From a virus, in the IMG/VR virus record IMGVR_UViG_3300036770_006434, positions 1-64,000 of that record: a stretch of 64,000 bases of DNA. The stretch is one strand, 5' to 3'. Position 1 is the first letter of the stretch, and each line of letters opens with the position of its first letter. The translations under genes and the position numbers were made by a program. This document shows, one piece after another, positions 1 through 64,000 of this stretch. The notes under the pieces were generated by a model. That model was given only the letters and a program-made list of their open reading frames with translations, ran no database searches and was not told where the DNA came from.

Positions 1-153
1 CTTATTCCGCAGATTAGCCTCCAGATTAGTCTCCAGATTAATCCACAGATTAGTCCGCAGATTAGTCCGCAGATTAGTCTCCAGCTTATTCCGCAGATTA
101 GCCTCCAGATTAGTCTCCAGATTAGTCCGCAGATTAGTCCACAGATTAGTCTC
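1..153. repeat. 12-bp coding tandem repeat (consensus attagtccgcag), about 13 units visible
   Basis: Units attagcctccag/attagtctccag/attagtccgcag/cttattccgcag are contiguous with no spacers and in frame in the 1..405 CDS. Confidence 0.95.
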
Positions 154-405
154 CTTCAAAATATCGGTTTTCACTCCATTCTTTGGATCATTCAAAATCG
201 CTCTTACCATTGAGCCTACTGCGGGACCGTCGCACCACCAAAAACGCGGCGCAGGCTTACCAATCAGTTCATACATACGAGTCACCGCTTTTTCTGCCCT
301 TGCGCGATCCGACGGCTCGGTGGAACGACCGATTTTGAGCCATTTTCCACGGTATTCAATCAAGGCCTGCTCCTGATCGGGGGTGAGTGAGTTGATTTTT
401 TTCAT
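1..405 (-). CDS. DUF6745-like phage protein with tetrapeptide repeats (partial, runs off window start)
   Basis: Not in ORF track. ATG at 405 reads MKKINSLTPDQEQALIEYRGKWLKIGRSTEPSDRARAEKAV..., then (T/A/I)NL(R/E/W) repeats, open to position 1. N-terminus resembles DUF6745 proteins from memory. Confidence 0.7.
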   Translation of the reverse strand, partial: MKKINSLTPDQEQALIEYRGKWLKIGRSTEPSDRARAEKAVTRMYELIGKPAPRFWWCDGPAVGSMVRAILNDPKNGVKTDILKETNLWTNLRTNLETNLEANLRNKLETNLRTNLRTNLWINLETNLEANLRNK

Positions 406-416
406 ACTATTTTAAA

Positions 417-462
417 ATCTTAGCGCAGTTTTTGCGGTTTGTCTAGTAGGGTAAACACCCTA
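417..462 (-). promoter_or_regulatory. sigma70-like promoter TAGACA-N17-TAAGAT with TAGGG-N6-CCCTA box (447-462)
   Basis: Read directly; box lies 1 nt upstream of the -35. Confidence 0.7.
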
Positions 463-2938
463 CTCTAGCCTCCAACCAGTTCCCACCCCGTCCCGCGCAG
501 GGAATCGGCGTTATGCCGGGTTAGGCAATCCGGGCAGATGCCGCCCCGGACGTTGCGACCCTCGGATTCCAACACATTCATGGTGGCCCTCCCCTTGTCT
601 GTTCCCTCACACCACAGACACACTTGCGCGGCGTCATAAGGCGTGCGGCCGGGGGAATAGAGACATTTCGGGCGGCGGGACATGGGAAAATGGGGAGTTA
701 ACCGGCCAAAATCTCCTCAATCGTGCGGCCTCCGGGGTTATCGCCATAAGGGATGCAGTCAGCGTCCCACAGGTCCTTCAGATCGGCCGCAGACTCGATT
801 TGCTCCGATACCACTGCGACAGGGTCGCTATCGTCTTCATGGCGCGCGATATAGGGCGCTTGCCGCTCGGCGTCACGCTTGTTTTCCGCAAGGATGACGA
901 CGTTGTAAGTGACTTCGACGTTGTAGAGTTGCATGGGTGTTAATTTTGGGGGGTTTCGCCTTTCGCGGCTTCCGTCAGATTCTTCAATCTCCATTCCAGA
1001 ATGGCTGCATCCTCAAGCGCGTGCCTGACAGTGATTTCTGCAAAGCGGTTATCGCTATAGATAGCGTCCGTCAAAGCGGCGCGCAAGTCGGCGACTGCCA
1101 ACTCGATGGATTGATGGGCTTTAATCAGGTTTTCGGGATTCATATGTTTTGTGATTTTATCAGCGCGGGCCTCCGACTCCAGATCGCCCCGCTGCTTGGC
1201 ACCATAACCGTTCATGCGCCCGTCGGATTCCTCAACGGCTTTGAGCGCCGCAGAGACGACGGGCAGGCTACGGGAATCCAAGGGCGGGAAATGGGTATGC
1301 TGCTTCATGGTGATGGGAAGGTAACAGCAGCTACTCCCTCAAGTCAAGCGTTTATTCGCGCGGGAAAGGACAGACTCCACGAAGTCAATCGCCTCGTCGG
1401 ACGTTTCCCGTTTGCGGCGCAAGGCAGTCAAACGGTTCTCGTATAGCATCTTCTGCGTTTGGCGCGCCCAGATGTTGAGCGCCTTTTCGGAATACTCCCA
1501 GACCATAACCTCCCAGCCGTGCTTATCGGTTTCAATGCGATAGGTGTCCGCTACACCGTAGGGAATAAGCACGGAATGGGAGCGGGACCAAGTCTCGTGC
1601 TCCATATGGGCTTCATCGGTATAGTAGCCCCCCACACTAAACTCAACGCAAAAGCCATTACTTCCGTTATAGCCGTCCTTCAGTGCGTAAGACATGGCAC
1701 AGACACTATACGTTACCTCATGCATGCGGGGCACATACAGAGTGCCATCCTTGATGCGAACCTCCAAAGCACGGGCCAGATTGGAGCGCGAAAAGAGCGC
1801 GTTCAACCGCGACTGTTCGGCGAGAAAAGTGGCGATGGAGAAGGTAGGGCTAGAGGTGGAAGAGCGCGGTTTCATGATGGGGCACTTCCTCTCAACCGTT
1901 AAAGGGTTGCAGGTTGCCGTGATGAACGCCATGCTTGCCGTCCGCGAACTTGACCAGCGGGATAGTGCGCTCAAACAGATCGTCATTGGACATCCCACCG
2001 GTATAGGCGAGGCGGACGTTATAGGTCACGCCAATGACGTGTCCGACTCTTTTGTCTTCGGTAATGACCATGCGGCCATAGGTGCATTCGTGCAGTTTCA
2101 TGATGGAACAGAAGGTAACACAGTGTCTGTGGTCAAGTCAAGGCTCTTTATTCACAATCTGAAAAGGCGTGGGCATGTTTGGCGGCAAGGTCCGGTCGCT
2201 CCCGTTGCATCCGCCTAAAGCGCCGAATCGTTGGTATACAGCGCCCCTGCTTGGACTGTTGGTGCCAAAAGCGGTCTATTGGGGTTGAAAACCGAGCCCA
2301 GCAGACAGGGCAGGTTATCAGCTCTTTGTCATACCAAGGCATTGCTTGGGTCAATGGGTTTCTGCTCCCCCTACCTCTTTCACCGCTTCGGCCAACGTCA
2401 CTTTCCGGCCGTCCGGGGATTCCAGCATCGGCGGGGTCCTATGCCCGTATGCACCCCGGAAATCAAATTCGGCATCCCAGCCGGCCACAAACAGGGCGCG
2501 CCATTGAGTCGCGCGCGTCGGGGAGAGCACATACCCGGATTGCCGTGACCAGCGTGCATTGAGGGCGTCAAGCAAACGGTGGGCGACACCTTTGAAGCCG
2601 TCGGAGTTTTCTCGGGTCAGATCAATGGACATCTTCCCCTTGGCGCGTGCCGGGGAGCACTGAAACGTAACCCCGCGCGCAGTGCCGGAGTAGGAGAGGT
2701 GGGCTAATGGGTGGGTGTAGGAGGTCATGTTCAAGTGTCGGCCGAAAGAAATTTCGGTATTTCATCGTTTTCAGCCAAATCGTCAAGATACCCATACCCT
2801 TGGATATACCAAGTCCCTTTTCCGGGCTCAAAATATACAGCGCAGCCACCGATTTCACCATCACGAAAGCCGCATATAGACCGCACTTTATTTGAAGCCA
2901 TTTCGTAGGCACGTAATTGTCGTTTGTTCATGTTTTAT

Positions 2939-2984
2939 AGCTTAGCACATCCCGGTCACTTTGTCCAGTAGGGAGAAGACCCTA
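2939..2984 (-). promoter_or_regulatory. promoter TGGACA-N17-TAAGCT with TAGGG-N6-CCCTA box (2969-2984)
   Basis: Read directly. Confidence 0.7.
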
Positions 2985-2996
2985 TTCTTGCGTCCT

Positions 2997-3296
2997 TCAG
3001 GCGAAAGCCTCCCCCGCCCATTTGCCACCCACCCCGTTAGCAGCCTGTTTGGTGGCCATCCATTGGTGGTAAACCTCGCGGGAGCCCCAACAGTTGGCCG
3101 GCATCTCATTGTAAACGTATTGCAGAATAGCCCCGATAGCGGCCCTATTCTCGTTATCGGCGCGGTCGTAGGTTCCGAACAGATCGTTGCACAGCACGGC
3201 GCGCAGAAAGGAGCCGGTAGGAACCCCGAAGTCTGCGTAACGGCGTAGGGATTCAAGCGTGCGGGGCGGGATGGTGATGCTGTAGTCAGTTTTCAT
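2997..3296 (-). CDS. conserved phage hypothetical protein
   Basis: Motif GSFLRAVLCNDL...AD..N...P..CWGS recalled from widespread phage proteins. Confidence 0.6.
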   Translation of the reverse strand: MKTDYSITIPPRTLESLRRYADFGVPTGSFLRAVLCNDLFGTYDRADNENRAAIGAILQYVYNEMPANCWGSREVYHQWMATKQAANGVGGKWAGEAFA

Positions 3297-4123
3297 AGAT
3301 TCGTTGATGTGCCGGTGTCCGGCGAATGAAACGCGCTGTGCCCCGTGCAGTTCGTCCCATGATCGAAACGGGTGCGCTTATTGAAGAGCGGGCAATACCC
3401 CATGTTTGCCATGTCGGGACGGTAGTCCTTCTCTGGCTCCCATAGATTGCAGGTCTGGCAGATTTTGCCGCTATGAGGGGATTCAGATGTCATGTTGGAG
3501 GGAGGGTAGCGGACGGCCTCACAAAAGTCAACGCTTTTCCAGCACTCTATCAATATATTTTGTCGCATCCTTCCGGTCCGGCAGGTGCATTCTACAGAAG
3601 AGAAGGCACTCCACCAGTTCGGCATTCTCCCGATTGAGTTCGTCCATATGGTCAATAGCATTGGACATGGCCTTTTCCAGCGCACGCATGGTCAGCATGT
3701 GGGCCAAGCGTGAGGGTCCTCGGCGGCGGCGGGGGCTCATTGTCAATCTTTTTTTGGCAGACACGGGGAGTCCTCCGGGACAATGGGTGTGCATCCCCCG
3801 TCGTTACGCTCCGGGTCAATCCACCCGCCCGCGCGCAGGGCGTTTTTGTCCCCGAACGTGGCAATGAGAGTGTAAGTGTCGGGGTCTTGTCCGTCGGGCG
3901 TGTGCCACGCGGGGTGGTAGCTAACGTGCTTTTCGAGGACGAGGGCGACCGTCTCGCCGTTATGGTCCCCGATGGAACCATAGCGCAGGGCCTCCTCTTG
4001 GGTGTCCCCGTGATGCACGTCAAACGCGTCGCCGTCCGAATTGATGTGGCGCAGCTCGTATTCGGTCAATTTCAGGGTGCCGTCTTTGAGGATTCTTTCG
4101 GTTTTGGAGGGCATAGTGTGGCT

Positions 4124-4168
4124 AGAATAGCAGGTTTAATCGGCGGTGGCAATAGGGTGTATTACCTA
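4124..4168 (-). promoter_or_regulatory. promoter TTGCCA-N17-TATTCT with box TAGGG-N6-ACCTA (4153-4168)
   Basis: Read directly; one mismatch in the box. Confidence 0.6.
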
Positions 4169-4402
4169 GGTCACTTGGGCCAAGCACTGTTGTCTGCCAT
4201 CCGCGCCGCTATGGCCTCGCGCACCGTGGCATACCCGCTGGTAGTGTTCCGGCAGAGGAAGACGCAGTGATTGACGTTGGGGTGGTCGGAAGGCAACTGG
4301 AGTTTCCATTCGTAGTGCGCGCCCTGTTTGTCCAGCCAGTCAAGCATGGCGGTGTCGGAGGGGGGAGTAGAAGCGGAGGTTTTGGCTTTCATGTGTAGTT
4401 GA

Positions 4403-4447
4403 AGGATAGCACATCCCAGTGATGCGCGCCATAGGGAGTTTACCCTA
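4403..4447 (-). promoter_or_regulatory. promoter TGGCGC-N17-TATCCT with TAGGG-N6-CCCTA box (4432-4447)
   Basis: Read directly. Confidence 0.65.
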
Positions 4448-6061
4448 TTCTAGCGAGCGCAGGGAGGTGTTGGGTGCCCCAGTTCGGAGGCCAACCGGGG
4501 GATGCGCACCTTGAGTTTGGCTATTTTACCTAGGAGGCTGCCGCAACGATGGGTCACCGAAGCCGGAACTCCACCAGTCTCGTGGTCGTATTGAATGCGC
4601 CAAAATGCATACTGGGCCTCCGCGGCGGCCAATTCCTCGGTTGCCCGGTGATAGGCGCGGGTTTTGAGATAGCGGAAGATGGGGTTCATGACTGGGTATG
4701 GTGGTTAAGGATTCGGCACATAGTCCCCGCGCTCTTCGTGCCCGCAGTCGGCGCAGCGCCTATAGTCGGGCCAATGCTTGGGGTAGTGAACTACGGGTTT
4801 CATCTTATGGGGCACCCCATTGAGGCACGGTGCAGGGTAGGCGGTGTAATAAAAGGATACCTGTGTGGTAAAGACGAAATGGCGCTCGCACTTGCCGCAC
4901 TGCTGCTCGTGCAGCTTGTCCTCCTCGTAACCGTAACCATCATCGTGGTTTATCTCCTGCGGCGCGCCGCAATAGGGGCAGTCTACATCGTTCATTGCGC
5001 TCCCCCATTGCTCACAGGGTTCGCAGCCCCCATGCCTCCGTCGTTACCTGCGGGAGAGCCCCCCGTTACCGTTGACACGGCGGGGATACCTTGAGAGACT
5101 GGGGGCTGCGAAAGTTTAGTGAACCAAGCTATGTCGAACGCTCCCATAGCCTGCGCCGGGGAATCCCCCGAACCGGCGACCCCGTCTTGGAGGTTATCCC
5201 CGTAGAGGGCAATCCACTTGTTGCCGTCAATGGAGAGTTTAGGCCTCATCATGACGCTGGGACGCTCGTATTCAGAGGTAGCTTGAGCGATACTGGACGC
5301 AGCTCGGGCCATGTAGTGCTCGATCCCGGCGTTGCGGAAAGCGGTAAGGACTGCCTCGCCGATGTCACCGTTGGATAGGCGACTGCGGATGGCGTCGTAG
5401 ATGGGTTGGTAGGTGTCCATAGGGTAGGTGGTTGCTAGTGTTTTGCCGCAAATTTCATGCGGTCATACTCTTCCCAGTCCACAAGTGTTTCACGCTCTAA
5501 GATTTCAGTCTTCTTTACCCCTCCTCGGTATTGGGCTGTAAACGAAACAACCAGCGCGTGTTGGACTTCGTTACCCTCAAAGAAGGTGCCGTCATTGAAA
5601 TCGGTGCGGATTCTATTGATCCACTCTCGCGTCGGGTATTGCGGAGGGGGAGCGTTTGTCGCCGTGAGTTCGGACGTTTTCATGGATATGGTTTGATGGC
5701 GTAACGTGGGGGTCTACTCCTCACCGTTATCGTCTCTTCCGAAGATAGCGCAGATTATAACCAGAATCAAGCACAAAAACAGGGTGAAGGCGGCCATTCA
5801 GGAGGTTGCTCCTTTGCAGTGCAGATACCCAGAGCGCGGCATTCCCTCGGCCATTTCCCAAAACAATGACTCGGTCAGGGTATCGGCTTCCAGTCGAAGC
5901 GCGGTCACAGTGTCCTCCACCTCATAAACGGACGGTCCCGTGCGGCGGCCGGGGGATAGCAGGTATGCAATCTGCTCTCTCAGGGCGGCAATCTTCTCGC
6001 GGGTCTCTGTGATGGGGAGGGCCATAATGTGGTAGGTAGAGAGCGGAACCGCTGTTACCTG

Positions 6062-6364
6062 TCAATACAGATTTTCGCTATACAAGGTGCCCGGGCTGCT
6101 GACCTGCTCCCGGATTTGTCCCGTCGCTTCGGCGCGCGCCCACGCGGTTGTGCGGTCAAGGAAGGTGCCCCTGATGTCGATAAACCCCTGTTCGCGCACC
6201 TTGAGGTGGTAGCCATCGCCGTATATCCGATGGAGGACGGCCCGCATGTCGGGCGAAAAATGGCGGACCCCGGGGATGATAAGCCCGTCGTCCATCAACA
6301 TAGCGGCGGAGACTATGCGGTCGGGGGATTCTGGGGTGGGGCAATGCTTCATGAGCAATGTCAT
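6062..6364 (-). CDS. conserved phage hypothetical protein
   Basis: IVSAA...GVRH...EQGFID..G.FLDR..A...A...GQ....LYSENLY pattern. Confidence 0.6.
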   Translation of the reverse strand: MTLLMKHCPTPESPDRIVSAAMLMDDGLIIPGVRHFSPDMRAVLHRIYGDGYHLKVREQGFIDIRGTFLDRTTAWARAEATGQIREQVSSPGTLYSENLY

Positions 6365-6667
6365 CCAAGTGTAACCACCTTGCCACGGAACCCTACGATA
6401 ACAGCGTTCAGCGCGACCCCGGTAGCGAGCACAAGCACGACCGTCCCGGACCAAGTCCAGAACGATGAGAAGATGAATTTTAGGATTTCAAGCATAAAAT
6501 AGATTGGTCAATCCCCGTCCCCGTCCCCATCTCCGGCCGCCCAGTAAAACAGCGGACCGTCATCGTTGTTTTCGGGACCGTCATCTTCGGAGTCCTGAGT
6601 GTAAGGGTCCATCCCAAGGAATAGACCCATACCGAAACAGAGGGATAGCACAATGGCGGCGACCATA

Positions 6668-6952
6668 TCAGGAGGCCAGCTCCTCGAAAATGTGCCAGAC
6701 CAGCGCGCCGCCATTGGCCTGAACGCTGGCAATGTAATGAAGGCAGTCATCATTTTCTATCGCGTGCCCGGTGCCGATAATGCGAATGACCCGACCCCTG
6801 CGGGCGGCAGCGGGATTGACGCGAGCCCACAGATACAGGTCTCCCGCCTGTATTTGGGCCGTCATGATTTTAGCGCCCTCCGGCATAAGGACCTGCTGAC
6901 ATTCGGTCAGGGTCAGGGGGAATTTCCAGATGGTGTGCGGTTGCAATGACAT
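6668..6952 (-). CDS. conserved phage hypothetical protein
   Basis: TIWKFPL...MPEGAKI...LWARVNP...IIGTGH...VWHIFE pattern. Confidence 0.6.
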   Translation of the reverse strand: MSLQPHTIWKFPLTLTECQQVLMPEGAKIMTAQIQAGDLYLWARVNPAAARRGRVIRIIGTGHAIENDDCLHYIASVQANGGALVWHIFEELAS

Positions 6953-8100
6953 GGTAAAAATGGAGTTGGGTGAGGTGGGATTTGAACCCACATTCACGAC
7001 GACTTTTGGAGCCGCCGCTTTGCCTGACTTGGCGTTAAGGGTCCCGGGACATTCCGCCACTCACCCAAAGGATGGAGTCGTAAACAGTTAGAGCGTCGGC
7101 TCCCCACGAAGGTCTGCTTCCCGGTCAAACTGCGCGGCGCGGCCCATGAGGTAGGAGAACATAACAGGGCTGTCAATCCGAATGGTTGCCGCAATCACGC
7201 GATTGGAGTTCGCGACGTTGCGGAATGAGGTGGCGAGCAGACCGGAGTCGGCTACATCCATCGCGTCCAGCATACCGTAGAAGTAGAAGAGCAGATTTGT
7301 GGAATTGGCCGTCACCTCAACAGGGATACTCTCCACGGTAGGAGGCGGCAGAGCGGCCGAGGTAACAGGGGCGGTCACAGTCAGGCTGCCGATCAGGGCG
7401 CCCACGAGGAGGATACGATTGAACATGGATTTCATGGTGTGGATATGGTTTTTGTGTTTGATTTAACGGAAAAGAGAGTAGCAGAACGGCTGTTGGTTGT
7501 CTAGTGGGTAGAACTACGTAGAGACTTTATAGGCAGTCAGGCGTCAATGAACACGGCCCATCGGACCTGACCTGTTTTCCGCGAGGTGTTGACCAGTTCA
7601 ACGGAGCAGGGAGAGGCTATGTCACCGGCCCCGTTGTAGACCTCAACGTTGACATCGCCAATGTCCGCTTTCTGCTTCTCTAACAGGGAGATAAGTTCGG
7701 ATATTTTCATTGGGTTCAGCGGCGGCCTCGGACCTTGGGCCAGATGATGTGGACCACAATCAGGGTGACAAACAGGGTTGCGAGCAGACCGAATCCCCAG
7801 ACAATGACCTCCGGATTCTCGTAAAGCCATTGGTCACGGTCGCGCTCAAACTGCGAGCGATAGACGACGATTTGGTCTGAGGTTTTCATGTGGTGGAAAG
7901 ATATGCCTTAGCCGTCCACTTCCCCGCCGCGCGCCCGTTGGGGAGCCGGATTTGGGTATACTCCACTTCGCCAGCACTCAAAGCGGCGGCCAGTGCGTTG
8001 CGGGTATCTGGGGATAACTGCCCTCGGTCGATAATGAAGCCGTTGAGCAGAAGGTGAGGGAGACTGAAGGGAGTGGGCATATTCATTTGAGTAGGTGAAA

Positions 8101-8145
8101 GGTGTAGCACATCAGGGGCAGCAACACAATAGGGTAAAACCCCTA
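8101..8145 (-). promoter_or_regulatory. promoter with weak -35 (TTGTGT) and TAGGG-N6-CCCTA box (8130-8145)
   Basis: Read directly. Confidence 0.55.
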
Positions 8146-8612
8146 TTTCTGCTTCTTTCCCCAGTCTACCCACCGGTCCGGTGCTTCTACCGCGATCCTC
8201 ACCGGAACCCCGTCCCAGTTGTGCGGAAACGGGTGTCCGTAAGGCGCGGCCTTGACGTGGAGGGTGCAACGCTCGAAGGCGACCGAGATACCGAGGTAAT
8301 CCGGGTGGTTGCGGTATTGGGTGGCCAACCCGTCTACAGCAGCTTCTATGCGGCCCCACGCGGCGGCGCGTTTGGCGTCCCTCTGCATGGTATCGTCCCA
8401 AGTGAAAGCGAATAACGGGGCGACAATCAGTGAGAGGAGCAACCAGACGAATGGCATCAATTGAACGGGCCAAACCCCTCGGTCGGCGCTCTCGGTGGAG
8501 AGCCAGATAACGGTGTTCCCGACAACGTTGAAGAGCACGAGGATAACCAAGAACGCGTGCAGGAAGTGGGCGCGGCGGAGGAAGGGGATGAGACGTTTCA
8601 TAAGGTGCCGTC

Positions 8613-8658
8613 AGGGTATCACGATGTCCCCGGCTTGTCCAGTAGGGTGTTTATCCTA
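8613..8658 (-). promoter_or_regulatory. promoter TGGACA-N17-TACCCT with box TAGGG-N6-TCCTA (8643-8658)
   Basis: Read directly; one mismatch in the box. Confidence 0.6.
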
Positions 8659-11600
8659 TTTTCGCGGAAGCCGTGGCCTCCCATGTGGCGAGCATTCTCG
8701 GGATCATAGATAGGACAGTGTCCACGTCCGGGGGCAGCGCATAGTTGAGTAGCTTGAACCATGTTCCATCCGGCAATTGGCCGCAGACTTCCATCTCTAC
8801 ATTGACCTTCCCGAAAAGAGTGGAAACATAAATGAAAACCTGCATCCCGGGCTTGTCGTCGTTACAGGCGCAGCGGGTAGGTGTATGGTGACGTTTATAG
8901 AACATGCGCGCGTAGTCGCGGGATGAGTCAGGGGCCTCGCGCCAGTCTAGGGACAGGAGGGTAGAACAGATTTCGGTGGCGTTCATGATTTGTCCTCCTT
9001 GCCGCCCCAAGGACGGGTATTCTTCAGGCGAAGCGTCGTGCCGAAAAGGTGCTGGAAAGACCCGACGCCGTTGGTCAGGTGCAGGTTGCCGTCACTGTCT
9101 ATATCCAAAATCAGTGCGGGGCTCCCGTCCACTACGACAGTTACCTGCTTAGGGCGACCATTCAGGGTGGTAGCTATAGCGCCGTTGCCATAGCCAAATG
9201 CCGGCTCTTGCGTGACATCCGGGCGTTTATCCGTGACGATCTCTACTGTGAATTTGGGTTGCATAAGGTGGGTAAGTCAAGGCTTTGGGACGGTATGGGC
9301 CGCGCGAATCTCTACCGTCACCGGCACCGCGCGGAACCCGTCTTGCTCATACGCCTCGCGGCGCAAAGCGGGGTAGCAAAACCTGCGCCAAGCCCCATCG
9401 GCGGTGTAAGCCAAGGAGTCTTGGGCACGAAAGTCGTCATCCCAACCGGTCGGCGGCATAACAGCGTAGCCCAGAAAGGTAGCCACCGCTGGCGTTTTCG
9501 ACAAAGGAGGCGTAACCTTGAGTCGCGGCATCCCGGCGCAGATACGCTGTATCTCGTCCCGTAGGATGACACGGGTAGCGTTCATATTCCGAGAAAGGTC
9601 CTCTAACTCAACCAGTTCCGCGTGCAGTCTCTCAATCTCCCGTTTCGCGGTCTTCAGCATGTCACCTTCCCGGCTATTCGGGAAAGCATAGGTGCCATCG
9701 GTTTGCGCGTAGGCGTGGTGGAGGTTGGATAGGAAGGGGGATTTCATGGTAACTCAGGTTTTGCGAAGTATAGCAAGGGCGGAGGCGATAAATCCCGCAG
9801 ACGGCTCCAGCCCGGGCTCGGTCCTACCGTTTGGGAGCGGGCGGGGTCGCCATGATTGGATGAATTCGGTGAAGCAGCAAAGGCGACGGGCAATTTCGGC
9901 GTCATTTCCGAAGGCGTCAACGATGAGGGGAAGGTCCTTCATCAGGGGTTGGCACACGGGCAGCTAGGATGATGGAGGATGGCACCCTTGGAGGGGTGCG
10001 CTTCCACAACGAACCAATGGCCGTCATGGATCACGGTGGCGAGGATATCGCTGTAATCGCCGTGTTTGGCAGCGTATTCCGCAGAGGACTTCACTGCAAT
10101 GTCAGACGATTTATCTGAGATGGTAGCGGAAGCGAATAGGGCGTCTGCGGCGGTTTGGCCAATAAATATCGCGCCCATCGTCACAGCAACAATGGCGATC
10201 CACAACAGAATAGCGATAATAGCTTTCATGTCACCTATCCTGCCACACTCTCCCGTCCCTGTCAAGCCCCGAAAGTGTTGGCTCCTTTCGTGGCCTCACA
10301 ATCCATTGACCCGCGCCTCACTTACGCCCCTTTGCGGCGATGCTCAAACATGCGTCTGCAATGGCATAAGCCTTTGCGGGTGCCCAAATCTCGGCATTAC
10401 TGGTGGGTTGCCCCGCCATGATGCCGGCGAGCGCCTGACCAGCTAGGTAGTCCCGCAAGGTAATGGGTTCCGGTCCGCGATCTGGCATTCCGGGGATAAA
10501 GGGACGAAATGAGTGTGGCTCCATATAAAACGTGGGGTATCAGTTCTTTGCGCGGCCCTTGCGCGCCTTTACCTTGCGGTCCGGTGCCACAGAGTAGACA
10601 TCCCCAAATGCCGTCCCGTGGATGACATCGAAAACATTTTCGTCCACGCATTCGATCAGCGGGTAGTGCTCGCCTTCAGCGTCACCCCATTTCCGTATCA
10701 TCTTGGCGCAATCGTGGAACCGCCCCTCTTCAAAGGTGTCATAGAGAGCAGTGAGTTTTTTGCGGTCGTTCGCGGGGAAAAGGTCCGGGGAGTTTAAGTG
10801 ATCCCGGACGGCTTTCAGGTCGATGGTAAGGTGGTGGTAGATGAGCATGGTAATCAAAAAGTCGCGGCCCTACCCGTGTCCACCAAATCCCGCCGATACC
10901 CCAGAACGTGCTCTACCACAGCGTCATACGCGTGGGACAGGTCCTCTTCGGATAGGTGGGGGACTGTCCCGTTAACCTTTTGGCCCACGGCTTTGAGACC
11001 CCGGATGTAGATGCGCCGGCAGTGAATCTCGACCTCGGCGGACACCTGTAAAGTCCGGCAGTCGGGGAGGTTAACGGACAGGGTTACTGTAGTGGAGTGG
11101 GACAAATGAAGGGTGTTTATCGAGTAATTTCTTAGTTTTCGCTCGGATGCCCGTAGCGCCTCATCCAATCCGGCAGGACCGCGTCACGGCGTTCCCCAAA
11201 ATGCTGTTCCAGCTCTCTGTCTACGGCGGCCCCGTAAATGGAACGTATCGCATCGCGCAGTTGACGAACGGTCAATTCTTGGTCTCCGCGCCAGAATCCA
11301 ATCACATACGCTTCCAGTGCGTGCTTGGCGTGCGGCGATAGCTTGGCTTCAAGGGGTGTGAAAATGTTTTCTGTTGGATTCATGTCTGTGCGATTATTTT
11401 ACGTTATGGACCCGGCGCTTGACCGGGGCATGTTCCTGCTTGTCAGCGGCTATAAAGGCTTCGGCGCTGGCTAGGTCCGAAAATGCATTGCAGAAAACGC
11501 CTTCACTGGGTGTATACACATCGCTCCGCATCCAAAACGGCCAGATAGGCATACGTGATTCGGGGTAGAAAAAGGTGCGATGCCCCTCTTGGGACTCCTC

Positions 11601-12460
11601 TATCACTCGGTAATCAAACGGGCGGAACAGATAGGATAGCAGTGCTTTCATGGTGTAGGAGAGAGGTTAAAGGACCGGAGTATACCCTCCGCCCATTCGG
11701 CGTGCAAGCGCAAAATGTCTACCCTCGCCTGTTTGCTCTCTGCGGATTGCCGGATACAGTAGCCATACTCGATTTCGCGCTCCAGACTGTTGGCAACCCT
11801 CGTGCATTCCCCAGAGAAGCGGCGCAGCTCTTGGGCAACATCCTCAATGGTGGGCTTCGGAGCCTTGGCAGCAACCTCGGCGTCGGCAATAGCGTTGACC
11901 TCGGCGAACGTGCGCCGGGACATGGTGGTAAAGGGTTCGTTCATGATGGCACATGTATATAGCAAGTCCGCCGGTAGCCTCCGCCCTTCAACGGTGTCCC
12001 GCAGGCCGCTATGTTCCAGCACCCTTTTTCGTCACACACTGGGCAGAACCTGTTGATTTCCCGACACTTCGGGCAGCCGGATACGGTGTCCTCGGGATCA
12101 AAGGGGTGGGGAGCTGTTAGAATAGAGTCCACGTTCCCGCGCCAGTTACAGGATTCGCAGAATAGACGGTTGGGGGAAAGGGACATGGGGAGTCAATGGG
12201 TGGTTAGCCAATCCGAGGAACACTCCACCCGTAGCTGCGCTTCCGTGCCTCGACCCCATTCCTGAGTCGGATGTATTCAAAGCCGACCTCTAAAGTCAGC
12301 GCGGTGACGCTACCGATAACGTTGTGCCCGTCCCATGACAGGGACCAGCCGCCCCAACTCCACGGATCGCGGTTGGAGAAAACGATAAGACGCTTGAACC
12401 TGAGGTGTTTCATGGGGGCTACTCTAGCACGTCTTGCGGCGCTTTGTCAAGCACCCATTC

Positions 12461-13465
12461 TCACTTCCGCGCGTCATAGTGCAGGTTAATCACCTTGAAC
12501 GACCCGCCGGCATGGTTGATAACGACGCCCTCAAACGGCTGCCCATCAATCGTTTCCAGTTCCTCACTGTAACGCTTGACCAGTTCCGGGGTGAGGATAA
12601 CGTCTTGCTGGATCATCGGGACGGTCGGCAACCCCAGTTGCGGCGCAAGGCGATGAATATACAAGGGGTGCCCCTTGGTGGCGTAACGTCGCTCGTCTAT
12701 CAGCCAAGTAGAGAAAAGGGCGAGCCCAACGGGTAGCTTGCTATGTGGATTGTGAGCCTTCGTCTGGATACCTTGGCCGTATTGCTCGCCGCGGACGCAG
12801 AGGGAGACGCCTTCATTGTCACGGCAAAACCGCTCCAACTTGGCAAGCACTCCATACCGCCGCTCGTTACGGATATAGTGGTTGTCGCTGGTTTCCTTGT
12901 AAAGGAACGAACGACCTCCAACTCCACGGGATACGTCCAAAACACCGGGTGAGACGTGGGATATGGCACAGAAGGCCGAAAATGACTGTCCGTCAATTTT
13001 CAGCGCCACATCCACAGACTGTCCATACGGAAGGTCGTCCACCGACTGCCACCGCTCTTCGTCAGTTTTTGGAATGCCGAATCCATACGGGCCGCTAGCG
13101 CTCAAGTCTTGCGGCGCAGGGGCTTCGTATTTGACAATGCCTAGCACGGCAGTGATGTCCAACCCCGGAGTGAGCGGGCCGGTGTAGCCCACGTTGACAG
13201 GGTCCTCAACAATGCCGAAACTGAAAACGCCGCGTAGCTTGATAGCCTTCACGCGGTTGCTGCGGGCCTTGTAGAATGTAGCCCACGGGGCGTCCGGTAA
13301 CACGCTGTCCGGCTCAATGAAGACGCAGAGGTCTCCGGCGCGCCACTTCCCGCGCGGCACAACGGCTTTGTAGCCCTTGATTTGGGCAATATCCAAAGAG
13401 TCGGCGTTAGGATGGGTGACAACCGACAGGATCGGTTGGATGGAGGCTAGGATAGAGGTGTCCAT
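12461..13465 (-). CDS. RNA ligase, DRB0094/Rnl5-like family
   Basis: N-terminal HPNADSLDIA...GDLCVFIEPDSVLP module, motif I KIDGQS, GEQYGQGIQ, C-terminal EGVV...SFKVIN. Confidence 0.85.
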   Translation of the reverse strand: MDTSILASIQPILSVVTHPNADSLDIAQIKGYKAVVPRGKWRAGDLCVFIEPDSVLPDAPWATFYKARSNRVKAIKLRGVFSFGIVEDPVNVGYTGPLTPGLDITAVLGIVKYEAPAPQDLSASGPYGFGIPKTDEERWQSVDDLPYGQSVDVALKIDGQSFSAFCAISHVSPGVLDVSRGVGGRSFLYKETSDNHYIRNERRYGVLAKLERFCRDNEGVSLCVRGEQYGQGIQTKAHNPHSKLPVGLALFSTWLIDERRYATKGHPLYIHRLAPQLGLPTVPMIQQDVILTPELVKRYSEELETIDGQPFEGVVINHAGGSFKVINLHYDARK

Positions 13466-13525
13466 AAAGAGGTGTTTGGTCTATGTGGGGGGATACTGCC
13501 ATGTCTGACACCAGATGTCAAGCAC

Positions 13526-15011
13526 CTAACACACGATTCCCTGCCGATACCACCCATCCACCGTCTCGCGCGCGGCTCGGATGGTCGCCGTCGGGGTTTG
13601 CTCACCATCGAGATCGACAATGGAGTAGCCGCGCCTCTTGCCGCTCCTCCGCTTGAGGCCGAACCCTCGGTAGTGCCAATACCCTTGGCGGACCTTGACA
13701 ATGGGATAGGTTCTAATAGAGCGCATAGCAAGGGAGCGTCGTTCTCAGACCTTGAACCTCGCCTTTTCCACCGGCTTACCGTCCACATACAGGGTATGCG
13801 CCCGATTCAGTTGACGTGCTAGGTCGCGCACCGCCGCGCCAGAGGTGGCGCCGTTCCCCGCGACACTGCTCCAACAGAATGTGTCCTCGGGACTGGTCCA
13901 CTGACTGGTCCACCAGAGGTCCATCCCATAGGCGTAATACAGGAAGGAGCGCCAACTCTTGGGCCTTCCATAGATGTGGGTAGCCACCCAGCGGGCGTCA
14001 TCTACCGGACGCTTCACAACAATGGCTTCCGTCCCGTGGGCGCGACAAAAGGACTGGACACTGACCGGGCGCGCGGCGGGGCGGCGACTGGGGGATTTGG
14101 TGGACTTCATGATGATTGAATGGGGGTATCGTATAGGGTAGCGCAGGATATGTCAAGCGCCATTCACTCGCCCCACCATTTCTTGGCCCTATCATCGGCT
14201 TCCAGCTCAATGATGCCGGCCTTGCGCAGGGCTTCCAATAGGGTAAAGCAGGCCATGGCGTCGGTCGATTCGTAGTCAATATCGTAAGCGCGCATCAGTT
14301 CGGTGTCGCCGGAACTGATAATGGCTACCTGCGTGGTAACCCCTTTGCGCTCTGACTCTACGGTGATCTTAGGTTTCATGAATTGCGGCCATAATGCAAG
14401 TTGTCGTCCCGCAGATCGGGAACGTTCGGCGAAGACTGTATGAGCACGCCTCGCGCTCCCCGTTGCCAGTGAGTGTTGTCGTCGCTTCGGTATTGGAGTG
14501 CCCCGCAACATTTGCAATTGCGTCCTCGCTGTGTTCCGGTCGGGAAGGCACACTTGTAGCTTTCCGCCATTTCAAATGTTTCCCATTGATGAAAGCCGTT
14601 TTTGCAGCTGCGGAAATATAGAATGATTTGCCAAAACCAAAGGGGTTTCTTTTCGCGGGTCATAACAGGAGGGAGATGGGCAGTGTAAGACAAGCGATAG
14701 CGTCAGGCAAGCACCTTCTGGCGCTCCTCCGTAATCTTCTCTTCGTCAAGGACCTCCAGCAAAAGGAGTTTTACCCCAACTGCCGTCACCTCATCGGTCA
14801 GCACCTCCACATAAGCCCGCGCTTCAATGAGCGACGCTTCTAGGACGCGATCCCGGGGAGAACCCGCCAAGGATAGCGCCCCGAAGAGGTGGTCCTCCAT
14901 GGCGGCCAACTGGACTTGGGCACTCTCTAGGTGGCCCAACAGGTAACGGTGCTCACGGGAGAGAAGCGCTTTGCGGGCGCGGCGGATAAGGGTAGAGACG
15001 AGGTTTGGCAT
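13526..15011 (-). other. Five short hypothetical genes, several with their own TTGACA promoter
   Basis: ORFs 13526-13726, 13745-14110, 14164-14379, 14376-14664, 14703-15011; e.g. TTGACA-N17-TACGAT upstream of 14110. Confidence 0.6.
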
Positions 15012-15047
15012 AACGGATCAGAAGATAACCGATGATGGGGTGCCCTG

Positions 15048-16094
15048 TCAAGGGGTTTCCGACAGAAAAGGCACGCACCTCTCTCGGATAAGCGGCACAT
15101 AGTCGGCATTCAGTTCGCAGACAACAGCGCTACATCCGTGCTGCAATGCTACGGCGGCGGTAGTGCCTGAGCCGCCAAAAGGGTCAAGGACGGTGTCTCC
15201 TGCGCGGGCGCAGGATTTGACGCATGGTTCGATAAGGGTAGCCGGGAAGACGGCGAAGTGCGCACCTTTGTAGGGCTTGGTATTGACGATGAACGCTAGA
15301 GGGTCACCCTCTTCGTCTTGAAGCATCCCTTGCCAGCTCTCGAAGAACCAGTCGCCGGAGCGGCGAGTGCGCTTCCCTCCCGTCTGCTCTCCGCTGGCGC
15401 GGTGACGCTGTTGGCTGTTAGGATCGTCTCTATTCGGACGCTTTGCCGCCGTGGCGGTGCTGGCAGAGTGGGAATTGTTCGAGGCGTTTACCTTGACCGC
15501 TTCGGCATCGTAGTGATACCTCTCGCTCTTGGTGAGCATGTAGAGCGTCTCGATGGTTTGGCTAGGACGGTCCTTGACGCTCTCAGGCATCCCATTACGT
15601 TTGATCCAAGGGCAAGCTGCACGCAGATACCAGCCGTCCGCTTGAAGCGCGATAGCGACCCGCGCCGGGATCATCAAGAGGTCCTTCGGTTTGAGCCCTT
15701 CCGCGTTGGCTCGGGCGGAATCTGCCCCAACCGACGAAGCGCGGTTGGTTTGCTGCTTATACCCGATGCGCGTCCCATGCCCTACGCGCCCCGCCGCATT
15801 GTAGCTATCCCCAAGGTTGAGCCAAAGCACCCCGTCTTCCTTGAGCACTCGCTTTACCTCACGAAACACCTCAACCATCGTCTTGACGTAGGCATCAGGT
15901 GTCTGTTCTGCGCCAATCTCAGCGGCCTTCGCCGGGTCATCACTCTTGAGGTATGACCGTAGCCCGTAATACGGCGGGCTGGTCACACAACACTGGACGC
16001 TATTGTCTGGCAGCGTTTTGAGTGCTTTCAGGCAATCGTCGTTGAGGATAGTCAGCGTGGGGTTGGGCTTTTCGATAGTGGATATATTGTCCAT
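15048..16094 (-). CDS. DNA methyltransferase, beta class (N4-C/N6-A)
   Basis: Catalytic VTSPPYYG precedes SAM-binding VLDPFGGSGTT; HFAVFP motif. Confidence 0.92.
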   Translation of the reverse strand: MDNISTIEKPNPTLTILNDDCLKALKTLPDNSVQCCVTSPPYYGLRSYLKSDDPAKAAEIGAEQTPDAYVKTMVEVFREVKRVLKEDGVLWLNLGDSYNAAGRVGHGTRIGYKQQTNRASSVGADSARANAEGLKPKDLLMIPARVAIALQADGWYLRAACPWIKRNGMPESVKDRPSQTIETLYMLTKSERYHYDAEAVKVNASNNSHSASTATAAKRPNRDDPNSQQRHRASGEQTGGKRTRRSGDWFFESWQGMLQDEEGDPLAFIVNTKPYKGAHFAVFPATLIEPCVKSCARAGDTVLDPFGGSGTTAAVALQHGCSAVVCELNADYVPLIRERCVPFLSETP

Positions 16095-17152
16095 AGAGTG
16101 TTGTCTGTGATGTCAAAGGGTTTCCGCACTGCGCCGCGCTTTTGCCAATGCCCGCGCTGCTATGGCGCTAATCTCCATAAACTTGGCCCACACTTCAGGC
16201 CACGTCTTGATGGCTGCCGGTCCGTAGAGCGCGATACAGTGTGCTTTTGTGCTGATGTCCTTCAGAGCATCGCGCATATCATCGGTGGACGACAGGGGCA
16301 ACGGTATATCAGCTTCCTCACGCCATTGGCGTCCGTAATGACGCAAACGGATCAGTCGCTCCGTCAAATCCTCGATCTCAGCGCGCAGCCCGGTTTCCTG
16401 TTCCTCCTTGGTGATGTGCTGCACCCCATACTCCAGATAGCTAATACGCGCCTCTACTTCCATTACCCAAACGTCGGCTTCCTGTATGGACCCGAACCAT
16501 TTCGCGTGACACGGGGGTTGGTAGTAGTCCGTAGACCCATCCCCGTGCCAGACCGCCCAGCCGTCGGGGCCGCAGTCCATTATGCAAATTCGATTATCGG
16601 CGCTCATGTGGAGGTAGGTTCGGTTTCACGCCACTCTCGCGGCTTCCCTTGGGCGTCCTCCAACTCGGTTTGCGCCGAGGAAAAGTTCTTCCCACAGGTG
16701 TTGCACCTGACAGAATGAGTCACCCGATTGAGTCCACCCCCGACAGCGCGACCCTCGCGGTCATATTCCAGTGGGGACCACATGCAGGTGGACATAGTGG
16801 CTCCATGCGCAAAGCGGCAATCGGTCCGATCAGTCGGGCATTCGGGGTATTTCATGGCGAGGTAACGGAATTGAGTATAGCCCCATACCCGTCAGGCCCA
16901 AGGAGGGCTACCAGCTCGGAGGCGCGGTAGGTGGTTTTGAATACTTCGTCGTTCATTTGATGTCGGCAGTATTGAGTTGGTTCGCGATATGCTCGGCGGC
17001 TTCCCAGTCATCGCCACAGTGACAGCAGTGCAATCGGAATGGATCGCCCGCTTTCGTCGTTATCCACGGCGAGAGCACGACCCAACCTTCGGGGGTCAGA
17101 TGCACGGCGGAGAACCTTGAGCCGGCCGCGGGATGAGGGGTGTCGCTTGATG

Positions 17153-17668
17153 TCATGGCCCCTTTCTACGCAATACCCTGACACAGTGATTGAACCGGGA
17201 TACCGAAACTTGGGTGCGCCACTTGGAGTCGGCCAACTCCACGGCTGCCGCATCGTAAGCGCGCCAAGAGAGTGCTCGCCTAAAATTGGTGAACCGATGG
17301 AAGCCAGTCCTCCCGGTGGTGAACGCCACGGAGAGTGCCACCAGTTGAATATCCTTCGGCAGATCATCAAACCGGCGAACCCCGGCGCGGCACGCGTCTA
17401 AGGCCCATGACAGGTCGGCGGCGAAATAGCGCTCAATCTGGGTGGGGCTGTATCTGGCGCGCGGGACTTCTCCATTGGCAGTCAGGGAATGGCCGATGCC
17501 TACGCTGTAGTGTCCTGCGGGACCATCACGGTAAGGTGTCGTCTTATACCCTTCCCATTGAACGAGATAGGTGCGTGCCTCGGAGTAGGTTACCGGCACG
17601 GCGCGGCAGATGGAAGTAGCCGCGAACAGGAGGGCTACGGTCAGGAAACGATGCATAGATACCAGCAT
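17153..17668 (-). CDS. GH24-like lysozyme with N-terminal signal/TM segment
   Basis: EGYKTTPYRD....YSVGIGH catalytic region, F..F..A.....Y..AA.EL..SKW..QV..R C-terminus, hydrophobic N-terminus. Confidence 0.8.
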   Translation of the reverse strand: MLVSMHRFLTVALLFAATSICRAVPVTYSEARTYLVQWEGYKTTPYRDGPAGHYSVGIGHSLTANGEVPRARYSPTQIERYFAADLSWALDACRAGVRRFDDLPKDIQLVALSVAFTTGRTGFHRFTNFRRALSWRAYDAAAVELADSKWRTQVSVSRFNHCVRVLRRKGP

Positions 17669-18071
17669 AGAGCGTCTGCGCGCCGAAGTCAAGCGTTTTC
17701 CCGCTCTTTTCGGTCGGCATAGTCCCGCAGGGACTCTACCAGTTTTGCCGCAGCTACAACGGTGTCATATCCCTTGGTGCCGCGCGGGATGGTGATAAAC
17801 TCAGTGTAAAGCGGCTCGGACATGAGGCAAACAACGATACGAAACCGATTGATGGACACAAACCGATAGTGCTCATCCTCCCAAAGGTGGATGAGATAAC
17901 CATTGTCATCTTTCGTGGAATACGGGGCTGGTCGCGCCATAGCGGCGAGCAGGCCGCCGGGGGCCTTGGAAGTGAAGCGGAACCCGTAAACCAAGCAATG
18001 GGCTAGACAGGCCATCAGAGCGACCACGGTAAAGGAGCCGATTACCAAAGCTGGGAAGTGGAAGTATGGGG

Positions 18072-18550
18072 TCACGGTTTGTTGGCGCCGGACTTGGAGG
18101 AGTCGGCGTCGTCCTTGGGCTTGGCTTCCCAGAGGACAATATGGTCTCCACAAGTGATAAAAAAACCGATCCACGCTATGGGGCCTAACACAAAAGTAAA
18201 GAGTGACACAAAAAGAGTTTGAAGCGTTATACGCTGCTCGCCCTTGAGGACCAGAATATAAGAGGCGGTAGCTCCGAGTGTCGCCCATGAGACGACAAGT
18301 AGGAATGCAAACAGTGTGTAGGCCATAAAGTGTGTTGCTATCACTCCTCGCCGCGCCCGCGGTCGCGGTCGGCCCACGCCCACACCGCAACGCAGACCCA
18401 CCAGACGGGACCGGCCGCGAAATCGCGCCAGATCGGGACAGGCGGCATATTGACTAACGGCAGGGTCCCGATATATCGCAGTATCCACGCGAATCCGAGG
18501 ACGGACCAGACGAATATCGCCAAAACGAAAATTGCGAACGCCATGGACAT
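18072..18550 (-). CDS. two small membrane proteins (about 18072-18325 and 18341-18550)
   Basis: Each has two hydrophobic segments; close to the lysozyme. Confidence 0.5.
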
Positions 18551-18902
18551 AGGGGTAGACCTTATTCCGATTGACTCTCTCGCGTCAACAGCTCCGAAAG
18601 GTAGATGACCGCGCCCTTTTGCGCGTTCGTCACGTCCTTGCCGCCGTTAATGTAGAACATGGAGTTGTAGTCGCGGCGATATACCTTGGACTTCCGCGTG
18701 TCGCCGTGGCGGCGGGCGGGCGTGAGTTTGGGGCCACGGGTCTTTTTGTCGGCCTTGGCGGCGGTTTTGGCGGCAGTTTTGATGGAAGTCTCCTGATTCT
18801 CGGTGGTCATGGTATGGTATTCGTGATTTGCAAAAGTGTGCGGGCTATTGGGTAAACAGCCACCCGCCGGGCTGGAGCTATCCTATGTGAACTGCCGGAA
18901 GA

Positions 18903-19007
18903 TTACTGGTCCGCAGTCGGAGCGGCGGCCTCAACCTTGGCGGTCTTGGCCCGCGCCTTGGCGGGAGTCTTCTTCTTGGCGGTGGTCTTTTTGTTGTTTT
19001 TGGCCAT
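18903..19007 (-). CDS. 34-aa Lys/Ala-rich histone-H1-like microprotein
   Basis: Not in ORF track: MAKNNKKTTAKKKTPAKARAKTAKVEAAAPTADQ*. Confidence 0.6.
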   Translation of the reverse strand: MAKNNKKTTAKKKTPAKARAKTAKVEAAAPTADQ

Positions 19008-19032
19008 GGGAAAAGTGAATAAAATACAAAGA

Positions 19033-19488
19033 CTAGGCAGCTATCTTTGCGCGCTTCGCCATTCGGTCATAGAGCACGACATTGACGCAAGAAGCCAAAT
19101 TCATGCATACCCTTGTCGGTATCATAACGCGACGCGGACACCATGAAAGAACACGTTCGCCAAGCGTATTATCCTCCGCTCCAAAAACGTAGAATGCTCG
19201 TTCCGGGTGAACGAAATCAACCAAAGATTTGGCGTCCTCAACGAGTTCAACGGCGACCGGGATACAGTCATAGGGAACTACGTCATGAAGGTCATCCACT
19301 TGAAGCATGGGCATATGTCTCCACTGTGCCATGGTGTCGCAAGCATGTTTTTTGTAACGCATACCACTGACGGCAAGCATGGCGGCATCATAACAACCAC
19401 AGGCGCGCAAAACGCCAGCGATATTTGCGGGTGTCTTTGGGTTGTCAAGACCTATTGCGCAATAACCTCTTGAAAAATTGCTTTTCAT
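19033..19488 (-). CDS. TrmH/SpoU-family RNA 2'-O-methyltransferase
   Basis: LDNPKTPANIAGVLRAC, YVFGAED, IPTRVCMNLASCVNVVLYDR. Confidence 0.88.
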   Translation of the reverse strand: MKSNFSRGYCAIGLDNPKTPANIAGVLRACGCYDAAMLAVSGMRYKKHACDTMAQWRHMPMLQVDDLHDVVPYDCIPVAVELVEDAKSLVDFVHPERAFYVFGAEDNTLGERVLSWCPRRVMIPTRVCMNLASCVNVVLYDRMAKRAKIAA

Positions 19489-19499
19489 TTGTAAATGGT

Positions 19500-20474
19500 T
19501 TACCGCATTTCCCCGTGCAGTATCCGGGTCCGGTAATTGCGGTCAAACAGTTTCATCAGATTCGCCGCCATAGTAGCATCTATGGAGAATCCGTCAAGCC
19601 ATTTTCGGACAATCTTTCGGGCTGTCCCTACCTTGGCCATTTCCGCCAAGTCTTTGCGCTTAATCTCGGGCTCCAACACCAGCCCGGCCGCTGCGAAGTC
19701 CGCCATCTTGCACGTCCATTTGTCCAGCAGCCATGCGACTGCCGCCAGTTCTGCGGGATTTTCCACCATTCGGATGAAACGAAACTCAAACGTGTAATAC
19801 GTGTTTTTGAGCCCGTTCATGAACCGGGGGCGGATAGAGACATTGTTATGGACAGATTCAAAGAACAGATCGTCTTTGGTCAGCTTCTTTTTCCCGATAT
19901 TCTTGGCGGTCACCAGACATTCGCTGTTATGATTGTCGGACCATTCCGCCAAGAGCCAGCGGATGTAGGGGCGATTCGCAAAGTCAATCACCATATTCCG
20001 ATGGAATAACTCCATGGCCTTATACCATTGGACGGATTCCGAGAACATGGAAGGCTGTATATGAATGTGGCAACCTCCCGTGGGATAGGTCTTTGCAATA
20101 CGCCGGCCATTTTTGACGACATTTCGGGTCACAGACGGGACCAACCCATGGGATTCCCGCAAAACCGTGAAGATTTTCTCAAGGACTGGCATGAAAATAG
20201 CGTTGGACTCGTCTTTATCGGTGAGCCAGTGCGTTTCCAACGGCCGGATGGGCTGCGTCACTTCCACGCACCAAGAATACGCACTCTTGATGTCGCCGTA
20301 GGTGGAAAGGTGGAAGGGCTCTGTCTTGGCCTCAAACAGGAAAACGGCGACATCCGAGAGGTTGCGGATAGATTCGTTCACCTCTTTGACCACGGCTTCC
20401 ACCTTTTCGAGAGAGGTAAAGCAATAGGGCGCGGTTGAAGGGATGAACGTGAGTTCTGGGGAGAAGGTGGCCAT
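19500..20474 (-). CDS. putative amidoligase (COOH-NH2 ligase fold)
   Basis: FSPELTF, VEVTQPI, TGGCHIHI, TFEFRF motifs. Confidence 0.6.
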   Translation of the reverse strand: MATFSPELTFIPSTAPYCFTSLEKVEAVVKEVNESIRNLSDVAVFLFEAKTEPFHLSTYGDIKSAYSWCVEVTQPIRPLETHWLTDKDESNAIFMPVLEKIFTVLRESHGLVPSVTRNVVKNGRRIAKTYPTGGCHIHIQPSMFSESVQWYKAMELFHRNMVIDFANRPYIRWLLAEWSDNHNSECLVTAKNIGKKKLTKDDLFFESVHNNVSIRPRFMNGLKNTYYTFEFRFIRMVENPAELAAVAWLLDKWTCKMADFAAAGLVLEPEIKRKDLAEMAKVGTARKIVRKWLDGFSIDATMAANLMKLFDRNYRTRILHGEMR

Positions 20475-20659
20475 TTCGGAACAGACTATGCCCTATCACT
20501 TGACGGAAGTCAATCAGAAATCAAGGCTATCTTCGTCCTCTTCGCTCAAAAACAGGTCCATGACGAATTCAACCGTTGTAAATACGGCAAAAGCCACGGT
20601 CAAAACGATAAGTCCGGCGCAGGTTTCGAGAAATCGGAGAGTAGATTTGACCATTTTGC

Positions 20660-23600
20660 TCACTCCCCCGAGGACTCTGCCCGGCCCGGCGTGGCAACCG
20701 AGTAAATGGGTGCCATACTCTTGGCGCGCTCCATCACGAGGCCGGTCGTTTTGATGTGATTCACCATGAAGTGGTTCGCTCTTTCCTCCGCCAGTTTCGC
20801 GACCAGTTCCTCATTCCATTGGTGCGAAACCTCTTCCGTCTCGGGATCGCGGGTGACGGTAATCTCAACTTCCCGGCGGGCGACTATCTCCCAAGCCATT
20901 TGAGAAACGAGGCCCTTCAATACTTTGCCCCTGTTTTTGGGGCAAACATACGCGCGGGTTCCCTTGAATCCGTCCACCCACCCGTTTAGGATGGATGATC
21001 GGGAGATGACCGAGCGGTTGACTGACCAATTGAACCAACGCTCAATGAAGGGTTGGGGACCAGTGAAGACAAGGGCTAGACCGGCACCGTAAGGGATGAG
21101 GTGTAGCTCCCCGTTTTTGGCGTCTTCTTCAAGGGAGATAAAATCGGTGGATTGGAGCATGGTCAGGGTTTGGCGTTAATAGGTTTGAGTGCGTTCTAGT
21201 GTGATTGATACGTCTAGGTTTTTCGGGTAGTGCGCTTTTGTCAGAATCGAAAACATTGAGGCCGCAACTTCGCCGTCGCTGCCGTCCTTGCAAAAGGCGA
21301 TTTCCGCTCGGCGGATGATATCGCGCAGTCGTTTATTTTCGCAATATAGCATGTCTGCCAGTTCGCTGATGCTGGGCACATAGTAGCTGTCGCCCTCGAC
21401 CTCGTGCTCGGCGCGGCCAACGGCGCGGCAGAGATTTTGCAGATGCGTGTGGTCCGCAGCCCATTCCTCGCAGGCGCTGCGATTTATCGTCCGCAGTCGC
21501 TCGATTTCCGCGACCGCATTGGTCAGTAGCTCGGATGTCTTTCGGGCGCACGCATCTTCTCCGAGCGAATCCTCGACCTTTTTCCATTCGGCTGCATCCT
21601 CGCGCATCGCCGCGAGAAGGTCCGAACTCGGTTCGTGATTTGCAGCAGTTTCCATTTTTCAAGGCTTCCGTTTTAGAAAACATTCATCCAAAGTCCGACG
21701 AAACGCTTCGCCGTTCTTCTTCCCCGAGGCCCCGGCGGTATCCTCGAACCCGTATTCCACGATATCCGTGTCCCCGCCGCTGGCTGCGTCCATCTGTCGG
21801 CCATAGAACTCTTCCGCCAGATGCGTGATTTGCCCCTCCTTGATGAGGTAGGACGGCAAATGGATTGATACCGTAAAATTGGAGGAGCCCATGGAATCAG
21901 TCCGTTTTGTCGTCGGGTTTCGCCGCTTTAACCGAGGAGATTACCGCGCCTTCAATCTCGCGGTTAAACCGCTCCCAAGTCAGGTTGTCTCTGGCTTTTT
22001 GATCCAGAACCCATTCCTCCATTTCCTCGCGCAAATCTTGTCTCACGATATAACGGCCAAAATCCCAGCGCCACAACTCGAAAACCGTATATGAAAAGGG
22101 CCATATCGCAGACAGGTCCATAGACGTTTGCTCGTCCTGATTCGTCATAATCACCCAGTATGAACCCATAATGGAATGGCGCTCTGTCTTCCAGAGAATC
22201 CAGTGGATTCGGATGGCAAAAACCAAGGCAGCTACGAATAGAACGGCTAAGAGTTGGAACGGTATGGACATGGTCAGTTTATGGTCGAACGGGTTTATAT
22301 CTCGGCATAGCCGAAGAGTCAATCCAAATGTCGAAAAGAGTCGCGGGAATCACTCCCCGCTCTGCTCTTCTTCCATGTTCTTGCGGAATTCCCGGAAAAT
22401 GGCCGGGTTTTTATCCAGCTCCAGCTGAATCCTGTTTTGGATATTGGAAATGAGCCCGCGCGTCTTATTGGCTTCCATCTGCACGTTTTTTTTGACTTTT
22501 ATCAGTTTATGCAGGCGGTGCTGGGCCATTTTCAATTCCGAACCCAAGAACTGGACCGTTTGTTCGGCCGTCAGGTTGTCTTGGGCAGATTCCTTGGAAG
22601 AGTCGGATTTATCCACGATACATGGAGTTACACTTGGCTTTTCGGGATTTCTTTGGGTCAGAGGGAAGAATTTTCAGTTCCGGTTTCTGGGGTTGTAAAT
22701 CTCTTCGGAAGCGCCGTCGGCGTATTCGCAAAAGGCGTTGCCACCATAAGCCTTGGCGGTGTAAAGCGCGTATTTCCGGGCATTTGCGACGCCGAGACCG
22801 GTGTTATAGCCGACTCGGGGAGAATCCCAGAATTCAACAAAAAATCGAAGCGGGGGACTGGATTGGTGATTGGAGGACATATTGGTTTGGAACATCTTTG
22901 GTCAGCGGACCTTCTCTGTGATGACGGATTTCAGGTATTCGACTTCTTCCCGGTTTTTGTCGTCAAAATAGGCGGTAATCCCGATAATGGGATTGTTACG
23001 TTCGCCGCAGACGGAGACGAACAGGTCTACCGGCAGCTTCTTCTTGAAGGTCTGCAAATAGGAGGTTTCCAACATCTCAATCAGTTGGGACACCTGTTTG
23101 GTGGCGTTGTGGCCGGAAGCCTCGTGAATTAGGGCTCGGTTGGGTTTGTCGGGCATATAAATCAGTTTTTGGGCAGTTCGTTGAAGGCGATTTCTTGGAC
23201 GAGGACCGGGGTCCGGGTTTTGACCCGAGTCACCTTGCCGGGCTCCTTGTAAAACTTGGCCGGGACATTCTCCAGAGTTTCCCCGATGGTCTTGACGGGC
23301 ACACGCTTGCCCTTCTTGGAGCCGTTAAACGCATTGGCGGCGGCCACGACACGGTCGAAGGCGACTGCGGGGCTGGCGGACTCTTCGATTTGCATGACCC
23401 AGCCGACCTGATCCTTGCCGGCGACCTGACCGGGTGCGGGCTTGGAGACAAGGACCACAAACTGGGTCTTGTTCTTCTGCTTGGGGGCGTTCGCTTTCTC
23501 GGCGGCCTCCTCGGCTTTGGCCTTTTTCAGGTCCGAGACCGTTTTTTCGATCAGTTCGGGAGTCGCGCCGTTTTCACGGAGAGACTGGACAGTGAGGGAG

Positions 23601-24241
23601 ATGAATTCGTCGGTAGACATATGATTTGTGCAGGTTTCTTAGTTCGCGGTCATTGTAGATGATTCTGTTCCATTGTCAAGGGATTTGCGGGAAATCTCCT
23701 CCAGCTTGTCCAGCGCCTCAATCTGGTCTGCGGCACTCATCTTGGACAGATTCCGGGAAAATGCCTGAAACATGGAGTCCTTGACCCCGTTCATCTGGTC
23801 GCCGGGGAACTGGCGGTCAACGATGGAATGGAGTCGGGTCAGGTTTTGGCGGGTTCGCTTGGCGGTTTTGTGGGACATGGGAGAAGGTGTTTTACTTGCG
23901 GGAGCGCTTGAAGTAGTAGCGGATGACAGCAGGCCAGTTTGTGCTCATGTCGGGTGGGGGCTCGACAGTGCCGATAATGCCGCATAACTCCCAGCCGTCT
24001 GGCCCGAAATTCTCATGCAGTTCTTTGTAAAGGTCATCTCCACCGTAGCGGTATTCAACGCGGTAATCCCAGTGCAAGTATTTAGGCTTGGGTTTTTGTC
24101 TTGTTTTAGGCATGGTGGGAGTGGTTCAGAGCATCGGCAAAAACGGCCAGATGAAGTCAATTGCGATAGCCGCGCCGATCAGGATGTAGACAATCCCCAT
24201 AAGAACGGAGAAAGTGGCGAAGATCATGAAGAAGACTAGGC
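20660..24241 (-). other. Run of about 10 hypothetical genes
   Basis: ORFs 20660-21160, 21176-21655, 21659-21892, 21897-22322, 22350-22616, 22674-22895, 22902-23156, 23162-23620, 23639-23878, 23892-24113. Confidence 0.65.
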
Positions 24242-24250
24242 GGATTTTGC

Positions 24251-24754
24251 TCATTTCACACCCTTTTCCCACTCCACGACAGTGCAGGGCACCGGGGACT
24301 GGTAGAAAATGTCCTCGACCATGGCCTGAATGACCAGTGCCGAGCCTCCAGCCAATCCGCCACCGATCCATTGCGGCAGGCCAAGGTGCCAGACTCGACC
24401 TTGGGAATGTGCTATGGCCAGAAGGGACTTGATATCGGACAGCCCCGAGTAAAGGGCCTCATAATCCAATTGGCGCTTGTCCGTGCCAACCTTCTCTTGG
24501 GTGACGAGCCAGATGATTCGGCGCTTGGTCTCGCCCTCGGTCACATCGGAAACGTGATAGCTGCCTAAAGCGGCCTGCCCGAGTGCTCCCGCTTTACAGA
24601 AGAGTCTATATTCCTCGGCGGCTGTCGGGTAACGCTTGGCGATTTGCGCGGCAATCCCCGCGCCATGCAGCCCCAAGGAGTTGCAGCCGTGGCAGATGAC
24701 ATTGATCCCCGCCGGCCACTGCAACAGATCGCCTTTGATGTAGGTAATGGGCAT
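24251..24754 (-). CDS. Macro domain (ADP-ribose binding/processing) protein
   Basis: IKGDLL...ICHGCNSLGLHGAGIAAQIAKRYP...LPQWIGGGLAGG. Confidence 0.88.
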   Translation of the reverse strand: MPITYIKGDLLQWPAGINVICHGCNSLGLHGAGIAAQIAKRYPTAAEEYRLFCKAGALGQAALGSYHVSDVTEGETKRRIIWLVTQEKVGTDKRQLDYEALYSGLSDIKSLLAIAHSQGRVWHLGLPQWIGGGLAGGSALVIQAMVEDIFYQSPVPCTVVEWEKGVK

Positions 24755-43991: not shown

Positions 43992-44126
43992 TTAAAACAG
44001 GAACCCGCCAATGACGAGACCCGCCAGTCCAACTGCCAACACGATCTTGCCGGAATACGACTTGCCAAGAAACGCTTGGAAATGGGAGAAAGCGGCGGTA
44101 AGGAAGGATTTCAGTTTTTCGTTCAT
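43992..44126 (-). CDS. 44-aa membrane microprotein
   Basis: Not in ORF track: MNEKLKSFLTAAFSHFQAFLGKSYSGKIVLAVGLAGLVIGGFLF*. Confidence 0.55.
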   Translation of the reverse strand: MNEKLKSFLTAAFSHFQAFLGKSYSGKIVLAVGLAGLVIGGFLF

Positions 44127-44189
44127 GGTATCCTGAGTTACACAGAAATCCCATTGGTTTCAGCCACTATTAGCTGATCTAATGGTATG

Positions 44190-44798
44190 TTACACCAACA
44201 GGAATGGCCGCCAGTCAGGGTGTCTAACCTCCCGAATGGTGACGGAGGCCGGCAGAGCCGGAGGCGCGACTGGTTTGCGAATAAGGGCGAGGCCGACTTC
44301 GTGGTTTAACCTGTTACTCTTCATGGAGTTCAGCTTTTTGTCCGCTACCACCATGTTGCTCCATTCATCCTTGCCGCCTCGGTCCTTGGGAATGACATGG
44401 TCAATATTCAACTGGTGACGCGGCAGTTTACGGCCGGTATACTGACATACGGAATTATCCCGTGCAAATATGGCCCCGGCTGACAGGCGCGGCCTTTTCA
44501 TAGGCATTTCCCCGTAGTTTTTGCTCACGACCACGGTCGGCACCCTGATCATTCTGGTCGCAGTCCTGACGTGAAGGTCTCCCGCGCGGACCGGGAGTTC
44601 GATCCACTCATCCCAACCCACGGGATTCGCGTAAATCAATTCGCCGTTTTCCATCTGGATGTCCAGCGCCAAAACCGGGGGCTCGCCGCCGGACTCGGAG
44701 CACAGAGAGGTGATGGCGGATTTCACGGTTTTTACGGAAATCGGCTGCCACTTGGAGTTCAGGCAGAGGGTTAGATGGGAGTCTAGGATGTGTGACAC
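44190..44798 (-). CDS. HNH endonuclease
   Basis: LCLNSKWQPI N-terminus, IFARDNSVCQYTG, IDHVIPKDRGG..EWSNMV.....N..K.NR. Confidence 0.88.
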   Translation of the reverse strand: MSHILDSHLTLCLNSKWQPISVKTVKSAITSLCSESGGEPPVLALDIQMENGELIYANPVGWDEWIELPVRAGDLHVRTATRMIRVPTVVVSKNYGEMPMKRPRLSAGAIFARDNSVCQYTGRKLPRHQLNIDHVIPKDRGGKDEWSNMVVADKKLNSMKSNRLNHEVGLALIRKPVAPPALPASVTIREVRHPDWRPFLLV

Positions 44799-44859
44799 GG
44801 TCTATGATTTTGCGGTATTCTATGGAATCGGGGTAAGAGGTCAAGCAGAAAAGAGAATG

Positions 44860-44949
44860 CGGTGAGCTAAGGTATCGCGCCCTAGGGCCAGAGTTACTGT
44901 CCCCCACGAAGGTTCAAACTTCGGTCAATGCTTCATTGATTAACTCACC
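44860..44949 (-). tRNA. tRNA-Ser(TGA)
   Basis: Acceptor GGTGAGT/GCTCACC, G73, stem CGAAG/CTTCG, loop TT-TGA-AC, long V arm, T-loop CGCGATA; no full CCA. Confidence 0.7.
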
Positions 44950-44955
44950 ATAAAA

Positions 44956-45035
44956 TGGCGCAAGCGAGAGGGAATGATCCTCCATGTATCCAGTTACCCT
45001 TTCTGCGGTTTAGGAAACCGAGGGGATACGCCTGC
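44956..45035 (-). tRNA. aberrant tRNA-Arg(CCT)-like, D arm missing
   Basis: Acceptor GCAGGCG/CGCTTGC-G-CCA, loop TT-CCT-AA, T stem present. Confidence 0.5.
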
Positions 45036-45045
45036 GTAAGATTGT

Positions 45046-45546
45046 CTACCGATGTGCCGCGAACCAAGCATCTCTCTCCGGCGCTCGTCGCCCGGTTTCG
45101 GCGCTCACGAAGGTTTCCATCTCCCCGTCGCGCCCCATGATGGCGTCTGCATGTTTGATCATCAGCTGGTTGGGGCACACGAACGGGCCGCGCACAGAGA
45201 CGATTAACTGATAGGCATCGGCATACGATATACCATGCCAAACTAGCCAGATAAAGGCGGCGGCGCTGGAGCGGGAAACGCCGGCAAAGCAATGGAAGAG
45301 GATACGATGATTGAGCGCAGTCTGGGCGTAGATTCCCAGTAGCCGGCGCATGGTATCCTCCGTGACCGCCTGTTTATTCGCGGGGTCTCCGGTATCGTCA
45401 AATACGAAGCTGTGCAAAGCGAAGTCCCCTTTGAAAGCGCGAATATCCGGCGCGGGCTGCCGAGAGTCGCGGATAGAGATGATGTGGTCTAGGGGAGTGG
45501 CAGCGAAGGATGGGACCTCGTGGACGCCGCAGATGAAAAGGGGCAT
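45046..45546 (-). CDS. protein-tyrosine/dual-specificity phosphatase-like protein
   Basis: HIISI, FDD, ILFHCFAGVSRSSAAA (CX5R), PNQLM. Confidence 0.85.
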   Translation of the reverse strand: MPLFICGVHEVPSFAATPLDHIISIRDSRQPAPDIRAFKGDFALHSFVFDDTGDPANKQAVTEDTMRRLLGIYAQTALNHRILFHCFAGVSRSSAAAFIWLVWHGISYADAYQLIVSVRGPFVCPNQLMIKHADAIMGRDGEMETFVSAETGRRAPERDAWFAAHR

Positions 45547-45779
45547 GTTTTAAGGCTTTTTCTTGCGAAAAGGTCTCCAACCAAAACTTATACCAAAGTT
45601 GCGATATTGACGGCCAAAAATGTCATATTTGCTTCTGACAAAAGAAAATTCGGGTTTATACCAAAGAAAATATAGCCATTTTTGTCTAACCCAATCAGAA
45701 AATTGGCGTTTATATCCGGGTGGATAGACCGAAAGCCAAATTTGAATACGTGTTTTTAACGATAATTTTTTCATAAAAT

Positions 45780-45867
45780 TGGCACGAGCGGAGGGATGTG
45801 CGCCCCCGAGGCAGCTTACGCTGCGGCACGTTAGAACCGTGGTTGGCCTTCTGACGCCGACGCTCGC
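45780..45867 (-). tRNA. tRNA-Arg(TCT) with long variable arm
   Basis: Acceptor GCGAGCG/CGCTCGT-G-CCA, loop GT-TCT-AA, V arm GCAGC-GTAA-GCTGC. Confidence 0.7.
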
Positions 45868-45872
45868 AAAAA

Positions 45873-45952
45873 TGGCACGCCCGGGAGGACTCGGACCTCC
45901 GACCTTCTGATCCGTATTCAGACGCTCTGGAATCCAACTGAGCTACGGGCGC
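45873..45952 (-). tRNA. tRNA-Arg(ACG)
   Basis: Full cloverleaf, loop AT-ACG-GA, CCA. Confidence 0.9.
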
Positions 45953-45965
45953 GTAAAGTGAAAAT

Positions 45966-46023
45966 TTCCAACGAGATACCAGAGCCAACGCCGGGACGGC
46001 GCGGCTCATCATAACTGATCGGC
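45966..46023 (+). repeat. attC site 4 (58 bp, R' core GAT)
   Basis: TTCCAAC-GAGAT-ACCAGAGC-CAACGCCG-GGA-CGGCGCG-GCTCATC-ATAACT-GATCGGC. Confidence 0.8.
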
Positions 46024-46622
46024 AAAACCTCCAAACCCAAGAAGGAGAGGAGGTCTTCATGTCTACGCCGCCCGGTATGGAATACGTAAAACTGTGGATG
46101 CAGCAGAGTGCGCTATTCTGGTCTCGGCTTCAAAGTGCCACACTACTGCATACGGGGGTTCTCGCCGCGTGGTATCAAATGGGGCCGACTCACCCGCAAT
46201 TGCGTCTTGGTGTGCTATGCATGGGTGTCGCCATATCGGGGCTTCTCATAGCTATTATGGTTCGTGACGGGCAATATATGGATGCTATGAGAGATAAGGC
46301 TACCTCGGACCATTTCCCCGCGACCGGAAAGGACGCTCCGAGTGGCAGGATGTGCGGATATTTTATCGTGGCGATACCGATGTTGGCCGAGATGACGCTG
46401 GCTTTTAATCAGGTTTGCACATGTCTGAAATGATACCCCTCCATCCAGACGGTGGTCCAAAAGCTATTCGTGTCAGAAGAAGCGATCCCGCCACGAACAG
46501 CATAAGAAAAGAAAAGCAGCCGATCCAGCCGCCAGAGCCAACGCTGGGATTTGCCGTTTTCGCGACTTCACAGGCACAGGTGACGGGTTCGGCAATTTGC
46601 CCAGCGTGGCTCATCTGGGACG
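46017..46622 (+). mobile_element. integron-type gene cassette inside the tRNA cluster
   Basis: Core GATCGGC at 46017 and exact complement GCCGATC at 46519; one plus-strand ORF between them. Confidence 0.8.
46059..46433 (+). CDS. cassette-borne membrane protein (124 aa, about 3 hydrophobic segments)
   Basis: GGAGG Shine-Dalgarno upstream; opposite strand to the phage genes. Confidence 0.75.
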   Translation: MSTPPGMEYVKLWMQQSALFWSRLQSATLLHTGVLAAWYQMGPTHPQLRLGVLCMGVAISGLLIAIMVRDGQYMDAMRDKATSDHFPATGKDAPSGRMCGYFIVAIPMLAEMTLAFNQVCTCLK

Positions 46623-46628
46623 TTGTGA
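46519..46628 (+). repeat. attC site 5
   Basis: GCCGATC-CAGCC-GCCAGAGC-CA[A]CGCTGGG...CCCAGCGTG-GCTCATC-TGGGAC-GTTGTGA. Confidence 0.85.
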
Positions 46629-46711
46629 GAAAGCAGAAAAGAGCTGCGAAGATAATGGTTTTGATCATGAGAAGCAGTATGGTCAGGTTTGCCCACTTTG
46701 TCAAGCGCAAA

Positions 46712-46744
46712 TCAAAGGTGCAGCTACACATCAAAGCTGCACCT
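46712..46744 (-). terminator. rho-independent terminator candidate
   Basis: 10-bp perfect stem AGGTGCAGCT/AGCTGCACCT followed by TTTG on minus. Confidence 0.6.
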
Positions 46745-46864
46745 AAAGTCTTCGGCCGGTGTGGAGATTCTGCGCCAAAAAGAGTCTATTCCCATTTAGC
46801 TGCACACTCCGTTTGAGGCCCATTACCCTCCCCGCGTCCCGCTGCGGTCTGCTCCTGCCGAAAG

Positions 46865-46972
46865 TGGAGCCACCGACAGGGGTTAACCCTGTCTCGCAAG
46901 AACACGCGACGGTGTCTGGACGAGGATTCGAGAAACGTGAGACACAAACGAGGTGTCGGGTTTTTCAGTGGC
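46865..46972 (-). ncRNA. tRNA-Thr(CGT)-like RNA, no D arm, long structured insert
   Basis: Acceptor GCCACTG/CGGTGGC-T-CCA, hairpin GACAC-CTCGTTT-GTGTC, T stem ACAGG/CCTGT. Confidence 0.5.
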
Positions 46973-46978
46973 ATAAAG

Positions 46979-47142
46979 TGGAGCCCCTAGGTCGGATTCG
47001 GCACCGACGACCTCGCTTGTCGCGCGTCTTCATCGCAGACCCTCAATTGATGAGTCCACTAAGAGACGCACGCTTGGGTGACCAACTGAGAAGCGCGCTC
47101 TCCTGATGACCGATATTTGGTAGGTCCTGAGCTACTGGGGGC
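46979..47142 (-). ncRNA. tRNA-Thr-like RNA with expanded D loop and about 70-nt anticodon-loop insert
   Basis: GCCCCCAG-TA-GCTC...GAGC-G-CGCTT...AAGCG-AGGTC-GTCGG..CCGAC-CTAGGGGC-T-CCA. Confidence 0.55.
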
Positions 47143-47148
47143 GTAAAG

Positions 47149-47344
47149 TGGATGTCAGCTCTAGGCGTGCCCCTGATGGCCAGTTATTCCCCGACTTGGG
47201 CCATTCCGCGCGACCGGATTGGAGCCGGTTTCGGTGTTCACCTCTTCAGGTGCAGAACGATATAGTGTCGGGCAAGATGTCTACTGCACAGGGCACAAGG
47301 TTGGATTTCTCCGTCCAGTTGTAGACCCACGCATAGAGCTGACA
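47149..47344 (-). ncRNA. about 195-nt structured RNA closed by an 11-bp stem, ending TCCA
   Basis: TGTCAGCTCTA/TAGAGCTGACA plus GCGTG/CACGC; several internal hairpins; sits between tRNA genes. Confidence 0.6.
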
Positions 47345-47347
47345 AAA

Positions 47348-47423
47348 TGGAGGTCCGTGTCGGATTTTAACCGACGAATAACGCATTACAAAGGCGTTCC
47401 TGTAAACACTGAGGCAACGGACC
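47348..47423 (-). tRNA. tRNA-Thr(TGT)
   Basis: GGTCCGT/ACGGACC-T-CCA, loop TT-TGT-AA. Confidence 0.8.
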
Positions 47424-47429
47424 GAAAAC

Positions 47430-47504
47430 TGGCAGGCCCGTTCACTTGCCAGACACTTTGGAGGTGCCGGCGTCACTGTTTCGCTTCTAGTCGCACACGG
47501 GCCA
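47430..47504 (-). ncRNA. tRNA-Trp(CCA)-like RNA lacking a T arm
   Basis: GGCCCGT/ACGGGCC-TG-CCA, hairpin GGCAC-CTCCAAA-GTGTC. Confidence 0.45.
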
Positions 47505-47861
47505 AGGTGCGTGGCGATTGACAGTAATCTTACATTTAATCTTTACAATGAGACGGCTCAGGTGGTGCCTGCCTTATCAATGCAGTCCATTCCAGCTTTC
47601 ACGCTGGGCAATCCCTTGTCGGGGCCTTGTGCGTGCGTCTCAAATTGGTGGGGCCTGCCGCACCGGTAGGGTGCAACTATCGGAGGGTCCCACTCCGTGA
47701 TGCTGTTTCAGGTCGCTTATCCATTCCCTAACGATGGCCTAGCCAAAACTATACTTCGCTATCTCGGCTCTGGTTCAGGATACCCTCAATGACAGTAAAA
47801 GTGAATAAAGCGGAACTGCACGGTAAATGCGCGCTGTGTATCGTGCTTGACGTGTGTAGAA

Positions 47862-47939
47862 TGGTGCCCACGGTGTTGGTTGCAAACACACTGTGCGGAT
47901 TTTGAATCGTCGCCGCCTCTCCTCTTGGGCTACGTGGGC
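47862..47939 (-). tRNA. tRNA-Leu(CAA), short variable loop
   Basis: GCCCACG/CGTGGGC-A-CCA, loop TT-CAA-AA, T-loop TGCAACC, bulged anticodon stem. Confidence 0.7.
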
Positions 47940-47944
47940 AAAAA

Positions 47945-48018
47945 TCGCGATGAGGGTGGTTGCAACCCTACTGACAGAATGTTTAAGATTCCGGCCTCTA
48001 CTCTTGGGCTACATCGCG
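47945..48018 (-). tRNA. tRNA-Leu(TAA), short variable loop
   Basis: CGCGATG/CATCGCG-A, loop CT-TAA-AC, T-loop TGCAACC, no encoded CCA. Confidence 0.8.
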
Positions 48019-48025
48019 GAAAGAT

Positions 48026-48099
48026 TGCCCTCGGCTGTGGTTGCAACAGCACTGTTATCCTCCTAAGGGATACGTCTCCTACTCTTGGACTACGAGGGC
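48026..48099 (-). tRNA. tRNA-Leu(TAG), short variable loop
   Basis: GCCCTCG/CGAGGGC-A, loop CT-TAG-GA, T-loop TGCAACC, no encoded CCA. Confidence 0.8.
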
Positions 48100-48104
48100 G
48101 AAAT

Positions 48105-48180
48105 TGGGGGCTCAGGCGGGATTTTCACCCGCAACCTTCTCCGTATGATGGAGCCGCGCTGGACATTGCGCCACTGAGCC
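48105..48180 (-). tRNA. tRNA-Met/Ile2(CAT)
   Basis: GGCTCAG/CTGAGCC-C-CCA, loop AT-CAT-AC. Confidence 0.8.
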
Positions 48181-48198
48181 GTGAAAGGAAATTGTCCT

Positions 48199-48438
48199 TC
48201 AATTATATAGCCACACATGGTCCTTAACCTCCCGTGGCATGGGCGCGCTGTCCGGGTCCTCCACCACTGCGCCCAGAGCCCGACGGACCTTGGCTTTGCG
48301 CCCCTTAGAGAGATACTCTTTGGCCGCGCGGCTGGGTTTGTGGTGGGGTTTGCCGTCCATGCGCGCTTCTTGCACCTCTTTGGCGGTTGGCTTGTAGCGA
48401 GAGACATCGAGAGGATCGCGGCGGCGGGTGTTGCTCAT
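48199..48438 (-). CDS. basic hypothetical protein
   Basis: 79-aa ORF between tRNA genes. Confidence 0.55.
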   Translation of the reverse strand: MSNTRRRDPLDVSRYKPTAKEVQEARMDGKPHHKPSRAAKEYLSKGRKAKVRRALGAVVEDPDSAPMPREVKDHVWLYN

Positions 48439-48475
48439 AGGAGTGGGTGATAGGTTTCGGTTAGAGTATAGAGCG

Positions 48476-48751
48476 CTAAAACCTGTTTAGTGCGGCCATC
48501 ATTCTCTGGCGCCCCACCGGGTTAGCCGAATGCACGGTAACGCGCGGCGGCGCAAAACCCCTTGTGAGCACCGCTTCCTCCAACCACAGGACAACATCAT
48601 AACCGTCTCCATTACATTCGTCGCCCAGATCGTGGTCGAGGCTCAGGTCGGTAACCTCACCGGTTTGCAACAGGGCGATGGTCTGCTCTGGGGTGTAGGT
48701 TCGGGTCCAGCCGGAAGGGGTGGGGCGGAGGTCATCTAGGTAGACTTTCAT
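48476..48751 (-). CDS. cyclic-phosphate-processing receiver-like domain protein
   Basis: MKVYLDDLRPTP.GW...LSLDHDLG....GYDVVLWLEE...VHSANPVG..RM. Confidence 0.8.
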   Translation of the reverse strand: MKVYLDDLRPTPSGWTRTYTPEQTIALLQTGEVTDLSLDHDLGDECNGDGYDVVLWLEEAVLTRGFAPPRVTVHSANPVGRQRMMAALNRF

Positions 48752-48841
48752 TGAGGTGGAGTAGGTTAAAGGCTGGCCGCGCCAGTGTGTCAAGCACTGA
48801 CGGGGCCGAAAACTCACTGTGCGCGTGGAACAGGAGCTAAG

Positions 48842-48928
48842 TGGCTGGGGCGGCAGGATTTTAACCTGCAAGTCTTTTCAGACGGTAGGTTCAAAGCCTA
48901 CTGCGTTTAACGGTTCCGCCACGCCCCA
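48842..48928 (-). tRNA. tRNA-Gln(TTG) with long variable arm
   Basis: TGGGGCG/CGCCCCA-G-CCA, loop CT-TTG-AA, V arm GTCT-GAAA-AGAC. Confidence 0.85.
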
Positions 48929-48939
48929 GTGAATTTACC

Positions 48940-49156
48940 ACAAATCCCTTTAGCTCGGTTTCGCACTTGGACGCGAGACTAGACCGACTCGCCCTTACGC
49001 GCCACGGGAGGGGATCAACATAGCGGGGTTAGCCGCTGTGGTAAAGATGGCCAAGGCCCAGTCCATCAGTATTGCGCTATGCGCGAGCGGGAGTCGAACC
49101 CGTCCGCTAGGGGACTTGCACCCCGCTGCATGATGGAACGAGACCGTCTCGTCCTT
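48940..49156 (-). ncRNA. about 215-nt multi-hairpin RNA with two T-loop-like hairpins
   Basis: GGGG-TGCAAGT-CCCC, GGG-TTCGACT-CCC, CATAGCG/CGCTATG, ACGAGA/TCTCGT; no good ORF. Confidence 0.45.
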
Positions 49157-49161
49157 GAAAT

Positions 49162-49254
49162 TGGCTGCTCCGGCAGGGAACGATCCTGCAATATCCTTGT
49201 AAGGGTCTTCTGCTTAACGGGCAGTGGCTTTACGCAGTTTTAAGCTACAGAGCA
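49162..49254 (-). tRNA. tRNA-Asn(GTT) with long variable region and C33
   Basis: TGCTCTG/CGGAGCA-G-CCA, loop CC-GTT-AA, 19-nt V region. Confidence 0.75.
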
Positions 49255-49260
49255 ATGAAA

Positions 49261-49338
49261 TGGTGCGCGCTAGAGGACTCGAACCTCTGATGATGCCGAC
49301 GTGTAGGGTCGGAGCAGTCGCCGCTGTGCCAAGCGCGC
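49261..49338 (-). tRNA. tRNA-Val(TAC), C33
   Basis: GCGCGCT/AGCGCGC-A-CCA, loop CC-TAC-AC, T-loop TTCGAGT. Confidence 0.85.
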
Positions 49339-49387
49339 AAATGAGATTGATTCCGTATCAGGGAGAATCGGCTGTCGTTCTACAAAG

Positions 49388-49468
49388 TGGCGATTACGAC
49401 GGGGCTCGCACCCGCTACATAACGCACGCGTGACAGGCGTGGGCCTCGGCTTCTTCGGCTTCGTAATC
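49388..49468 (-). tRNA. tRNA-Asp(GTC)
   Basis: GATTACG/CGTAATC-G-CCA, loop CT-GTC-AC. Confidence 0.85.
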
Positions 49469-49531
49469 GTGAAAATAAACAGGCGTCCTATCCGTTATGC
49501 CAACGGCCCCAGCTTGCCGTCCCACATGTAG

Positions 49532-49579
49532 GGTGGCGCGCCTTAATGATGGACTCTGACTGGACTGAGCTAACGCGCC
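49532..49579 (-). pseudogene. internally deleted tRNA remnant (acceptor and D arm only)
   Basis: GGCGCGT-TA-GCTC...GAGT-CCATCATTAAG-GCGCGCC-ACC. Confidence 0.45.
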
Positions 49580-49847
49580 GGAAAACCAAATTTAGCGCCA
49601 ACTCAGTTTGCGCTTTCCGTTTAGCGACGTGATATACAATCGTCCGAACAATCGAACTACCCAACATTCACCTTCTCTGATGTATATCCAATTTTTTAGC
49701 CCCCGTATTACGACCGAATCTCCATCTCGAAGACAGAGCCAGTGACTGAAAAGCATAACAAGGAGGGTATCGTTTTGGGTAAGCCAACAATGGCCGCGTG
49801 GGATGGGAGTATGTATAGACATAAAATAAATGTGTATTATATTAAGA

Positions 49848-49923
49848 TGGTCAGTCCGGCTGGTATCGCGCCAGCTTAAATCCTAGTCCCAAACTAGGTG
49901 CCTCACTTTTCGGCCACGGACTG
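49848..49923 (-). tRNA. tRNA-Pro(TGG)
   Basis: CAGTCCG/CGGACTG-A-CCA, loop TT-TGG-GA, T-loop CGCGATA. Confidence 0.85.
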
Positions 49924-50046
49924 TAAAGATTGCCCACCCCGTTGCGCGCGAGGTGGGCTTCTCAAACGCCGCCCAAGGACGAGGAAACAAGATCGTCCTA
50001 CATGGGTTTGTCTCTTGATGACTGGGTGCGTTATATCGAAAGATTG

Positions 50047-50119
50047 CAAGCAGGTTGTGGTATCGCGCCACACGAGCCGCGACCTTATGAGAGTCCGGCG
50101 CACCTTGTGCTACCTGCCA
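50047..50119 (-). pseudogene. degenerate tRNA-Met/Ile2(CAT)
   Basis: Loop CT-CAT-AA, T-loop CGCGATA, imperfect acceptor, CAA instead of CCA. Confidence 0.5.
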
Positions 50120-50399
50120 TGTAAATTTAGAGGGGAGAGCAGCCCTCGGCATCCCGCGTCCGGTCCGCGCGCCGCTCTCCCCGTTATTGTCTATCTGATG
50201 TTACCGATCCTTGCGGTAGTCATTGTCGAAAATCACGACAATTCCTAGGCAAGCGAACAGGGCTACGAATGCGAGCATTGGTAAGCGCCTTTCTGTCCTT
50301 CGTCTGCGGTCCCGTGGGAGCGCGCAGGGGTTTGCTATATTCCTGATTCCGCACGCTTCAACGGGTGAAACCACCGGCCAAAGTGAGTGTGGGAGGAAA

Positions 50400-50532
50400 T
50401 GGATTTGAGCGGGCTGGGCGCTAAACCAGCTGGGCAGGCCCCACATGCATGGCGACATCGTCTAATGCTGCCGGTTCGATTCGTTCGCCACGCTTCAGGA
50501 CTGTGTGTCTGCTTTCCACACCGCCGCTCAAA
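50400..50532 (-). ncRNA. tRNA-like RNA with structured central insert
   Basis: TTTGAGCGG/CCGCTCAAA-TCCA closing stem, D-like and T-like arms, TGGCGA/TCGCCA insert stem. Confidence 0.5.
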
Positions 50533-50538
50533 TTGATC

Positions 50539-50697
50539 CCGGGTTCGTTCGGAGGTTAGAAGACCGTGTTAGCGAAGTTTTTTAACTCTTTCTGTAGCTC
50601 AAGGGACAGAGGATAGTGAGTTAAAGAACAGACTGACTGGTCGGCCGGGGTCGTAACCCGTTTTTATCGCCGACCATTTACCTACGAACGAACCCGG
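50539..50697 (-). ncRNA. about 160-nt structured RNA, 13-bp closing stem
   Basis: ccgggttcgttcg (50539-51) / cgaacgaacccgg (50685-97); internal ttaactc/gagttaa and tggtcggc/gccgacca stems. Confidence 0.55.
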
Positions 50698-50923
50698 AAA
50701 AATGTTTTGCCAACCGGGCGGATTGTAGCACTCGGGCACTAGACCCCGGGCCACCTTGAACCGCCTAGTCTATTCGGATCGCGGCCTGATCAGGACTGCC
50801 ACGGCTTCGGGCCGAAGCATCGGACCCACGGAGACTTACTAACGTTGCCAAATGGGGCGTGCCACTGTTGGCGGCACACCTTGTAGCCGGCTGTTATCCC
50901 ACCCGGCGGCGGTTGACAAAAGG

Positions 50924-51078
50924 TTTTGAGCGGTCCCTAAGTTCGGCAAGGGGTCTATGGGTAAGCCCCAGACTTCGACTCCGGTTTGCTACATCCTGCG
51001 TCTTGTGGCCACGCCACGCAGTGTCTCGCCTCTCGGTGGGAATCCTCGGCCGGTCGCTGTGAAAAGCGCCGCTCAAAA
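50924..51078 (-). ncRNA. about 155-nt structured RNA, 10-bp closing stem shared with 50400-50532
   Basis: TTTTGAGCGG/CCGCTCAAAA. Confidence 0.5.
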
Positions 51079-51132
51079 TGGTGCCCCCTTTTCTCCCTAG
51101 TAACGAGCAGCTGTTCTCGCTGGGAAGAGGGC
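51079..51132 (-). ncRNA. 54-nt acceptor-stem minihelix ending ACCA
   Basis: GCCCTCT-TCCC..CGAG..CTCG..GGGA-GAAA-AGGGGGC-A-CCA. Confidence 0.45.
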
Positions 51133-51139
51133 AAAAATA

Positions 51140-51229
51140 TGGCTAGGACGGTGGGTATCGCGCCCACATCGCGGGTTGCCCCGCTTGCCGGATTTGGAGT
51201 TCGGTGCATTTCTTGTCTGCCACGTCCTA
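51140..51229 (-). tRNA. tRNA-Trp(CCA) with long variable arm
   Basis: TAGGACG/CGTCCTA-G-CCA, loop CT-CCA-AA, V arm GCGGG-GCAA-CCCGC, T-loop CGCGATA. Confidence 0.8.
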
Positions 51230-51398
51230 ATGAAAATTGATCCCCGCAGCAAGTGTCGCCCAACGGGCTATCCTGCACCGAAGATATCCTACTTTGCAAA
51301 CCTCGGATAAATGGGAGGTTGATTTCGGGCCGTCTTACAGGGAACGGCTGGCTTTGTGTCCGGCATCGTCCTGTAAACGCGCCGTAGTTTGTCCAAGA

Positions 51399-61588: not shown

Positions 61589-62389
61589 TCAAGATTTGAC
61601 CGCTTCCTTGTAAGCCTCCCAGCAGAACTCCTCGGAACACATCCCATCATTGGGTTTGTCAAAGGTTTTGTGGTCCAAAATGCAGCGTAAAATCTGGAAC
61701 TGACGGGAATCTTTACGGTCCTTGTAGTAAATGCTTTTCACGTCTTGGGCGGGGCACGGATTCCTCTCCGTATACCGGGAAATCGCCCCGTTTATCAGTC
61801 CGTCAAACGGCATCAGATTCCCGACTTCCCGCAGGATGATGGGAGCGACAGGAAGAGAGGGGACAATAGAGCCCATATTCAGTGTGTTTTTGGCGATAAA
61901 CGAGGAATAGAACGGCAGGGACAGCAGGAAATCCGGCTGCCACAGATCGCAGAGTCGCTTCCAGTCGATTCTCGGCACGTAATAGAAGCCGTCCTGCGCG
62001 GCCAGACTGTAGATGTTGATGATTCCTTCATAGTCCGTGCTGCCGTCGCCGGCCATCCAGATGATTACGTTGGACTGGTTTTTGAGACTGGCCTCGGATT
62101 TGTCCTCCATTTTGTCGCAAACCGCCAACTTGAGGCCGAACACCATCTGGCACCCGACATCTTTCAGGTTTTTCTGCGCGGTCATGAAATCCGCGAACTT
62201 GGAAGCGACGAAATGGAGTTGGGTCAATCCCTCGGATTTGGCCAAATCACAGAGAGAGACGGAGCCGTAGTCCTTGCCGGATTTCGCGGCAGCGCCTGCC
62301 TTGTCAAAGGTGAAGATGCCGCCCTCTTTCAGGGAGCTGGATGAGTAGAAAAGGGGGAGGATATCCTTCATGTAAGTGCTTAAATCCAT
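61589..62389 (-). CDS. stand-alone PHP domain of DNA polymerase III alpha
   Basis: PLFYSSSSL, FGLKL, IYSLAAQDGFYYVPRID; matches the DnaE N-terminal PHP missing from 55191-58316. Confidence 0.75.
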   Translation of the reverse strand: MDLSTYMKDILPLFYSSSSLKEGGIFTFDKAGAAAKSGKDYGSVSLCDLAKSEGLTQLHFVASKFADFMTAQKNLKDVGCQMVFGLKLAVCDKMEDKSEASLKNQSNVIIWMAGDGSTDYEGIINIYSLAAQDGFYYVPRIDWKRLCDLWQPDFLLSLPFYSSFIAKNTLNMGSIVPSLPVAPIILREVGNLMPFDGLINGAISRYTERNPCPAQDVKSIYYKDRKDSRQFQILRCILDHKTFDKPNDGMCSEEFCWEAYKEAVKS

Positions 62390-62427
62390 AGTTTACCGCC
62401 GGTCCAACATATTCGGATTCGTTCCAT

Positions 62428-63465
62428 ATGTCCGGGCCAGCGGCACGTATACCATGCTGTCGCATCCAAATACTTCAAGATATTCCTCAATCGGTCTATA
62501 ACTACCTTCCGTTCATGTGTAACCCCCACAACATGAGACGTGTATTCACCACAGAAATGACGGAATGGTTTGTAGTTAACTACCCTCACCTTGGTTCTGC
62601 CAGATGTGCCAAGCATCTTGGTATAACGATGAGACAGGCCAAGTCGAAGGCAAGAGAAATGAAACTTCAAATGACAGAGGACGGCAAACGACTGGCTGCC
62701 TCTGACGGGTGGAAGGGCCGCGTCCGTAATTATCGCGTGGCCCCCGAGCAGTTTCTCTGCGTCAGCACGCCTGAAGTCGCTTATCTCTTGGGTTTCCTTT
62801 GGGCTGACGGGTATTTGTCGCGCTCTTGCGCTCATCCAATTGGCTTTGAGATAGCTACGGTGGACTTTGAGGAGATATGGCCCATTTTTCTCCGCACCGG
62901 CTCGTGGTGTCGGCATGATCGCACACGAGAGGGGCGTGGCCGTCAATCCATGGGGAGAACCAACAATCGCCCTATCTATGAGTTTCTCATTGGAAAAGGG
63001 TATGCGGCTAAGTCGAGTGTCTCGGCTTGCGCCATTGTGGAGCACGTGCCTGCTCACTTGCGCCGATATTGGTTTCGCGGTCTTGTTGACGGTGATGGGC
63101 ACATTGCGAAGAGCACGGTTGAAATTGCCTCCTCTTACAAACAAGATTGGACGTATATGATCGCTATATGCAACGAGTTTAATTTGGCCTATCGAATTCG
63201 ACATTACATCTCTAAAAAAGGCCACAAAGGGTCTACCTTCACTATCAGTCGAAAAGCTGGCGCTCGTATTTTCCTTGATTGGATATATGAAGGATTTGAA
63301 ACAGACAGGATTGGATTTAGTCGTAAACATTTAGCGTATAAGGTCTTATGTGAGGTAAAAACTACGGGAAGGTGGCAGTTACCGGCGGGGTATCATCCCG
63401 CACCGGCGCAGCCACCGGTTCCCAATGCCATTTTCCCGAAGAGTTTAGTTGTTGCAAAGACTTAA
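62428..63465 (+). CDS. LAGLIDADG homing endonuclease (start uncertain)
   Basis: AYLLGFLWADG and WFRGLVDGDG motifs; opposite strand to neighbours. Confidence 0.88.
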   Translation: MSGPAARIPCCRIQILQDIPQSVYNYLPFMCNPHNMRRVFTTEMTEWFVVNYPHLGSARCAKHLGITMRQAKSKAREMKLQMTEDGKRLAASDGWKGRVRNYRVAPEQFLCVSTPEVAYLLGFLWADGYLSRSCAHPIGFEIATVDFEEIWPIFLRTGSWCRHDRTREGRGRQSMGRTNNRPIYEFLIGKGYAAKSSVSACAIVEHVPAHLRRYWFRGLVDGDGHIAKSTVEIASSYKQDWTYMIAICNEFNLAYRIRHYISKKGHKGSTFTISRKAGARIFLDWIYEGFETDRIGFSRKHLAYKVLCEVKTTGRWQLPAGYHPAPAQPPVPNAIFPKSLVVAKT

Positions 63466-64000
63466 TCTGTATCGAGCCTTTTTGTTCAAGAAGCGCATAC
63501 GTTGTTCCGGTGTCTATACAGTAAGACCTGCCCTTTCGACGCGGTAATTCGTCGCTCGAATGGCCGACGATTTGTGGATACGGCAGATTATCCTCGAATT
63601 CTGTGTCCCAGTCAAGCCATAAAGGGCCACCGTTATCGTAGGAGCCGCCCCGCGAGAAACCAACTGCAAAAAGGTGGTCCGGGCGATACGGTGCCATTTC
63701 CAGCGCGGCTTCCGCTTTCTGGTTCAGGTTCGCCAAATTTTCCACGTCCGTCAAATGGTTCCACCAGTAATTCTCCCTGATTCCGGCGTGGGACAGAAGC
63801 CACCCATTGGCAAGCACAAATAACCGGACTTTTTGCCAGATGACCCACTCCATCTCCTTCGCGATTTCCAGAGACTTGCCGTTGGAATAACCTGCACAGG
63901 AATTTAGCAGCGGGATTTTTTTCTTGAACTGCTTGCTGCTGAAATGGGATTCAAGGTATGGGAGTTCGTGATTCCCGGCCAGCACCGTAACATCCTTGCG
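63362..64000 (-). CDS. calcineurin-like metallophosphoesterase (partial, begins beyond window)
   Basis: LAGNHE, LSHAGI, GPLWLD, QIVGHS, CIDTG. Confidence 0.85.
   Translation of the reverse strand, partial: RKDVTVLAGNHELPYLESHFSSKQFKKKIPLLNSCAGYSNGKSLEIAKEMEWVIWQKVRLFVLANGWLLSHAGIRENYWWNHLTDVENLANLNQKAEAALEMAPYRPDHLFAVGFSRGGSYDNGGPLWLDWDTEFEDNLPYPQIVGHSSDELPRRKGRSYCIDTGTTYALLEQKGSIQIKSLQQLNSSGKWHWEPVAAPVRDDTPPVTATFP

Follow-up and report, generated by a model that had tools for sequence, protein, structure and literature searches.

A divergent tRNA gene array on a complete phage genome

The window analysed here, a stretch of 64,000 nucleotides (positions 1 to 64,000 of IMG/VR record IMGVR_UViG_3300036770_006434), belongs to a complete uncultivated phage genome of 190,671 bp that carries a real-looking set of tRNA genes. 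About 23 divergent tRNA genes were parsed in one array (Table 1), in the order Glu, Lys, Cys, Ala, Gly, Tyr, Ile, Trp, Met, Pro, Asp, Val, Asn, Gln, Met, three Leu, Thr, three Arg, and Ser; a handful of small ORFs, together with larger units shaped like tRNAs, are scattered among them. The CCA end is encoded in 19 of the 23 genes and is followed by a T-rich tail, and the parse yields a decoder for each of 18 of the 20 amino acids. The seven genes of interest, namely the three Leu genes, Arg(TCT), Gln(TTG), Asn(GTT), and Trp(CCA), all lie on the minus strand at the positions in Table 1, and in every one of them the acceptor stem (7/7) and T stem (5/5) are fully paired in the cloverleaf parse.

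Several of these genes escape standard covariance and heuristic finders. The Rfam tRNA model gives no match at E ≤ 10 for Trp, Arg(TCT), or any of the three Leu genes, and ARAGORN does not call Arg(TCT) at any threshold tried; the call for the latter rests on the cloverleaf parse, the minimum free energy (MFE) fold, synteny, and conservation. The canonical elbow motifs, T(T/C)C and GG, survive in only 3 of the 23 array genes, so that neither folding nor recognition by host enzymes is assured. Missed calls and the loss of elbow motifs in 20 of 23 genes are in keeping with a redundant array in which the odd genes are decaying copies, whether pseudogenes or products of drift. However, the elbow changes look compensated: the D loop has RG in 14 of 15 array tRNAs with C56 and RT in 6 of 6 with A56, GG occurring in none of the latter. 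This pattern, together with the intact acceptor and T stems, argues against decay.

Table 1. Positions and properties of the tRNA array and of selected genes within it.
Feature	Position	Strand	Structure and identity	Detection
Whole tRNA array	44,861-52,281	minus	~23 divergent tRNA genes parsed	ARAGORN, Rfam, acceptor/T-arm scan and parse
tRNA-Ser(TGA)	44861..44949	minus	canonical long-armed; G1-C72, G2-C71, G73; arm flanks 4 nt/1 nt
tRNA-Arg(TCT)	45780..45867	minus	variable arm 18 nt, 45808-45825, GCAGC-GTAA-GCTGC; T loop CGCACAT; G73; CCA
tRNA-Leu(CAA), type I	47862..47939	minus	variable loop ACAGT; A73; CCA encoded	ARAGORN at lowered threshold only
tRNA-Leu(TAA), type I	47945..48018	minus	74 nt; variable loop (G)TCAGT; A73; CCA not encoded	ARAGORN default
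tRNA-Leu(TAG), type I	48026..48099	minus	74 nt; variable loop ACAGT; A73; CCA not encoded	ARAGORN default
cREC_REC (cyclic-phosphate processing receiver) domain protein gene	48476..48871	minus	inside array	Pfam PF20274, E 2e-28; PHROG 1479
tRNA-Gln(TTG)	48842..48928	minus	variable arm 15 nt, 48870-48884, C-GTCT-GAAA-AGAC-TT	ARAGORN; Rfam 55.4 bits
tRNA-Asn(GTT)	49162..49254	minus	variable region 19 nt, 49190-49208; U1-A72, G73	Rfam 34.8 bits; ARAGORN at lowered threshold
tRNA-Trp(CCA)	51140..51229	minus	variable arm 20 nt, 51168-51187, GCGGG-GCAA-CCCGC; T loop CGCGATA; G73	ARAGORN default
tRNA-Tyr(GTA)	51544..51630	minus	canonical long-armed; internal reference for arm geometry	ARAGORN, Rfam, parse

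Leucine tRNAs with short variable loops

An extra arm is a usual feature of leucine tRNAs. The cloverleaf parse bears out the earlier note's description of three tandem Leu genes with variable loops of 5-6 nt (ACAGT, GTCAGT, and ACAGT), which have in common D loops of the form CAAGAG(T/G)AG... and the T loop TGCAACC. Among these paralogs both sides have changed at 15 of 20 stem pairs with pairing retained (58 of 60 cells paired), and the D, V, and T loops are invariant. This compensatory change indicates that the structure is under selection and weighs against decay, to which the two mismatches in the anticodon stem of Leu(CAA) could otherwise be ascribed.

A scan of IMG/VR with the Leu signature GTAGCCCAA..AGAGGC..ACAGT gave at least 121 loci, and at least 112 of these contain a 73-76-nt tRNA consistent with a cloverleaf. 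Unique sequences among the matches listed have a Leu anticodon in 95 of 96 cases and A73 in 94 of 96. Judged by sequence, the three Leu genes fit as members of a widespread phage family of type I (arm-less) tRNA-Leu, and the Leu half of the arm pattern is ordinary for phages. A type I tRNA-Leu(CAA) has also been published for Streptomyces coelicolor (Fan et al., 2019, PMC6614811), where it is reported to be charged by the S. coelicolor LeuRS, a normal bacterial LeuRS; phages are not mentioned in that report ("phage", 0 occurrences). Like the Leu genes of the window, this tRNA and the IMG/VR family combine a Leu anticodon with a 73-76-nt class I cloverleaf and a 5-nt variable loop, and the IMG/VR family further shares with the window genes the D arm GCC-CAA...AGA-GGC, the ACAGT loop, and A73. 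The window genes differ from both in the T loop (TGCAACC versus TTCGAAT), in the D loop (..GAGTAG.. versus ..GGCAG..), and in having A18/G55 where the others are of the G18/U55 type; a TGCAA-type T loop occurs in only 3 of 96 family members among the matches listed.

The S. coelicolor tRNA is reported not to be charged by E. coli LeuRS or by one Streptomyces LeuRS (PMC6614811), so acceptance of arm-less Leu tRNAs is host-dependent. Arm-less variants of E. coli tRNA-Leu are described as remaining active, their identity being carried by the elbow together with A73 and A15-U48 (PMC9976931). The three Leu tRNAs of the window retain A73, A14-A15, and U48, and their recognition would be expected to proceed through A73 and the tertiary core rather than through the arm.

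Arginine, glutamine, tryptophan, and asparagine tRNAs with extra arms

The long-arm half of the pattern is less expected. The parse agrees with the earlier description, in that Arg(TCT), Gln(TTG), and Trp(CCA) carry stable extra hairpins of 4-5 bp and Asn(GTT) has a 19-nt variable region. The variable regions were read from genes placed at 45784-45867 (Arg(TCT)), 48846-48928 (Gln), 51144-51229 (Trp), and 49166-49254 (Asn). Under unconstrained MFE folding Trp, Gln, and Arg(TCT) each adopt a cloverleaf with five arms, and composition-matched shuffles are as stable as the isolated hairpins in 16, 19, and 10 of 5000 cases, respectively, compared with 44 of 5000 for the canonical Tyr arm in the same test. 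Hairpins so much more stable than their shuffles speak against decay. The Asn variable region is only weakly paired, with a stem of 3 bp, and is not distinguishable from chance (635 of 5000 composition-matched shuffles are as stable), as a decaying gene might be.

Both the sequence and the geometry of the arm vary among the four tRNAs: the nucleotides flanking it number 1/2, 1/3, 3/3, and about 3/5. In the Gln tRNA the D arm is Leu-like (GUGGCGGAA), A15 is matched with U48, and the arm is flanked as in Leu tRNAs. The interior of this tRNA is similar to that of class II Leu tRNAs from relatives (best two matches 0.68 and 0.67); the next match, a long-armed Cys tRNA, reaches 0.65, so the margin in favor of Leu is small.

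Gain and loss of the arm between related phages

A related complete phage of 205 kb (G001, the IMG/VR record behind locus L002), with a polymerase 56% identical to that of the window phage, has 18 same-anticodon tRNA genes in the same order as the window array. Its arms sit on different amino acids: five Leu tRNAs are long-armed (83-90 nt), and Trp (71 nt), Asn (78 nt), Gln (74 nt), and Arg(TCT) (77 nt) are short, the reverse of the window. Extra arms are carried there by Lys(TTT) (91 nt) and Ala(TGC) (89 nt, with G3:U70). Because different isotypes are long-armed in the two phages, the arm has been gained and lost between kin. At two further loci Cys and Met (L082) and Met and Ile(TAT) (L004) are long-armed. 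The earlier note had allowed that relatives with canonical arms might mark the window genes as drift or pseudogenes. Canonical arms are indeed found on these isotypes in G001, which favors decay, but other isotypes in the same phage are extra-armed.

By synteny the Arg(TCT) slots of the window and of G001 correspond. Same-anticodon pairs are mostly no more alike than background (0.52-0.69 identity; background, 0.58 ± 0.04), Tyr (0.81) being the only one clearly higher; orthology therefore rests on gene order rather than sequence. Between the two phages tRNA sequences turn over fast, and gene order and anticodons are kept.

Conservation could be followed in a relative (X5) from a lake-water run of a different study. 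This relative differs from the window at 7 positions in 185 nt spanning two Arg genes (45776-45960), the 4 differences listed for this stretch all lying outside the Arg(TCT) gene, at 4 in 107 nt covering Asn (49162-49268), and at 2 in 91 over an Arg(CCT)-like unit, compared with 43 in 242 over an adjoining coding piece; the Trp and Leu genes are not covered by X5. The Arg and Asn genes are thus conserved much better than coding DNA and, like the Leu paralogs with their compensatory changes, look selected rather than decayed. Decay is on balance very unlikely.

Identity elements and predicted charging

Identity rules for the array tRNAs were taken from PMC9976931. The tRNA-Gln(TTG) retains a Gln-type acceptor end (U1-A72, G2-C71, G3-C70, G73) as well as G10; Asn(GTT) retains its anticodon, G73, and U1-A72; Trp(CCA) retains G73 and CCA; and Arg(TCT) retains C35, U36, and G73. 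The proposal of altered identity elements is therefore mostly not supported, cognate marks being kept in these four and in all three Leu tRNAs.

The possibility of non-cognate charging was also raised, in which at least one long-armed tRNA would be charged by the anticodon-blind SerRS or LeuRS, with UGG, CAA, AAY, or AGA partly misread in infection. All four combine an extra arm with G73, the discriminator base of Ser tRNAs as well, and both features are described as serine identity elements (PMC9976931, PMC7609411); a change from A73 to G73 can reportedly switch Leu identity to Ser (PMC9976931), the Leu-type D arm, A15/U48, and arm flanks of the Gln tRNA point in a similar direction, and allo-tRNAs (PMC5389517) and nematode nev-tRNAs (PMC3333845) offer precedents. 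However, the G1-C72 and G2-C71 pairs present in the phage's own Ser gene and in all three Ser genes of G001 occur together in none of the four long-armed tRNAs, and none has arm flanks of 4 nt/1 nt, the layout typical of Ser genes in this phage family (three of four; G001 Ser(TGA) has 5/2). Gln and Asn, moreover, keep U1-A72 and a cognate acceptor end. The phage has no other decoders for Trp, Gln, and Asn, and the same slots hold ordinary tRNAs in G001. Codons of the affected tRNAs are used heavily in 184 phage ORFs (760 UGG; CAA, 45% of Gln; AGA, 14% of Arg), and misreading would damage the phage's own proteins. Non-cognate charging is disfavored by the missing Ser pairs and arm geometry, and we regard such misreading as very unlikely.

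A search for phage synthetases, recommended in the earlier note, revealed no gene in the complete genome matching families PF00587, PF00133, PF00579, PF00749, or PF00152, nor any matching the CCA-adding enzyme family PF01743. Cognate marks that are kept, Ser marks that are absent, and the lack of a synthetase of these five families together favor cognate charging by host enzymes.

We therefore consider it fairly probable that the seven genes encode working elongator tRNAs, cognate-charged by host synthetases, in which arm length has become untied from identity. Array transcripts would probably be cut to release the predicted tRNAs, and host synthetases would probably load the amino acid specified by the anticodon. 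Arg(TCT), Gln, Trp, and, weakly, Asn may be regarded as cognate-type tRNAs with an added short hairpin, which should be tolerated because the Arg, Gln, Trp, and Asn synthetases read mainly the anticodon and acceptor end. Variable-arm length in this phage lineage would thus not be tied to amino-acid identity and would change quickly. Most likely the arm shuffle is a trait of phage tRNA clusters that is tolerated and changes fast, rather than evidence of an altered genetic code, and miscoding by array tRNAs is unlikely.

Variable arms and host tRNA nucleases

Cognate decoding is compatible with an anti-defence explanation, which concerns why the arms change: loss of the Leu arm and gain of hairpins elsewhere may turn the tRNAs into decoys, or into poor substrates, for any host nuclease recognizing the variable loop or anticodon domain. 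By analogy with published systems, such escape would be plausible. Retron-Eco7 PtuAB is reported to cut E. coli tRNA-Tyr in the variable loop, the longer-looped SP15 tRNA-Tyr being left uncut and its loop needed to block defence (PMC12673091); VapC52 is reported to cut the variable loop of tRNA-Ser and also mycobacteriophage tRNAs (PMC13273310); and tRNA arrays have been discussed as anti-defence units (PMC12803027). The phage also has genes of RNA-repair type, namely an RNA ligase, the cREC_REC protein within the array, a SpoU methylase, and a DSP-like phosphatase. Fast sequence turnover with gene order and anticodons kept would be consistent with such a conflict but fits relaxed constraint equally well, arm addition is not known to protect, and the arms are unlike in sequence and geometry. 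Anti-defence as the reason for the arm changes is on balance unlikely, though less so than misreading or decay. The SP15 case resembles the window in that a phage tRNA has an altered variable arm, which in SP15 matters against a host nuclease; there, an existing class II arm was lengthened and the effect was proven experimentally (PMC12673091), whereas the class I gain and Leu loss described here are known from sequence.

Comparison with other long-armed tRNAs

Allo-tRNAs of bacteria and phages, some of them in phage tRNA clusters, likewise place a long variable arm on tRNAs with non-Ser, non-Leu anticodons (Mukai et al., 2017, PMC5389517). They are described as having an 8/4 or 9/3 acceptor/T-stem layout and Ser or Ala identity; the window tRNAs are 7/5, and their acceptor marks match the amino acid that the anticodon specifies. 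Nematode nev-tRNAs also unite class II architecture with class I anticodons (Hamashima et al., 2012, PMC3333845), but are eukaryotic and reported to be leucine-charged against their anticodons, unlike the long-armed tRNAs of the window, which keep their cognate identity marks and lack A73. Closest in setting are Ala(TGC) and Lys(TTT) of G001, which belong to the same lineage and array and carry extra 4-bp hairpins on class I isotypes. The Ala arm shares the motif AGC-GTAA-GCT with the window Arg(TCT) arm, and the Ala interior is 0.72 identical to that of the window Trp tRNA.

Structure of the short-armed and long-armed tRNAs

In textbooks the long variable arm of bacterial tRNAs is tied to Leu, Ser, Tyr and Sec. 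The earlier note had described short-armed Leu tRNAs together with long-armed Arg, Gln, Trp and Asn tRNAs in this phage, and a cloverleaf parse of the seven genes bears this description out (see table). All three Leu genes carry CAAGAG(T/G)AG as D loop and TGCAACC as T loop, and the anticodon stem of Leu(CAA) contains two mismatches. Arg(TCT), Gln and Trp each have the variable region longer than 10 nt with a stem-loop that defines class II tRNAs, whereas the Asn stem is no better than chance: shuffled sequences fold as well as the hairpin in 16 of 5000 cases for Trp, 10 for Arg(TCT) and 19 for Gln, compared with 44 for the canonical Tyr arm and 635 for Asn. When folded by free energy with no constraints, Trp, Gln and Arg(TCT) each take a five-arm cloverleaf, and Leu(TAG) and Leu(TAA) a four-arm one. 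Neither gene finder (ARAGORN, Rfam) calls Arg(TCT), and Trp and all three Leu genes also escape Rfam with the threshold relaxed to E<=10. A reading of the hairpins as second anticodon arms was also considered and is ruled out by their loops, which are tetraloops (GCAA, GTAA, GAAA) and not 7-nt anticodon-like loops.

Positions of the tRNA genes, tRNA-like units and selected protein genes in the window
Feature	Position	Strand	Description
Leu(TAG)	48026-48099	-	variable loop 5 nt
Leu(TAA)	47945-48018	-	variable loop 6 nt
Leu(CAA)	47862-47939	-	variable loop 5 nt
Arg(TCT)	45784-45867	-	18-nt variable region, 5-bp hairpin, GTAA loop
Gln(TTG)	48846-48928	-	15-nt variable region, 4-bp hairpin, GAAA loop
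Trp(CCA)	51144-51229	-	20-nt variable region, 5-bp hairpin, GCAA loop
Asn(GTT)	49166-49254	-	19-nt variable region, 3-bp stem only
Ser(TGA)	44861-44949	-	
Second Met	50049-50118	-	
Unit without normal D arm	44960-45035	-	perfect acceptor stem, T arm, G-CCA
107-nt unit	46866-46973	-	tRNA-shaped, very large variable arm
~170-nt unit	46983-47152	-	tRNA-like ends, ~95 nt extra inside
130-150-nt unit	50403-50533	-	10-bp closing helix
130-150-nt unit	50925-51075	-	10-bp closing helix
RNA ligase	12461-13465		DRB0094 type (TIGR02306-like)
SpoU-family methylase	19033-19488		2'-O-methylase
DSP-like phosphatase	45046-45546		
cREC_REC protein	48476-48871	-	embedded in tRNA array
DnaE-type polymerase	55191-58316		
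DNA methylases, HNH nuclease, TnpB-like gene, lysozyme	near array		

The phage genome and its tRNA array

The phage record, of which the window makes up the first 64 kb, is a single contig of 190,671 bp with 53% G+C, direct terminal repeats and a completeness estimate of 100, and the gene content near the array is typical for a large tailed phage. The RNA ligase, the SpoU-family methylase, the DSP-like phosphatase and the cREC_REC protein form a possible set for tRNA repair or modification.

The minus-strand region 44,861-52,281 contains all the tRNA genes. ARAGORN finds 9 genes at its default setting and 18 in the array at a lowered threshold; Rfam detects 8 tRNAs when its gathering score is applied and, in a lenient scan, 10 that score above 29 bits. 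Searching for a 7-bp acceptor stem together with a T arm, and then parsing cloverleaves, gives 23 array genes. The CCA end is encoded in 19 of the 23, with a T-rich tail after it; the genes without it are Leu(TAG), Leu(TAA), Ser(TGA) and the second Met. Promoter and terminator scans of the array gave nothing decisive, and the hits of a blastn search of the array against isolated phages, in 8 records, were confined to the canonical Arg(ACG) gene.

Evidence for selection on the odd tRNA genes

The odd tRNAs look like real, selected genes, as indicated by base pairing among the Leu paralogs, by conservation in a relative, and by a non-redundant array combined with codon use. Leu stem pairs were counted from the cloverleaf parse because a MAFFT alignment places the three genes out of structural register. 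Both sides differ at 15 of 20 stem pairs, and 58 of 60 cells are still paired with the loops fixed. The relative is represented by Logan contigs of a lake-water run (X5) from a different study, whose cover lies outside the Trp and Leu genes. It differs from the window at 7 positions across 45776-45960, which holds both Arg genes (the four differences with listed positions fall outside Arg(TCT)), at 4 positions across 49162-49268, which holds Asn, and at 43 of 242 positions in a coding piece (48199-48440). The array forms a non-redundant set that spans 18 of the 20 amino acids, and the codons of the affected tRNAs are freely used by the phage.

A phage family of type I tRNA-Leu

Short-armed (type I) tRNA-Leu has a bacterial precedent. 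According to Fan et al. (2019; PMC6614811), type I tRNA-Leu(CAA) of S. coelicolor is charged by the single LeuRS of that organism, and the S. coelicolor type I tRNA-Leu is not charged by E. coli LeuRS or by one other Streptomyces LeuRS. In E. coli, as set out in the review by Giege and Eriani (PMC9976931), Leu identity resides in A73, the A15-U48 pair and the elbow and not in the arm, and arm-less variants remain active. The three Leu genes of the window have A73, A14-A15 and a variable loop ending in U.

An exact scan of IMG/VR with the Leu signature of the window, including its variant elbow, gave 0 matches. A distant phage, the sole match in a scan with the cREC protein, has a 74-nt type I Leu(CAA) with the same D arm, an ACAGT loop and a canonical elbow, and its signature provided the pattern for a wider IMG/VR scan. 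This pattern occurs at no fewer than 121 loci, at least 112 of which give a consistent cloverleaf, and these matches define in this analysis a phage type I tRNA-Leu family. Among the matches listed, 96 sequences are unique; 95 of these have a Leu anticodon (TAA 42, TAG 20, CAA 20, GAG 10, CAG 3), 94 have A73, and 93 have T(T/C)C-type T loops. All three window Leu genes share the family layout, a 73-76-nt cloverleaf with 7/5 stems and a 5-6-nt variable loop ending CAGT, as well as its D arm G-TA-GCC-CAA...AGA-GGC with A14 A15, its A73 and a Leu anticodon, although the D stem of Leu(TAG) is GTC/GAC where the family has GCC/GGC. The canonical elbow (D-loop GG, TTCRA T loop) is absent from them, with TGCAACC and GAGTAG in its place. 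The window Leu genes are family members with a variant elbow, and the elbow is a variant within the family and no defining failure. The short-armed Leu half of the pattern is ordinary for phages, and the family is common yet little discussed; since arm-less Leu tRNAs are common in phages, this half mainly corrects a textbook generalisation.

Arm turnover among related phages

Homologues of the DnaE-type polymerase with 50-78% identity occur on contigs of ~200 kb, and the best two, at 78% and 65%, lie on contigs of 128-210 kb. In a scan of viral, metagenome and genome contigs the nearest relatives are L001, at 63% polymerase identity, in which no tRNAs were found, and G001, a complete 205-kb IMG/VR phage at 56%. 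The arrays of G001 and the window have 18 same-anticodon genes in common in the same order (Lys, Cys, Ala(TGC), Gly, Tyr, Ile, Trp, Pro, Asp, Val(TAC), Asn, Gln(TTG), Leu(TAG), Leu(TAA), Leu(CAA), Arg(TCT), Arg(CCT), Ser(TGA)), with Glu(TTC) displaced. Identity between same-anticodon genes is mostly 0.52-0.69, against a background of 0.58 +/- 0.04, and Tyr alone stands out at 0.81. Order and anticodon are therefore conserved between the two phages, whereas sequence and arm are not.

The earlier note had held that canonical arms in relatives would mark the odd tRNAs as drift or pseudogenes. On these isotypes the arms of G001 are indeed canonical, with all five Leu genes 83-90 nt long and Trp, Asn, Gln and Arg(TCT) at 71, 78, 74 and 77 nt, respectively; however, the same oddity recurs on other isotypes. 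In G001, Lys(TTT) has 91 nt, and Ala(TGC), at 89 nt, keeps G3:U70 and has an arm GAGC-GTAA-GCTC; in a more distant relative (L082) Cys and Met are long-armed and Leu is canonical; and in a further relative (L004) Met and Ile(TAT) are long-armed. The new part of these results is that Arg, Gln, Trp and Asn bear extra arms and, most of all, that the arm switches between isotypes at conserved array positions in related phages. A literature search, with subscription journals outside its reach, found no paper on long-armed phage Arg, Gln, Trp or Asn tRNAs, and the word "phage" is absent from a 2020 review of non-canonical tRNAs (PMC7609411).

When only tRNA interiors are compared, Gln is nearest to class II Leu genes, and Trp and Arg(TCT) are nearest to the long-armed Ala and Lys of G001. 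Gln resembles the class II Leu genes of relatives in its D arm (GUGGCGGAA), in the A15/U48 pair and in the arm, and its identity to them is 0.68 and 0.67; the margin over an unrelated long-armed Cys (0.65) is small, and descent from a Leu gene is therefore not claimed. Neither remoulding of Gln from Leu nor a shared mobile hairpin is put forward, as the margins over other tRNAs are only 0.02-0.05.

Identity elements and charging

The earlier note had suggested looking for phage synthetases elsewhere in the genome. Across the complete genome no gene matches any of five synthetase families (PF00587, PF00133, PF00579, PF00749 and PF00152) or the CCA-adding enzyme family PF01743, so host enzymes must act on these tRNAs. 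According to PMC9976931, Gln identity depends on U1-A72, pairs 2-71 and 3-70, G73, the 10-25 pair, U35 and G36; Asn identity on the anticodon and G73; Trp identity on G73, the anticodon and the initial base pair, with A1 a minor element in B. subtilis; and Arg identity on A20, C35, U/G36 and A/G73. By these rules the phage Gln has every element (U1-A72, G2-C71, G3-C70, G73, G10-C25, UUG), and the anticodon and position 73 fit in Asn, Trp and Arg(TCT). Asn has U1-A72, G73 and its own anticodon. Trp has the CCA anticodon and G73 but U1-A72, where the Trp gene of G001 has A1-U72. Arg(TCT) has C35, U36 and G73, and its odd D loop (GTCAGAAG) gives no safe numbering for A20.

Alternatively, at least one long-armed tRNA might be charged by an anticodon-blind synthetase, leading to deliberate missense decoding or private recoding during infection. 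Because Ser identity is arm-dependent and anticodon-blind, and all four long-armed tRNAs have G73, mis-serylation is the serious rival; the best candidates for miscoding are Gln(UUG), with its leucine-type class II body and G73, and Trp and Arg(UCU), with their 5-bp arms and G73. However, G1-C72 and G2-C71, conserved in tRNA-Ser of E. coli and most bacteria according to PMC9976931, are present in the phage's own Ser gene and in all three Ser genes of G001 and in none of the four long-armed tRNAs. The unpaired nucleotides flanking the arm also differ from the Ser pattern: Gln has 1/2, like the Leu genes of relatives, Arg(TCT) has 1/3, like Tyr, and Trp has 3/3. Among the family's four Ser genes the flanks are 4/1 in three and 5/2 in G001 Ser(TGA). 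All the tRNAs have 7/5 acceptor/T stems, and the 8/4 or 9/3 layout described for allo-tRNAs in PMC5389517 is absent. Missense decoding or recoding is unlikely, and cognate function of the tRNAs is favoured with modest confidence.

Class I synthetases such as ArgRS and GlnRS approach the tRNA with its variable region toward solvent, an orientation that would explain tolerance of an added hairpin. Correctly charged, the long-armed tRNAs would show, from a natural case, that an extra arm is tolerated by several host synthetases and by the ribosome, and would offer ready natural scaffolds for tRNA engineering.

Possible reasons for the arm changes

Within one phage lineage, as the window and its relatives show, arms come and go between amino-acid families at unchanged array positions, and the identity marks of acceptor and anticodon stay constant. 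According to PMC12673091, PtuAB of Retron-Eco7 cuts the variable loop of tRNA-Tyr, and a phage tRNA-Tyr whose loop is longer resists cleavage and blocks the defence; VapC52 likewise cuts the variable loop of tRNA-Ser, according to PMC13273310. These cases, together with the RNA-repair-type genes of the phage, make an arms race an attractive reading by analogy, and relaxed constraint would fit the arm changes equally. If arm changes do protect against host tRNA nucleases, tRNA architecture, beyond anticodon-loop sequence, would join the phage-host arms race.

Other features of the array

The elbow is rewired throughout the array. T(T/C)C with GG is kept in only 3 of the 23 genes, and G occupies T-loop position 55 in 15. 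The D loop has RG in 14 of 15 genes with C56 and RT in all six with A56, none of which has GG; the pattern resembles 19:56 covariation combined with an A18/G55 pair. The T loops of G001 are NGCRA too.

Several further units lie among the tRNA genes. The 107-nt unit combines a 7-bp acceptor stem with a T arm and with N-CCA followed by a T-rich tail; its folding z-score is -3.07, none of 200 shuffles folds as well, and the lake-water relative covers 46714-46972. The adjacent ~170-nt unit has the ends GCCCCCA...TAGGGGC-T-CCA. Two 130-150-nt units, which match no Rfam family, are closed by the helix TTTGAGCGG/CCGCTCAAA and have a CCA-TTT motif near the end. The stretch 50214-50737 differs from the lake-water relative at 28 of 524 nt, compared with the 43 in 242 of nearby coding DNA, which suggests conserved non-coding RNA. 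The unit without a normal D arm has a hairpin loop TTCCTAA, giving the anticodon CCT, and occupies the position of Arg(CCT) in G001, immediately ahead of Ser(TGA); the lake-water relative differs at 2 of the 91 nt of 44952-45042, which holds it.

Two stretches are missing from the same relative, a block of small ORFs 753 bp in length (45961-46713) and 73 bp at 49269-49341, almost exactly the Val(TAC) gene, indicating that the array changes by gain or loss of whole genes.

Follow-up and report, generated by a model that had tools for sequence, protein, structure and literature searches.

A probable integron-type cassette with a natural GAT/ATC core in the tRNA cluster of a 190-kb phage genome

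The window analysed here is the first 64 kb (G+C about 53%) of a 190,671-bp IMG/VR virus record (G000), a phage genome with direct terminal repeats that is complete by rating. The gene content of the phage includes a DNA polymerase, an RNA ligase and a DNA methyltransferase, as well as a TnpB-like protein, an HNH endonuclease, a dual-specificity phosphatase and a cREC_REC protein. Its tRNA cluster lies on the minus strand and, between tRNA-Arg(ACG) and other tRNA-like genes, a small plus-strand unit is found (cassette D), which is bounded by two attC-like elements, E4 and E5. The bases and positions quoted for this unit in an earlier note on the same DNA all hold, including GATCGGC at 46017-46023, GCCGATC at 46519-46525 and the 13 nt that separate E4, there named attC4, from the 5' end of the tRNA. 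The features are as follows.

45873-45952, minus strand: tRNA-Arg(ACG), left neighbour (ARAGORN), 5' end 13 nt from E4
45966-46023, plus strand: E4 (attC4), 58 nt, from attC layout, fold and alignment to attCs
45966-45972, plus strand: R'' of E4, TTCCAAC, followed by the spacer 45973-45977
45978-45985, plus strand: L'' of E4, ACCAGAGC, followed by a stem-loop
46004-46010, plus strand: L' of E4, GCTCATC, followed by the spacer 46011-46016
46017-46023, plus strand: R' of E4, GATCGGC; the crossover would lie between 46017 and 46018
46018-46622, plus strand: cassette D, 605 bp, from ATCGGC (its own half of R') to the G that closes E5's own part
46044-46053, plus strand: Shine-Dalgarno-like GGAGAGGAGG, ending 5 nt before the ATG, with GGAGG at 46049-46053
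46059-46433, plus strand: cargo gene, 124 aa, three long, largely hydrophobic helices, unnamed family (homologues, AlphaFold2)
46405-46671, minus strand: antisense hydrophobic ORF of doubtful gene status, running through E5 and overlapping the cargo gene 3' end by 29 nt
46519-46628, plus strand: E5 (attC5), 110 nt, from attC layout and fold
46519-46525, plus strand: R'' of E5, GCCGATC, followed by the spacer 46526-46530
46531-46538, plus strand: L'' of E5, GCCAGAGC, followed by a long bulged stem
46609-46615, plus strand: L' of E5, GCTCATC, followed by the spacer 46616-46621
46622-46628, plus strand: R' of E5, GTTGTGA, end of the site

In the surrounding tRNA cluster, an (A/G)TAAAGTG(G/A) motif is seen at 45953-45962, 46861-46871, 46975-46985 and 47140-47152, just upstream (on the minus strand) of tRNA or tRNA-like 5' ends. 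Unusual tRNA-like RNAs occupy 46865-47142 of the window, and the tRNAs at 47351-47423, 49165-49254 and 51944-52015 were found by Rfam and missed by ARAGORN.

Both E4 and E5 show the attC layout, R''(7)-spacer(5)-L''(8)...L'(7)-spacer(5-6)-R'(7) over about 57-141 nt, their elements being written out as R''(7)-5-L''(8)...L'(7)-6-R'(7), and 495 bp separate the two sites. They have in common RCCAGAGC-CAACG and, further on, CG(T/C)G-GCTCATC, with an identity of 17/18 over an 18-mer and 11/12 over a 12-mer, and both the L'' motif RCCAGAGC-CAACG and the L' motif GCTCATC recur in three elements at 25.5-26.8 kb. The outer triplets are canonical, with AAC in the R'' of E4 (TTCCAAC) and GTT in the R' of E5 (GTTGTGA); the cassette's own GCCGATC/GATCGGC pair departs from the AAC (RYYYAAC) and GTT (GTTRRRY) rule, and its two members, the ends of cassette D, are perfect reverse complements of each other. 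If both elements are taken as attC sites, the locus corresponds to a CALIN, with at least two nearby attC sites and no intI, and not to a complete integron, in which intI lies beside the array. Indeed, no PF00589 or TIGR02249 match, i.e. no IntI or tyrosine recombinase, was obtained in the complete 190,671-bp genome.

Taken alone, an inverted pair of 7-mers would count for little, given that the genome contains 11 copies of GCCGATC and 16 of GATCGGC; a chance resemblance to attC sites draws on the probability of about 3.5% that such a pair falls within 600 bp. However, the distance of each 7-mer from a neighbouring repeat is constant, and chance falls far short of explaining that repeat. The 12-mer CCAGAGCCAACG has exactly three copies in the genome (26005, 45979 and 46532) and a one-mismatch copy at 26322, every copy being followed by GGC(T/A)CATC, while the 18-mer pattern gives three matches with at most three mismatches against 0.16 expected. 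Refuted by these anchored statistics and contradicted by further contigs that have the same site type, chance keeps a negligible probability.

The elements at 25.5-26.8 kb make up a sister array with the following features.

25511-26798, plus strand: sister array of three cassettes with the same site type, half-site E0, then E1, E2 and E3
25992-26120, plus strand: E1, attC-type site
26309-26422, plus strand: E2, attC-type site
26701-26798, plus strand: E3, attC-type site

Throughout the four cassettes of the window, R' is the reverse complement, at 7/7 positions, of the R'' that opens the next site, the end pairs being GTTGGGC/GCCCAAC, GTTGGCC/GGCCAAC, GTTCGGC/GCCGAAC and GATCGGC/GCCGATC, whereas wrong partners match at 4-6/7 and slid offsets at 6/7 or less. 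Such chained complementary ends are the prediction of a circular cassette intermediate, and the rule extends to bona fide arrays, those carried by phage P1 (class 1 integron) and by Vibrio phage Va_90-11-286_p16. The left edge of the sister array (25511-25530) is a half-site only, GTCATATC-TACTG-GTTGGGC, and resembles the 3' end of E3 (26779-26798, GTCATATC-AGGT-GTTGGGC); GTTGGGC has eight occurrences in the genome in all, two of which are the edges of this array. With a strict R/L-box scanner, which was not specific, 38 sites were reported for the genome and 26-41 for Markov shuffles; E1-E5 were not among them. A covariance model from bona fide attCs was dropped, as the 60-nt class was not correctly aligned with the 127-nt class by MAFFT and such a model would only have suited Vibrio.

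When folded on the bottom strand, E4 displays a z score of -3.0, and in array form both E4 and E5 are near -3; E2 and E3 in array form fold no better than shuffles. Once each site is closed with the first six bases of its own cassette, a 7-bp R stem is formed in 4/4, separated by an internal loop from a long stem with a bulged base. The circular form of cassette D has z = -3.6, and a bulged A in the long stem sits at the position of one aadA7 extrahelical base. The internal loop, at 9+9 nt, exceeds that of textbook attCs, whose folded strand has an R stem, an unpaired central spacer, an L stem with extrahelical bases and a variable terminal structure; none of the three outer L-box pairs forms, nor does the canonical L-box bulge.

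Hairpins that flank small genes in a plastic region could also be regulatory repeats of the phage, comparable to the PeSL elements of T4-type phages, which Arbiol and colleagues are said to have described in 2010 as promoter/terminator stem-loops around small genes, shuffled by homologous recombination. A terminator-like site on the minus strand (46533-46515) agrees with such a role, but terminator counts are at shuffle level and the promoter of a PeSL element is missing, no promoter-like site being seen on the plus strand of E4 and E5 with the sigma-70 consensus, the only one used. Moreover, homologous exchange does not produce cassette-specific complementary ends, and the same sites adjoin IntI genes in bacteria (see below), so that a regulatory origin is very unlikely. 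Another possibility is coding paralogy, the repeats being conserved 5' parts of small minus-strand membrane-protein genes in which GTTGGCTCTGG is read V-G-S-G. The minus-strand ORFs through E1 and E5 do read VGSG and then a hydrophobic stretch; however, the frame is a different one in E4, the E1 frame started at the conserved ATG stops after 10 codons, the repeat blocks are 12, 64 and 83 nt apart and thus not in one frame, and no homology was detected among the antisense ORFs of the five contexts compared (14-24% identity). Coding paralogy is therefore extremely unlikely.

The cargo gene is single-copy in the phage genome. Its start codon is supported by eight homologues (42-59% identity) that align from the first residues, its profile recovers 243 cluster representatives at E<=1e-3, and ORF 46059-46433 is a real gene. 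The AlphaFold2 model (pLDDT 87.8) shows helices at 5-44, 46-81 and 95-123. The cargo is thus a predicted small helical membrane protein like those of the octameric membrane protein family 8xMP (Pfam PF24838), against which it scores 14.2 bits, below the 30-bit gathering cut-off; the best score among ten wider relatives is 23 bits, still below the cut-off, and 6/9 close members give sub-threshold matches on the first half of the profile. Since all of these scores are below 30 bits, the cargo family is best treated as unnamed. Searches of PADLOC, NCBIfam, PHROGs, the PDB (Foldseek and sequence profile) and the ESM Atlas returned nothing for the cargo protein, and the literature on 8xMP and RipA octamers gave nothing useful.

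The GGAGG ribosome-binding site (46049-46053), located 5 nt before the ATG at 46059 as the earlier note had it, was also said to be unlike most genes of this DNA, which holds roughly: GGAGG precedes 9/291 ORFs of at least 120 aa, a set that is itself crude. In this crude set, any 4-mer Shine-Dalgarno is present upstream of 13% of the long ORFs against 12% at random positions. Since the motif is no commoner than at random, the phage genes are mostly without a Shine-Dalgarno, and the strong one of the cargo gene is an exception in this genome. No sigma-70-like promoter was found before the cargo gene on the plus strand, the sigma-70 consensus being the only one sought.

Homologues of the cargo (41-61% identity) are flanked by attC sites in three other contigs, two of them phage-like. 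The proposal of an integron-type cassette bounded by attC sites is supported, with a protein that recurs as cassette cargo elsewhere, and the observation named beforehand as contradicting it, homologues never flanked by attC, is not what we find. In a related phage fragment (L001) the homologue lies beside an RNA ligase, between GTTAGGC and a site of the same type as in the window, GCCTAAC-AATGC-GATGGAGC-CAAC. A second one belongs to an array of at least 10 sites, different in type from those of the window, on L005, a phage-like contig that encodes RNA ligases and an intein-containing ribonucleotide reductase, and a third (L004) is between sites of a third type in a four-site array. The left neighbour of the cargo cassette is tRNA-Arg in the window and an RNA ligase in L001, a difference that is the expectation for a mobile unit. 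Homologues without flanking sites occur in Verrucomicrobiota MAGs and other bacterial contigs; in the bacterial loci L002, L006, L007 and L137 no flanking attC was found.

Further observations were made on these contigs. At L005:7672-14470, an attC-like site of ~ 140 nt, xxCSAAC-5-CGTCCAGC...CCTGACG-6-GTTNNNN, is present at least 10 times, its L boxes pairing canonically with a bulged C. This contig carries two RNA ligases, no IntI was found in the 16 kb examined, and it is also binned into a Sulfurimonas MAG (L008). On the 3.4-kb contig L004, a tRNA-His (3230-3317) comes just after the array, echoing the tRNA neighbourhood of the window. In six contexts, including bacterial ones without attC, the 3' end of the cargo gene meets or is overlapped by a small hydrophobic ORF in convergent orientation (window:46405-46671; L001:8378-8503; L005:8310-8714; L007:6332-6601; L137:1160-1432), and these ORFs showed no sequence homology to one another.

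The site type itself was compared with known attCs and searched for in other genomes. E4 is identical to class 1 attCs at 33/58 positions, in register, while the best of 20,000 random genome 60-mers reaches 29/60. It belongs to the same length class as the 60-nt aadA type (aadA1/aadA7) and keeps its 7-5-8...7-6-7 register, and the two inner stems (AGCC.ACGCCG / CGGCGCGGCT) are almost the same, down to the position of a bulged A; unlike in the aadA type, the outer L-box pairs of E4 are not complementary and its outer boxes are TTCCAAC (R'') and GATCGGC (R'). With the 5'-half search pattern AAC-N5-RCCAGAGCCAACG, arrays were found in six other IMG/VR contigs, all with L' GCTCATC, GTTRRRY cores and chained ends. 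One of these records, G007 (66 kb, complete by rating), holds a whole integron, with an integrase of 313 bits, above the TIGR02249 cut-off, and a chain of at least 15 sites, the first one 275 nt from the integrase. One TAA interrupts the IntI frame of this record (L095, G007:C1:59459-60397), so that G007 could be a prophage or else part of a chromosome that was misclassified.

In 401 sampled genomes from the phylum of a Lacunisphaera MAG (Verrucomicrobiota), a TIGR02249-type integrase above the cut-off is present in 116, and the site pattern gives 14 matches in 11 genomes against 3 for the reversed control. The IntI contig of the Lacunisphaera MAG has no repeat array, and within 1.5 kb of the phylum's 30 highest-ranking IntI loci the motif is absent; it was located once whole genomes were searched with the pattern. 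Pattern matches adjoin the integrase gene in G328 (369 bits) and G298 (327 bits), and E4 aligns in register with the short, 61-66-nt attCs beside IntI in these two genomes. The chromosomal integrons G328:C34 and G298:C27 and the record G007 hence share with the phage the attC type RCCAGAGC-CAACG...CGTG-GCTCATC and the chained ends but, unlike the phage, they have intI adjoining the array. The host lineage of the phage is probably Verrucomicrobiota.

The GAT core of the phage recurs in the bacterial array of G328, where the chain reads GCCTAAC...GATCGGC, then GCCGATC...GATCGGC, then GCCGATC...GTTGGGC. Two consecutive cassettes there (L136:3586-6320 = G328:C34:30585-33320), beside the IntI gene, have the GATCGGC/GCCGATC core of the phage and encode genes unrelated to the phage cargo. 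Another site of the same array begins with GCCGATC after a GTTAGGC end (5/7) and breaks the chain rule. Assays with IntI1 showed that substitutions at the second base of GTT are tolerated, GAT being a favoured secondary site, and that a T-to-A change with the complementary change raised the attC x attI1 recombination frequency (Frumerie et al. 2010, PMC2811028). The engineered attC and attI sites of that study are like the phage ones in having T-to-A at the second GTT base and the complementary change in the paired box; the phage core differs in being natural and in recurring in a bacterial array. Given this tolerance (PMC2811028) and the presence of the same core beside IntI in a bacterial integron, the relaxed-specificity recombination suggested earlier for the cassette is not needed, and the GAT core is unusual yet within known integrase tolerance. 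Furthermore, since both halves carry the paired change, the R stem may be under selection. The site upstream of the homologue in L001 (7861-7969), read by eye only, is GCCCACC-AATCT-CATGCAGA-CAACGCGG...CCGCGTG-TCTGATG-AATCTC-GTTAGGC; its R'' ends in ACC and not AAC, and it would be a further non-canonical core.

We consider, with a probability of roughly 0.8, that 46018-46622 is an integron-type cassette composed of one gene and its own attC (E5), inserted in E4, and acquired and movable via a host IntI. The cassette would consist of a promoterless-looking gene with a strong ribosome-binding site followed by E5, and its point of entry would be the G|NN crossover of E4, a short attC already present 13 nt upstream of tRNA-Arg. 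Its source may be the cassette pool of integrons in Verrucomicrobiota-like hosts. Because the phage has no tyrosine recombinase, any movement of the cassette must use the host IntI, which would act in trans on the folded bottom strand for the insertion and possibly the excision. The paired T-to-A and A-to-T changes would keep the R stem intact, as expected of a stem under selection. As for the cargo, it is predicted to be an inner-membrane protein made by the phage in the infected cell; a role in membrane remodelling or in the exclusion of other phages is a guess, and an unlikely one. The superinfection exclusion or competition proposed in the earlier note gains no support from the database searches above, in which the sub-threshold 8xMP match is the sole family signal.

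The main rival is block transfer from a host array, in which a two-site fragment entered the phage by illegitimate or homologous recombination and persists as a passive relic with inert sites, the cassette having never moved site-specifically in the phage. This route was raised for phage CALINs by Qi et al. (PMC9892861). It agrees with the phage being without IntI and with a cassette flanked by two complete sites, where a single IntI insertion in a plain genomic site would leave one; moreover, the R'' of E4 (TTCCAAC) has no upstream partner, GTTGGAA being found only at unrelated places. Against it, the boundaries coincide exactly with complete sites, the folds of the sites are retained, and the R'' of E4 matches the 7-mer after E5 at 5/7, which fits the insertion of a cassette into a solo attC. 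We regard a passive relic as possible but doubtful. Neither an empty site, a circle nor a close phage relative was found, and the search for IMG/VR relatives via the neighbouring phosphatase gene gave none.

Phage CALINs have been published, including attCs that are recombined by IntI1 (Qi, Rajabal, Ghaly, Tetu and Gillings 2023, PMC9892861). Like these, the cluster of the window has attC-bounded cassettes co-oriented with their sites and no IntI, and in both cases recombination is presumed to depend on a bacterial IntI; it differs from them by the probable Verrucomicrobiota host, the 190-kb genome, the two separate small clusters, one of which is within a tRNA cluster, and the GAT/ATC core. 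By comparison, the L005 array counts at least 10 sites against 2-4 per CALIN in that study (PMC9892861). The window cluster is hence a well-supported further example of a published kind, its uncommon feature being the natural GAT/ATC core.

As an integron-type cassette, the unit ties a large phage to the pool of integron cassettes in a phylum that has received little study. It offers a natural counterpart to the laboratory result that the cleavage triplet can vary freely at its middle base, and it presents a small membrane protein carried as mobile cargo by phages and bacteria alike. We may tentatively go further, though this wider proposal is itself doubtful: large phages of Verrucomicrobiota-like hosts might routinely use the host integron system, keeping functional attCs and no integrase while the host IntI swaps accessory genes during infection. 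Phage genomes, including that with the L005 array, would then take an active part in the cassette pool, within which GAT-core cassettes would circulate naturally as a subclass. If the sites are active, phages would carry and use integron cassettes in environmental bacteria, beyond the few published cultured cases.
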